Positions 1 to 57,159 are shown, numbered from the stretch's first letter. The stretch is 57,159 nt of DNA from Kiritimatiellia bacterium (GCA_045627605.1 JAZQOA010000018.1:1-57159), one strand, 5' to 3'. Program-made: numbers and translations. The notes: generated from the letters alone by a model not told the origin.

Positions 1-2254
1 CGCCCTTGAGCTGGAGTTCGAGGTCGGTAAGCTCGTGGTAGTGCGTCGCGAAAAGCGTCTTGGCCTTGACCGCGGCGTTGTTGTGGAGGTATTCCGCCAC
101 GGCCCAGGCGATCGAGATGCCGTCGAAGGTGCTCGTCCCTCGCCCGATTTCGTCGAGGACGATCAGCGAGCGGGCCGTGGCGTTGTTGAGGATGTTGGCC
201 GTCTCCTGCATCTCGACCATGAAGGTGCTGCGGCCGCGGGCGAGGTCGTCGCCGGCGCCGACGCGCGTGAAGACGCGGTCGAGGACGGGCATGCGGGCGG
301 CGTCCGCCGGGACGAACGAGCCGGCGTGGGCCATGACCGCGATCATCGCCACCTGCCGGATGTAGGTGGACTTGCCGGCCATGTTGGGGCCGGTGATGAG
401 GACGATCTGGTTTTCGCCGCAGTCGAGGAAGGTGTCGTTGGGGACGAAGCGCTCGGCATCGGGCATCTGCTCGACAACGGGGTGGCGTCCGCCAGTGATC
501 ACGAGTTCGTCGCCGTCGTGCATCTCGGGGCGGACGTAGCCGAAGGCGAGTGCGCGGTCGGCGAACGACGCGAGGACATCGAGCTCGGCGATGGCCGCGG
601 CGGTTTCCTGCACTTCGGCGGTATGCGCGGCGGCCTTGTCGCGAAGCTCGCAGAAAATCTGGTATTCGAGCGCCTGGGCCTTGTCCTGGGCGCCGAAAAT
701 CTTCTCCTCGTACTCCTTGAGCTCGGGCGTGATGAAGCGTTCGGCGCCGACGAGCGTCTGGCGGCGTTCGTATTCGGGCGGCGCAAGATGCGCGAGCCCC
801 TTTGAAATCTCGATGTAGAAGCCGAAGACCTTGTTGTGGCGCACCTTGAGGGTCTTGATGCCTGTGCGCTCCTGCTCGGCGGCCTGGAAAGAGGCGAGCC
901 AGCTGTGGCCGTCGCCGGCGAGACGGCGGTACTCGTCGAGTTCGGCGCTGTAGCCATCGCGGATGATGCCGCCCTCGCGGAGCGAAATGGGGGGCGTGTC
1001 GGCCAGCGCGTCGGAAAGGAGCTTCACGAGCTCGGGGAGGTCGTGCATCGCGGAGGCCAGCCCCGCGACGAGCGCGTCGCCGCAATCGGAAAGCGGCTTG
1101 CGCAGCTGCGGGACGGCGGCGAGCGACTGTCCGAGCGACTTGAGGTCGCGGCCGTTGCCCAGCCCGGAGCCAATTCGCGCAATCAGCCGTTCGACGTCGC
1201 GGACGGCGCCCAGGGAGGAGCGCAGCGCCGACGTCTCGATGCGGTGCGTCACAAGCCAGGCGACGGCATCGTGGCGGGCGCGGATCGTCTCCAGGCGCCC
1301 GGACGGACGCTGCAAGTGCTGTCGCAGGGCGCGCGCGCCCATCGGCGTCAGCGTGCTGTCGAGGACGCCGAGAAGGGAGTTCTCGCGGGGACGCCCCCGC
1401 ATCGGCACGAGGTCGAGGTTGAGGCAGGTCGTCTCGTCGAGGGCGAGGTACTCGCCGGAGGCGAGGCGCTTGAGCGCCCGCACATGCCCGACGGCGCGGA
1501 GCAGGTCGCACTTCACGTACTTCAGGAGCGCGCCGGCGGCGGAAACCGCCTCGGGCGCGTCGCCAAGCCCGAAGCCGTCAAGCGAATGCACCTTGAAATG
1601 CCGGAGGAGTTCCTGCGTGGCGGCATCGACCTGGAATGTCCAGTCATCGACTTCGGTGACGGACTTCACCATCGCCGCGTCGACGACGGATGCCGTCTCG
1701 GCCTCGGCCGAGGCTTCGCGGCCGACGATGCACTCCGAAGGGGTGAAGCGCACAAGTGCGTCCGCCAGCTGCCGGGCGCCGTCGAACGTCTCGACCGAGA
1801 AGTCGCCGGTGGAGAGGTCAAGGAGCGCCATCCCCCAGCCCGCGCCCCTCGGGGAGCGCGAAAACGCGGCGATGTAGTTGTTGGAGGCGGCGTCGAGGAT
1901 TGTGTCTTCGGTGACGGTGCCGGGCGTGATGATGCGCGTGATTTCGCGCTTGACGATGCCCTTGGCCGTCGCGGGATCCTCCATCTGGTCGCAGATCGCC
2001 ACCTTGAGGCCGGCGCGGATCGCCTTCGCGAGGTAGGCGTCGACCGCGTGATACGGGACGCCGCAAAGAGGCGCCCCCGCGCGCTGCGTGAGCGCAACGC
2101 CGAGAATGGGCGCGGCGCGTTGGGCGTCGGCGTAGAACATCTCGTAGAAGTCGCCCAGCCGGTAGAAGAGGATGATGTCGTCGGGGATTTTCCCGCGGAT
2201 CGCCATGTACTGCCGCATCAGCGGCGTCAGTTCGCTGTCATTGGGCGCAGTCAT
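1..2254 (-). CDS. mutS: DNA mismatch repair protein MutS (3' end runs off the window)
   Basis: Manual minus-strand translation from the ATG at 2254 gives MTAPNDSELTPLMRQY...LFYRLGDFYEMF, then GPNMAGKST, STFMVEM, LDEIGRGTST and FATHYHEL. It is missing from the ORF track because there is no stop codon in the window. Confidence 0.97.
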   Translation of the reverse strand, partial: MTAPNDSELTPLMRQYMAIRGKIPDDIILFYRLGDFYEMFYADAQRAAPILGVALTQRAGAPLCGVPYHAVDAYLAKAIRAGLKVAICDQMEDPATAKGIVKREITRIITPGTVTEDTILDAASNNYIAAFSRSPRGAGWGMALLDLSTGDFSVETFDGARQLADALVRFTPSECIVGREASAEAETASVVDAAMVKSVTEVDDWTFQVDAATQELLRHFKVHSLDGFGLGDAPEAVSAAGALLKYVKCDLLRAVGHVRALKRLASGEYLALDETTCLNLDLVPMRGRPRENSLLGVLDSTLTPMGARALRQHLQRPSGRLETIRARHDAVAWLVTHRIETSALRSSLGAVRDVERLIARIGSGLGNGRDLKSLGQSLAAVPQLRKPLSDCGDALVAGLASAMHDLPELVKLLSDALADTPPISLREGGIIRDGYSAELDEYRRLAGDGHSWLASFQAAEQERTGIKTLKVRHNKVFGFYIEISKGLAHLAPPEYERRQTLVGAERFITPELKEYEEKIFGAQDKAQALEYQIFCELRDKAAAHTAEVQETAAAIAELDVLASFADRALAFGYVRPEMHDGDELVITGGRHPVVEQMPDAERFVPNDTFLDCGENQIVLITGPNMAGKSTYIRQVAMIAVMAHAGSFVPADAARMPVLDRVFTRVGAGDDLARGRSTFMVEMQETANILNNATARSLIVLDEIGRGTSTFDGISIAWAVAEYLHNNAAVKAKTLFATHYHELTDLELQLKG

Positions 2255-3134
2255 CTTGCCCCCCGTTTCCTTTCGCCGCGAGCGCCGCGGAAAGGCGCCG
2301 CCAGTCTCCGTCGGAAAGCATCTCCGGGCGGATCCGGGGATCGATGCCCGCGGAACCAAGCCACGCGGCCACCTCGCCGTCGTCCGAAAAACCCAGTTCG
2401 CCCTTCGCCTGCCGCATGACCGCGCCCAGTTGCTTCCGGCGGTGCATGAACGCGAGCTTCGTCACGCGCTCGAAGCAGCGCCGCGTCGCGCCCCCGCCCA
2501 GCGCATCGGCGCGCCGCACGAGCTTCACGACGGTCGAGGCGATTTCGGGCCGCGGCCAGAAGCACGTCGGCTTCACGGTGCGGAGAAGCTCCACGCCGTA
2601 GTCGGCCTGCACCCAGACGCCCGCCTGGCCGCGCGCCTCGTCGCCCGGTTTCGCGGCCAGCCGCTCGGCGACTTCGCGCTGAACCATGACGACGCAAAGC
2701 GCGGGCGCCAGGGGATGGCGGCAGACGTCGAGCAAGATGCGGGTGCCGACGGAATAAGGGAGGTTCGAGACAAAGGCGTCGAAATTCGCGGCAAGGAGTT
2801 CGTCGAGCGGGACTTCGAGCATGTCCGCCGCATGCAGGCGGAAGGCGTCTCCATACGAAGCGCAGGACTCGCCCAGGAGTTCGGCGAGGCGGACGTCCTT
2901 CTCGACGGCGGTCACCGCCGCGCCGGACGCCAGCAGGGCGTGGGTCAACGCCCCCAGGCCGGGCCCGACCTCGAGGATGCGGCTCCCGGCGCCAACCCCG
3001 GCCGACGCGACAATCGCGTCGATGGTGTTGCGGTCGATGAGGAAGTTTTGGCCAAGGGTCTTGTTGGGGTGGAAGCCGTTCGAGATGCACCAGTCCTTGA
3101 CTTCTGATGGCTTGCTTGGAACCGGGGCGCTCAT
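2238..3134 (-). CDS. rsmA: 16S rRNA adenine dimethyltransferase RsmA/KsgA
   Basis: Motifs KTLGQNFLID, LEVGPGLGALT, VSNLPY, MVQREVAERL and FWPRP. Start placed at the ATGA overlap with the upstream stop. Confidence 0.95.
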   Translation of the reverse strand: MSAPVPSKPSEVKDWCISNGFHPNKTLGQNFLIDRNTIDAIVASAGVGAGSRILEVGPGLGALTHALLASGAAVTAVEKDVRLAELLGESCASYGDAFRLHAADMLEVPLDELLAANFDAFVSNLPYSVGTRILLDVCRHPLAPALCVVMVQREVAERLAAKPGDEARGQAGVWVQADYGVELLRTVKPTCFWPRPEIASTVVKLVRRADALGGGATRRCFERVTKLAFMHRRKQLGAVMRQAKGELGFSDDGEVAAWLGSAGIDPRIRPEMLSDGDWRRLSAALAAKGNGGQDDCAQ

Positions 3135-4099
3135 TGCAGAGGGAAAATCCTCACGGTGTTCTTCTCGGCGAGGTACTTGATCCACGCGGCGAAACGCGCC
3201 TCGCCCCGCTCCTCGAGCAATTCGCCCTCGATTTTTTCGCGGACGGCCTCAAGCGGCACGGAAAGATCGGCGCGCTCGTCGTCCTTGCGCAAGACATAGA
3301 CGTAGTCGCCCACCACGACCGGATCGGAAACCGCGCCAATGCCAAGCGGTTTCAAGGCCGCGGCCAATTCCTCGCGAAGCTCGTCCTCCGGCTCGATGTA
3401 GCCCCACGAGCCTCCCTCGGCGGCGTGCTTCTCCACCGAGAGACGCTTCGCCGTCGCGGCGAAGTCCTGTCCGCGGCGGAGCTTTTCCACTTCGGCGCGG
3501 GCCGCCGCCACGACTTCCCCGGTTTTTCCCTCGGCGTTGAACATGATCATCGAAACCTTGACATGGCCGGGGAGCTTTTCGCCAGCGTACTTCTCGGCGA
3601 AGACAGCAGCCACTTCGGAGGGCCGAACCTTGACGTTTTCCGCGATGAACTGCTGGCGCATCATGCCGAAAATCATGTCGTCAATCCGGCGCCGACGCCA
3701 TTCGCCGTAGTTCATGCCGCGGCTTTCAAGCATCGCCACGAGCTTGGTCTTGTCGCCGCCAAACGAAGACTCGACAATGCGCTCGATGCGCTGGTTGAAG
3801 TACCAGTCAGGAATCTTGGCGTCGCCCTGTCCGTATTGCAGGAGGACGAGCTTGCGGCTCACCAAGTTGGAGAGCGCGCCGGCGTAAAGTTCCCTGAGTA
3901 CGGCGGGATTGGAGGCGACATCCACGCGCCCCTGGGCGTAGGCCATTTCACGGGCATCCGCCATCACATCGGCGATGGTGATGCGCTCGCCGCCGACTTC
4001 GGCCGCGATACCATCAAGCAAGACCGACTGCCGCTCGGCGGCATAGCCGGCGAACGCCAGGAAAGCCGCGGCAACTGGTAGAATCAAGTGGAATTTCAT
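3131..4099 (-). CDS. surA: SurA-like periplasmic chaperone / parvulin peptidyl-prolyl isomerase
   Basis: Signal peptide, SurA-like N-domain (LDGIAAEVGGERIT) and rotamase-like segment (FAATAKRLS...GGSWGY). Directly upstream of rsmA. Confidence 0.8.
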   Translation of the reverse strand: MKFHLILPVAAAFLAFAGYAAERQSVLLDGIAAEVGGERITIADVMADAREMAYAQGRVDVASNPAVLRELYAGALSNLVSRKLVLLQYGQGDAKIPDWYFNQRIERIVESSFGGDKTKLVAMLESRGMNYGEWRRRRIDDMIFGMMRQQFIAENVKVRPSEVAAVFAEKYAGEKLPGHVKVSMIMFNAEGKTGEVVAAARAEVEKLRRGQDFAATAKRLSVEKHAAEGGSWGYIEPEDELREELAAALKPLGIGAVSDPVVVGDYVYVLRKDDERADLSVPLEAVREKIEGELLEERGEARFAAWIKYLAEKNTVRIFPLQ

Positions 4100-4107
4100 A
4101 CTTTATT

Positions 4108-4116
4108 ATTATAGCA
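4108..4116 (-). promoter_or_regulatory. Extended -10 promoter element (TGCTATAAT) for surA-rsmA-mutS
   Basis: Perfect TGnTATAAT on the minus strand, 8 nt before the surA ATG, with no Shine-Dalgarno sequence. Confidence 0.55.
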
Positions 4117-4173
4117 AAACCAGTTGCCTCTTGTTATTTTGGGGCAAGCAGACGCAACGGAACACACCCATGG

Positions 4174-5625
4174 TCATGGCTGCGTTTCCAATCCAAGCAG
4201 CTCCCGTGCCGAAACGACAGCATCGAAATAGCCGTCCGCCTCGACCGAGCGGGCAAGCTCCCCGTCGTAAACGAGCGCGGTGCGAAGCGCGATGCCCCGC
4301 GGGCAAGGAAAACGCCGGCACTTTTCCTTCATCTCGTCAATGATTTCGCGTCCAATCTTTTCCCTGCGCTTGATTTCAACGAGGCACATGGACATGTTGG
4401 CCTGTATGAGCAAGTCCACCTGGACGCCGCGCCCGTCCCCCTTGTTCATCGTCTTCTTCACGTACGGCGCGGCAGACTTCACAAGGGCCTTGTCCAGATG
4501 GAGCGGCTTGAGGATCTCGCGGAAGTTGTTGAGAACGAGGTTTTCGAACTGAAACCCCATGTCCGCTTCCCAGCCCGCGAACTGATCCAATCCGGAAAAG
4601 GCAAACGAATTCGCATCAATCATATCCTTCGCGGGTTCAAGATACCTGAGGTAGAACCTCGAGTAATTGTCCCTGATGCGGTAGCGGTTTAGCCGCGCAT
4701 CCTTCCCCGTCTCCGGATTTTTGCCACCTTGCCCCGCGACAAGCCCGGACTCCGCGAGTTGCAAAAGGGCGCCGGAGATGTCGCCGCCCCTCCCCACTCC
4801 CAGCGAAGATGCAATTTCCGCCGTGGTCATCGGCCCGTTGACAAGCGCCCTCAGTACGCGCCCCGCAAGTTTCGGCTGGCGCTGGATGACGTCGGTGAAC
4901 ATTTCGTCGAAATCCGTTCGCAAAACGGAATTCGGCATAAACCCCATCCGCCTGATGTTTTCAGCCGCCGAGAGGGACGGGTTGAGTTCCTCAAGGTACT
5001 TGGGCACCCCGCCGGTCACGGAAAGGAAGTCCACGATTTCCCGAACAGGCGTATTCTGGATCTTGTCGCCCCAGAACTTGACGCATTCGCGCAACGGGAG
5101 TTCGGGCACAACCACGTCGAGGGAGCGACGGCCGAAAAAGGCCTTGTTGTCAATGACGTTTTCCCTGATCCATGTCGAAACGCTTCCGCAAACCACAAGT
5201 ACCAGCCGATCATGGCACTTGAAGTAGTTGTCCCAGGCGATTTTCAAATTCCCTGCGAAATTGTCGTCGAACTGCGCCATCCATGAGACTTCGTCAAGCA
5301 AGACAACAGTCCGTTCCCCATCGCGGATTACCCCGGCAAGCCGTTTGAAAGCACTAAGCCAGTTGTCCGGACACGTTGTTTCGGAATCGCACTGGAGCGC
5401 GAGTTGCTCTGAAAACGACCGGCGTTCGTCTTCGTCCGTTGTCCGCTGCGTAGGCTTCAGGCCCTCGATTTTGACAAACCTCGCCCCTGAAGTTACGGCG
5501 AATTTCTCAATGAGCGTGGACTTCCCTATGCGACGCCGTCCCCTGCATGTGACGAGGGAGGATACATTCTTCCCCCAGAGGTCGGATAATTGCCTCATTA
5601 TCTCCTGTCTGCCAAAAAATCTCAT
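4174..5625 (-). CDS. AAA+ ATPase (archaeal-ATPase type) with winged helix and C-terminal PD-(D/E)XK-like domain
   Basis: FFGRQE, Walker A GRRRIGKST, Walker B VVLLDE, TGGVPKYL and C-terminal QVDLLI...LVEIK. RBS AGAAAGG lies 7 nt before the ATG at 5625. Confidence 0.88.
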   Translation of the reverse strand: MRFFGRQEIMRQLSDLWGKNVSSLVTCRGRRRIGKSTLIEKFAVTSGARFVKIEGLKPTQRTTDEDERRSFSEQLALQCDSETTCPDNWLSAFKRLAGVIRDGERTVVLLDEVSWMAQFDDNFAGNLKIAWDNYFKCHDRLVLVVCGSVSTWIRENVIDNKAFFGRRSLDVVVPELPLRECVKFWGDKIQNTPVREIVDFLSVTGGVPKYLEELNPSLSAAENIRRMGFMPNSVLRTDFDEMFTDVIQRQPKLAGRVLRALVNGPMTTAEIASSLGVGRGGDISGALLQLAESGLVAGQGGKNPETGKDARLNRYRIRDNYSRFYLRYLEPAKDMIDANSFAFSGLDQFAGWEADMGFQFENLVLNNFREILKPLHLDKALVKSAAPYVKKTMNKGDGRGVQVDLLIQANMSMCLVEIKRREKIGREIIDEMKEKCRRFPCPRGIALRTALVYDGELARSVEADGYFDAVVSARELLGLETQP

Positions 5626-5689
5626 GTTCACGCCTTTCTAAGGAAAATCTGCGTGATATTGTAGCATCACCGAACTCAAAAATCAACGA

Positions 5690-5791
5690 ATTTTCCTCAC
5701 GAAACCACGGGAAACGACATTTCGTGAGGAAAATCCAGCGTCGAAAAATCCTCACGAAATCACAAACATGGATATTTCGTGAGGAAAATCC
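5690..5791. repeat. Two tandem hairpins built from TCCTCACGAAA / TTTCGTGAGGA
   Basis: Perfect 15-bp inverted repeat at 5690-5704 / 5720-5734 and 12-bp inverted repeat at 5749-5760 / 5774-5785. The right arms repeat with a 54-bp period. Confidence 0.9.
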
Positions 5792-5848
5792 AAGCAATTC
5801 ACCAGGCCTCCGCCAACGTCACGAACGTACCTCAAGCGTCCTCCGGCC

Positions 5849-8800
5849 CTATTTGACGGTCAAGACCAAAGCGGTAAACTGGCGCTCGTAGCAACCGATG
5901 TCGACATGTGCGCGGCGCAGACGCGGATTTCCAAGGAGATCGACTGCGTCCCCGAGGTCAATCCACGGTTCATCGTCGCCCCTGTCGATGCAAGCGGACG
6001 ATGCGGAAGACAGCCTGTAGTCTCCGCATGCGGCATTTCTGAACTTCGGATCGGACTCACAGCAATTACTGGCATCCGCCGCGCCCGCGAACTGCACCGT
6101 TCCCTCGTTTCCCCAGACGATGCAGTTTTTCATCGTCCCGCCCGTCACGCTGCAGCCGACGACATCGGCCGTGTTGGTGCGGTTGTCCGCAATCGTCAGG
6201 TTGAGGAGCGAGCCATTGCCCTGGAATACGCCAGTACCATCCTGCGCGGCAACATTGTCGCAGACAAGACAGTTGACGACCGAGCCGCCCGCGTTCTGGA
6301 TGCCGCCACCCGTCCGATCCGCCACATTGCCGACGACAAGCGAATTCTCCAACCGCCCGCCGTCCAGATAGACGCCGCCGCCATAGGCGATTCCTTGCGC
6401 CATGTTGTTGGAAACGACACATCGCGAGACCGTTCCGCCGAAAATACGCACACCGCTGCCGCGCTTGTCCGCCCCGCCGCCATTCACGTAAGAGCCCGTG
6501 ATGATTGAATCGATCACGAGCCCGGACGATAAAACGATGCCGGCACCCCCCGTATGGCCCGACACGCCGTCGACAATGCCGTTCGTGACCGTGCCACCGC
6601 CGTTGGCGATCGTGATGCCATGCGACATGCCTTCGTTCTGCCCCGGATGCTTCTTGCGGTCTTCGGACCAGCCCGAGACCAACACCCCGTCGAGCACGGC
6701 CTCGGCATGGTCCATGTAGACGATTGAAGCGGCGGCCGACGAGGACTTCGGGTACATGTAGACCGACGCCGCGCCGCGTCCGCCATCGGACAAGACCCGC
6801 ACGGGGCGTTTTATCGACAACGTGTCGGGCATCGTGTAGAAGCCCGGCGCCAGATGCACCGTCCCGTTGTCCGCCGTCGAATCAAGCACCGTCTGGATGT
6901 CTCCGCCCGGATTCGACGCCGCATACGGCGGCAGCCCCGTACCGCCAACGGCAACATAGGTGTGAGTTGCCTTGATTTCAAACGACGCCGCGCCGTCCGC
7001 GGACAGCTCCCCGCTGGTCACCGTGACCGCCGCCTCGTAGACGCCGGCCGCCAGGTTCCGCGTCACCGACGCATACTCGTCGCCAATGCCCGAAACCTCC
7101 TCGCGGAAGCCATTCGACCCCGTAATCGTCCACGCATACGCGACCGTCGCGCCGACCTTGCCCTTGAGCGAGGCCGTGAAGGTCGTCACGGACAGGTCGG
7201 GCTTGCCGTCGCCCGCTGCGCTCACGCCGACGGAGAGCCCACTCGTCTTGAACTCGTAGCAACCGAAATCGACGATGTCGTCGATGACGCGCGGATCGCC
7301 CTTGAGATCGACCGCCCCGTCGTGCCACGGCATCTCGACGCCCGCGTCCACGCAGTCCGAAAGCGTCAGCGTATAGTCGCCGTGCGCGGCGTCCTTGAAC
7401 ATCGGATTGGTCGTCCGGTTGCCCTCGCCCGGGATCAGCGCCTCGCTCGTGCAGTACGAGGCGAGGACGTCAGCGGCAATCGAGTTCGGCGCCGTCCCCG
7501 ACTGGTTGGTATTGCCCCAGATGATCGTATTGCGGAGAATTCCCCCCTTCGCCGTCACGCCCGCCGCCGTTGTCGACGTCGACTGGGCATTGCCCGCAAT
7601 CGTGCAATTCTCGATTCGTCCGTTGCTCATGTAGACCCCCGGCGCATCCGGGCCTCCGCTGCTGTTGCCACCGTCGACATAACATCCGCTGACCAGCGAA
7701 TTGCGCAAAACGCCGCCGTCGATCAGGGCGACGCCGCCGCCAGCACTGTTTTTCAGGTGACAGGCGAGTATCTTGCAGTTCTCGACGAGACCGCGCTTGT
7801 CAAGCCGCGCGCCGCCGCCATAGTAGGCGCGCGAACTGCCGTTGCACCAGCAATAGCAATTCGAAATGACGCAATTCCGCACGACGCCGCCACCCGCCAG
7901 CAATACGCCGCCACCCTGGTCATACGGGGTGTTGGTCTTGTCGGGGAACAGCACCTTATGCGTGTCCTGGTATGTCGAACAGCTGAAGATGGCGCAGTTG
8001 TCAACGAGCCCGCACTTGTCAAGGGCGACGCCGCGACCATACGCCTTGCCCTCCGTCGTGATCTTCAAGGCCGTCACCCGCGCATGGGGATGCGCCAGCA
8101 GGAACACGGCGCCCGCCGCTTGCGTCAGCTTCACGGTCGTGGCGAGCTCCTCCGCCAGCTTCGAACCGGCGATGGTCGCGGCCTTCTCGACCCTGTCGGC
8201 GGTATCCGACGCGAAGGTGCCGACGCCAAGCTGGACATACGGATTGTCGCACGAGTCGACTGCCGCCTGCACCGACGCGAAGGCATCGTCCCACGACATG
8301 CCGCCGTTCTCGTCGCTGCCGCCCTCGGCGACATACACGATCTTCTGGAAGTGCGCGACGAGATTCGCCGTCGTCGGCGTGGCGGCAAACGAAACGGTCG
8401 GATTGGTCCTGTCGACCGACTCGGGCACGTCGCCCCTCCAGTAGCCAAAGGCATATCCCGTCGCCGGCGTCGCCGCCCGCGCCAGCGTCTCGCCGACCGG
8501 CGTCGCGGCGACGGGCGAAACCGTCCCTTCGCCCTCGACCGACACGACGGGCGTGACCGTCGCGGGCACAACAGGCTCCGTCCCGCCGTTGAAGCGCGCT
8601 TCGTCGACCTGCCGGTTCCACTCGCGCTCCGCCGCCGTGAGCGGACGCGAATAGATGCGAATCGCATAGATGCAACCATAGAAGGAGCGATCCGTCTTGG
8701 CCGAATAGCCGATGCAATTGCCGCTGTTGCCCTGACTCTGGCTCGCCGTACCCACCTCAAGCGCAACGCCATCCAGCGCCGCCGTGTTGGTTGTCGCATT

Positions 8801-9304
8801 GTCCACGCCGGCATCGGCATACGACGCATAGACGTGGTGGACGGCGTTGAGCGGAATCGCCTCCGGACACGTCCAGCTGTACCCGACGCCGTTGCCCGTC
8901 GCCAGAGAGGTCCGCGCCTTGGGAATGCAAAGTCCGCGAAAGTTGTCAAACGCGAAGAGCATGGCATTGCCGGAAGTTGCCGAGGTCTGCTTGTAAACGA
9001 CCTCGAAGGAGACGCAGCTCGGCGATGTGAATCCCGTCACGGTGGCGGCCTTCATGTAGGCGGACGACGGCATCTGCAAGGAGTCTTCGTTCCAGCTGAG
9101 CGCATCGATGAAATTCGTGAACGTGTGACCGTTGCCCGAGATGTCCGCCCAGAACCGCGCCGTCGCGTCGTGCTGCCCGCGTCCGACATTCTCGATGCCG
9201 TCCCACTGGGCGACCAGCCCGTCCTGCACGTATGACTGCGAGGTCGCCGCCCGGATGCCAATCGCGGTGACCAACGCCAAGACAAAAACAACCAGCTTTT
9301 TCAT
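5849..9304 (-). CDS. Large secreted protein: LamG-like N-domain, two right-handed beta-helix (pectin-lyase-fold) modules and a PKD/Ig-like domain
   Basis: Signal peptide MKKLVVFVLALVTAIGIRA (start moved to 9304), SYVQDGLVAQWDGIEN, many GGG(V/I)/NCxI repeats, and two DY(T/R)L...DLxGxPR...VDxGCYE module ends. Confidence 0.8.
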   Translation of the reverse strand: MKKLVVFVLALVTAIGIRAATSQSYVQDGLVAQWDGIENVGRGQHDATARFWADISGNGHTFTNFIDALSWNEDSLQMPSSAYMKAATVTGFTSPSCVSFEVVYKQTSATSGNAMLFAFDNFRGLCIPKARTSLATGNGVGYSWTCPEAIPLNAVHHVYASYADAGVDNATTNTAALDGVALEVGTASQSQGNSGNCIGYSAKTDRSFYGCIYAIRIYSRPLTAAEREWNRQVDEARFNGGTEPVVPATVTPVVSVEGEGTVSPVAATPVGETLARAATPATGYAFGYWRGDVPESVDRTNPTVSFAATPTTANLVAHFQKIVYVAEGGSDENGGMSWDDAFASVQAAVDSCDNPYVQLGVGTFASDTADRVEKAATIAGSKLAEELATTVKLTQAAGAVFLLAHPHARVTALKITTEGKAYGRGVALDKCGLVDNCAIFSCSTYQDTHKVLFPDKTNTPYDQGGGVLLAGGGVVRNCVISNCYCWCNGSSRAYYGGGARLDKRGLVENCKILACHLKNSAGGGVALIDGGVLRNSLVSGCYVDGGNSSGGPDAPGVYMSNGRIENCTIAGNAQSTSTTAAGVTAKGGILRNTIIWGNTNQSGTAPNSIAADVLASYCTSEALIPGEGNRTTNPMFKDAAHGDYTLTLSDCVDAGVEMPWHDGAVDLKGDPRVIDDIVDFGCYEFKTSGLSVGVSAAGDGKPDLSVTTFTASLKGKVGATVAYAWTITGSNGFREEVSGIGDEYASVTRNLAAGVYEAAVTVTSGELSADGAASFEIKATHTYVAVGGTGLPPYAASNPGGDIQTVLDSTADNGTVHLAPGFYTMPDTLSIKRPVRVLSDGGRGAASVYMYPKSSSAAASIVYMDHAEAVLDGVLVSGWSEDRKKHPGQNEGMSHGITIANGGGTVTNGIVDGVSGHTGGAGIVLSSGLVIDSIITGSYVNGGGADKRGSGVRIFGGTVSRCVVSNNMAQGIAYGGGVYLDGGRLENSLVVGNVADRTGGGIQNAGGSVVNCLVCDNVAAQDGTGVFQGNGSLLNLTIADNRTNTADVVGCSVTGGTMKNCIVWGNEGTVQFAGAADASNCCESDPKFRNAACGDYRLSSASSACIDRGDDEPWIDLGDAVDLLGNPRLRRAHVDIGCYERQFTALVLTVK

Positions 9305-9460
9305 GACATATCCCGTTGAGGTATATTGAGCCAATTGCAAAACCTGCGGTTGACGCTCTCGCGAGCCTCCACCGTTGGCATTGGCAAGTCGCCCTGCCCG
9401 AAATTGAAGAGACGCCATTTCGGCCACACGGCCGACAGCTGTGATTCGGGCGATGCCATA

Positions 9461-9489
9461 ATTATGGCAAACCGCCGAATTATGCGCAA
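9461..9489 (-). promoter_or_regulatory. Sigma70-like promoter with an overlapping 16-bp palindrome
   Basis: TTGCGC-17 nt-CATAAT on the minus strand. The perfect palindrome TGCCATAATTATGGCA (9454-9469) covers the -10. Confidence 0.55.
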
Positions 9490-9575
9490 GCATTTTTTAC
9501 ATTTACGGCACCTTCGCCGCAAAGAGTCAACCTACCCCAAGGCACATTACCACAATACATGGCAACAACAACAAC

Positions 9576-10631
9576 TTACTCCTTCCAGTCGAATTGGACG
9601 ACGGGGAAGGAGCCGCCTGTGGCGAGGCGCGCATAGACAACGGGGCATTCTTCCGGTTTGCGGACTTCGGAGACGAATCCGCGGAGTGAAATGCGTCCGT
9701 GGGAAAGCAGATTGAGGAAGGTGCAGACATCATCGCGGGAAGTCCACCATCCCGGCGCGGATTCGCGAACCGGGCGCGCGGCGCCATGGGCGCCGACGAG
9801 AGTCACGCCGCGTCCGTGGACTTTGTGATAGTAGTCGATTTGGAAATTCGAGTCGCGTGTGCAGCCGAGCAAGGCAATGCGCCCGAACGGCGCAATGGCA
9901 TCGAGAAGATTGTCCAGCGCCTTGCCGTTGCCGGTGACTTCGATGCCGACCTGCGGGCCGGCATCCGGGAGATTGCCGAGCATTCCCTTGCGGTTTCTGT
10001 CGGTGTAGTCCCTGACTTGCGCGGCGAAGTCGGGATCGGACGGGTCGAAGGAGGCGTCGGCCCCGAGTTCAAGGGCGCGGGCGCGCTTTTCCGCGACGGG
10101 GTCTGCCGCGACGACGGGGACGGCTCCGGCGGCACGCAGAAGCAGGACGGCCAACTGTCCGAGGATGCCCTGGCCCATGACGATTGCCGATTCACCCATT
10201 TCAAGCCGGCATTTGCGGAGGGCGGCCATGGGGAACGAAGATATGTAGGCAAGGGCCGCGTCTTCAAACGAGACATTGTCGGGAAGCTTGAAGACATTTT
10301 CAACAGGCATGCGGCAGTATTCGGAATGTTTGCCCTGGACGAGGGCAACCCTGTCGCCCTTGGTGAATTGCGTCACGCCTTCGCCGACATCGACAACGAT
10401 GCCGGAGGAGCTGTACCCAAGCTGGCGCGGCCAGAGGACGCGATCGTCGCCGGGTTTGGCAAGGATGGAGATTCCAGCCTGAGGCGTGCCGACGAGGTTC
10501 GCCCGCTCCGTGCCGCTGGAAATGGTTGAGCGGACAAGCTTGACGAGAACAGTGCCGGGCGTCACTTCCGGCATCGGGTTGTCGACGAGTTCGGCGGTGT
10601 CCTTCGCGGTGAAAACGATATTGCGGTTCAT
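9576..10631 (-). CDS. MDR / zinc-binding-type alcohol dehydrogenase family oxidoreductase
   Basis: ISSGTE, GYSSSGIVVDVG and Rossmann motif IVMGQGILG. Start placed at MNRNIVF. Confidence 0.88.
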   Translation of the reverse strand: MNRNIVFTAKDTAELVDNPMPEVTPGTVLVKLVRSTISSGTERANLVGTPQAGISILAKPGDDRVLWPRQLGYSSSGIVVDVGEGVTQFTKGDRVALVQGKHSEYCRMPVENVFKLPDNVSFEDAALAYISSFPMAALRKCRLEMGESAIVMGQGILGQLAVLLLRAAGAVPVVAADPVAEKRARALELGADASFDPSDPDFAAQVRDYTDRNRKGMLGNLPDAGPQVGIEVTGNGKALDNLLDAIAPFGRIALLGCTRDSNFQIDYYHKVHGRGVTLVGAHGAARPVRESAPGWWTSRDDVCTFLNLLSHGRISLRGFVSEVRKPEECPVVYARLATGGSFPVVQFDWKE

Positions 10632-10699
10632 TTGCGGATCTTCCAGGCAAGTCGTGCCCAATTTTCGCCGCGATGCGAGCTGACGCAACGGCGTGACGC

Positions 10700-11866
10700 T
10701 TAAAAGGCCTTCAGGATGTCACGGACGCGCTCGCGATCCGCCTCGCCCCAGTCCGGATTGACGCCGACATAGGCGGTGCGGGAGAGGTAGTCCAGCGTCT
10801 TCGGGCACATATCCTTGGCGTAGTCCATCTGGAGGCCCTTGTTCGCCTCCATCTTGTAGGGGTCCATCAGCGGGTGCCAGGCGCCGCGCTTTTCCATGAT
10901 CTGCGTCCAGTTGGTGTAGACATGCTTGCCCGTGTCGATGGGAATGGTCACGCCAACGCCCCGGGAGCCGCAGTGGGCTGCGAACTTCCGGGCCTCCTCC
11001 GCGGAGCCAAAGCGCAGGGAAAGGGTCGTGCCGCAGTCACCTTCGATGTCGTTGGAGGGGGCGGCGGCGAGACGGCCAAGGTCGGCGAGCAGGGCAAGCT
11101 GGTGTTTTTTCAGGTCGGCGGTGATGCCCGGCAGTTTTTTCAGCTGTTCGCGCAGAATCGCGCCGGTAATGTCTGAAATGCGGAATTCGGTGCCGCCGAA
11201 AAGCGGTTCCGTGATACCGTCCAACTGCGAGCCGAAAAAGGCCACCGCGCCGGCGTCGTGATAGATGAGGGCGCGTTCGTAGATGGCGCGGTTGTCCGTG
11301 ACCAGTGCGCCGCCCTCGCCCGCGGTGATGACCTTGAAGTAGTTGAAGCTGTAGGCGCCCGCGTCGCCGACGGTGCCGAGGAACTTGCCGTGGTAGCGGC
11401 CGCCGATGGACTGGCACGCATCCTCGACGACGGCGACGCCATGCTTCTTGGCAAGGGCGCACAGCGCGTCCAGGTCGGAGGGGAAGCCCTGGATGTGCAC
11501 GGGGATGATCACCTTGGTATGGGCGCTGATCTTTCTTTCCACGTCGACGGGGTCCAGCGTCAGGGTCTCGTTTGATTCGGCGATCACGGGGATCGCGCCC
11601 ACGGAAGTGACCGCCAGCGCCGTGGCGATGTAGGTGTAGGCGGGGACGATGACTTCGTCGCCCGGGCCGACGCCAAGCCCGACGAGGGCCGAGGAAAGGG
11701 CGGCGAAGCCCGAGGTCATGAGAAGCGCGTGCCCCGTGCCGGCGTAGGCCTTCCACTCCTCCTCGAAGTTCAGGACTTCGTGGCCGCTGCCGTTGATCTT
11801 GAAGAAGTCGCGTGAATTGATGGCGCGGGCAACCGCGTCGATTTCCTCTTGTCCAATGCGAAACAT
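10700..11866 (-). CDS. DegT/DnrJ/EryC1/StrS family PLP-dependent aminotransferase
   Basis: GDEVIVPAYTYIAT, VVEDACQ and SFNYFKVITAGEGG (containing the PLP lysine). Confidence 0.93.
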   Translation of the reverse strand: MFRIGQEEIDAVARAINSRDFFKINGSGHEVLNFEEEWKAYAGTGHALLMTSGFAALSSALVGLGVGPGDEVIVPAYTYIATALAVTSVGAIPVIAESNETLTLDPVDVERKISAHTKVIIPVHIQGFPSDLDALCALAKKHGVAVVEDACQSIGGRYHGKFLGTVGDAGAYSFNYFKVITAGEGGALVTDNRAIYERALIYHDAGAVAFFGSQLDGITEPLFGGTEFRISDITGAILREQLKKLPGITADLKKHQLALLADLGRLAAAPSNDIEGDCGTTLSLRFGSAEEARKFAAHCGSRGVGVTIPIDTGKHVYTNWTQIMEKRGAWHPLMDPYKMEANKGLQMDYAKDMCPKTLDYLSRTAYVGVNPDWGEADRERVRDILKAF

Positions 11867-11882
11867 CAGTGTGGACCTTTCT

Positions 11883-11934
11883 GGGAGGTTGAAGGTTGGA
11901 GGGGGGAGGGGGGAGGTTGGAGGTGGGAGGTGGG
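11883..11934 (+). repeat. G-rich heptamer tandem repeat (consensus KGGAGGK), about 7 units
   Basis: gggaggt tgaaggt tggaggg gggaggg gggaggt tggaggt gggaggt ggg, in the 75-bp intergenic gap. Confidence 0.8.
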
Positions 11935-11941
11935 CAACAGG

Positions 11942-13234
11942 CTAACCGAGAATCCTCAGGATTTCGTCGATTAGGTGCTGATCCGCGTCGGGAACGAGGC
12001 TGAAGGCCCCCCTGTAGAGGAAGCAGGCCACCTCATAGCCGCCTAATGGAATCTGATCCTGCGACGGAAGGTAGGCGTTGAAACCGTTGGCGCACGAAAG
12101 GCAAAGCGTGTGGTCGAAGCCCGCGTACTCCCGCAGGCGCAAAGTCGTCGCGGAGAACATCTCGTACGGGAAAGGGATGAAAGCCACGCCGCCCAGCGAG
12201 AGGATGGTCTGCTGGAACGCGAAATGGGTGGGGTGATCCGTCGTGCCGGACGCCAGAACCTTCTCCACGTCGCGATAGTAGGCGTAGATCAGCCGCTGGA
12301 TGTTTATGAGGCTGTCGGGATCGGCGTACGCCGCCAGCTTGGCGCGGACTTCCCCAAGCGCCGGCAAGGGCCTGTAGGGGAGCCGCACTTCGCCATGGTA
12401 CAGCTTCAGTTCGCCGGGGTGGTAGCCCCGGATGGCCTGGTAGGCCGCCAGCGCGTCGAAGGTCGCGCGCCCGCCAAGTTCCTCCACGTGGGTGATGTCG
12501 CCCACAGTCCGTCCGTTGGTAAGGCGGGGCCCGACGTCGCCCTCCGCGCCGTTCACGAACGCGGTGAGCACACCGGTCTGCTTTTCAAGCCGGTCGCACA
12601 TGATGCCCGACCAGTCGCGGGATATCTCGTGGTTGCAGCCCGCCGCCGTCCCGTGGCAGCCGTAATGCACCAGGTTCAAGATGCCCGCGCCGTCACAGTC
12701 CCTGAAGGAAACGCAGGTCATCGTGGGGTCATGGCAGCCGAAAGGGTTCTGCCCGAGGATCACTTCGCCGTTGCGGCAAATCTGGCGGCGGTTGACGCCG
12801 ACCTGCGATTCCGCCGTGCCCACCCCGACCACGGCGGGCTTCATGGAGGCGACGGCTTCCTTCGCCGCCTTGAGCAGTCCGGGAATCAAAACGGCGTCCA
12901 CATATGGACGGTCCACTTCGCCCCAGCCCTCGGAGCCGGAGACGTTAGGGGCGGAATGGGTGTGGGTCGCCGCAAGAACCACGTTCTCCGCCGGGATGCC
13001 GCATTCCCTGCCGAGAAGCGCGCGCAACTCGTCCGCGAGTTCGTTTTGCAAGTCGCCCACCGTCAGCGCGGCCAGCAGTGCCCTTTCCGCGCCGTTTGAG
13101 AAGGCGGCAGCCGTGACATTCAGTGGGTCGTGGATGGAAGTACTGACTTGATGCGGGTTGTAGCCGTAGAGAAGCGTGCCGACCGCCGGAGTGATATCCG
13201 CCCGGGCCGCGCCGCACAAAAAGACATTTTCCAT
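11942..13234 (-). CDS. Neutral/alkaline ceramidase-like amidohydrolase (substrate unknown)
   Basis: GAARADITP, HDPL, ATHTHSAP, NRR, YGCHGT, GAEGDVGP, CANG..YLP and GGYE, all typical of the family. Confidence 0.8.
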   Translation of the reverse strand: MENVFLCGAARADITPAVGTLLYGYNPHQVSTSIHDPLNVTAAAFSNGAERALLAALTVGDLQNELADELRALLGRECGIPAENVVLAATHTHSAPNVSGSEGWGEVDRPYVDAVLIPGLLKAAKEAVASMKPAVVGVGTAESQVGVNRRQICRNGEVILGQNPFGCHDPTMTCVSFRDCDGAGILNLVHYGCHGTAAGCNHEISRDWSGIMCDRLEKQTGVLTAFVNGAEGDVGPRLTNGRTVGDITHVEELGGRATFDALAAYQAIRGYHPGELKLYHGEVRLPYRPLPALGEVRAKLAAYADPDSLINIQRLIYAYYRDVEKVLASGTTDHPTHFAFQQTILSLGGVAFIPFPYEMFSATTLRLREYAGFDHTLCLSCANGFNAYLPSQDQIPLGGYEVACFLYRGAFSLVPDADQHLIDEILRILG

Positions 13235-13388
13235 GGGATGCTCCTAAGTACAGGATTGGAAAGGAAAGTATATTAAGTTTCCCCGCGATTTGCAAGTTTC
13301 GGGACTTTTCCATTGCCGTCGTAAAAAACGACGCCATTTTTCCATTTGCGATGGAAAAAACGACGTCGACGAGATTGACCATCTCGGC

Positions 13389-13541
13389 CTCCATGCCGGC
13401 ATCATCTGGGTTCACGAACGGCTGCGCGCCCCACTCGGCGAAGTCATCAGAAGTTTCAAGATCGCCTGCACCAAGGCCAATCTCACCTTGCCCGCGCCAA
13501 TTGAAATCGACGGCTCGACAACCTTCTGGTTTCCCGGGCTC
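13389..13541 (+). pseudogene. Probable fragment of a RAYT/Y1 (IS200-like HUH) transposase
   Basis: The translation LHAGIIWVHERLRAPLGEVIRSFKIACTKA...FWFPG resembles the HxHxII...LGxIIRxFKxxxT...W core. There is no credible start, and the catalytic-Tyr region is absent. Confidence 0.45.
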
Positions 13542-13557
13542 ATGGCAGAGCCTTCCC

Positions 13558-14307
13558 CTATTCGCTGTCGAGCCAGGCGAAGGCGGCGCGGCGCGAATGG
13601 AGCGAGACATCGAGATGGTGGCTCATGAACATTCCAAGGAAGCGGCGCACGCCCAGCGCAATCGCCGGGGAGAAGCGCGACAGCGGCATGCCGCCGGAAA
13701 CCTGTCGAAGCGCCTGCAGGAGTTCGGGCGGGAGCGCCACCGTATCCTTCCCGTAGTCGAAGGACGTCTGCTCAAAGCAGCCGAGGCGACCGGCCGAGAT
13801 GACAAACCGGCACTTTTTCGCCGCGCCTCCGAAAGGGCACTCGCCGCAGGCGTTGAAATTCGGCTTGAGGCCCAGGCGGTCGATTAGGGAAAACTCGTAG
13901 GCGGCGACGAGGTCGAGGGGATTGCCGCCCGCGGCGAGGTTTGAAAGCGCCGCGTCAAGATCATCGTAGAGCCCGGCGGCGTCAAGAAGCGTCTCGACGG
14001 TCTGCGCGGTGAGCGCGCAGATGTAGTCCGCCGCGACGGCGGCGCGCCAGTTTTCGTGGAGTCCCCGCCGGTAGTCGAGCGGCGTCGTCTCGCGGATGTT
14101 GTGCACCCCTCCCGCGTCACGCTCGTAGAAGAGAAGTTCCGAACGATAGCCGATGTCGATTTGCCCGAGAAAGAGGCTCTTCGGACGGCACGCCCCCTTC
14201 ACGGGGGTCACGATGCGCCCATATTCGCGCGACAGCCACGTCACCATCCGCGACGTCCGCGAAAAGGGGCGCGACGCCAGGACGATTGCTTCCGTCTTGA
14301 GGATCAT
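13558..14307 (-). CDS. recO: DNA repair protein RecO
   Basis: MILKTEAIVL..RPFSRTSRMVTWLS..YG...VKGA, plus a C-terminal GLKP...CxxC segment. Confidence 0.9.
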   Translation of the reverse strand: MILKTEAIVLASRPFSRTSRMVTWLSREYGRIVTPVKGACRPKSLFLGQIDIGYRSELLFYERDAGGVHNIRETTPLDYRRGLHENWRAAVAADYICALTAQTVETLLDAAGLYDDLDAALSNLAAGGNPLDLVAAYEFSLIDRLGLKPNFNACGECPFGGAAKKCRFVISAGRLGCFEQTSFDYGKDTVALPPELLQALRQVSGGMPLSRFSPAIALGVRRFLGMFMSHHLDVSLHSRRAAFAWLDSE

Positions 14308-15995
14308 TCCGGTTGCCGCGCCTTCACGGCGGAGGAGCAGAAAGGCTTGCCGACCTCAAAGCGGCAGTTCTGGAGGAACTGCGCGCCGGTAAAGGTCTTG
14401 GAACCCTCGCGGCGCACCTCGAGCAGGCGGAGCATGCCGTCGAAAGCGGCCACGGCAATCCCCTCGGGGGAGATGTCCGCCACGACGCCGACCTCGAAGG
14501 CCTTGCCCTCGGGGAGCTTTTCGGCGCGCGCCGCAAGCACCTTGAGGCGTTCGAGCCCGTCTTCGCCGGGCGGCGTGAACATCGCGTAGCAGGAGGGCCA
14601 CGGGTTGAAGGCGCGGACGCGCCGCGCCAGGGTCTCGACCGGAAGGTTCCAGTCGAGGCAGCCCTCGGCCTTGCAAAGCTTGTTGGCGAAGGTGACGTCC
14701 TGGGTGCGTTGCTTGACCGGCGTGATGAGACCCGAACGCCATTTGGGCAGGCACTTGGTCAGGAGAATGGCCCCCATCACGGAAAGGCGGTCGTGGAGCG
14801 AACCCGCCGTATCGTCGGGCTGGACAGGCTCCTCGACCTGCATGAGGATGTCGCCGCTGTCCATGCCCTGGTCCATGCGCATGATCGTCACGCCTGAAAC
14901 GGTATCGCCGTTTTCGATGCAACGGTGGATTGGCGCGGCGCCGCGATAGCGGGGCAGGAGCGAAAGGTGGACGTTGAGGCAGCCGAGGCGCGGCATGCCG
15001 AGGATCTTCGAGCCGAGGAACTGCCCGTAGGCGACGACGACAATGACGTCGGGATCCCACTCGCGGATCTGGTCGCGGACGGGATCCACGTTGAGTTTGG
15101 GCGGGTCGATGACTTCGAGTCCGAGCTTCTGCGCATAGGCCTTGGCCGGGCAAGGCGATATCTTGCGGTTGCGGCCGGAGGGCTTGTCGGGTTGCGTCAC
15201 GACACCGCAGATTTTGTAGCCGGGGGTTTCGGCAAGATGCTTGAGGACCGTGCACGAAACATCCGCCGAACCCATGAAGACAATCTTGAGCGGGGGAGGT
15301 TCGCCGGCGCTCTCGCGCGGCGGCTGGTATTCCATGCCGGGTTTTCCCGCGCGCTTGAGGTCGAGGACCAGCGGGGAGCCGACAAGGGCCTTCAGGCGGC
15401 GGCGCGAGAATTGCTCGACGCCGGAGAAGAGACTTTCGCCATTGGCGTTGATGGCGACGATGCCCGTGAGGTTTTCGACCTCGAGTTTCCACATCGCCTC
15501 CGTCGCGCCGAACTCGTCGATGAACCACACGGCATCGACGCGCCTGACGCATTTCGCGAGCCATGCCGCCGCGCCGCCGACGACCTGGATGTAGACGCAC
15601 CCATGCTCGCGGCAGGCGGTCTGCGTCTCGGCGTTCATGCCGCCCTTGCCGAGAATCACGCGGAGCCCCCGCTCGGCGATGATCTGCGCCATGTAGGGGT
15701 TTTCGCGGCTCGACGTGGTGGGGCCTGCGGCAACGACCTTCCATTCGCCCTTTTCGTCCTTCACCACGATGGGGCCGCAATGGAAGAGCGCGGCGTCCGC
15801 GAGGTTCACGGGCGACTCGCCGCCTTCGTAGAGGAACTTGTGGAGACGGTCGCGCCCCGTGTAGATGGTGCCGGAAATCGAAACCTCGGCGCCGAGGGAA
15901 AGCTTGCGGACGTCCGCCTCCTTGAACGGGGACTTGAGCTGCACGACCGGGCTGGTGCGCACGGTCGCGTTGACATAGCGCGGGCGGGCGGTCAT
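14304..15995 (-). CDS. fmt: Fusion of class I fumarate hydratase beta subunit (aa ~18-205) and methionyl-tRNA formyltransferase (aa ~236-563)
   Basis: N-part: GTIYTGRD, HCGP, AGPTTSSR, ILGKGGM, EAMW. C-part: KIVFMGS, VVTQPDKP, VVAYGQ, NVHLSLLPRYRGAAP, MDSGDI and the C-domain RAFNPWP. Both lie in one open frame. Confidence 0.92.
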   Translation of the reverse strand: MTARPRYVNATVRTSPVVQLKSPFKEADVRKLSLGAEVSISGTIYTGRDRLHKFLYEGGESPVNLADAALFHCGPIVVKDEKGEWKVVAAGPTTSSRENPYMAQIIAERGLRVILGKGGMNAETQTACREHGCVYIQVVGGAAAWLAKCVRRVDAVWFIDEFGATEAMWKLEVENLTGIVAINANGESLFSGVEQFSRRRLKALVGSPLVLDLKRAGKPGMEYQPPRESAGEPPPLKIVFMGSADVSCTVLKHLAETPGYKICGVVTQPDKPSGRNRKISPCPAKAYAQKLGLEVIDPPKLNVDPVRDQIREWDPDVIVVVAYGQFLGSKILGMPRLGCLNVHLSLLPRYRGAAPIHRCIENGDTVSGVTIMRMDQGMDSGDILMQVEEPVQPDDTAGSLHDRLSVMGAILLTKCLPKWRSGLITPVKQRTQDVTFANKLCKAEGCLDWNLPVETLARRVRAFNPWPSCYAMFTPPGEDGLERLKVLAARAEKLPEGKAFEVGVVADISPEGIAVAAFDGMLRLLEVRREGSKTFTGAQFLQNCRFEVGKPFCSSAVKARQPE

Positions 15996-16903
15996 GGGCG
16001 CACCCCCGTTTCACGGCCGGTCGCGACGTCGACGACCATCGTCGCGCGGCGGCAGGCCCAGCAGGAATAGGCGATCGTCACGAAAAAGGAGGCGGGCAGA
16101 CGCGACGCCCCGCCGATTTTCACGCCAAGGAGGGTCGTCTTGCCCCCGAGACCCATCGGACCGATTTCAAGGGTGTTGGCCTCTTCGAGGAGCTTGCGCT
16201 CGAGCTGGGCGAGGATGGGGTCCGGCGATTCGTCGTCGAGCCGCCTGAGGAGCTGCCGCTTGGCGCGGGAATAACCCTCGGCGCGGTCGCCGCCGATGCA
16301 TACGCCGAGGATGCCGGGGGCGCACCCCATGCCCTGCGCGCGCCAGACGGCGTGAAGAATGCACGCCCTCACGCCCGCAAGGTCGCGTCCGGCCCCGATG
16401 GTGCCGTCGGGCAGGCTGTACTGCGTGCTCATGTTTTCGCAGCCGCCGCCCTTGAGAAGAAGCGAAATCTTGACGAACTCGACCTCCTCGCTCTCCTCGA
16501 AGTGGATCGAGGGGGAGCCATCCGCCACGTTGTCGGCGATCGAGGCGCCGTCCACCGGGAGGATCGTGTTTTGCCTGAGGTAGCCGCGCCTCGTGGCCTC
16601 GGCGACCGCCGCGTTGATGGCGGCGGCGATTTTCCTGTGCGAGATGTCGCACGGGGTCTCGACCCAGAACGTCAGCGTGCCCGTATCCTGGCACATGGGC
16701 GTGGAGTTCGCCCGGGCGATGTCGGCATTGCGGCAGATCGTCGAGAGAATCGTCGCGGCGCGCGGCACTTCCGCCGCCGCCCCGGCGTTTTTCAGGGCCG
16801 AATAGACATCGTCGGGAAGCGTCGTCGAAGCCCGGCGGACAAGTTCGAGCACCGACATCCTCCAAGCTTCGGCATCAAAGGAATGAGGCGGCATAGCATT
16901 CAT
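15992..16903 (-). CDS. Class I (Fe-S) fumarate/tartrate hydratase alpha subunit
   Basis: PMCQDTG, LRQN, KGGGCEN, GCAP...GVCIGG, GPMGLGGKTT and CWACR. ATGA overlaps at both ends. Confidence 0.93.
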   Translation of the reverse strand: MNAMPPHSFDAEAWRMSVLELVRRASTTLPDDVYSALKNAGAAAEVPRAATILSTICRNADIARANSTPMCQDTGTLTFWVETPCDISHRKIAAAINAAVAEATRRGYLRQNTILPVDGASIADNVADGSPSIHFEESEEVEFVKISLLLKGGGCENMSTQYSLPDGTIGAGRDLAGVRACILHAVWRAQGMGCAPGILGVCIGGDRAEGYSRAKRQLLRRLDDESPDPILAQLERKLLEEANTLEIGPMGLGGKTTLLGVKIGGASRLPASFFVTIAYSCWACRRATMVVDVATGRETGVRP

Positions 16904-17775
16904 GCGCGGCCCTCCGCTAAGTCGACGTACCCCTGCGGGCACATCCGTTTCAACAATGGGGCCAGAATCGCGTCGGGGACTTCCATTCTCCCGGGGCCGG
17001 TCCCGATCCTGATTCCGGGCTTGACATCCTCGCCGTGGTAGTCGGTGCCGCCACTGGGAAGCAGCCCCAGCCGCGACGACAGCCGCATAAGCTCGACTTC
17101 GTCGCCCAGGTTGTGCGAGGAGTGGTAGACCTCGACGCCGGCAAGGCCGGCGGCCTTGAGCTTGGCAAGGGCCGTCTCAAGTTCGCCGAGATCCGCGAGC
17201 CACGAAAGCGGATGCGCCACGACGGGTACGCCACCGGCTTCCACGACAAGCTTGACGGACTCCTCGGGCGAGAGTTTGAAGCGGTCGACGTAGGCCGGCG
17301 CCCCCTCGCCGAGATAACGGTCGAAAACCTCCTCGACGCCGCCGGCCCACCCATGCGCGATCATCGCGCGGGCAATGTGCGGGCGCCCCACGACATCGTG
17401 GCCGGCAAGTTCCTGGACTTCGTCCCACGTAAGGCCGAAACCCAGCTCGCGCAACTTCCCGACGATGCGGTGGTTGCGTTCCTCACGGCCGTCGCGGACG
17501 CGCACCAGGGCGTCGTCAAGCGCCGCCGAGGCAGGGTCGACCCCCAGGCCAAGGACATGCAGGGTTCCCTGCTGGACATGCGCGCTGATCTCCACGCCCG
17601 CGATGCCGACGATCCCCTCGCGGCGGCAGGCCGCGAGGAAGTCCGGCACGCCAGCCACGTTGTCGTGGTCGGTGAGCGCCAGCGCCGTCACGCCCGAAGC
17701 CGCCGCCGCGCGGGCAAGCTCCTCGGGGGTGTCGGTACCGTCGGAAAAGGAGGAATGGACGTGGAGGTCGATCAT
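16900..17775 (-). CDS. PHP-domain metal-dependent phosphoesterase (YciV/TrpH-like)
   Basis: DLHVHSSFSDG, ALTDHD, GVEIS, GRPHIA, AHP and GGTDYHG. Confidence 0.92.
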   Translation of the reverse strand: MIDLHVHSSFSDGTDTPEELARAAAASGVTALALTDHDNVAGVPDFLAACRREGIVGIAGVEISAHVQQGTLHVLGLGVDPASAALDDALVRVRDGREERNHRIVGKLRELGFGLTWDEVQELAGHDVVGRPHIARAMIAHGWAGGVEEVFDRYLGEGAPAYVDRFKLSPEESVKLVVEAGGVPVVAHPLSWLADLGELETALAKLKAAGLAGVEVYHSSHNLGDEVELMRLSSRLGLLPSGGTDYHGEDVKPGIRIGTGPGRMEVPDAILAPLLKRMCPQGYVDLAEGRA

Positions 17776-17779
17776 GAGG

Positions 17780-18463
17780 CTACTTCTTGATGTCGTAGGT
17801 GGCGCGGACGGTCTCCGGGAGCGCCGAGGCGAAGAACGTGGCGATCGCGGTGTCGTAGTCGGCCGTGTGCCTGAAGGCCTTGCGCATCAGGCGGAAGCGC
17901 GTATCGAGGCCGAGCGTGGCGCCGTTGCCGGCGAGTTCCTCGATGATCGACGCATAGTCGGCGGGGTCCGTGACCGAGGCCACGCGGAGGTAGTTCTTCG
18001 CCGAGGCCCTCACCATGCAGGGGCCGCCGATGTCGATGTTGGTGCGCGCCATCTCGGGCGTCACGCCCTCCTTGGCGACAGTCTGCTTGAAGGGATAGAG
18101 GTTCACGACGACCATGTCGATTGCGACGGCGCTGGTGCGGGCGAGGTCGGCCTGGTGGGCGTCGTTGTATTTCTCGGAGAGAAGCCCGAGGTAGATCTTG
18201 AAGTCGAGCGTCTTGACGAGGCCGCCCTGCATCTCGGGCTGCCCGGTGTAGTCGGAGACCGCCGTGAGGTTTTTGGCGTAGCCGTCGCCGAGAATCTCCT
18301 TGATGGCCTTGTAGGTGCCGCCCGTGGAGTAGATCATGACGTCGGGGTTCTGCTTGACGAGGGCGGGAATGAAGGTGTCGAGCCCGGTTTTGTCCGACAC
18401 GCTCGCCAGCACGTGGCTGATCTTGACGCGGTCGTCGATGTCCTTGACGATGTTGAGTGCCAT
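17780..18463 (-). CDS. purH: IMP cyclohydrolase (PurH N-terminal domain only)
   Basis: SVSDKTG, STGGT, GGLVKTL, VVVNLYPF, IDIGGP..VRASAKNY and AFRHTADYD. It stops at 227 aa without the AICAR transformylase domain. Confidence 0.9.
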   Translation of the reverse strand: MALNIVKDIDDRVKISHVLASVSDKTGLDTFIPALVKQNPDVMIYSTGGTYKAIKEILGDGYAKNLTAVSDYTGQPEMQGGLVKTLDFKIYLGLLSEKYNDAHQADLARTSAVAIDMVVVNLYPFKQTVAKEGVTPEMARTNIDIGGPCMVRASAKNYLRVASVTDPADYASIIEELAGNGATLGLDTRFRLMRKAFRHTADYDTAIATFFASALPETVRATYDIKK

Positions 18464-18524
18464 TATCGTTTATCCTTATGTAGGGGTTGGCGGACGGCGC
18501 GTTTTGAAACGCGCGCCCTGAAAG

Positions 18525-19436
18525 CTATTTCTTCTTCTCGATGACGGACGACGCCGCCTTGATGAAGCCCGCGACGTTGGCGAGGTCCGACGGGATGATC
18601 ATCGTGTTGCCCGTCTTGGCGAGCTTGCCGAACTCAGAGATGTAGCCCTCGGCGAGGCGGAGGTTGACGGCGTCGGAGCCGCCCGGGGTCTGGAGCGCCT
18701 CGGCGATCGTGCGGAGTCCCTGGGCCGTGGCCTCGGCGACGAGCTGGATTTCACGGGCCTTGCCCTCGGCCTCGTTGATGCGGCGGGCCTTCTCGCCTTC
18801 GGACATCGCGATGGCCTGCTGCTTCTCGCCTTCGGCGCGGTTGATCTTCGCCTGGCGGTCGCCCTCCGACTCGGCGATCATGGCGCGCTTTTCGCGCTCG
18901 GCCCTCATCTGCTTCTCCATCGCGTCGCGAATCGTCTGCGGCGGCGTGATGTTCTTGATCTCGTAGCGCGTGACCTTCACGCCCCAGGGGTCGGAGGCCT
19001 TGTCGACGGCCGCGACGATTTCGGCGTTGATGTGCTCGCGCTCCTCGAAGCTGCGGTCGAGATCGAGCTTGCCCATCTCGGAGCGCATCGTGGTCTGCGC
19101 CAGCTGCACCGAGGCGAAGAGGTAGTTGGAGATGCCATACGACGCCTTGGCGGGGTCCATCACCTTGAGGTAGAGGATGCCGTCGACATCGACCGCGATG
19201 TTGTCGCGCGTGATGCACGACTGCGGCGGGACGTCAATCGCCTGCTCCTTGAGCGTGTGCTTGTAGGCGACGCGGTCGATGAAGGGCACGAGGAGGTGGA
19301 AGCCCGCCTCAAGCGTCCCCGAATACCGGCCCAGCCGCTCGATGATGTAGGCGCTCCTCTGCGGGACGACGCGCGCGCATTTGAAAATCGTGACGACCAC
19401 CACGACCATGATTACAATTGCCAGTAACTCTCCCAT
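18525..19436 (-). CDS. SPFH/stomatin-like (paraslipin/QmcA-type) membrane protein
   Basis: N-terminal TM helix, IIERLG, ITRDN, LAQTTMRS, WGVKVTRYEI and QMRAEREKRA. Confidence 0.93.
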   Translation of the reverse strand: MGELLAIVIMVVVVVTIFKCARVVPQRSAYIIERLGRYSGTLEAGFHLLVPFIDRVAYKHTLKEQAIDVPPQSCITRDNIAVDVDGILYLKVMDPAKASYGISNYLFASVQLAQTTMRSEMGKLDLDRSFEEREHINAEIVAAVDKASDPWGVKVTRYEIKNITPPQTIRDAMEKQMRAEREKRAMIAESEGDRQAKINRAEGEKQQAIAMSEGEKARRINEAEGKAREIQLVAEATAQGLRTIAEALQTPGGSDAVNLRLAEGYISEFGKLAKTGNTMIIPSDLANVAGFIKAASSVIEKKK

Positions 19437-19470
19437 TTCCGACTTCCTTTCCTTTTTTGTTTGCCCTGTG

Positions 19471-19914
19471 TTAGCGGACGGGCTTCACGCCAAGCGTGAG
19501 ACCGTTGCGCGAAACGACTTCGACCATCGCCGAGGCGGCGACGGGCTCGGCGCATTCGGCACTCCAGTTGGTACCGCCGAGCTCAACCTTGCCGGGGCGC
19601 CCCGGTTCCAAAGGTTCGACAACCTTGACGATCTTGCCAATGCACTCGTCGTCGTAGTCTACGCCGCTGGCAGCCGCGTGCTTGTTGCCGGAGCCAACGG
19701 CATGCCGCCTGAAAGCCGCAAGCGCCCCCAGGGACAGGACGACGAAAAGCAACGTCTGCCAAACAGAGGGAATGCCGCCGAAAATCCACACGGTCAATCC
19801 CGTGAGCACGGCCCCGGCGCCAAAGAAGATAATCACAAACCCCGGCACGACGAATTCAAGTGCCATCATTATGATTCCCGAAATAAGCCAAAGCATGTAA
19901 GCGGACATGACCAT
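19471..19914 (-). CDS. NfeD-family membrane protein (SPFH partner)
   Basis: WLISG...ALE..PG, three hydrophobic segments and a C-terminal OB-like GKVELGGTNWSA. RBS GGAGG precedes the ATG at 19914. Confidence 0.88.
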   Translation of the reverse strand: MVMSAYMLWLISGIIMMALEFVVPGFVIIFFGAGAVLTGLTVWIFGGIPSVWQTLLFVVLSLGALAAFRRHAVGSGNKHAAASGVDYDDECIGKIVKVVEPLEPGRPGKVELGGTNWSAECAEPVAASAMVEVVSRNGLTLGVKPVR

Positions 19915-19945
19915 GACAACCTCCTTTTCATGTTCCACCATTATA

Positions 19946-20413
19946 CTAAAAAATATCTTTTTTTTCTCGGTTGCAGCCCGCACGGGCATCCCAGCTCCCC
20001 GCGTGAGATATTTTTCCTCTCGCAGAGACATCCGCGTAACAATTGTTGACAATACGCTTGACGCCTTCTTTCAACGTATTCATTCCAAAGTTAATCAGCA
20101 GCCCCACCTGCAAGCCGGAAAGCACAAGATAAGTACGCAATTGCTTGTAAAACACAGGCGACATCTGAGCCACTGACTTCAGTTCAACAACAACGACCTC
20201 ATCCACCAACAGGTCCATGCGAAAAGCATCGGGGATCATGCGTCCTTCATATTGAATCGACAATGCCTTTTGACACTCGACATGATGACCACGCTTCTCC
20301 AACTCAATGGCCAAGATCTTTTCATAAACGCTTTCCAGAAGTCCAGGTCCAAATTGCTGATGGATCTTAATCGCAGCTTCAAGGACATCGCCGGTAATTG
20401 CGTTAATTTCCAT
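19946..20413 (-). CDS. GxxExxY protein (PD-(D/E)XK-like fold)
   Basis: IHQQFGPGLLESVYE, FRMDLLVDEVVVVELKS, QLRTYL and GLLINF. Visibly more AT-rich than its neighbours. The C-terminus reads on through the downstream repeat. Confidence 0.92.
   Translation of the reverse strand: MEINAITGDVLEAAIKIHQQFGPGLLESVYEKILAIELEKRGHHVECQKALSIQYEGRMIPDAFRMDLLVDEVVVVELKSVAQMSPVFYKQLRTYLVLSGLQVGLLINFGMNTLKEGVKRIVNNCYADVSARGKISHAGSWDARAGCNREKKDIF
19999..20036. repeat. Downstream copy of the GxxExxY-flanking repeat core
   Basis: CCGCGTGAGATATTTTTCCTCTCGCAGAG at 19999-20027 is identical to 20621-20649. Confidence 0.92.
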
Positions 20414-20419
20414 CCCGAA

Positions 20420-20649
20420 CTCCCTCCGCGCTCTCCGCGCTCTCCGCGTGAGATATTTTTCCTCTCGCAGAGACCGCAGAGACCGCAGAGACTCCCCCGC
20501 ATTTACCCAAGCCTCCCTCCGCGTTCTCCGCGTGAGACATATTTCCTCTCGCAGAGACCACAGAGGCCGCAGAGACATCCCCGCATTTACCCAAGCCTCC
20601 CTCCGCGCTCTCCGCGTTCTCCGCGTGAGATATTTTTCCTCTCGCAGAG
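20420..20649. repeat. Tandem array of structured repeat units upstream of GxxExxY (93 bp, 84 bp, partial 53 bp)
   Basis: Units start at 20420, 20513 and 20597. Each is a run of 9-mers with core CTCCGCG, then a TGAGA..TTTCCTCT centre, then CGCAGAGAC-type 9-mers, then the linker CCCCGCATTTACCCAAGC. Confidence 0.95.
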
Positions 20650-20683
20650 CTTGAATGCCAAGCCATTTTTGTAATTCTCCCTC

Positions 20684-21883
20684 TCATCTCCGGGCCAGCA
20701 CCACCACGGCGGGGAAGCCGCGCACCCCGTACCGCGCAAGCAGAGCTTCGGCGGCGGGTTCGCCGGGGTCCTCGACCCTGATGCGCAAAAAGGCGCATCG
20801 GGAAAGCAGGTCGGCGACTTCCGGATTGGAAAACGTGTTTTTCTCCATCGTCTCGCAACTGCCGCACCACGAGGCGAAGAAGTCGATGACGACGGGTTTT
20901 CCCGTCGCCTCGGCTTCGGCCAGCGCCGCGTCGAACTGCGTGTACTCATACACGCCGTGGCCTTCGGCATACGTGACGTAGGCGCTGGCCGCGATCTTGA
21001 AGTGCCGAACGGCCAGCAACAACACGACGGCGGCAAAGCCCCATTCCACATACCGCATCCACTTGCCGGGCCGCGGCAACACCGAAAGCCCCGCGCCGAC
21101 AAAAGGCCAGGGAAGCGCCATGCCGCATCCCAGGAGAAGCGGCAGGAACAACGCGGCGGAGTGCCCGGCGGCATAGGAATCGGCGGCATAGACAATCGCG
21201 GCGATGACCGCCGGGGCGACGCAGGCCCCCGCCAACAGCGCCGAGGTGACGCCGACGAGGAAGAGTCCCGCCAGCGAAAGCGACGAGGACGCCCGGCGCG
21301 AAAAGCGCGAGAAGTCAATCGGGAAAAGGCCGAAGAGCGCCAGCGAAAGCACGGCGAAGACCACGCCCACCGCGATGTTGAAGGCGGGCAAGGACTGGAT
21401 CCGGCCAAAGACAGCGCCAGTTTTGACCGCCGCGAAACCGAGCGTCCCGTAGGTCAACGCCAGGGCCGCGCCGTAAACGCAGCCGCGGAGAAGGCCCTCG
21501 CGCCGCGATGCGGCGCGGCGCCCCATGCCCAGCACCGCCAGCTGCACGGGGATCATCGGCAAGACGCAAGGCGAGAGATTGAGGGCGAGCCCGGCGAGGA
21601 AGACGAGGGCGAGCCGCGCAAAGGGACTCCAGGGAGAGGAATCCTCCGGAGACGAGGTCCCCGCCCCTCCTTCACCAAAGGCTGCGGCGCGGAGAAAGGC
21701 GGCGAAATCCGCCGCATTGCGGTAGCCGTGGGAAATTCCGGCGACATCGGCGCGCGAAACCCGCACCAGCACATTGGTGCCGGGCGGCGGGAACTCGCAG
21801 AAATCAGGGGTGCAGATCTGCGCCGGCGCGCAAAGGCAGGCCAGCGACAAGACGGCAACCGCGATTTTCCGAAGTTCCTTCAT
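20684..21883 (-). CDS. DsbD/CcdA-like thiol:disulfide interchange protein with C-terminal thioredoxin domain
   Basis: GLALNLSPCVLPMIP, ACVAP, LPRPGKWM and IDFFASWCGSC. Start at the ATGA overlap (21883). Confidence 0.88.
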   Translation of the reverse strand: MKELRKIAVAVLSLACLCAPAQICTPDFCEFPPPGTNVLVRVSRADVAGISHGYRNAADFAAFLRAAAFGEGGAGTSSPEDSSPWSPFARLALVFLAGLALNLSPCVLPMIPVQLAVLGMGRRAASRREGLLRGCVYGAALALTYGTLGFAAVKTGAVFGRIQSLPAFNIAVGVVFAVLSLALFGLFPIDFSRFSRRASSSLSLAGLFLVGVTSALLAGACVAPAVIAAIVYAADSYAAGHSAALFLPLLLGCGMALPWPFVGAGLSVLPRPGKWMRYVEWGFAAVVLLLAVRHFKIAASAYVTYAEGHGVYEYTQFDAALAEAEATGKPVVIDFFASWCGSCETMEKNTFSNPEVADLLSRCAFLRIRVEDPGEPAAEALLARYGVRGFPAVVVLARR

Positions 21884-22887
21884 TTTGCGAACAAGCCCTG
21901 CCCGGCCACAAGCAACCCAAGGTAGGCCACGTAGACAAGCAACAGGAAGGCCCCCTCGACGCGGTTGATCCGCGCCTTGTAGCCGCGGCAAAACGGGATG
22001 CAAAAGAGCAACAGGACAACCGTGACCGCGATCATGACCGGATAGTCGCGGACAAGCACCATGTGGATCGAAGTCGCGTCATCGCCAAGCGTCATCGGCT
22101 TGACAACGCCCGCCAGGCCGACGACCGCCAGCGTATTGAAGAAGTTGGAGCCGACGATGTTGCCGAGCGCCAAGTCGTGTTCGCGCTTGCGGATGGCGGC
22201 AAGCGAAGAGGCAAGCTCGGGGAGCGAAGTCCCGACCGCGACGATGGTCAGCCCCACGATCAGGTCGGGCACGCCCAGCGCGGCGGCGATTTTGACGGCG
22301 CACTTGACGAGCAACTGGGAACTTCCAATGACCAGGGCGAGCCCCGCGAGAACCTTGGCGCTGGCGCGTCCGAGCGAATCGCAGGACGACGCTTCGGGCG
22401 CGGACGCCGCGCTGTCCGGGCACGTGCGCTCACGGCGTTTCTCCACAATGATATTGTTGGCGAGGAAGGCGAAAAAAAGCACCAGCATGACAATCGCGTC
22501 GACCCGAGAAATCACGCCGTTGGCGAGAAGTCCGCCGCAAACCAACGTGATGCCGAGCAAGACGGGAAGCTCACGGTTCAGCACGCCCGAAGCAACAGTA
22601 ATTGGGCAAATCGCCGCCGTGAGGCCGAGAATGAGGCCGATGTTGGCGATGTTGGAGCCGTAGGCGTTGCCCAGCGAAATGCAGGGATTTCCCTCGAGCG
22701 CGGAAAGGAGCGAAACCATCAGTTCGGGAAGCGACGTCCCGAAACCAATGACAATCATCCCCACGAGAAGCGGTGAAAGACCGCAACGGCGGGCAAGCGA
22801 AGCGGAGCCATCGACGAAGACATCGGCACTCCAAGCCAGCACCGCGAGGCCGACGGCCAATCCAAGCAAAGCCAACCAGATAGACAT
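21880..22887 (-). CDS. Calcium/sodium antiporter (CaCA, YrbG-like)
   Basis: Two alpha-repeats, GTSLPE...GNxxGSN. Confidence 0.93.
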   Translation of the reverse strand: MSIWLALLGLAVGLAVLAWSADVFVDGSASLARRCGLSPLLVGMIVIGFGTSLPELMVSLLSALEGNPCISLGNAYGSNIANIGLILGLTAAICPITVASGVLNRELPVLLGITLVCGGLLANGVISRVDAIVMLVLFFAFLANNIIVEKRRERTCPDSAASAPEASSCDSLGRASAKVLAGLALVIGSSQLLVKCAVKIAAALGVPDLIVGLTIVAVGTSLPELASSLAAIRKREHDLALGNIVGSNFFNTLAVVGLAGVVKPMTLGDDATSIHMVLVRDYPVMIAVTVVLLLFCIPFCRGYKARINRVEGAFLLLVYVAYLGLLVAGQGLFAK

Positions 22888-22923
22888 GTCAAAACTCCCC
22901 TTCTCCTTGCACGACGGCCCCGG

Positions 22924-23697
22924 TCATTTCCCCTGTTTCTGCCGCAGCGCCTCGTACATGACGAGAGCCCCGGCCACCGAGGCGTTGAGCGACGAGACCT
23001 GCCCGAGCATCGGCAGCATCGCGATGAAATCGCACTTCTCGCGGACAAGCCGCGAGATTCCCCTGCCCTCGTTGCCGACGACAAGACCGCAACGCCCCTT
23101 GTAGTCGATCTCGGAGTAGTCCCGGGCGTCGTCGCCGAAATCCAGGCCCGTCACCCACACCTCGTGCTTCTTGACAATGTCGATGGCGCGCACGAGATTC
23201 ACGACCTTGACGACGCAAAGATGCTCGGCGGCGCCGGCGGAAGCACGCACGGCGGCGGGCGTGACGCCGGCTGCCCGGTCCTCCGGGAGGATTACGCCCT
23301 TGACGCCCGAGGCGTCGGCCGTGCGAAGCAGGGAGCCCACATTCTGGGGGTCTTCGATGTGGTCGAGAATGAGAACCGTCGCCTCGGGGTCGTCGTCGAT
23401 CTCGGCGACCAGTTCGTCCAGGCTGCGGTACGGGAAGGACGAGACATTGAGCGCGACGCCCTGGTGGTTGACGTTGCCGAGGAGTTCCGAAATGCCCTTG
23501 CGGTCGGTTGGCCGCGCACGGAGGCCGAAATGCGCCGCCAATGCGCGGATTTCGCCAAGCTCCTCGTCGGCGCAGGCCTCGCGGGCGCTGTCGCTGATGC
23601 GCAAGTCGTTGAACTGGCGGCGCCCCGCGCGGAGCGCCTCCAGGACGGGGCGCCGCCCGTAGAGCCATTCGCCCTTGCCGTTTCCTCGCTTTTCCAT
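22924..23697 (-). CDS. rlmB: 23S rRNA Gm2251 methyltransferase RlmB
   Basis: YGRRPVLEAL, NHQGV, LDHIEDPQNVG, GNEGRG and SLNASVA. Confidence 0.93.
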   Translation of the reverse strand: MEKRGNGKGEWLYGRRPVLEALRAGRRQFNDLRISDSAREACADEELGEIRALAAHFGLRARPTDRKGISELLGNVNHQGVALNVSSFPYRSLDELVAEIDDDPEATVLILDHIEDPQNVGSLLRTADASGVKGVILPEDRAAGVTPAAVRASAGAAEHLCVVKVVNLVRAIDIVKKHEVWVTGLDFGDDARDYSEIDYKGRCGLVVGNEGRGISRLVREKCDFIAMLPMLGQVSSLNASVAGALVMYEALRQKQGK

Positions 23698-23715
23698 GCG
23701 GCGGGTTCCCCGGGG

Positions 23716-24879
23716 TTAGACGATGAAGGCGCCGCGGGAAGGGACGATGGAGAGGATGTCGCACGCGCGCCCGTACTTCGCCTCATAGGCCTTGGCGATG
23801 GCCTTGGCCGCGGCATCGGCGCAATCCCTGCGGACGAGCGCCACGACGCTGCCGCCGAAGCCGCCGCCCGAAAGGCGGGCGCCAAGAACGCCGTCGACCG
23901 TCTTTGGGGTGGCGACGAGGGCGTCAAGCTCCTCGCAGGAGTTTTCGAAATACTTCACGGAGCTTTCGTGCGACGCGTACATCAGCTTGCCGAAGCCGGC
24001 GACATCGCCCTTGGCGAGCAACGCCGCGCCCTCGATGACGCGCTCGTCCTCGCCGATCGGGTGCGCCGCACGAGAGGCGTCGCGTGCGGGCAGGCCGCCG
24101 CGATGCGCCTCCCACTCGGCCCAGGAAACATCACGCAACGCCTTCACGGGGTGGTCGAGTACGCCGCCGAAATACGCGGCGGCCGCCTCGCAGTCCTCGC
24201 GGCGCTGGTTGTAGGCGCCGTCGACAAGCGCATGCTTGGCGTTGGACTTGCAGACGAGGAGGACGCATTCCGCGCCGAGCGGCACGTTCTCGACCGCCAG
24301 CGAGCGGAAATCGGTCTTCACGAGCATGTTCTCGGCGCCGAAGATTGAGGAAATCTGGTCGAGCAGGCCGCACTTCACGCCGGCGAAGGTATGCTCGGCC
24401 TTCTGCCCGATCTTGGCGAAGTCGAGCCTGGTGGCGTCGATGCCGTAGAGACGGGCGATGGCGAGGCCGGTCGTCACTTCGAGCGCGGCGGAACTGGAAA
24501 GTCCCGCGCCCTGGGGAATGTCACCGAGAAAGAGGCCCTTGAAGCCGCGGGGAAACGCGCCGAGCTTGAGCAGCCCCGCGTGGACGCCCATGCAGTAGTT
24601 CGCCCAGGTGTCTTCCGAAACGGGTTTCGGGTCGTCCACGGGGAAGCGCACCTCGTGCATGAGGTCGCCCGCGACGAGGCGGCACTCGGGGCCGTCGTTC
24701 TTCGCGATCGCGAAGAAGGTGCCGTAGTTGATCGCCGCGGAAAGGACGTAGCCCTCGTTGTAGTCGGTGTGGTTGCCGATGACCTCGACACGCCCGGGCG
24801 CGTAGGCCACGACTTCGGGGTCGCAGCCGAAGTGGCCCCGGAAAAGCTTCACTGTTTCGTCGTAGAGTTTCCTGTTCAT
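23716..24879 (-). CDS. galK: Galactokinase
   Basis: APGRVEVIGNHTDYNEG, GAGLSSSAA, CGLLDQ and GARLSGGGFGG. Confidence 0.93.
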   Translation of the reverse strand: MNRKLYDETVKLFRGHFGCDPEVVAYAPGRVEVIGNHTDYNEGYVLSAAINYGTFFAIAKNDGPECRLVAGDLMHEVRFPVDDPKPVSEDTWANYCMGVHAGLLKLGAFPRGFKGLFLGDIPQGAGLSSSAALEVTTGLAIARLYGIDATRLDFAKIGQKAEHTFAGVKCGLLDQISSIFGAENMLVKTDFRSLAVENVPLGAECVLLVCKSNAKHALVDGAYNQRREDCEAAAAYFGGVLDHPVKALRDVSWAEWEAHRGGLPARDASRAAHPIGEDERVIEGAALLAKGDVAGFGKLMYASHESSVKYFENSCEELDALVATPKTVDGVLGARLSGGGFGGSVVALVRRDCADAAAKAIAKAYEAKYGRACDILSIVPSRGAFIV

Positions 24880-24927
24880 AAGTGCTCCTATTTTAACAAA
24901 CGTCTGTTCGGGCGGCAAAAGCACCGC

Positions 24928-26598
24928 CTACTTGCGGCACGTCCGCAAAAGCTCCCGGGCGTGGGCGAGGACGACCGAAGTGATGTCGCTGCCGCCCAGC
25001 ATGCGCGCCAATTCCCCTGCGCGCGCTTCGTCGCCAAGCTCGCGGATCTCGGCCTGCGTGCGCTGACCCTCGACATGTTTCGAGACCGAGAAGTGGACGT
25101 CGCCAAAGGCCGCGACCTGCGGGAGGTGCGTGATGCTCACCACCTGGTGCGACGCCGAAAGCCGGCGCAACTTCTCGCCCACCGCGCGGCCGACCTCGCC
25201 GCCGATGTTGGAGTCGATTTCGTCGAAGACGAGAAGCGGGATCGAATCATGTTCGGCGAGGACGGACTTCGTCGCGAGCATGACGCGGGCGATTTCACCG
25301 CTCGACGCGATTTCGCGCAGCGGCATCGGGGGCTCTCCGGGGTTCGGGGCAAAGGAAAAGACAACTTCGTCCATGCCGGATGAGACAGGTTCGCGGGACT
25401 TGACCGCGACGTCGAAAAAGGACTGGTTGAACCCCAGGGGGCGGAGTTCCTTCGTGATTTCGGCGGCGAGCTTTTTGCCGGCCTTGGCGCGGGCATCCGT
25501 AAGTGACTTGCCGGCGTCGCGCATTTTCGCGTCGGCGGCGGCGATTTCCCCGTCGAGCGCGCCAAGACGCTGCCCGCGCGAAAGGAGGCGGTCGAGCTTT
25601 TCCTTCGAGACAGCGCGTTTGGCGGCGATGTCGTCGAGCGAAGGGCCGTACTTGCGCTTCAGGCGCTGCACGAGCTCCATGCGCGCCTCAAGATTGGCGA
25701 GGAGATCGGGATCGGAGTCGATCTTCACCATGCGGTCCGAGACCGTCCGTGAAAGTTCCTGCACGGCGATCGCCGCCGAAGCGGCTTCCTCGTGCCATGC
25801 GTTGGCGTCGGGCAGGATGCGCCCGAGCTCGGCGAGCTTTTGCTGCACGGAGGCCAGACCATCGAAAACCGACCCCTCGCCATCGGTCAGCGCACCGACA
25901 AGCGCCCCGCCCGCCTCGAGAATCGCGTTGGCGTTGCAGGCCTCCTTGTGGCGTTCGACAAGCGCCTCGCCATCCTCCTCGCCCAGCGCGGCCTTGTCGA
26001 TTTCGTCCACGATGTACGACAGGCGGTCGATTTCGTCCGCGATGTCGTCGCCGCTGTCGCGAAGGAGTTCCCCGCGCTCGGCGATGAGCGCGGCGCGGGC
26101 GTCGAAAAGCGCGGCGTAGCGCGCCTTTAGCGCCCCCGTGTTGCCAAAGGCGTCGAGAAGCGAAAGCTGGTAGTCGGGCGAGAGAAGCGACTGGTGGTCG
26201 TAGGGGCCGTGCATGTCGACCAGGTGCTCGCCAAGGCGGCGGAGCGTCGCGACAGTCGAGGGCGAGTCGTTGATCCAGCATTTGCCGCTGCCCGAGGCGG
26301 AGACGACGCGGCGCACCAGCAGCTGGCTCTCCTCGCAGGGGGGCAGCCCCGCGTCTTCAAGCAGGGCGTCGATGGCGCCGCGCGAGGAGAGCGTAAACGA
26401 CGCCTCGACAGCAAGCTCCTTCTCCCCGCTGCGCACGGCCCCGTGGTCGGCGCGCTCGCCGAGAATCAGGTTCAGGGCGCCGATGAAGACCGACTTGCCA
26501 GACCCCGTCTCGCCCGTGATGATGTTGAGCCCGGGATTGAAGACGACCTCGGCGTTTTCAACGATGGCGAGGTTTCTGACCTTGAGGAAGTTTAGCAT
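24928..26598 (-). CDS. recN: DNA repair protein RecN
   Basis: ITGETGSGKS, DMHG..HQSLL, ASSGEIAR, FDEID and ITHLPQVAA. Confidence 0.96.
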   Translation of the reverse strand: MLNFLKVRNLAIVENAEVVFNPGLNIITGETGSGKSVFIGALNLILGERADHGAVRSGEKELAVEASFTLSSRGAIDALLEDAGLPPCEESQLLVRRVVSASGSGKCWINDSPSTVATLRRLGEHLVDMHGPYDHQSLLSPDYQLSLLDAFGNTGALKARYAALFDARAALIAERGELLRDSGDDIADEIDRLSYIVDEIDKAALGEEDGEALVERHKEACNANAILEAGGALVGALTDGEGSVFDGLASVQQKLAELGRILPDANAWHEEAASAAIAVQELSRTVSDRMVKIDSDPDLLANLEARMELVQRLKRKYGPSLDDIAAKRAVSKEKLDRLLSRGQRLGALDGEIAAADAKMRDAGKSLTDARAKAGKKLAAEITKELRPLGFNQSFFDVAVKSREPVSSGMDEVVFSFAPNPGEPPMPLREIASSGEIARVMLATKSVLAEHDSIPLLVFDEIDSNIGGEVGRAVGEKLRRLSASHQVVSITHLPQVAAFGDVHFSVSKHVEGQRTQAEIRELGDEARAGELARMLGGSDITSVVLAHARELLRTCRK

Positions 26599-26599
26599 A

Positions 26600-28123
26600 T
26601 CAATCCTTGTAGAGGATCATCGTTTTGGCCGGAATTTTCCCTGGATCGACCTTGTCGCCGGTGACGATTGTCCCGTTTGGAAAGAGGAAATGCGTGCCCT
26701 CGTCGCGCCAGCTCGGCCCGCAGATGTTGAACGCCGGGTTTCGCGCGGTAACGGGGCCGCCGACCTTGTAGCCGTTGAAAACCTTGGTGTCGGGTGAAAG
26801 CGCGGCAAGTTTTTCGGCGTTGAGCTCGCTGCCCTTCACGTACTTGCCGTCGGGCGAGACGTAAACGGTGCGCTCGCTGTTCCACTCGTCGCCCAGGATC
26901 GCGTCGAGGGCGGCGTCGGTCGTGCCGGCGATCACCGCCTGCGAAAGGCCCGCGCTGGCGACGGAATCGATCTTTTCAGGTTCGTTGACGTCGCCCTCCG
27001 CAATGGTGACCCTCGTTCCGGCCGGCATAGCCTTCCAGTTCTTGATCTCCGCGCCGGTCTTGCGTGTGCCATCGGGAAATTCATAGAGGGTGGAAGCCGA
27101 GTTGTAGGCGTCGCGGGCAATGTCCCAGGCAGAGCGCCTGGGACCAATGACATTGCCGCCGGACGCGGCTTCCCTCGCGGCGTACCGCGCGGCGGCCTCC
27201 TCCTCGTCGACGGGCGCATGGAGATCGTCGGCGGTTGAGGCCGCGCCCGACGAGCGCGCAACGGGCGTCAGCGCGGGCGGAGACGAAGACCTGGCGGACG
27301 CCGGCCGGACGCCGGAAGTTCCGGCCGCGGGTTTGCCGCCGGGCTTCGCCGAGGCCCCCTTGCCCGAAACCGGCGCGGGCTTGGGCTGCGCAGGCTTCAC
27401 AGGCGTGCGCCTCGATGACGCCCCCCTTCCCTTCTCCACGCTGTAGAGAAGCTGGAAAAGTTCCTTGTCCGCCACGACAAGCCGCCTGGCCTTCACATCG
27501 GGGTCGTAGGCGGGCTTGGAGTTGAGCCCGAGCTGGCGCCGGACAGAGGGGAGCGCCATCCTCATGCCGCAGCGTTTGCGGCCGCGGTGGCTGCGCTTGT
27601 GCCACTGGTTGGGGGCGCCATAGGCCACCATCGAGTGGGTCAGCACCTTGTCGTCGGGGATTTTGTAGGCGGACTTAAGCTCGGCGAGCAGGTCCTTCAG
27701 CGCCTTGTACTGCGCCTGGGTGAGGTTCTTGTTGTGGTAGCCGACGACCTCGATGCCCACGGAGTAGTTGTCGAGCGACGAGAGACCGTTCCACATCGAG
27801 CGCCCGCAATGGTAGGCGACGCGCTTGCGGTCGATGATCCGGTAGATGCGGCCGGCCTCGTCGACCATGTAGTGCGCCTCGCCGTTCTTCTGCAGCTTGG
27901 CGCCCGAACCGCGCGACGACCCCTCGGTCGTGTGCAGGATGATGAAGCGCGTCGAACTGCGAACAGGCCTCTCCTTGTTCTTCGGGCTGTAGTAGGTGTC
28001 GAGCAACGGGACGGCGGCCTGCGCGGCGAAGGCGGCGAGGCAAATGAAAAGCGCCACGCCCCTGCCGGCGGCCGCAAGTGCGGCGGCAAGCAGGCGCCTG
28101 GCGCTTTTCAATGCATGCGGCAT
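26600..28123 (-). CDS. N-acetylmuramoyl-L-alanine amidase (Amidase_2) with Pro/Ala/Ser linker and a repeated C-terminal module
   Basis: Signal peptide, IILHTTE, AHYMV, AYHCG, SVGIE and VLTHS. Confidence 0.85.
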   Translation of the reverse strand: MPHALKSARRLLAAALAAAGRGVALFICLAAFAAQAAVPLLDTYYSPKNKERPVRSSTRFIILHTTEGSSRGSGAKLQKNGEAHYMVDEAGRIYRIIDRKRVAYHCGRSMWNGLSSLDNYSVGIEVVGYHNKNLTQAQYKALKDLLAELKSAYKIPDDKVLTHSMVAYGAPNQWHKRSHRGRKRCGMRMALPSVRRQLGLNSKPAYDPDVKARRLVVADKELFQLLYSVEKGRGASSRRTPVKPAQPKPAPVSGKGASAKPGGKPAAGTSGVRPASARSSSPPALTPVARSSGAASTADDLHAPVDEEEAAARYAAREAASGGNVIGPRRSAWDIARDAYNSASTLYEFPDGTRKTGAEIKNWKAMPAGTRVTIAEGDVNEPEKIDSVASAGLSQAVIAGTTDAALDAILGDEWNSERTVYVSPDGKYVKGSELNAEKLAALSPDTKVFNGYKVGGPVTARNPAFNICGPSWRDEGTHFLFPNGTIVTGDKVDPGKIPAKTMILYKD

Positions 28124-28129
28124 CGGGAA

Positions 28130-29698
28130 CTAAGCCTGCCGGGAGACGATCAGGTTGCTCGCCGTCATCTCCTCGGGAATCTCGACGCCGAGAAGCGCGA
28201 GGGCCGTCGGGGCGATGTCGCAGAGCTTGCCTTCGGGCGCAAGCACGGTGCCGGGCGCGTCCTTCGCGACGTAGATGAGCTCGACCTCGTTGAGGGTGTG
28301 GCTCGTCTTGACCATGCCGGTCTTGTAGTCGACCATCTGCTCGGAGTTGCCGTGGTCGGCGGTGATGAGAATCTCGGCGTCAAGTTCGAGAAGACGGTCG
28401 ACGACCTTGCCGACGCACTCGTCGACGATTTCAATGGCCTTGACGGCGGACTCCATCACGCCGGTGTGGCCGACCATGTCGCCGTTGGCGAAGTTGACGA
28501 CGATGAAGGAGTACGGGTTGTCCTCGAGGCGGCGGAGAAGTTCGTCCGTGACGTTGTAGGCGTCCATCTCGGGATGCGTCGCGAAGGTCGCCGGGTCAAA
28601 GCGGCTCGGGACGTCCACCTGGTCCTCGCCCTTGTAGGGGACGGTTGACTTGCCGTTGAAGAAGCTCGTGACATGGCGGAACTTCTGCGTCTCGGCGATG
28701 CGGAGCTGGCGGAACCCGGCGTCGGAGACCACCTCGCCCAGCAACTTGTCCATGCCGCCGCCCGCGCCCATGGCGCCGAGGAGGTAGTCCTCGAACTCGG
28801 CCCACTAGCGGGTGAAGCCAAGCTAGGAGACCGCCGGGCGACGCGCGCGCTTCCCGGGGTAGTCGGCCGAGACAAAGGCCTGCGTCAACTGGATGGCGCG
28901 GTCCTGGCGGTAGTTGGTGTGCATCACGCAGTCGCCATCCTTGATGCCGTCGTAGCCGGCGATCGCGTAGCACGGGATGTACTCGTCGTACATGTCCTGC
29001 CCGTCGGGGGTCTTGTCGCCGGCGTAGGAGGCTTTGACAGCCTCGACGGCTGATGCCGCCTTGCGACCGGTCGCGTCGACCAGGCAGGAGAAGGCCTCGT
29101 CGGTCAGCTCGTACTTCTTGGAACGGTCCATCGCGTAGTAGCGGCCCATCACCGTGCCAATGGAGCAGTTGCCAACCGCCGCCATCTCGTTCTCAAGGCG
29201 GGCGATGTATTCAAGCGTGCTGCGGGGCGGCGTGTCGCGTCCGTCAAGGAAGGGGTGGACGACGATTTTGCCGGCCGCGAACTCGGCGCGGGCGCGCTTC
29301 ATAAGTTTGAAAAGGTGCTCCTGGTGGGCGTGGACGCCCTCGTCCTGCAGGAGGCCGAAGAAATGGAAGGTGGAGTTGTTCTTCTTCCAGTCCGCCACGA
29401 GTTTCTTCCACTTGGGCGATTCGAAAAGCTCGCCGGAGGTCAGGCCGTCGTCGATGCGCTTGAGCTCCTGGATGACCACGCGGCCCGCCCCCATGTTGAG
29501 GTGGCCGACCTCGCTCGAGCCCTGGTAGCCGTCGGGAAGGCCCACGGCCTCGCCGCTGCATTGGAGACGGGTCCAGGGGTAGCGGGATTTGTAACGGTCG
29601 ATATTCGGCGTCTTCGCCTCGAAAACGGCATTGCCGTCGGCGCGGGGATTGAGCCCCCAGCCGTCGCGAATGATGATGGCGACAGGTTTCCTGACCAT
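28130..29698 (-). pseudogene. gpmI: 2,3-bisphosphoglycerate-independent phosphoglycerate mutase, interrupted by two in-frame TAG codons
   Basis: IRDGWG, GSSEVGH, DGRDTPP, MGRYYAMDR, AETQKF.HVT, NFANGDMVGH and TADHGN. The two ORFs share one frame and are separated by TAGs at 28823-28825 and 28805-28807. Confidence 0.9.
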
Positions 29699-29777
29699 GA
29701 TTTTTCTCCTTGTTGATTGCCTAAAAGTGTGACGTCTATTTTACCATAATTGAAAAGCAGGGAACAGAGGACTTCAC

Positions 29778-30588
29778 GTGGAACATCCCCAATTTTCAAT
29801 GTGAAGTAAGCGTTAAAAGAATCCAGGAATGGATTTTGTCGTATAACCACAAGTGAAAACGACAAAAAAGTGGCTTTTCCGGTCCCGACGGACATCCAGA
29901 AGGACTACGCGAGGAGGATGCCGTACCCGGCGAAGGTGTGGGACGGGAGCCTCGGCCGCGTCGGGGACAACCTGGGCTACGCGGGCTGCGCGGCGGTCGC
30001 GTGCGAACTGGACCGGCGGGAGATCGTCCCGCCGCTCCTCCGGCTGTGGTCACCCGGCTGGTCGGGAACCGCGGCGTCGGCTTCCGGCGTAAGCTCCGGC
30101 TCGCGGAGGACGTGGCGCGGAAATGCCGGATGCGCTACGCCGAGACGGTCGAGTACGACAGCGCGGAGGAAGGCGTGAAAAAGGGAGAGGGCGCCGAGGG
30201 ACGACCCCGAACCGAGGCAGATGGAACTCGCTTTCAATTGGAAAAAACAGGCCCCACCCTCACTCCCTGAAAAACACCCCGGAAAAAATGGGGATATTCC
30301 ACGAAACTTGAACTATGTATTTGTCAAAGGGCGCCCTCTCCGAGTGCAAGTGCAACCTTGCGCTCGGCGAAGTGCAGCCTTGCGCTCGGCGAAGTGCAAC
30401 CTTGCACTCGAGGCAGCCCATGGAGGGGTTTTCCGCGGCGGATGGGGCGGGCAAAAAAAGTTCAGAAAATCCTGAACAATTCGATGAAGTCGATGCGTAC
30501 GCGCGTACCTCATTATATGCTTTCGCTTGGAAAAACCCGCCCGCAGCCTCTCTCCCAGGCCCCCCCGGAAAAACTGGGGATATTCCAC
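29778..30588. mobile_element. Non-autonomous IS derivative / MITE-like element with 19-bp terminal inverted repeats and 10-bp target-site duplication
   Basis: Left end GTGGAACATCCCCAATTTT (29778-29796) matches the right end AAAACTGGGGATATTCCAC (30570-30588) at 17/19. The direct repeat AGGACTTCAC lies at 29768-29777 and 30589-30598. An extra right-end copy sits at 30284-30302. Confidence 0.85.
30341..30410. repeat. 22-bp tandem repeat (~3 copies) enclosed by a 10-bp inverted repeat
   Basis: AAGTGCA(A/G)CCTTGCGCTCGGCG starts at 30348, 30370 and 30392 (the last is partial). CGAGTGCAAG (30341-30350) pairs with CTTGCACTCG (30401-30410). Confidence 0.88.
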
Positions 30589-30601
30589 AGGACTTCACGC
30601 C

Positions 30602-30630
30602 TTGTTTTTTTTCCGGGCGTGTAGTATAAT
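30602..30630 (+). promoter_or_regulatory. Sigma70 promoter of the tRNA operon
   Basis: TTGTTT-17 nt-TATAAT, 14 nt before the first tRNA. Confidence 0.7.
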
Positions 30631-30644
30631 ATTTTCTCGTTGTT

Positions 30645-30721
30645 GCGCCACTAGCTCAATTGGATAGAGCATCTGACTACGGATCAGAAGGTTGCAGGTT
30701 CAACTCCTGCGTGGCGCGCCA
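30645..30721 (+). tRNA. tRNA-Arg(ACG)
   Basis: Acceptor stem GCGCCAC/GTGGCGC, anticodon arm TCTGA-CTACGGA-TCAGA, GTTCAA T-loop and encoded CCA. Confidence 0.96.
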
Positions 30722-30730
30722 ATTTTCCGA

Positions 30731-30807
30731 TGCGGGGTGGAGCAGCCAGGCAGCTCGTCAGGCCCATAACCTGAAGGTCATAGGTTCAAATCCTATCCCC
30801 GCTACCA
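30731..30807 (+). tRNA. Initiator tRNA-fMet(CAT)
   Basis: The 5' end TGCGGGGTGGAGCAG is typical of initiator tRNAs. It has a 1:72 mismatch (T.T), anticodon arm TCAGG-CCCATAA-CCTGA and a CCA end. Confidence 0.92.
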
Positions 30808-30810
30808 TTT

Positions 30811-30887
30811 GCGCCTGTAGCTCAATTGGACAGAGCGTTAGCCTCCGGAGCTGAAGGTTGTGGGTTCGATCCCCGCCAGGCGCACCA
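30811..30887 (+). tRNA. tRNA-Arg(CCG)
   Basis: Acceptor stem GCGCCTG/CAGGCGC, anticodon arm TTAGC-CTCCGGA-GCTGA, GTTCGA T-loop and CCA. Confidence 0.95.
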
Positions 30888-30918
30888 TTCGCAAAACATT
30901 TCAATTTCGTGTTTTGTA

Positions 30919-33634
30919 ATGAAGAAACTGATGATGGCGATGGCGGGCGCGGTGCTGGCGTCCGGGGCGTTCGGCGAAAGCGCCGAACTGCCCGAGGGGT
31001 ATTTTCAAGTCGAGTACATCGAGTCGAGCGGCGGCGCGTACATCGACACGGGCTACCACCCGAAGCTCACGACCCGCATCGTGGCGGACTTCAATCCGCT
31101 TGAGACAGAATCCTGGGGGTCGTTCTTCGGCTTGACGGCAGATGACGAATCCCTAAACGGCATCCTGATGCGCTACTATGGTGCAGAAGACAAGCTCAAC
31201 GGCTGGTTCTGCAATGAGAACTACCATGAGGCGCAGATCGGCGGCGTGGCGAACAATCGCACCCAGGTGGAGCTGAAGGCGGGCGGGATGACGGTCGGCG
31301 GCTCGTCTGCGGAGATCACGACGACGGGAACGCCTTACGACGGGTCGATCTACATCTTCTCCGTCAACTGCAACAGCCGAGGGGGGGCCTTATCGGTCTC
31401 ATGCGATGCGGCTTTATTCCTTCACGATCTACGACACCGTTGGCGACGGAAGCGAGAGGAAGCTGCGCGACTTCGTGCCGTGCGTCCGCAAGAGCGATTT
31501 TGCGGTCGGTCTATACGATCTCGCGGCGAGCGATCCCGGCGATGCCTTTTACGCGAATGCGGGCAACGGCAAGTTCGTCGTTCCCGAAGGCACGTTCTGC
31601 ACCGTTACGGTAGGGCCGCTCAAGAACATGACCGCCGCGTACACGTTCGGCGACGGGTCGGTGACGAATGATGTCGAGGGAACGACCTTCGAGGTGCTGC
31701 CCGGTACGAAGAATCTGACGGTCGTCTTCACGGCGGCGGATGGCTGTCGGTTTGCGGACGATTCGACCGTGAAGACCGTGACACGGGACGAGGCAACGGG
31801 TGACCTCGACCTGACGGCTGAAACGCCTGTCGCACATAGAGTTCAGCCGACGGCGACCATCACCAAGATCACCAACCGCTATCCGTGGAACGGCAAGATC
31901 GACGTCGAATACGAATTGTCGTATCTTGAATTGGCGTTTAGTCCGATTGGCGCGATCGTCACAAAGTTCACATCGGGAGATATTGAGGTGACGAAAACCA
32001 ATGATTTGTCCGATGCGGAGCTGGCGGCGAGGACGGCTCGGCGCACATTCGACTGCCGCGAACTGTTCGGTGAAGGCAAGCGGGATGCGGAGGCCCAGTC
32101 GTCGGCAACATTGGTAATGCCCGACTACGCCGTGATCGATGTCTCGGGCGGCGCGAACGCGACTTCCTATCCTGTCACCTACCACAAGTCAGCGCCGGAG
32201 GGCGGCTGGAATACAGATGAGTACAAGACGAGCAAGATTGTTCTATATTATGTCAAGGCGGGTACGTACAAGGGCAACCAATGCAAAGACCAAACCACGA
32301 TGGGGTTCTGGATCGGCGTGTTCCCGGTTACTGAGGCACAATACGCGAATGTGATGGGAGGAAGCGTTAGTACGACGCAGCCCAAGACGATTGTTTCCTA
32401 CACGACCTTGCGCGGGACGGACAACTCCAGCGCGACGGTGGCGGGCGAATCCTTCCTTAAGCGACTTTGCGACAGGACGGGGTTAAACGGCTTTGACCTT
32501 CCGACCGAATCGCAGTGGGAGATCGCCTGTCGTGCCGGGACGACATCTGACAATTACTGGGGCGATGACCAAAGTGAGGCAGATAAGTACATGTGGAATT
32601 CTGGCAACTCCAGCAGCCGCCTCCAAGAGGTTGGACAAAAACTCCCGAACGCATGGGGGCTTTACGACATGATGGGCAATGTATGGGAATGGTGCCGAGA
32701 CGGCTATCATTCGCCGTTTACGGTGGATTTGTCTGCCGATGTCTGCATAGAGCCGTCGGCCGGCTACTATCACGACTATCGTTTTCTGCGTGGTTGTTCG
32801 TTCAGCAGCAGCAGCATGTCTAGCGTCAAATCGTCGGCCCGCAAAGTCGACGCCGCAGGCAACTGCAGCAGTGATTGGGGCTTCCGCCTCTCCTGGATGA
32901 GTTCGAATGAGAGTGCTGCTCTGTCCGTAGGCCCATCCTTTTCGTTTGACACGCGAGCGGAAAAGACGATTGCCGGAACGGAAACGGAAACGCTCACTTA
33001 TTCCGGCGATGACTGGGGTGCGGGCGGAACGGGCGTCACGGTTTGGTATTCGCTTGACGGAGGCGAGACGATTGAACTGAAGACGGCGACGGACAGCGGC
33101 ACCGTTTCGTGGACGCCGACGCTGAACGGGCGGTATGAGTTCGGCCACGTCGTAACGGACGGTACCACCGAGACGGCGGTCTTGGTCGTGAACGGACTTC
33201 CCGGCGGCGAGGCCAATCCCTGGGAGATCGGCGAAGGCGTGACGGCGTATGTCAAGGATCACGTTCTCTATCTGAAGGGCGAGGGGAAGGTTGATGAGTT
33301 CGCGGACGGAGCGCCGTGGGCGGGGTATGACGATTTGCTGACGGGCATCGGCCCGTTGTCCCGCGCAATCACCCTTCCCGCGTCGGTGCTGGCGACCCTG
33401 CCGATTTCGGTCGAGGGCGGGGCGGAGCCGTCCGGGGCGATCAGCGGCGCGGAGTTCGAACGCATCGAGATCGTTGACGGCAAGGCGTATCTTGACGTAA
33501 GCGTCTACACGAATTCCGAGTTGAAGGCCAAAGGTGAAGGTGGAGGCTGGTCGGTGGCGACGAATGGCGTCATCGAAGTTCCCGCGCCAGGCAAGAGCGG
33601 GTTCTTCTTCCTCAAGACAAAGGGAGCCAAGTGA
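30919..33634 (+). pseudogene. Secreted multidomain protein with a formylglycine-generating-enzyme (FGE/SUMF1)-like domain; +1 frameshift near a G7 run at 31381-31387
   Basis: Signal peptide MKKLMMAMAGAVLASGAFG and LPEGY..VEYIES.G..YIDTGY. It continues in the next frame as MRLYSF...FVPC, followed by LPTESQWEIACRAG, PNAWGLYDMMGNVWEWC and GFRL. Confidence 0.8.
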
Positions 33635-33690
33635 ATCTTCCCCGGGTCGACTAAAATTTGCCAGGCGAATGCACTTTCATGAGGTTTGAA

Positions 33691-34455
33691 ATGGCGCAGT
33701 TGGATTTGCAGGAAAACAAGACTTTCATTTGCACGATGATCGGCTGGGAAGACCCCGGGCAAACGATCGAGGAAGGCCGCAGGGCCGTGGCGGACGGGAC
33801 GGACGGCCTGATCATCGGGCTTGAGAGAATCCGGCCGGAATTCCGCAACGCGGAGGCGATCGGCACAATTGCCCGCGCCTTTTCCGTTCCCTGCATGCTC
33901 CACTTCTACCGAAAGGACAGCTGGAGCAAGGATCTTCCCGGCGACGAAACCATTGCGCAGACGCTTCTTGCCGCCGCCGACGCCGGCATCGCCATGGTCG
34001 ATGTCATGGGCGACCTTTTCGACCCGTCGCCCGACGAGCGCACGAAAGACCCCGCCGCCATCACCCGGCAACGCAAGCTTGTCGACGCCCTCCACGCGCA
34101 TGGCGCCCAAGTCGTCATGTCGTCGCACCCGTTGCGCCCGATGACCGGCGACGAAATTTCCGCCCAACTCACGGCCTTCGAGGAGCGCGGCGCCGATGTC
34201 GTGAAAATCGTCACGCTGATCGACACCGAAGAGCAATTCCTCGACGCCGTTGCGACAACCCTCAGGCTCCGCCGCGAAATCAAGAAGCCCTTCATCTTCA
34301 TCGCCGGCGGGAAATACGGCTACGCCCACCGGATCGCGGGGCTTGAACTCGGCGTCGCCATCTCCTTCACGGTCATCGACCGCGAAGGCTGGCGCAAGGG
34401 CATCAGGGCCAATCCCCTCACCCGCACGATGCGCACCGTCCGCGACCACTCGTAG
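33691..34455 (+). CDS. Type I 3-dehydroquinate dehydratase-like TIM-barrel protein
   Basis: VVMSSH and GADVVKIV (Schiff-base Lys context). The start is uncertain (33679 or 33691). Confidence 0.65.
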   Translation: MAQLDLQENKTFICTMIGWEDPGQTIEEGRRAVADGTDGLIIGLERIRPEFRNAEAIGTIARAFSVPCMLHFYRKDSWSKDLPGDETIAQTLLAAADAGIAMVDVMGDLFDPSPDERTKDPAAITRQRKLVDALHAHGAQVVMSSHPLRPMTGDEISAQLTAFEERGADVVKIVTLIDTEEQFLDAVATTLRLRREIKKPFIFIAGGKYGYAHRIAGLELGVAISFTVIDREGWRKGIRANPLTRTMRTVRDHS

Positions 34456-34584
34456 CAGGCGAATTGGCCACCGGTCGGGAGTGCCAGAGGCACCGTGGGT
34501 GGTTGCGAAATCAGCGGGGAAAGAGTCTCCCGCAGATGACGCAGATTTCATGGCGAATTGAGAATTGAGCGATTACGAGGGAAG

Positions 34585-34657
34585 GACAAGAGACAAGAGA
34601 CATGAGACATGAACCGAGACAAAGAGACCTCTCGTGTCTCGCGTCTCATATCTCGCG
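34585..34657. repeat. Heptamer repeats (GAGACAW) followed by inverted copies (YRTCTCR), forming an imperfect hairpin
   Basis: gagacaa gagacat gagacat..gagacaa gagac, then tgtctcg cgtctca tatctcg. Confidence 0.8.
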
Positions 34658-34660
34658 ACC

Positions 34661-34762
34661 TCACCTTTCCCCCAGTTTTTCCGTGATTTCCGCCAGCACG
34701 CGGTCGATTTTGGCATTGAGGGAAGCGCGCTGCTCTTCATAGCGCCGGACAAGGTCCAGCAA
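34661..34762 (-). pseudogene. Probable C-terminal remnant of a type I restriction-modification HsdM
   Basis: Minus-strand LLDLVRRYEEQRASLNAKIDRVLAEITEKLGER* resembles the terminal coiled coil of HsdM proteins. An in-frame stop lies immediately upstream. Confidence 0.45.
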
Positions 34763-34873
34763 TCATCCCATGCGACAAGGCGAATGCCCCGTCATGCGAC
34801 GCGGTTGCATTCACCTTGCCTCCCCTCCCAATCGCCTGGATGTCGCAACCGACAATCGATTGGCTCGTGGTTG

Positions 34874-34882
34874 TGGTATAAT
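34874..34882 (+). promoter_or_regulatory. Extended -10 element (TGGTATAAT)
   Basis: 26 nt upstream of the rhamnosidase ATG, followed by the purine-rich RBS AGAAGGGA. Confidence 0.55.
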
Positions 34883-34908
34883 AACCTTAATTAACAGAAG
34901 GGACAAAC

Positions 34909-37470
34909 ATGGACAAGTCTGGATTTTCATCAGCCGCGTTGGCCGAATGCGAAGCGAAGAGCGTTTTTGCCAAGCGCGTCGAGGCGCTTCCCGACAAGGC
35001 CTGGGAATGCAGCGAATGGATTTCGCTCGCCGCAGCGCCCGTCACAAGCGAACATGACTGCTGGAACACGCAACGCGCCGCCGACGGCACCGCCTATTTC
35101 CTGAGACGGTTCGCCAACCCCTCCGCCATCGTCAAGGCCGTCTGGATGACAAGCGGCCTCGGCACCTACGAAATCTATGTCAACGGCAGGCGCATCGGCA
35201 ACGACGTCCTCAAGCCCGGCTTCACGCATGTCCTCAAGACCCGCCGCTGCTTCACCTACGACATCACGGATGTCATCGCCAGGGAACAGGGCGCGGCCAA
35301 CAGTTTCGCCGCCGAGGTCTCCGCCGGCTGGTGGCGCGACAAGATCGTCAACTTCACGGGCCGGAAGAGCGCCTTCCGCGGCGTCATCGAATTCACCTTT
35401 GCGGATGGCTCCAGGCAACTTCTTGGCACGAAGGCGGACGAATGGCTCGGTCTCGGCTGCGGCCCCGTGACCCACGCCGCCATCTTCGACGGCGAGGAAT
35501 ACGACGCCCGCATCGCCAGTCCCGCCGGGAATCCCGGGGCCTACGCCAACGCCGCCCCCGCGGGTTGCGTCCGCAACGACGAATTCAAGGGCGAAATTCT
35601 CCCGACCGCCGGAGCCGAAATCTGCCGCCGCCACGACCTCGCGATGAAGCCTGCCGAAGCCTACTGCTGGCAGGGCGTCGAGGGCGCCGACCCCGAAAAG
35701 GAAATCTTCGGCAAAGTCGTCAGGACGCGCACCTTCGCCCAGGGCGAGCGCCCCATTCTCAAGGCGGGCGAAACGCTCGTCGTCGATTTTGGCCAGAATT
35801 GCGCCGGCGTGCCGTGTTTCCGCTTCAAGGCCGCGCCTTGCACGGTTGTCACGACGCGTCCCGGGGAAATGCTCAACGACATGAACGGCGAACGCAGCCG
35901 CGGCAACGACGGCCCCGCCGGTTCGCTTTACCGCGAAAACCTCCGCATCCCCGAAACGGGCATGCGCGCAACCTACACCTTCGCGGACGCCCCCGGCTGG
36001 TCGTCGTACATGCCGCGCTTCACCTTCTTCGGCTACCGCTACTTCTCCATTACGGCGACTTCCGACGTCGAGTTCGACGAAATCCTCAGCGTCCCCGTGA
36101 CATCGATCGCCAAGGAACTCGAACTCGGCCGCATCGAGACAGGCGTCGCGGACGTGAACCGCCTCATCTCCAACGTGTACTGGGGGCAGCTCTCCAACTA
36201 CCTCTCCGTGACGACAGACTGCCCGCAGCGCAACGAGCGCCTGGGCTGGACCGCCGACACGCAGGTCTTCACCGAGGCGGGCACCTTCAACGCCGACACC
36301 TCCGCCTTCTTCCACAAGTGGATGCGCGACATGCGCGACAACCAGCACGAAAAAGGCGGCTTCCCCGGCGTCGCCCCCTTCGGGCAGTACGGCAACGAAC
36401 CCATGCGCCTCGGCTGGGCCGACGCGGGGGTCGTCGTGCCGTTCCAAATCTGGAAGCAGTTTGGCGACACCGCGATCATCGACGAGAACTGGGACGCCAT
36501 GGCGAAATACGTCGCGCATGTCAACGAGACAAAATACGACATGGCCGCCGTCGCCGGCGAAAACGGCAACTACCAGTGGGCGGACTGGCTCAGCTACGAG
36601 GATCTCGAAAGCTGCAGCGGCCAGGCCTTCACGACGGTCGACGGCAAATGGCAGCCCAAGCCCGACGCCATCACGTACTGGAACTACCTCGGCGCATGCT
36701 ACTGGATGTGGGACGCCGACATGATGCGGATGATGGCCGAAGCCACGGGCCGCGACGCCTCGCCCTACGCAAAGATGCGCGACGACGCCAGGGCCTACCT
36801 GCGGGACGCCTTCTTCAAGACGGCCGACGGCCTCATCCTCGAGCGTTTCCGCGGCATGCAGACGCCCGCGCTCTTCGCACTGAAGCTCGGTCTCGTCGAG
36901 GGCGAAGCCAAGTCGGCGACGGCCGAGGCGCTCCGCAAGAACATCGCCGACCACGGCGACTGCCTGCAGACGGGCTTCCTCGGCGCATCGATCATCATGG
37001 ACGTGCTGACGGAAAACGGCCTGGCGGACGTCGCCTACACGCTCCTCCTCCAGCACAAGAACCCGAGCTGGCTCTACTCGGTTGACCAAGGCGCGACGAC
37101 AATCTGGGAGCGGTGGAACTCCTACCGCAAGGACTCGGGCTTCGGTCCCGTCGGGATGAACAGCTTCAACCACTACGCCTACGGCTCGGTTCTCGCCTGG
37201 ATCTACAAGAGCGCAGCGGGCATCGCCGCCGACCCCGCCAAGCCCGGCTTCGCCAACATCGTCATGGCGCCAAAGCCCGACAAGCGCCTCGGCTTCGTCA
37301 AGGCCGAATACAAGACCCGCCACGGCCTTGTCAAGAGCGCCTGGCGCTACGAGGGCGGCAAGTGGCTCTGGGACTTCACCATCCCGGCGGGCGCGACGGC
37401 GTCCGTGACGCCCCCCGGCGCGTCAACCGCGACCGCATACGCCGCAGGCGACTACCATGTCGAACTGTAG
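34909..37470 (+). CDS. Alpha-L-rhamnosidase (GH78)
   Basis: VDFGQN, FTFFGYRY, TDCPQRNERLGWTAD, WADW, GATTIWERWN and SFNHYAYG. Confidence 0.95.
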   Translation: MDKSGFSSAALAECEAKSVFAKRVEALPDKAWECSEWISLAAAPVTSEHDCWNTQRAADGTAYFLRRFANPSAIVKAVWMTSGLGTYEIYVNGRRIGNDVLKPGFTHVLKTRRCFTYDITDVIAREQGAANSFAAEVSAGWWRDKIVNFTGRKSAFRGVIEFTFADGSRQLLGTKADEWLGLGCGPVTHAAIFDGEEYDARIASPAGNPGAYANAAPAGCVRNDEFKGEILPTAGAEICRRHDLAMKPAEAYCWQGVEGADPEKEIFGKVVRTRTFAQGERPILKAGETLVVDFGQNCAGVPCFRFKAAPCTVVTTRPGEMLNDMNGERSRGNDGPAGSLYRENLRIPETGMRATYTFADAPGWSSYMPRFTFFGYRYFSITATSDVEFDEILSVPVTSIAKELELGRIETGVADVNRLISNVYWGQLSNYLSVTTDCPQRNERLGWTADTQVFTEAGTFNADTSAFFHKWMRDMRDNQHEKGGFPGVAPFGQYGNEPMRLGWADAGVVVPFQIWKQFGDTAIIDENWDAMAKYVAHVNETKYDMAAVAGENGNYQWADWLSYEDLESCSGQAFTTVDGKWQPKPDAITYWNYLGACYWMWDADMMRMMAEATGRDASPYAKMRDDARAYLRDAFFKTADGLILERFRGMQTPALFALKLGLVEGEAKSATAEALRKNIADHGDCLQTGFLGASIIMDVLTENGLADVAYTLLLQHKNPSWLYSVDQGATTIWERWNSYRKDSGFGPVGMNSFNHYAYGSVLAWIYKSAAGIAADPAKPGFANIVMAPKPDKRLGFVKAEYKTRHGLVKSAWRYEGGKWLWDFTIPAGATASVTPPGASTATAYAAGDYHVEL

Positions 37471-39151
37471 CGTCTGCCCGGACGAGACCACGCCGAAAAA
37501 GGCCGGCGAAGTCTCCGTCGTCTGCGCGGAGCCGAACGGCTGGCTCTTTTCCACGCGGCGAACCGATGTTTCCCCGGGAATCGAGGAGCTGGAACTCTCC
37601 GCCGAATCACCTGCCGAAACCACGCCGCCCGCCTTCACGGTGAAGTTCGAAATCCCGAAAAAGGGCGTCCAGCACGTCTGGCACCCCTTCGAGGAGCGCT
37701 TTCCATGCTGCTGGACCGACCAGGCCTCCTCGCTCTGCTCCGGGTTGCCCGTCCGCGCGAACTTCGACGACTCGGAAAACAACACCCTCACCTTCGCCGT
37801 TTCCGACGCGCTCCACGCGCTGTCGTTCCGCACGGACGTCGGCATGGACAACGGCAACCGGCACATCCTCGTCTTCGCCACGTCGTTTTTCGGCGAAGCC
37901 GCCCCCCCGCGCAAGTCCTACGCGGTGCGCTTCCGCATCGACATGCGCAAGGTCTTCTGGTCCGACGCCGTCTCCGATGCGGTCGCCTGGATTCTGGAGA
38001 CGGCAGGCATCCGCCCCGCCGTGCCGCCGCCTTGCGCGTGGGAGCCGCCCTACTCCTCCTGGTACGTCTTCCGCCAAACCGTTTCGCAGGCCGCGCTCGA
38101 TCCCGAAATCGAACGCGCCGCAGCCCTCGGCATGAAGGCCGTGATTCTCGACGACGGCTGGCAGACCGACCGCGGCGCGTGGGGCGTCAACGAAAAATTC
38201 CCCGACCTGAAGGCACAGGTCGACAAGGCGCATGCGCTGGGGATGAAGTATCTGCTTTGGTTCGGCCTTCCGCACGTCAGCGCGGACAGCCCCATGCGAA
38301 AGCAATTCGACGGCAAGTACATCGACGACAAGCCCGATTGCTGGGGACTCTACAACCTCGACCCGCGCTATCCCGACGTCCGGGCCCACCTTGTCAAAAG
38401 ACTGACCGACCTCGTCCGCGACTACGGCCTCGACGGTTTCAAGCTCGACTTCATCGACCAGTTCGTCGCCCGAGACCCCGATCCCGCGGCAGCGAAAGGC
38501 TTCGCCGGGTGCGACACGGTCAGCGTCCCGCTCGCCGCCCAAAGACTCCTTTCCGAAATCTACGCGGGCGTCACAACGGCCAAACCCGATGCGATGATCG
38601 AATTCAGGCAGCGCTATGTCGGGCCGCTTGTCCGCCAGTACGGCCACATGCTCCGCGCCAACGACTGCCCCGCCGACTACGAGGCGAACCGCTACCGCAC
38701 GCTCGCCTTGCGCATCACCTCCGCCGGGAGCGCCGTCCATTCCGACATGCTTATGTGGCGGACGGACGACACGCCCGAAGAAGTCAAGCGCCAGGTGTGG
38801 AACGTGATCTTCTCCGTTGTGCAGTACTCCGCCTTTCTCGGCGACCTTCCGCCCGCGCACCTCGCCGCGATACGCGAGACAATCGACTTCGCGAAGGCCC
38901 ACCGCGAAACGCTTCTTTTCGGCAAGTTGACGCCGCACCGCCCCGACCTCGGCTACCCGCTTGTCGAAGCCGAATCGGGCACCGAGCGCATTGTCGCGGT
39001 CTATGCGCCCGAATTCATCGCGAAACTTCCGGGAGATGGCAAACGCACGATCCTCGTCAACGCCACGACAGCCTCCTCGCTCGTCGTCGAAGACCGCCGC
39101 GGACTCCGCCGCATCGGCATTGCCCCGTCCGCGACGCTGGCGCTGGATTGA
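37457..39151 (+). CDS. Alpha-galactosidase-like glycoside hydrolase (GH36)
   Basis: YSSWY, VILDDGWQ, KFPD and LDGFKLDF (nucleophile context). Confidence 0.85.
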   Translation: MSNCSVCPDETTPKKAGEVSVVCAEPNGWLFSTRRTDVSPGIEELELSAESPAETTPPAFTVKFEIPKKGVQHVWHPFEERFPCCWTDQASSLCSGLPVRANFDDSENNTLTFAVSDALHALSFRTDVGMDNGNRHILVFATSFFGEAAPPRKSYAVRFRIDMRKVFWSDAVSDAVAWILETAGIRPAVPPPCAWEPPYSSWYVFRQTVSQAALDPEIERAAALGMKAVILDDGWQTDRGAWGVNEKFPDLKAQVDKAHALGMKYLLWFGLPHVSADSPMRKQFDGKYIDDKPDCWGLYNLDPRYPDVRAHLVKRLTDLVRDYGLDGFKLDFIDQFVARDPDPAAAKGFAGCDTVSVPLAAQRLLSEIYAGVTTAKPDAMIEFRQRYVGPLVRQYGHMLRANDCPADYEANRYRTLALRITSAGSAVHSDMLMWRTDDTPEEVKRQVWNVIFSVVQYSAFLGDLPPAHLAAIRETIDFAKAHRETLLFGKLTPHRPDLGYPLVEAESGTERIVAVYAPEFIAKLPGDGKRTILVNATTASSLVVEDRRGLRRIGIAPSATLALD

Positions 39152-39202
39152 GCAAGACATCCCCCCCCACCCGACATAAAGTAAGATTCAAGGAGCCCCC
39201 CG

Positions 39203-40132
39203 ATGGACACAAAACTGACAGGAAAATGCTTCAAGGGCATGGAAGGCGCATTTGCCGCGCTCTTCACCCCGTATGACAAGGCCGGGCACGTCAATCCCGA
39301 ACGAATCGGCGAGATCATCGACTACGGCTGCAAAAACGGTCTAACGGGATTTTACCTGACGGGAACGACCGGCGAATGGTGGCTCCTGACGGTGGATGAG
39401 CGCAAGTGCGTCATGGATGCGGCCGTCAAAGCCGCGAAAGGGCGCGTAAAACTGATCGCCCATGTCGGCGCGAACTGCACCGACGACTCCGTCGAACTCG
39501 CACGATACGCGGCCAATGCCGGCATCGCCTGGATCTCGTCGGTGACGCCGCAGCTCTACCGCACGTCCTTCGACGCCGCCTACTACCATTACAAGACAAT
39601 CACCGCGGCGACGGACCTTCCCTTCATGATCTACTCGTTCAACAGCGCGTTGACACCCGACCGGGACGTCAAGCTCTTTGACCTCCCGAACGTCAAGGGA
39701 ATCAAATACACGGGGCGCGACTATTTCGCCGCCCAGTGCCTGAAGCGCCGGCTCGGCAAGGAAACAATCTGGTTTGCCGGATGCGACGAGCAGCTTCTTT
39801 GCGGCCTCGTCCTTGAAAATGTTTTCTCCGGCGGCATTGGGACGACCTACAACATCATTCCCCGGCATTTCGCCAGGATTTGCGCCTGCGCCAGAAACGG
39901 GGATTTCAAGACCGCCGCAAAATACCAGGACGAAGCCAACCGAGTTGTCGAGCTGATGATATCCTCCGACAACTGGAGCTACCGCAAGGCCATGATGAAA
40001 TACATCGGACTCGACTGCGGGGCCTTCAGGAAACCTTTCGAACCGCTGGCCGCCGCACAGGAAAAGGCGTTTTTCAAGCGCATCGACGCCCTTGGCCTCT
40101 TGTCGCGGGACCAGGCTTCCGCGCATCGTTAA
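39203..40132 (+). CDS. DHDPS / N-acetylneuraminate lyase family aldolase
   Basis: ALFTPY, GFYLTGTTGE, IAHVGA, FMIY, KGIKYT, GCDE and GGIGTTYN. NanA-like. Confidence 0.88.
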   Translation: MDTKLTGKCFKGMEGAFAALFTPYDKAGHVNPERIGEIIDYGCKNGLTGFYLTGTTGEWWLLTVDERKCVMDAAVKAAKGRVKLIAHVGANCTDDSVELARYAANAGIAWISSVTPQLYRTSFDAAYYHYKTITAATDLPFMIYSFNSALTPDRDVKLFDLPNVKGIKYTGRDYFAAQCLKRRLGKETIWFAGCDEQLLCGLVLENVFSGGIGTTYNIIPRHFARICACARNGDFKTAAKYQDEANRVVELMISSDNWSYRKAMMKYIGLDCGAFRKPFEPLAAAQEKAFFKRIDALGLLSRDQASAHR

Positions 40133-40152
40133 GCGCGTCATGGCACGGAACT

Positions 40153-40161
40153 TGCTATAAT
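40153..40161 (+). promoter_or_regulatory. Extended -10 element (TGCTATAAT)
   Basis: In an AT-rich gap upstream of the RBS AAGAAAGG and the ATG at 40198. Confidence 0.6.
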
Positions 40162-40197
40162 AATTACGATTTATCAACCAACAAGAAAGGTCAACAC

Positions 40198-41991
40198 ATG
40201 AACAGACTGGCATACGCAGCCGCATTTGCGGCGCTGTGCGTCGCCCTGCCGGCAACCGCCCAGTTTACCAAGAGGCCCTGGTCGCTGACGAACCCGCCGA
40301 TTGGCGAGCGCGTGAAAGACGACTTCAAGGATGTCGCGCATCCCAAGGACTTCGTCCACTACGACGTGCCGCCGATGAGTTCGCTCCAGCGGCTTCCCGA
40401 CGTCTACCCCGAGGACGGCGTCCCCGGCGGCACCATCTGCATCGTCGCCGCCAAGGAGGAGTACGAACCCGGCTCCTTCCTGATCTATGGCCTCGCCGAC
40501 CTCGGCAAGACCCAGCTTTCGCTTACCGAGTTCAAGACCGAGGACGGCAAAAAGTTCCCCGCCGAAGACCTCGACCTCAAATTCGTCAAAGTCTGGTACC
40601 AGAGCCGCAACGCCTGGTACAGCTACTTCGGCGACACCGGCTTCAAGCTCGTCCCCGAGCTCCTGCTCAACGACGAGGACCTCATCCGCGTCGACGAGGC
40701 GAAGGAAGCCAACTACGCGCGCCTCAAAGCCGCGGACGGCAAGACCTCCGAGTTCTGGATCAACCCGCCCTTCGAGATGAACCGCGTCTTCTGGGACTGC
40801 CACCGCGGCGGCGACATCTTCCAGCCGATGCGCCCCGAATTCAGCGACGCCGCGACGCTCCAGCCCGTCACCCTCCCCAAGGGCCAGTTCAAAAACTTCT
40901 TTCTCACGGCGCACGTCCGCAAGACAACGCCCGCGGGACTCTACAAGGGCGCCGTCAAAGTCGGCGGCCACGGCGAAATCCCGGTCGCGATCCGCGTGCT
41001 CGACTTCGAGCTTCCGAAGCCCAAGGCCTACTTCGACGACGACCTCGACTTCTTCGTCTGCTCCTACACCTACAACTGCTTCGCGATGATCATGGAGCAG
41101 AACGGCGGCGACCTTGACCTCGCGAAAAAGCAGTTCAAGGCCACGATGGAGAACCTCGCCGCGCACAACCAGGACATGAACTGGCTCCGCTGGGGACTCT
41201 GCGCCGAGAGCTTCGAGTGCTGGAAGCTCATGAAAGAGGCGGGAATCCGCACCGACGTCGGCGTCGGCGGAATCGGCGCGGCCCAAGACACGGCGGGCGC
41301 CCGGCGCAACGCCGAGGCCGCCGACCGCTTCTACGGCCACCACAACATCTACATCGGCTACGGCGACGAGCCCTCGCCGCGTTGGGTCGCGGCCCAGCGC
41401 CACGTCTTCAAGGCCAACCAGGAGGCCGGCTTCAAGTTCATCCTCGCCGGCAAGGACCAGGTCTTCCGCAAGGCCGGCTACATCTACGACTGGCACAACG
41501 TCGCCAAGTCGCCCGAGGATTCCTCGACGACCGACCTCTGGAACCAGTTCGGCTCCAGCCCGCACGTCGCCTGGTACGCCGGCATGCACGTCGGCGTTGA
41601 AAACCCCGAGTACAACCGCCGCCAGAACGGCATGGCGCCCTACCTCGCCGGCTACTCCGCCCTCTGCAACTACGCCCACCACTACGGCTCCTACAACGAC
41701 GACTCCACCGGCTATCGCCCGATGGTCTTCTGCTATGGCGTTTACGGCGGCGTAATCGACACCCTCCAGTGGGAGGGCTTCCGCGAAGGCGTCGACGACA
41801 TCCGCTACGCGACCGCCATGGTCAAGCTTGCGCGCGAAGCCGCCAAATCGAATACCGTCGAAGTCCGCTACGCCGGCAACAAGGCGCTCCAGTACCTCGC
41901 CTCGTTCAACCGCGACAGCGACAATCTCGACGCCTGCCGCGGCGAAATGATCCGCCACATCCTCACCCTGAAATCCCTTCTTGGAAAGTAG
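40198..41991 (+). CDS. Secreted putative glycoside hydrolase (DUF4091/GH123-like)
   Basis: Signal peptide, EYEP, VPELLL.D, AGLYKG...VLDFELP, YGDEP and QWEGFREGVDDIRY. Confidence 0.7.
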   Translation: MNRLAYAAAFAALCVALPATAQFTKRPWSLTNPPIGERVKDDFKDVAHPKDFVHYDVPPMSSLQRLPDVYPEDGVPGGTICIVAAKEEYEPGSFLIYGLADLGKTQLSLTEFKTEDGKKFPAEDLDLKFVKVWYQSRNAWYSYFGDTGFKLVPELLLNDEDLIRVDEAKEANYARLKAADGKTSEFWINPPFEMNRVFWDCHRGGDIFQPMRPEFSDAATLQPVTLPKGQFKNFFLTAHVRKTTPAGLYKGAVKVGGHGEIPVAIRVLDFELPKPKAYFDDDLDFFVCSYTYNCFAMIMEQNGGDLDLAKKQFKATMENLAAHNQDMNWLRWGLCAESFECWKLMKEAGIRTDVGVGGIGAAQDTAGARRNAEAADRFYGHHNIYIGYGDEPSPRWVAAQRHVFKANQEAGFKFILAGKDQVFRKAGYIYDWHNVAKSPEDSSTTDLWNQFGSSPHVAWYAGMHVGVENPEYNRRQNGMAPYLAGYSALCNYAHHYGSYNDDSTGYRPMVFCYGVYGGVIDTLQWEGFREGVDDIRYATAMVKLAREAAKSNTVEVRYAGNKALQYLASFNRDSDNLDACRGEMIRHILTLKSLLGK

Positions 41992-41999
41992 GTGCACCC

Positions 42000-44405
42000 A
42001 TGACGACCCGTTTCCCGATTATCGGCGCCGCTCTCGCCTCCGCCACTCTTCTTCTCGCCGGCTGCGCCTCGACGGCGCCCGAAGCCACGGCCCCCGCCGC
42101 CACGGCGGCCGCCCAAGCCACGGCCCAGCCCCCCGCCCTCAAGGACGAGGCCCGCGCCGTCATCAACAACCTCCGCAACTACAGCGTCCACTCCTTCGCC
42201 GACGACGTCCTCAAGAAAGTCCCGCCCGCCCTCGAGTTTCTCGCCGCGAACGCGGGCGACGTCTCAAACAAGGCCGTGCTTGCCGAGGTGAAGTCCAACG
42301 TCCTCAAGACCTCGGCGCGCGCCGGCGACTTCGACATCGCCAAGTCCGTCGCCAACGAACTTCTTGAAACCGAGGGCATCTACGGCGGGTGGAGGCTCGA
42401 CGCGGCCGACTACCTCGCAAAGGGCCTCCTGCGCGGCGACGACAACAACGGGGCCGACGCCCTCTACGCCCGCTTCGCCAACCTCGAGCCCCAGTTCCTG
42501 CCGATGGGCGAAATCGTCCGCGCCAACGCGCTCCGCGCTTCGCTCCGCGTCCGCCAGGGCGACATGGCCGGTGCCCTCGCCATCATCGCCGAGGCCCGCA
42601 AGCGCACCCCCGGCAACGAGGGCTGGAACGAAGGCTTCCACGCGCAGCTCGACGACGAGGCCGTGAAGATCTACAAGGAGTTCACCCGCTACCAGGAGGC
42701 CTACGACTACTGCATCTCAAAGGGACGCAAAGCCAAGGCCCTCTCGCTGCTCTCCGGCGGCTACATCGACGACGCGCCGCGCGGCCTGAAGCTCGCCCGG
42801 GAAATCCTTGCGGACGCCTCTTCCACCACCGGCGAGAAACTCGAGGCCTGGGACTGGATCTTCTCCCGCGACCAGGCCGCCGCCGACAAGTCCTTCGCGG
42901 ACGTGCTCGGCACCTCCACCCGCGAAACCAACAACGTCATCGGCAAGCTCCGGGGCAAATTGGCGCAAGCCAACATCGGCAACGTCTACGACGGCGGCCA
43001 TCCCGCCTACTACTCCAACTGGCCTGAGACGATCCGCGCCTGGGAGGCCTACGAGAAGATTCTCCGCCTCAACGGCGCCAAGCCAGACTTCGCCCAGGCA
43101 CAGTACGGCATGATTGCCTACGCGGAGTCGGGCGACATGAAGAAGGCCGTCGCCACGGCGCAGTTCGGCCTCGAAAACGACAAGCTGAAGCCCGAGGAGC
43201 GCTACGAACTCGCCCTTGCGGCACGCACCCTGGGCCTCGCCGGGACACCGGCCGCCATCGCAAAGGCCATTCTCGCGGCCGAAAACGAACTCGGCGCGGA
43301 ACTCCCGCCCGCAGAGCGAATCAAGCGCTTCGACCGCGTGGGCGGCGCGGCAGTCGCCTCCAAAAACGAAAACCTCGCCCGCGGTTTCGCGGCCAGCCGC
43401 TCATCCCTCAAGCCCGACCTCGGGAAGAAGCGCTATGTCGCCAAATTCTCCCCGCGGAACATCGCCGGCGCCGGCGACTGGGCCAACCTGCCCTTCAAGC
43501 CCGAGGAGCAGGACTTCGACCGCAAGTACGGCGGGGGCGACCTCTCGTTCATGACGACGGATGTCGCCACCGGCGACCGCGGCAACGCCGTCAAGGGCGG
43601 CCACTCCGAGCATCCCACGACCTTGCAGGTCGTCACCGACGAGTGGGGCATCCACATCCTCCTCTCCTTCTACGACAAGCGCGCGCGGGAGTTCGAGGCG
43701 GGAGCACTCGACGCCGGCAGCTACGAGTGCTATATCGCGCCCGGCGAAAACCAGCCCTACTCCTGCTTCCTCTGCCGTCTGAAGAAAGACGCCTCGGCCG
43801 GGCTCTACCACACGTCGTACAACAGCCCGGGGCACCGGCGCATTCCCGAAGCCGACCAGTCGAAGGTGAAGAGCGAAACGCTCTTCACAGACGACCGCGT
43901 GCTCAACTACATCGCCTTCTCGTGGGACAATTTCGCGACGCTCATCCCCACGGAAGACTCGATGTGGGACCTTGAGTGCATCTTCTGGGGGCCCGTGTCC
44001 TCGGCGTGGAACGGCACCGAGTCGATCCATGGCCGCAGCACCTGGGGCACCCTCGCCTTCTCCCTCTCCGCCGCCGACCGCGCCAAAATCTACCGCGCCC
44101 AGATCTTCAAGGCCGCCAACGCCTACAAGGCCGAGAAATCGCCGAACCCGCCCCTGCCCGGCAGCGTCCAGGGGGGCGTCTTCGACTTCTGGCAGGACGG
44201 CGAGCTCGGCGACCCCGAGTTCTACGAGAAGGTCCTGAAGCCCCTCGAGGAGCAGCTCGACAAAGGTCTTGAGCGCGTCAAGGTCGGGATGTCCGACGAC
44301 GACGTCCGCGACCTCACCGAAAACTACCTCCAGCAGTGGCGCGACATCCGCTTCACCGTCGGCAAGCTCCGCGCCGACTACCTGAAGCGCAAGCTCGCCG
44401 AGTAG
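42000..44405 (+). CDS. Large lipoprotein with a helical-repeat N-region and an aromatic beta-rich (possibly carbohydrate-binding) C-region
   Basis: Lipobox LLLAGC, an Ala/Thr/Pro linker and strongly host-like C-ending codon bias. No recognisable catalytic motif. Confidence 0.7.
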   Translation: MTTRFPIIGAALASATLLLAGCASTAPEATAPAATAAAQATAQPPALKDEARAVINNLRNYSVHSFADDVLKKVPPALEFLAANAGDVSNKAVLAEVKSNVLKTSARAGDFDIAKSVANELLETEGIYGGWRLDAADYLAKGLLRGDDNNGADALYARFANLEPQFLPMGEIVRANALRASLRVRQGDMAGALAIIAEARKRTPGNEGWNEGFHAQLDDEAVKIYKEFTRYQEAYDYCISKGRKAKALSLLSGGYIDDAPRGLKLAREILADASSTTGEKLEAWDWIFSRDQAAADKSFADVLGTSTRETNNVIGKLRGKLAQANIGNVYDGGHPAYYSNWPETIRAWEAYEKILRLNGAKPDFAQAQYGMIAYAESGDMKKAVATAQFGLENDKLKPEERYELALAARTLGLAGTPAAIAKAILAAENELGAELPPAERIKRFDRVGGAAVASKNENLARGFAASRSSLKPDLGKKRYVAKFSPRNIAGAGDWANLPFKPEEQDFDRKYGGGDLSFMTTDVATGDRGNAVKGGHSEHPTTLQVVTDEWGIHILLSFYDKRAREFEAGALDAGSYECYIAPGENQPYSCFLCRLKKDASAGLYHTSYNSPGHRRIPEADQSKVKSETLFTDDRVLNYIAFSWDNFATLIPTEDSMWDLECIFWGPVSSAWNGTESIHGRSTWGTLAFSLSAADRAKIYRAQIFKAANAYKAEKSPNPPLPGSVQGGVFDFWQDGELGDPEFYEKVLKPLEEQLDKGLERVKVGMSDDDVRDLTENYLQQWRDIRFTVGKLRADYLKRKLAE

Positions 44406-44481
44406 TCCGCCGGCGCGGCGCGACGACCGATGCCGCGCGCCGCGCCCCCACAGCGGGCAGCGCATCGGGAAAGGCCCTCAA

Positions 44482-46476
44482 ATGGCTCTTTGCGACAGGG
44501 ACGCGGCCGGCATGCGGCTCGCGCCGCTTTTTGGCGACCACGCCGTCATCCAACGCGGGAAAACAACTCCCGTCTGGGGGTGCAACGCGCAGCCGCGCGC
44601 AAAACTCGCCTGCCGCATCGGCGGCGCGACGAGCTGGACCGTCGCCAATCCCGACGGCACCTTCCTCTTCTACCTGCCGCCGATGGAGGCGGGCGGCCCC
44701 TACGACCTCACCGTCGCCAACGAGACGCGAACGGGCAGTGCGCCGCTCGCCGAGGTCTTCACCGCGTCGCACGACGTGTACGTGGGTGAAGTCTGGCTCT
44801 GCTCGGGCCAGAGCAACATGGCGCTGGAAATGCGGCGGGCAAAGCCGGGATTCGGCGACGAGCCCGTGGAAAAACTCCGCGTCTTCGCCGTCCCCGCCGG
44901 ATGCCGCGCCGGACGCCCCGCGGCCGACGTGGACGCCACCTGGGATGTCGCCACCCCGGAATCCGCCCAGGGCAAATCCGCCGTCGCGGTCTTTTTCGGA
45001 CGCGAACTCCAGCGCGAACTGGGCTGCGCCGTCGGCGTCGTCGTCGCCGCCGTGGGCGGCACCATCGCGATGAACTGGACAAGTCGCGACGGTCTCCTCG
45101 CCACGCCGGAAGGGCGCCGCATCGTCGAGAAATACGAACGGGGACTTTCAAATCCCGCAACCTGGGCCGACCCGCCATCCGCGAATACCGGCGCGGACGT
45201 GGCGGACGACGGCATCTCCGCCGAGGCGGCGGGCTGGGCGCTCCCCGAAGCCGACACGACGGACTGGACCGTCGCGGACGCCCCCTGCGACTTCGCCGCG
45301 GCCTTCGGCCACGCCTTCAACGGCGCAGCCTGGTTCCGGAAGGACATCGACATTCCCGCCGAATGGGAAGGCCATGCCCTCACCCTCGCCCTCCCCGCCA
45401 TCGACAAGCACGACATCGCCTTCTTCAACGGCGTCGAAGTCGGCCGCACCGGCAAGGGGTTCGAGTGGGAGGCGTGGGACAAGCCCCGCACCTATGCCGT
45501 CCCCGCCGGCCTTGTCAAGGCCGGACGCGCCACGATTGCCATCCGCATCTGGAGCTACAAGCTCGGCGCCGGCTTCTCAACCGGAGTCGACCATTTCTCC
45601 ATCGGGCCGGCCGACGGCACCGACGCAACCGCCCTTGAAGGCGATTGGCGGACAAAAGTCGAGCGCGACATCGGCAACCGGACGGAATCCCTGCCGCCCG
45701 TCCGCCATCCCGGCGGACGTTCCATCGGCGTCCCCCACGGACTTTACGACGGCATGATCGCGCCGCTCGTCCCCTTCGCCCTCCGCGGGGCGGTCTGGTA
45801 CCAGGGCGAATCCGAAGCCGACGCCATGGACGACGCGCGGCGGCACAAGGCCCTTCTCGCGGGGATGATCAACGACTGGCGGCGGAAATGGGGCGATGAA
45901 AAGATGCCTTTCTGCATCGTCCAGATCGCCAACTTCGGCCCGCTCCGCACCTACGAGAAGTCCTCGCCGTGGTCGGTGGTCCGCTTTGCGCAGCTTCAGC
46001 TCTCGCTCGAAATGGAAGGCGTCGGCATGGTCTCGGCCATTGACGTCGGCGAGGCCACGAACCTCCATCCCGCCGACAAGCTCACAGTCGGCAAGCGCCT
46101 CGCCAACTGGGCGATGGCCAGCGTCTACGGCGACACCGGCAGGACGGCCACGGGACCGCGCTTCGTCTCGGCCGTGGCGGACGGCTGCAAGATCACTGTC
46201 CGCTTTGCCGATGCCGCGCACGGGCTCGCCACGCGCGACGGCGCCCCCGTCGGCGCGTTGCGCCTCGCGGGCGAAGACGGCGTCTTCCACGCGGCAGAGG
46301 GCGAAATCCTTGGCGACAGCCTTGTCGTCTCCTCGTCCGAGGTCCCTTCGCCCAGGGCCGTGCAATATGCCTGGGCCAAGAACCCCGCGGCCGCCAACCT
46401 CGTCAACGCGGAAGGCTTCCCGGCGTCACCATTCAGCTGGGCGAAATCCCAAACGCAACCCGGTCAAGGAGCATGA
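44482..46476 (+). CDS. Sialate O-acetylesterase family protein
   Basis: FGDHAVIQR, VGEVWLCSGQSNM, WYQGES and LHPADK. Confidence 0.92.
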   Translation: MALCDRDAAGMRLAPLFGDHAVIQRGKTTPVWGCNAQPRAKLACRIGGATSWTVANPDGTFLFYLPPMEAGGPYDLTVANETRTGSAPLAEVFTASHDVYVGEVWLCSGQSNMALEMRRAKPGFGDEPVEKLRVFAVPAGCRAGRPAADVDATWDVATPESAQGKSAVAVFFGRELQRELGCAVGVVVAAVGGTIAMNWTSRDGLLATPEGRRIVEKYERGLSNPATWADPPSANTGADVADDGISAEAAGWALPEADTTDWTVADAPCDFAAAFGHAFNGAAWFRKDIDIPAEWEGHALTLALPAIDKHDIAFFNGVEVGRTGKGFEWEAWDKPRTYAVPAGLVKAGRATIAIRIWSYKLGAGFSTGVDHFSIGPADGTDATALEGDWRTKVERDIGNRTESLPPVRHPGGRSIGVPHGLYDGMIAPLVPFALRGAVWYQGESEADAMDDARRHKALLAGMINDWRRKWGDEKMPFCIVQIANFGPLRTYEKSSPWSVVRFAQLQLSLEMEGVGMVSAIDVGEATNLHPADKLTVGKRLANWAMASVYGDTGRTATGPRFVSAVADGCKITVRFADAAHGLATRDGAPVGALRLAGEDGVFHAAEGEILGDSLVVSSSEVPSPRAVQYAWAKNPAAANLVNAEGFPASPFSWAKSQTQPGQGA

Positions 46477-48797
46477 AAATGGCAAAGGCACACATACGTC
46501 AACACAATGGAGCGCCGGCAATCATCGTGGACGGCGTCCCCTGCCCGCCGATGACGATCACCGTCTCCGGGGGCGGCGGCATGGCGCCCGACGAACGCAA
46601 GGCCTACTTCCGCAAGCTCGGCGAATCCGGGCTCAAAATCTTCTACGTCAGCTGCTCGACCCGCTGGCACAACCCCGGGAACGCGGACAAAGGCGTTCCT
46701 GACGGCGTTGCCGCGACGCTCCGCGACATCCGCTTCGTCCTTGACGCCGTCCCCGACGGCTGGGTCATGCTCAGGCTCAACGTGAGCCCGCCCCGCGACT
46801 GGGTGAACGCGCATCCCGAAGAGCAATTCACCTACGGCGACGCGACAGGCCGCCGCGAACACCGCAAAGTCATCTGCACCTCCGTCGGCGGCGAACCCAT
46901 CGACGGCATGCATTCGCTCTGTTCGCAAAAATGGCGGGAAGAAGGCGAAAAGGCCATCGCGGACTTCTTCGGCGAACTTTCGCGACACCCCGAATTCTCA
47001 CGCGTTATCGGCACCTTCCTCTGCGCAGGCGGCACAAGCGAATGGTACTACCCCCACGAACTCCAGACCGCGGACGGCCTCTACGGGGACTTCTCCGAGC
47101 CGTTCCGCGCCGAGTACGAAGCCTTCCTCCGCCGCAAATACGGCACCGTCGAGGAGCTTCGGCGCGTCTGGATGCGGCCGGACGCGACCTTCGAGCACCC
47201 GGCCATCCCCACCCCCGAGGAGCGCGCATTCGTCGAGAAGGCCGACGCGAAGATCGTCAAGGCCCTCCGCGAATGGGAGACCGAAGGGCGCGTCATCGGC
47301 CTCAAGCTCGACATGAACGCCCGCGAACCGACCAACACCGGCGTCTTCCTCAACGCCAACGGCTACGCGCACGTGGCGGACTTCTACACCGCCTGGCACC
47401 TCTCCACCGCGCACACCATCATCCACTTCGCAAAGGCCCTCAAGCGGTTCAGCAAGGATCTCCTTGTCGGCGCCTTCTACGGGTCGTATGGCTGCCAGAG
47501 CTATTTCGACGGCGGCACGGCATCGGGCACGCCCGCGATTCTCGATTCGGGCGTCGTCGATTTTCTCGCCGCGCCCGGCGTCTACAACAACCGGGAGCCC
47601 GGCGGCATCGTCGCGCAACGCGAGATGCAGGACTCCTTCCGCCTGCGCAACCTCATCTACGTCTGCGAGGACGACTCCCGCACGCACCTCTGCAAGCCCT
47701 GGATGCAGCGCGACGCCATGGCGCTCTACACCGTCGCGGACTCCGTCAACACGCTCAAGCGCGACTTCGCCCGCGACATCTGCGAGGACATTCACGGCTG
47801 GTGGTTCGACATGGGATGCGGCTGGTACAACGACCCCGAAATCCTCTCGCTTTTCAAGCGGCAGCGCGAGATCGCGGACTTCGCCTACGCCCTCGACCGC
47901 ACGAAGAAAAACGAAATCGCCCTCATCTACGATACCGAAAGCGTCCACTGCGTCTCGCAATACACGAGCCAGATGGTGCTCGACTTCTACCGCACGTCGG
48001 ACCTCGGCAGAATCGGCGCCCCCGTGGACTACTACTTCCACGACGACCTTGCCCGCGCCGACATGCCCGACTACAAGCTCTACGTGATGCTCAACCAGTA
48101 TTACCTCACGGACGCGGAGCGCGAAGCCATCTACGCCAAGGCGAAGCGGAACGGCGCGACAATCCTCTGGCTCTACGCGCCGGGCTTCATCAATCCCGGC
48201 GCAGGGCGCGTCATGGACGTCGCCAACGTCGAGAAGACCGTCGGCATGAAACTCGGCTTCATCGACAAGACCTTCTTCCCGCACTTCCGCGTCAACCCTT
48301 CGGCGCACCCCGCCCTGGCGCTCGCCTCGCCTTCGCGCCGCTACGGCGTCATCGACGCCGACGTCCACAGCAACATCTGGCTCGGCTCCGTCCTCCAGCC
48401 CGCCTACGCCAACCCCGGCTTCTACATCGACGACCCGGAGGCAACAGTTCTCGGCCGCTACTGCTGCAATGGACTTCCCGCCCTGGCGATGGTCGGGAAA
48501 GACGGCGCGAAAAGCATCTACTGCGCCTCGCACATCGTCCAGGCCGATCTCCTCGCGTCAATCGCCGCCTATTCGGGCTGCCACCTCTTCGCGCGACCCG
48601 GCGACGTCCTCTACGCCAACGAAAACTTCGTCGTCCTCCACGCGAAGGACGATGGTCCGCGCACCATCCGCTTCAAGCGCCCCTGCTCGCCCTACGAAGT
48701 CTACGAAAAGCGCTACTACGGCCACGGAACCGACCACATCGACGTCGAAATGACGCTCGGCCAGACGCTCATGTGGAGCACGGCCGGGCAATGCTGA
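46473..48797 (+). CDS. Putative glycoside hydrolase (beta-galactosidase/GH42-like TIM barrel plus trimerisation-like domain)
   Basis: GGTSEW, GDFS..FR.FLRRKYGTVEELRRVW, VDFLAAP, EDDSRT and WWFDM. Confidence 0.7.
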   Translation: MKMAKAHIRQHNGAPAIIVDGVPCPPMTITVSGGGGMAPDERKAYFRKLGESGLKIFYVSCSTRWHNPGNADKGVPDGVAATLRDIRFVLDAVPDGWVMLRLNVSPPRDWVNAHPEEQFTYGDATGRREHRKVICTSVGGEPIDGMHSLCSQKWREEGEKAIADFFGELSRHPEFSRVIGTFLCAGGTSEWYYPHELQTADGLYGDFSEPFRAEYEAFLRRKYGTVEELRRVWMRPDATFEHPAIPTPEERAFVEKADAKIVKALREWETEGRVIGLKLDMNAREPTNTGVFLNANGYAHVADFYTAWHLSTAHTIIHFAKALKRFSKDLLVGAFYGSYGCQSYFDGGTASGTPAILDSGVVDFLAAPGVYNNREPGGIVAQREMQDSFRLRNLIYVCEDDSRTHLCKPWMQRDAMALYTVADSVNTLKRDFARDICEDIHGWWFDMGCGWYNDPEILSLFKRQREIADFAYALDRTKKNEIALIYDTESVHCVSQYTSQMVLDFYRTSDLGRIGAPVDYYFHDDLARADMPDYKLYVMLNQYYLTDAEREAIYAKAKRNGATILWLYAPGFINPGAGRVMDVANVEKTVGMKLGFIDKTFFPHFRVNPSAHPALALASPSRRYGVIDADVHSNIWLGSVLQPAYANPGFYIDDPEATVLGRYCCNGLPALAMVGKDGAKSIYCASHIVQADLLASIAAYSGCHLFARPGDVLYANENFVVLHAKDDGPRTIRFKRPCSPYEVYEKRYYGHGTDHIDVEMTLGQTLMWSTAGQC

Positions 48798-48818
48798 AAG
48801 GGGCACTTCCCCAACCGC

Positions 48819-49360
48819 TCAACCCTCGACAATCCACTGGCCGAGGTTGCGCTTGTCCCAGTCGAAGGCGCAGCCGATCTTGAAGAGCTTGCGCGGGTCG
48901 GAGGCAAAGCGGTTCGCATAGCCCTTTTCGTTGATTTGTCCAAGCGCCTCCTCCGAGGTGCCGCGTCACCTCCGGCGAGCCGAGGTGACCGAGCAGAGGC
49001 TTGTCGTACTCGTCAAGCAAGAGCGCCATCTTTTTTTCGGGCGACTTCGCGGCCAAGGCGATGATCAACCGGGTGAACGCAATGGACGGGTCAGTCGACG
49101 GCTCGACTTCAACGCCATTGCGAACGGCCTCGTTTTTAAGCAGCTCGATCAGCTTGCCGCGGAATCCCTCGACCGTCTCCGACTGGCACGGGCCCATGTC
49201 AAGCCGCGCGACCGGATACGTCTTCCACTCGTAGTCGCCCGAATCGATCGCCAGTCCCTTGAACAGCTCGCGCCGCCCCTCGAAGATCGACTGCAGCGTC
49301 GAAATAAGCAGAGACTTGCCGAACCGCCGCGGCCGTGCGCAGAAGTACTGGTCCCATACT
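48819..49360 (-). pseudogene. Internally deleted AAA-ATPase / PD-(D/E)XK nuclease gene
   Basis: YFCARPRRFGKSLLISTL...LLLDEYDKP is joined out of frame near 48960 to the C-terminal EALGQINEKGY...KIGCAFD...W*. Confidence 0.8.
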
Positions 49361-49434
49361 TCAATTATAAACCACGCCCTGCTTGAATTTTAATCCACGA
49401 TTTGCTACAATGCCTTCTTTATAAAGGCAAAAAC

Positions 49435-49999
49435 ATGATTACAAGATGGCAGGAACAAGCTCTTCGACACTTGCTTGAGGTGCGACGAGGCGTTCACTTG
49501 ACGGGAGTCCACGTATCTTTCCGCACTCAAGGCGTTGTATGTTTTCGACGAGGTGCCGGCATGGTCTGGCAGTGACTATGCGAAGATCGGGAAGAGGCCG
49601 AAATGGTTTGCATCGGATCCCGGGCTTGTCGCGAATTTGCCGGGATGGGACGAGCAAGAGGCCTATTACGACAGCGACATGAGTGGCAAGCTTATGGAAA
49701 ACTGGGTCTACCATGGGATTTCGTCTTTGAGAAGTTTGTCGCCGGGGCTTGAAGTGAGTCAGCACCGCGATTCAAACAGGCGGGAAGTTGATTTCATCGT
49801 GGAAAACCCAAAAGGAGATATCCTTGGTGTCGAGGTCAAGGCGGGGGCCATGTCGTCTGATGATTTCTCGCATCTTAAGTGGTTTGCGGCAAACTGTGCG
49901 AAACGCAAGTTCACAGGTGTCGTCCTTTATACCGGAGAGGATATCCTGCCGTTCGGGAAAAATCTCTTCGCCGTCCCAATGGCGTGTCTCGCGCAATAA
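49435..49999 (+). pseudogene. Internally deleted AAA_14/DUF4143 ATPase
   Basis: The N-terminus MITRWQEQALRHLLEVRRGVHLTG ends just before Walker A and jumps to KRPKWFASDPGL...GKLMENWV...REVDFIVE...VEVKAG. Confidence 0.8.
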
Positions 50000-50012
50000 G
50001 AATGCCAAAGCC

Positions 50013-50933
50013 ATGCCGAAGATCGCCGCACTTGTCATCGCCGCACTTGTCATTGCCGTCTGGGGCGTGACTTTCGTTTCCACCAAGGCGCTTCTCGCAA
50101 GTTTTTCGCCTTTCGAAATTCTCGTCATCCGCTACGTGATGGGATACGCCGCCCTGTGGTGCCTCTGCCCCGTCCGCCTGAAGTTTTCACGGACGCGGCT
50201 TGAATTGCTTTTCGCCCTCGGCGGTCTTTTCGGCGTAACCCTCTACCAGTTCCTGGAGAATCTGGCGATCAACTACACGAACGCCTCCAACGTCAGTATC
50301 ATCGTGTCGATCTGCCCGATGATCACGGCGCTTTTCGCGCAGTTTTTCCAAGGGCGAAAGGAGGTCTCCCCTAAATTTGTCCTCGGCTTCGCCCTTGCCA
50401 TCGCCGGCGTGACCATGGTTTCCCTCAACGGCATTTCAGAATTGCACCTCAACCCCGCGGGCGACATTCTCGCCCTTTGCGCGGCGCTCTCCTGGGGCGC
50501 CTACTCCACGGCGCTGACGTCTATCAACGCACGGGGACTGAACTTCCTGCTGGTGACGCGACGCCTCTTTTTCTGGGCCATCGTCTTCATGCTGCCGTTT
50601 GTCGCCGCCGGCCTCCCCGCCGCAAGCGGCAACGGGCTCCACATCGAACTCGACGTGGCCGCCAACGCCGCCCGTTTCTCCTCCTGGGCCAACCTCGGCA
50701 ACCTGGCGTTTCTCGGGCTCGTCGCCAGCGCGGCGTGCTTCGTCGCCTGGAACAAGGTCTGCGCCGTCCTGGGTACCGTCAAGGTCACGGTCGGCATCTA
50801 CATGATTCCGGTCGTGACAATTCTCTTCGCCTTCCTGTTCCTCGGCGAAAAAATGTCCGCCATCGGCTGGCTCGGCACCGCCTGCACAATCTCCGGCGTC
50901 TTCCTCTCAGGCCGCGGCCGGCAGCCAAAGTGA
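50013..50933 (+). CDS. DMT/EamA family transporter
   Basis: VWGVTFVSTK, about 10 TM segments, GDILAL..ALSWGAY and LFLGE. Confidence 0.92.
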   Translation: MPKIAALVIAALVIAVWGVTFVSTKALLASFSPFEILVIRYVMGYAALWCLCPVRLKFSRTRLELLFALGGLFGVTLYQFLENLAINYTNASNVSIIVSICPMITALFAQFFQGRKEVSPKFVLGFALAIAGVTMVSLNGISELHLNPAGDILALCAALSWGAYSTALTSINARGLNFLLVTRRLFFWAIVFMLPFVAAGLPAASGNGLHIELDVAANAARFSSWANLGNLAFLGLVASAACFVAWNKVCAVLGTVKVTVGIYMIPVVTILFAFLFLGEKMSAIGWLGTACTISGVFLSGRGRQPK

Positions 50934-51060
50934 TGGCCGGATCACGGCAAACGCCCGTTGCCCCTTCGTTTTTGCCTCAGGCACGCAAAAATTTCAGCGC
51001 AAAAATTTCCATACATTTTAATACTATGCTATCTTGTTATGCGCTTTTCACACGCGCAGA

Positions 51061-51663
51061 ATGACCCAGAAAACATGGAGTGCTGAAGTGGATTCCGGCA
51101 ACATCGTCATCCGCGGGCTGAGGCAAAACAACCTCAAGAACTTGGCCTTGACCGTCCCGAAAAACAAAATCGTCGTCTTCACCGGCGTTTCGGGATCGGG
51201 GAAGTCCAGCATCGTCTTCGACACCATTGCGGCCGAAAGCCAGCGGCAAATGAACGAAACCTACCCCGCATTCGTCAGGAGCAGACTCCCGAAGTACGAA
51301 AAACCCGCCGTGGACAGCATTGAGAACCTCACCTCGGCGGTCATTGTCGAAGTGTCAAGCTGGCGACACAGGGCCGACGCGACCAATCCACAGGGCGCTG
51401 AAGTCGATCTCGTCATCGACCGCAAGGATGATGTCATCAACCTCTGCGAAATGAAATTCCATGCGGGTCCTTTTGTCATTGACAAAAAGTATGCTGCGGA
51501 GCTGGCTGTTAAGCGCCAGGTTTTCCAAGTTGCGACAAAAACACGGAAAAGCCTTTATCTCACATTTGTCACGACAGATGGCCTTTACGAGAACGAATAC
51601 TCTGAATCGATTCAGTCAACTGTTGACCTTGATGCTCTTTTTGTAGATATTCCGCATGTATAG
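51061..51663 (+). pseudogene. In-frame chimera of a UvrA/DrrC-like ABC ATPase N-terminus and an ATPase-associated PD-(D/E)XK C-terminus
   Basis: IRGLRQNNLKN...VFTGVSGSGKSSIVFDTIAAESQR, then from about 51350 GAEVDLVIDRKDDVINLCEMKF, with a visible drop in GC. Confidence 0.8.
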
Positions 51664-51742
51664 TGAAACCTTCATGCCAGTTAGGCATTGTGATGCCACC
51701 CCGTTGAGGTTTGGTAATTGCCACAAAGGAAGATAAGTTATC

Positions 51743-52747
51743 ATGATTCTCACAACTGAACGGCTCATCTTGCGTCCATGGGAAGAAGCCGACGCACCGA
51801 GTCTCTATGAATTTGCGAAGGACGAACGCGTGGGGCCGATTGCGGGATGGCCGCCGCACAAAAGCATTGAGTCCAGTCTGGGCGTCATTAAGACAGTTTT
51901 CTCCGCACCGGAAACATATGCCGTTTGCATGAAATCCGACAACAAGGCGATAGGCTGCGTTGGCATCATGACGGGTAAGTATGCGAATCGCGCACTTGAC
52001 GAAAAGGAAGGGGAAATCGGCTATTGGCTGGGCGTTCCATTCTGGGGGCGCGGACTCATGCCCGAAGCCGTCGACCGGATGATTCGCCATGCCTTCTGCG
52101 ACCTTGAGCTCGACGCGCTCTGGGGCGGATATTTCGACGGGAACAAAAGGTCGAAGCGCGTACTGGAGAAATGTGGGTTCAAATTCCACCATACCTCCGA
52201 GAATGTCCGCTGGGCCCTCATGAACGACATCCGCACCGAACACATGATGCGCTTGACGAAAGAAGACTGGAATACAGATTGGATATTCACTGCTGATGGC
52301 GTGTTGCGCATTGTCAAAATCGCCGACCATCCAGAGCTGAAAAACGAGGCAGCCGAGTGGTACAATTCAAAATGGCAAGTCCCCCTTGAGGCATACATCG
52401 AAAGCATCGAGGCGTCGTTTGGCGCCACGGTGCCGAGCTGGTATCTCTGCCTGGACGGCAAAAGGATTGTCGGCGGCATGGGCGTCATTGAAAACGATTT
52501 CCATGACCGAAAGGACTTGCACCCGAATGTCTGCGCCGTCTACACTGAAAGCGAATACAGAGGCCGGGGCATTGCGGGGGCGCTGCTGAACCATGTCTGC
52601 CGCGACATGGCCGCGCACGGCATCGGCACCCTCTACCTGCTTACGGACCACACGGGCTTCTACGAACGGTACGGGTGGCGCTTCCTTTGCATGGCGCAAG
52701 GCGATGGCGACGAAAAGCCCTCGCGCCTGTATGTTCATGTTTCATAG
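51743..52747 (+). CDS. Tandem GNAT acetyltransferase (RimJ/RimL-type plus a second GNAT)
   Basis: LTTERLILRPW, EIGYWL...WGRGLM and N..S.RVLEKCGF. Second domain: CAVYTE..YRGRGIA...FYERYGW. Confidence 0.88.
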   Translation: MILTTERLILRPWEEADAPSLYEFAKDERVGPIAGWPPHKSIESSLGVIKTVFSAPETYAVCMKSDNKAIGCVGIMTGKYANRALDEKEGEIGYWLGVPFWGRGLMPEAVDRMIRHAFCDLELDALWGGYFDGNKRSKRVLEKCGFKFHHTSENVRWALMNDIRTEHMMRLTKEDWNTDWIFTADGVLRIVKIADHPELKNEAAEWYNSKWQVPLEAYIESIEASFGATVPSWYLCLDGKRIVGGMGVIENDFHDRKDLHPNVCAVYTESEYRGRGIAGALLNHVCRDMAAHGIGTLYLLTDHTGFYERYGWRFLCMAQGDGDEKPSRLYVHVS

Positions 52748-52925
52748 GCTCCCCCTTTCAAATCGCAAGGTTTCCGCAACGCTTTTTCAAGCCCTGCAAA
52801 GCGTCGAAAAGCGACGCGTTGAGTTTGTTGAAAAATTCGCAAAAATATGGTTTAATTAGGCATGAGCCTTCAAAAAGCGCACAATCCGGATTGAAGGCAA
52901 GTAAAAAAGTGACTTTGAGGCATCT

Positions 52926-55900
52926 ATGAACGATTGCATTCATGAACGGGAACAGCGCGACAACCGACTTGACTTAAGCGAGGCATCCATCGTTGCGCTC
53001 GGGGAAAACTATGATTACATATCCGCGATCGATTTTGAAACGCAGGAAGAACGGATATTCAAATACAACCCCGCCTTTATGAATCTGGTTCCGGGCTGGG
53101 ATCGGCTCAAAACATATCATGACAGAATGCGGACCATCTGCGATCTTTTCGTTCATCCGAATGACCGCGACTCTTTCCTGCACGAAACGGATCTTTCCGT
53201 GCTAAGCGAAACGCTGACGAAGGATTCTCCCCGTAAGTTAGTGAAATTCCGCGAGCTGATCGGAGACTCGGTCGTTTACTATCAGGGACAATACACCCTT
53301 CTCGATACCGACGGCGTCAAGGGCTGCGTCGTCGGCTTCAAAAACGTCGATACGGAAACCAGATCGCAGATCTTCCAGCAGAGCGTGGAGGAAACCATTT
53401 CCGACGATTACGAATGCCTCCTGCACGTGGATTTCGAGACGTTGCAGGAAGACCACTACCGCATCAGCGAATATTTCAGCAGTCACGTGCCCGGCTTCGG
53501 GAAAGAAAAGAATTATCTGACAAGAACGAAGCTCCTTGCCGATACGCTCGTCCACCCCGAGGACAGGGAGAGATTCCTGGCGGAAGTCGACCCCGCGGTC
53601 GTGGTGGATAAGGTCAGAGGCACGGCGCCGTATTACGTGGATTTCCGTATTCTCGTAAACGGCGAGATCCATTGGTATCAAGTGAAATTCGTTCACCACA
53701 GCGGGCACAAGAACCATAATTGCGCGGTTCTCGGCATCACGAACACCGATGAATTGATGGCACAGAAAGCCCATAACGAGGCGATCCTCAAACAGAATCT
53801 GAGCATCATCGAAGGCGTCGCTTCCAAATTCGCTTCGGTTCTTTACGTGAATCTGGAAAACGGCTCTTTTACATATCACGTAGTCGAAAAAAACCGCGAA
53901 AAACAGTACGACAAGTACGCAGAGGGCTACCGGACCTTCGACGAAGCGTTCCGGGCTTACGCGAAGGACGTTATCTTCGAAAACGAGCAGGAACGCGTGA
54001 TGGAAGCCTGCAAGTTGGACACCATCCGGAAACGCCTTGCGGAGGAGCCGCAGTTCACAGAAACCTTCCGGGTCATCGATGAAGACCAAACGAAGCTGTG
54101 CCAGGTGAAAGTCGTGCTGGTCGAAAGCGACAACGGCGTGCCGAAGGGTGCTGCCGTGGGATTTTCATACGATGAAGAAGAAGTCGCCATGAACTACATC
54201 GATGAGAAGCTCCGTGCCGAATACGAGGCGCTGTATCTGATCGACCTGGAAAACGATAAATACATGCGTTTGCGGCTTGCTTCGAATCTGAATTTTGAAA
54301 GAAATCAGCACGGCGTATTCACAAAAATCCTTCCCCAGTACGCGTTGGTCGTTCTTCCGGAGTACCGGGAGATCTGGGAGAAATTCGTCGACCTTGATTT
54401 CTTCCGCGCCTATCTCGCGGATACCGACCGCCGCGAACTGGTATACCAGGTATCCGGAGCGAAAATCGAATGGCGTCGCGCCATCATCCAGGTCGTTCAA
54501 AGAAAGAACGGCGTTGCCGCGCTGTTCATCTGGACTTTCCAGCGGATCGATAAGGAACGTGCCGAGAAACTGTCGCTTATGGAGACGATCCAGAAGCAAC
54601 ACGAGGCACTGGAGCAGGCTCTTGAGATGGCGCAAAGCGCCAACCGCGCCAAGACCATTTTCCTCAACAACATGAGCCACGACATCCGTACCCCGATGAA
54701 CGCCATCATCGGTTACACCGGGCTTGCCGCGGCGCATATCGACAGCCGGGAACTCGTGACGGAGTACTTGAAAAAGATCGGCCAATCCTCCGAGCATCTG
54801 CTCTCCCTCATCAACGACATTCTCGATATGTCGCGCATCGAATCGGGTAAGGTGTCGCTGAACGAGGAAGAAGAGAACCTCTCCGAGATCGTTCACACGA
54901 TCCGCAATATCACCCAGTCGGGCATTGCCGCGAAGAACATCGATTTCTTCGTCGACGCGTTTGACGTGAAGGACGAATTCGTCGTCTGTGATAAACTCCG
55001 GATCAACCAGGTGCTTCTGAACGTTCTTTCAAACGCCATCAAATATACGCCGGCGCGCGGAATGGTAAGCTTTAAGGTTTCCGAGCTCGCGGTGAAACCC
55101 GACGGATACGCAACGTATCGGTTTTCCGTCAAGGATAACGGCATCGGCATGAGCGAGGAGTTCCTGAAAACGATATTCGATCCGTTCACAAGGGAAAAAA
55201 CGTCCACCGTTTCCGGCATCCAGGGAACTGGACTCGGAATGGCGATCTCGAAAAACATCGTGGATATGATGGGCGGGAAAATCACGATCACAAGCAAGGA
55301 AAACGTCGGGACCGAAGTCGTGATCGAGTTTGACCTGAAGCTTGCGGGAACGCAGAAAGACAACACATCGGCGGTGCTCGCCAAGCTCAAGGGTCTGCGC
55401 GGTCTCGTTGTCGATGACGATCTCGACGCCTGCCTCAGCGTATCCAGAATGCTCAAGGATATCTCCATGAGGAGCGAGTGGTGCTCCTCGGGCAAAGAAG
55501 CCGTGTTCAGAGCACAGGCCGCTTTCAACGAAGGGGACAACTTCAGCGTTTACATCATCGACTGGCTGATGCCCGACATGAACGGGATTGAGACGGCAAG
55601 GCGCATCCGGAAGGTCGTCGGCGATTTCACGCCGATCATTATCCTGACCGCGTATGATTGGGCGGAGATCGAGCAGGAGGCATACGAGGCGGGTGTTACC
55701 GCGTTTGTCAACAAGCCTCTGTTTATGTCGGATCTGAAAAAGACGCTTGTCCAGTGCTGCGATCCTGAATCCGCGAAATCCGCGCCCGTAGAAGAAAAAG
55801 CCGATTATTCCGGCCGGAAGATCCTCCTTGTGGAAGACAATGAAATGAACCGGGAGATCGCCTGCGAGATTCTCGAGGAATACGGTTTCGCAATGGATAC

Positions 55901-56189
55901 CGCGACAGACGGTACCTACGCCGTTGAAAAAATGGAAAAAGCAAAACCGGGTCAATACGATCTGGTCCTGATGGACATCCAAATGCCCCTGATGGACGGT
56001 TACGAAGCGACGAGAAGGATCCGCGCCTTGTCCGACCCGGCGATCGCGGGGATCCCCATCATTGCCATGACAGCCAACGCTTTTGAAGAGGATCGGCGGT
56101 TGGCTTTGGCGGCAGGCATGAACGAGCATATCGCAAAACCGATCGACGTGCCGAAACTGATCGCCACACTTTCAAAAATATTGAAATAG
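52926..56189 (+). CDS. Cytoplasmic hybrid histidine kinase (four PAS-like repeats, HisKA, HATPase, two receiver domains)
   Basis: [37 protein letters not shown]...IDWLMP and LLVEDN...MDIQMP. No TM segment. Confidence 0.95.
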
Positions 56190-56440
56190 CGTTTGCAATA
56201 TCGACCCGTTTTTCCTGCATGGCAAAGCATTCCGTCCCGTCTACAAAAATCGACAATACTCGAAAATGGTATTGACAGGAACAACTGCGCCATGCTGACG
56301 GAAAACAGGATGGCGTAGATCCATTTGCCTATCCAAACCGCTCAATCAAAGTATCCGCCGTCGACCTGCTGGCAAGGCTATACTGACCAGGGGACGGCGA
56401 CGTTCCCCATCGGCCTTTCCACGTTAAGCCAACTTCGCAC

Positions 56441-57159
56441 CTACTTCAGCAAGATCAAAGTGCCTTTGGGCCAGATGATTTGACCGAGGGCGCCGTCCGT
56501 GACGCGTGCGAGAATCGCCTCGCGCTCGGACTTCCGGACAGGTGTGGCAACGCGAAGGAGATGGCCGTTGAGTTTGATGCGAGGCGTGGTTCCTGAAACC
56601 TTGAGCGAGTTGATGCGATAATCCTGCATGAGGTTGAGCGTGGCGCGATTCGACAACTCCACATTGATGCCCAGGGCCTCGTCCGTATCGCAGAGCCGCG
56701 ATGACGGGAAGTCCGTCATGTCGTAGTCCTTCCGGAACTCAAGCGAGGGATTGTTGCCGATGAAGAGCGTGCCGATGTCGTCCGCCGTCTTGCGGAAGAC
56801 CGTACCCGCAGAGCCATCCGCGACAAGGACGTTGTTGAGTCCGCCCCAGGCGTGGACCGTCCCCGAGAATCCGGTGAAGTCCTCGCCCACACCCGTGAGC
56901 CACAGCGCGATGCGTCCGCCGCCGCCCTGCTTCTGCATCGTGCCCGCGCCGCCGTCCGCCGTGATCGTGCCGCCGCCCGCGAGCGACTTGGCCGTCACCC
57001 ACACGCTGCCGCCCGCGCCCGAGTAGTAGCCGTCGCTCGACTCGTCATGTCCATTCACGTCGATCGTGCCGTCCACCGTCAGCTCTCCGCCGAACGCGAG
57101 CCGCACCGCGCCGCCCGCACGCGTCGTCCGCCCCGTGCCGCCGCCCGAACCGCAGTTGG
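56441..57159 (-). CDS. C-terminal part of a Gly-rich secreted protein (5' end outside the window)
   Basis: GSGG...AGGAVRL, GAGGSVW, GGGGRIA and GSAGTVF repeats. Ends PKGTLILLK. Confidence 0.75.
   Translation of the reverse strand, partial: NCGSGGGTGRTTRAGGAVRLAFGGELTVDGTIDVNGHDESSDGYYSGAGGSVWVTAKSLAGGGTITADGGAGTMQKQGGGGRIALWLTGVGEDFTGFSGTVHAWGGLNNVLVADGSAGTVFRKTADDIGTLFIGNNPSLEFRKDYDMTDFPSSRLCDTDEALGINVELSNRATLNLMQDYRINSLKVSGTTPRIKLNGHLLRVATPVRKSEREAILARVTDGALGQIIWPKGTLILLK

Follow-up and report, generated by a model that had tools for sequence, protein, structure and literature searches.

A tandem array of GxxExxY cassettes with inverted short-unit arms between dsbD and nfeD, and its likeness to rRNA intervening sequences

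The origin and mobility of the intervening sequences (IVSs) of rRNA have been an open question since about 1990. In Coxiella burnetii, the helix-45 IVS of 23S rRNA is 428 nt long and carries an S23p ORF in the loop of a stem, with three tandem GACAGAT heptamers before the start codon, two or three according to strain; excision by RNase III has been shown, the ORF decays and looks dispensable, and the functionality and origin of the IVS are called unclear in the part of that paper dealing with it (PMC4990558). REP/REPIN-RAYT systems are made of intergenic palindromes, with gene-less copies and a small gene, a Y1 HUH transposase, flanked by inverted copies of the repeat. The cassettes of integrons each carry one attC hairpin after the gene, and the attC core motif is RYYYAAC ... 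GTTRRRY. In cyanobacteria, STRR heptamers stand in tandem ahead of start codons. Repeats of the heptamer TAACTGA have been described in the same position in Beggiatoaceae, Cyanobacteria, and Bacteroidetes (PMC4679880). The function of GxxExxY proteins was listed as unknown in a part of the 2012 survey of PD-(D/E)XK proteins (PMC3424549).

The locus described here lies in a 57,159-nt stretch of DNA from a Kiritimatiellia bacterium, which is called the window below. A GxxExxY (PF13366) gene sits between dsbD and nfeD, all three on the minus strand, and the order along that strand is dsbD-like gene, repeat array, GxxExxY ORF, nfeD, and SPFH gene. The genes are as follows:

20684-22003, minus strand: dsbD-like host gene, 5' of the array (Pfam DsbD_TM, 3.4e-30; Thioredoxin_7, 3.4e-15)
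19946-20413, minus strand: GxxExxY ORF, 155 codons (PF13366, E 1.3e-38; TIGR04256, E 7.3e-39)
19471-19914, minus strand: nfeD, host gene 3' of the array (Pfam NfeD, 1.6e-12)
18525-19436, minus strand: SPFH gene, after nfeD (Pfam Band_7, 1.7e-36)

The GC content was 0.45 to 0.50 over the GxxExxY gene and 0.60 to 0.70 in the flanks, a drop of about 0.15, and this dip, together with the profile matches, confirmed the description in the initial annotation of an AT-rich GxxExxY gene between housekeeping genes. The real start of the dsbD-like gene is possibly internal to the ORF at 20684-22003. No rRNA match was found in 19400-21000 with Rfam, nothing coming near a gathering score; a terminator scan gave no terminator-like site on the coding strand at the hairpins; and no PADLOC family of anti-phage defence models matched at E values up to 0.01.

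The repeat array is marked by a 29-nt core, CTCTGCGAGAGGAAAAATATCTCACGCGG, with 0 mismatches at 19999, 20444, and 20621 and 2 mismatches at 20528, where 0 matches were expected from 100 shuffles. The insert had been described as bounded by two identical 29-bp cores; identical cores are indeed present, although they number three, accompanied by one variant. Their spacings of 445, 84, and 93 nt agree with the upstream periods of 93 and 84 bp that had been noticed. A left unit, GTCTCTGCG, in 7 copies, and a right unit of the CGCGGAGAG type, in 9 copies, are arranged around a 17-nt loop, AGAGGAAAAATATCTCA, and one left unit paired with one right unit gives eight base pairs, one of them U.G, and one G/G mismatch. 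On the coding strand the order is H1, a 22-nt linker, H2, a second 22-nt linker, H3, 8 nt, the ATG and gene, and H4, the four hairpins being composed as follows:

20599-20649, minus strand: hairpin H1, with a partial left arm, CTCTGCG, at 20643-20649, the 17-nt loop at 20626-20642, and three right units at 20599-20625
Between the two 22-nt linkers, minus strand: hairpin H2, with three left and two right units
After the second 22-nt linker and 8 nt before the ATG, minus strand: hairpin H3, with three left and three right units
19995-20029, minus strand: hairpin H4, with one left unit, an identical 17-nt loop at 20004-20020, and the right unit CGCGGGGAG at 19995-20003

Set beside 110 other GxxExxY loci, the array has as its unit of evolution not the hairpin but a 5' arm, TCA(CGCGGAGAG)n, followed by the gene and a 3' arm, (GTCTCTGCG)nAGA. 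Read in this way, the window contains three tandem cassettes, co-oriented with the host operon, of which two appear to have lost the gene; the boundaries of E1 rest on the unit map and on an arm order that is canonical in 110 other loci:

20547-20628, minus strand: cassette E1, gene-less, with TCA and three right units, a linker at 20577-20598, and three left units and AGA
20463-20535, minus strand: cassette E2, gene-less, with TCA and two right units, a linker at 20493-20514, and three left units and AGA
20018-20451, minus strand: cassette E3, gene-bearing, with TCA and three right units (20422-20451), 8 nt, the GxxExxY ORF, and one left unit (20021-20029) and AGA

An 11-nt spacer, GGAAAAATATC, separates the cassettes, and half-arms stand at both outer ends of the array. 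The hairpins are present here because the cassettes are in tandem, the 3' arm of one meeting the 5' arm of the next across the 11-nt spacer; the loop preceding E2 (20533-20549) carries 2 changes, and the right units of E3 (20422-20448) end 8 nt before the ATG. Linker 1 aligned to the bases that follow the 5' arm and precede the 3' arm of E3 when these were joined, with 10 of 2000 shuffles scoring as well, and there is modest support for the 22-nt linkers being remnants of gene bodies after internal deletion. In a homologous locus (P0012), an N-terminal and a C-terminal remnant and a hairpin lie ahead of the full gene, and in one genus-mate (G003) a gene-less arm-linker-arm unit is found immediately 5' of the GxxExxY gene. 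The proposed layout of filled and empty cassettes is borne out by the two linkers, which resemble joined gene junctions, by a gene-less contig described below, and by the presence and absence of the family's cassettes at a single site in one genus.

The profile scores of the GxxExxY protein were well above the cut-offs (PF13366, 132.4 bits against 22; TIGR04256, 132.7 bits against 35). Its PD-(D/E)XK domain corresponds to 20048-20413, and the remaining 33-codon tail of the ORF crosses H4, with the stop codon 46 nt past that hairpin. The G-x-x-E-x-x-Y motif (E27 and Y30) and the catalytic residues D67, E77, and K79 were invariant in an alignment of 14 sequences. The AlphaFold model had a pLDDT of 92.7 and the fold a-a-b-b-b-a-b-b; every match in the fold searches was a DNA nuclease of the PD-(D/E)XK fold, which identifies the generic fold only, and the best matches were Cas4 SSO0001 (Foldseek, E 1.5e-3) and, with VIA, a Z score of 7.9, with no outlier. 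A sequence search of the PDB with this protein gave no match at E values up to 1, and a two-copy complex prediction scored 0.00 against a mark of 0.42. Close homologues (80 to 98% identity) have the same kind of tail, ..SAxSAxSAR-loop-AExAExAE, which consists of three units in the homologue that is 98% identical to the protein in the window, and a tail ending in ..PSASPRLRVNQ recurs in GxxExxY ORFs across phyla. These C-terminal tails recur because the GxxExxY ORF often reads into the 3' arm.

The arm-gene-arm build was compared in 110 other GxxExxY loci, 80 of them from species genomes of at least 10 phyla and 29 from the same order as the window. The arm alignment penalised both kinds of transition mismatch equally and was set against shuffled controls, and enclosing inverted arms outscored all of these controls in 64 of the 82 loci drawn from at least 10 phyla and in 23 of the 31 same-order loci, counts that overstate independence since the compared loci are interrelated. 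The usual build runs 5'-TCA(CGCGGAGA)n, a gap of a few nucleotides, ATG ... gene ... (TCTCCGCG)nTGA-3', with a median gap of 8 nt between arm and start codon and of 15.5 nt between domain end and arm. The arm unit shifts with the composition of the host, from CGCAGAGA to CGCAAAGG in cyanobacteria and CACAGAAAT in Bacteroidales. In the second GxxExxY gene of the same genome (contig C84), the unit is CATAAAGAA/CATAGAGAA, and the upstream arm pairs with the downstream arm. Across the order of this genome, copies per genome ranged from 0 to 10, and at least one copy was present in 63 of 81 genomes.

Cassettes recur in the fabD-fabG spacer of one Sphingomonas-type genus, and 30 junctions of this kind were compared. 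A GxxExxY cassette filled 12 of them, 2 held a decayed cassette, 9 were empty, with a 12- to 26-nt spacer comprising stop codon, Shine-Dalgarno (SD) sequence, and ATG, and 7 held other inserts. One decayed locus (L189) is a 172-nt internal-deletion derivative that has kept the arms and both gene ends. The ends of the fabD-fabG cassettes are TTC[A/G]CGC ... GCG[T/C]GAA, and comparison by eye of the 12 filled with the 9 empty junctions brought no target duplication to light. Five unit types occur at this site, each matched in both arms: CGCGGAGA/TCTCCGCG, CGCGAAGA/TCTTCGCG, CGCAGAGG/CCTCTGCG, CGCTAAGA/TCTTAGCG, and CGCGACGA/TCGTCGCG. The covariation check that had been suggested has a positive outcome at this site, the two arms covarying clearly. 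Distances between cassette proteins (0.13 to 0.45) did not follow those between the concatenated FabD and FabG proteins (0.02 to 0.20), with a Spearman r of 0.03 and 2157 of 5000 permutations as high, a result that favours repeated exchange at one site over simple vertical descent. Compared in this way, the junctions indicate that cassettes are gained, lost, and exchanged at fixed intergenic sites. With a median dN/dS of 0.12 over 57 pairs, the GxxExxY proteins bear the mark of purifying selection.

Variation at the dsbD-nfeD locus itself was sought by comparing contigs of four public DNA runs from gut samples (X1 to X4) with 19000-21600; no RNA run containing 19900-20700 was found. In one X3 contig (record 21; 1097 nt, depth 5), 19359-20002 is joined to 20610-20994, with 56 unrelated letters replacing 607 nt and flanks that are near-identical, differing by 4 letters and 1 letter, respectively; other X3 contigs carry the GxxExxY gene, so gene-bearing and gene-less forms occur in one sample. 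With the hairpins still present, the gene-less X3 allele is evidence of deletion or replacement, not of insertion. This contig and the unit numbers that differ between strains substantiate the expectation that variable alleles exist. Word depth summed over 20392-20478 reached 20.6 in X3 and 34.4 in X4, compared with about 5 alongside, and the loose ends at 20423 were diverse; these depths, which sum all organisms, hint that the two samples contain the arms in other settings too. A search of orthologous dsbD-nfeD intervals for an empty site with zero or one core yielded no clean one among close relatives. In the three genus-mates the two genes are not adjacent, dsbD being followed by other genes or the contig end, and among the SPFH-nfeD loci of 30 relatives dsbD adjacency was found only in one distant genome, with a spacer of about 108 nt.

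Arms of this kind are not confined to GxxExxY genes. Three genes for PF05635, the 23S rRNA IVS protein, are present in the genome, each with its own arms, of the GGTTAAAT, AGGTGTAGG, and GTATGAAG unit types. With the two GxxExxY genes also armed, all five IVS-protein-family genes of the genome have arms, each with a unit of its own. A scan of the genome for short-period arrays gave 89, and for 26 of these an inverted partner lay no more than 1.5 kb away; among the arrays is a gene-less GAGACAC family that occurs at a dozen or more places. In this genome, hairpins so built thus also stand around the three PF05635 genes and in gene-less families, with no GxxExxY gene, which does not support the tie between repeats and GxxExxY protein implied in the initial annotation.

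The 23S rRNA IVS is alike in many respects: a small ORF lies between inverted repeats that form a stem by pairing with each other; tandem 7- to 9-nt units, variable in number between strains, stand just before the start codon; the element is richer in AT than its host and sporadic in distribution; the ORF can decay or be deleted; and its S23p family (PF05635) carries similar arms in this genome. The GxxExxY element differs in occupying the intergenic spacer of a protein-coding operon rather than rRNA, in encoding a PD-(D/E)XK nuclease, under purifying selection here, instead of a four-helix bundle, and in being tandemly arrayed with gene-less copies. In the GxxExxY, IVS-protein, and IVS literature, taken without supplements, no published description of such cassettes beyond the rRNA IVS was found.

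The anatomy of the array, the arm-gene-arm build, and the variability of the locus in unit number and gene presence are shown by the comparisons above. On this basis we think it somewhat more likely than not that the dsbD-nfeD array consists of IVS-type selfish GxxExxY cassettes residing outside rRNA, with the following roles proposed for arms and nuclease. Each cassette would consist of a purine-rich 5' arm, a body, and an inverted 3' arm, and the arms would mark the ends at which a cassette is gained, lost, or exchanged. In the host transcript the arms may pair to form a stem open to cleavage by RNase III, by analogy with the Coxiella 23S rRNA IVS, in which case an insertion would not block the operon. 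The 5' arm may supply the ribosome-binding site, and the predicted nuclease could help its own cassette to spread or to be retained, in a manner resembling homing.

A broader proposal is more tentative, and we put it somewhat short of probable. IVS-type cassettes may be a widespread, undescribed kind of mobile DNA in which a small GxxExxY or S23p gene in private arms of 7- to 9-nt units homes into operon spacers and rRNA helices, leaves gene-less hairpin progeny, and is kept harmless by processing of the transcript at the arms; the 23S rRNA IVS would be only a special case, the first to have been noticed, and the mobility enzyme, acting on the arms, would be the GxxExxY nuclease. Should the operon-spacer cassettes and the rRNA IVSs prove to be elements of a single kind, the nuclease would be a candidate, open to testing, for the mobility function that has long been sought. 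There would also be an explanation for the dispersed 7- to 9-nt-unit hairpins, at which assemblies break and which appear in translation as odd protein tails (..SASPRLRVNQ and ..SAxSAxSAR), and annotation pipelines could mask such hairpins. To this the window contributes cassettes in tandem, some of them without a gene, a naturally occurring allele that lacks the gene, and, on strand-specific wobble, a negative result.

That negative result bears on the alternative that survives best, in which the arms are only RNA-level devices (an RNase III stem, translational control by hiding the ribosome-binding site, or a transcript insulator), movement of the DNA is purely passive, through homologous recombination of conserved flanks following gene transfer, and the nuclease has an addiction or host-directed role rather than one in mobility. 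The initial annotation described a structure made strand-specific by G.U wobbles. At this locus the folding energies agree, the coding strand of 20400-20670 folding at -125.8 kcal/mol (z -8.1) and the other strand at -76.0 (z -4.3), a difference large enough for the strand asymmetry here to be real, and the better fold of the coding strand suits an RNA-level role. Across the family the claim fails. Sense-strand arm mismatches in 64 loci were G.U in 80 cases and A.C in 89, with G.U more numerous in 22 loci, A.C in 21, and a tie in 21; in 23 same-order loci they were G.U in 31 and A.C in 56, the local hairpins there having 18 and 30. The family-wide totals were 111 G.U and 145 A.C. Wobble as a family trait was rejected, since G.U is not in excess over A.C in the arms, and the wobble seen here is accordingly one unit variant multiplied by unit amplification. 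The lack of a family-wide G.U preference lends no support to selection on an RNA stem and counts against arms that are purely RNA devices.

Several family-wide features do suit such devices. On the sense strand, purines predominate in the 5' arm of 74 of the 83 loci with an unequal count, giving a constant polarity; 59 of 84 loci have an SD-like 4-mer at -18 to -4; and the cassette is co-oriented with its flanks in 50 of the 59 loci whose two flanks agree, by crude gene calls. Constant arm polarity and co-orientation may, however, reflect common descent rather than selection. The Coxiella IVS, excised by RNase III and with an ORF that appears dispensable in the passages describing it, is a further precedent (PMC4990558), and recurrence at fabD-fabG, rather than at new sites, is what exchange through flanking homology would give. 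The role of the protein is nevertheless left unexplained, given its DNA-nuclease fold, intact catalytic residues, and dN/dS of 0.12, and gene-less arm families at a dozen or more sites need some active spread. We regard a purely RNA-level role as unlikely, though still deserving weight.

Less probable again is the model with which the initial annotation began, in which the hairpin is an attC/REP-like single-strand recombination site, cassettes leave as circles and insert at the 29-nt core, and one strand of the hairpin is what the protein recognises. The succession of hairpin, linker, hairpin, linker, hairpin, gene, and hairpin, with identical cores, gave rise to it, and at this locus it is the coding strand that the wobbles favour. 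Integron cassettes are indeed similar in being co-oriented and apparently promoterless, with imperfect hairpins between them and both empty and filled units. They differ in having an integrase, IntI, and R/L core sites, neither of which is seen here, and in carrying one attC after the gene where two arms enclose it here. The best score with the integron integrase model TIGR02249 was 78.7 bits against a cut-off of 265 in this assembly, which is 85% complete, and GTT is absent from H1 to H4, read directly, so these hairpins have no GTTRRRY core. One attC-like site per cassette is contradicted by the 110 other loci, in which the arms enclose the gene; single-copy cassettes elsewhere have no hairpin, only two arms about 400 nt apart. 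Nor is there a family-wide strand bias. Two contigs might be taken for recombination products. An X2 contig joins 19998 to 20444 across identical cores, but the join is weak, with 58 letters on its shorter side and 31 shared letters, and may come from assembly across the repeat. An X1 contig runs from 20021 into sequence resembling 20483-20443, thus linking 20483 back to 20021, and is most simply explained by extra left units in H4, of which the 98%-identical homologue has three.

It is more doubtful still that the arms are REPIN-like and moved in trans by a Y1 transposase, of RAYT or IS200 type, with the GxxExxY gene as mere cargo. The intergenic palindromes, the gene-less copies, and the small gene flanked by inverted repeat copies are shared with REP/REPIN-RAYT systems, gene-less hairpin families occupy many sites, and three weak Y1_Tnp matches above the cut-off (34.5 to 37.6 bits) were found in the genome. 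These matches lie on other contigs (C17, C28, and C32), with no Y1 gene at or near the locus or in the GxxExxY loci examined by eye, and the gene here is a PD-(D/E)XK nuclease, not a Y1 HUH transposase. The arms are tandem 7- to 9-nt units private to each gene, and a private unit for each IVS-family gene fits a link in cis, not one shared transposase. The core is not dispersed either: in the 2.9-Mb, 158-contig assembly, 85% complete, genome-wide mapping of the 29-nt core gave 4 copies, all at the dsbD-nfeD locus, and a degenerate form had no match in 185,579 species genomes. A core confined to one locus gives no sign of recent spread within the genome, a point that counts against the IVS-type cassette reading as well.

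TAACTGA and STRR heptamers resemble the 5' arms in being short 7-nt tandem units a few nucleotides 5' of a start codon, found in distant phyla and with no known mechanism. As presented in the portion of the source that describes them, the TAACTGA repeats differ in being direct repeats nearly without inverted partners and in having no tie to a cassette or nuclease gene (PMC4679880).

That the GxxExxY gene is an ordinary resident with slippage-prone flanking repeats, without mobility and with arms of no special role, would suit a 29-nt core unique to the locus and a unit number that slippage can vary, but it is very improbable in view of the GC drop of about 0.15 over the gene, the patchy copy number of 0 to 10 per genome, the filled and empty sites in one genus with distances incongruent with those of the host, the covarying arms, and the same build in an unrelated gene family.

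The GxxExxY family is very large, with 7910 of 8000 scored candidates passing E 1e-10; among 600 candidate stretches taken from species genomes, at least 592 encode a relative. The close relatives in JGI metagenomes comprised 5 loci, at 71% identity, all representing one locus in related strains.

Across the compared GxxExxY loci L048-L111, conservation between phyla was stronger in the arm than in the GxxExxY protein. In many of these loci, the C terminus of the protein carried, downstream of the domain, the tail ..PSASPRLRVNQ, which results from the GxxExxY open reading frame reading through three TCTCCGCG units, and this tail was common to proteins of Sphingomonadales, Gemmatimonadales, Chthoniobacterales, Geobacter, Chloroflexota, and others. 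In the order-level loci (L126-L154), sense-strand mismatches were more often of the A.C type than of the G.U type, both in the enclosing arms (56 versus 31) and in the local hairpins (30 versus 18), an excess that is contrary to the expectation for an RNA stem. Furthermore, many PF13366 matches in draft genomes of the same order lay within 50 to 400 nt of a contig end, a position that would be expected of them if assemblies tend to break at the arms; these included the following:

G003, contig C41, 46-396: PF13366 match
G021, contig C6, 43-390: PF13366 match
G061, contig C8, 75-416: PF13366 match

Heptad repeats of other families also occurred in the window:

Window 34584-34660: gene-less element of four GAGACAx heptads, about 16 nt, and inverted TCTCGTG-type heptads
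Window 11893-11924: AGGTTGG/AGGGGGG heptad array

The gene-less element, located in the spacer between an ORF ending at 34551 and an ORF starting at 34909, belongs to a different unit family from that of the window's GxxExxY array. The GAGACAx family was present on at least a dozen contigs of the same genome, in places as tandem arrays (C72:51050-51570 and C56:39250-39560). No inverted partner of the 11893-11924 array was found within 1.5 kb; the AGGTTGG/AGGTTGA family was found on many contigs, in arrays of up to 63 nt (C47:11401 and C72:50957).

Two cassettes of this genome, separated by 3.2 kb, shared one contig:

C84, 41219-41530: PF05635 cassette
C84, 44724-45050: second GxxExxY cassette of the genome

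Between them, AGGTTGA-type arms at 42546 and about 43620 flanked approximately 1 kb containing a CATAAAGAA hairpin. Judged by their translations alone, the genes around both cassettes look like sugar or polysaccharide genes.

In two genomes (loci L181 and L182), the fabD-fabG spacer, a recurrent GxxExxY cassette site, held a different element, a palindromic insert of about 100 nt consisting of CCGTCATGCTGAACTTGTTTCAGCATCC and, farther on, its inverted copy; this spacer may serve more generally as an insertion site for small elements.
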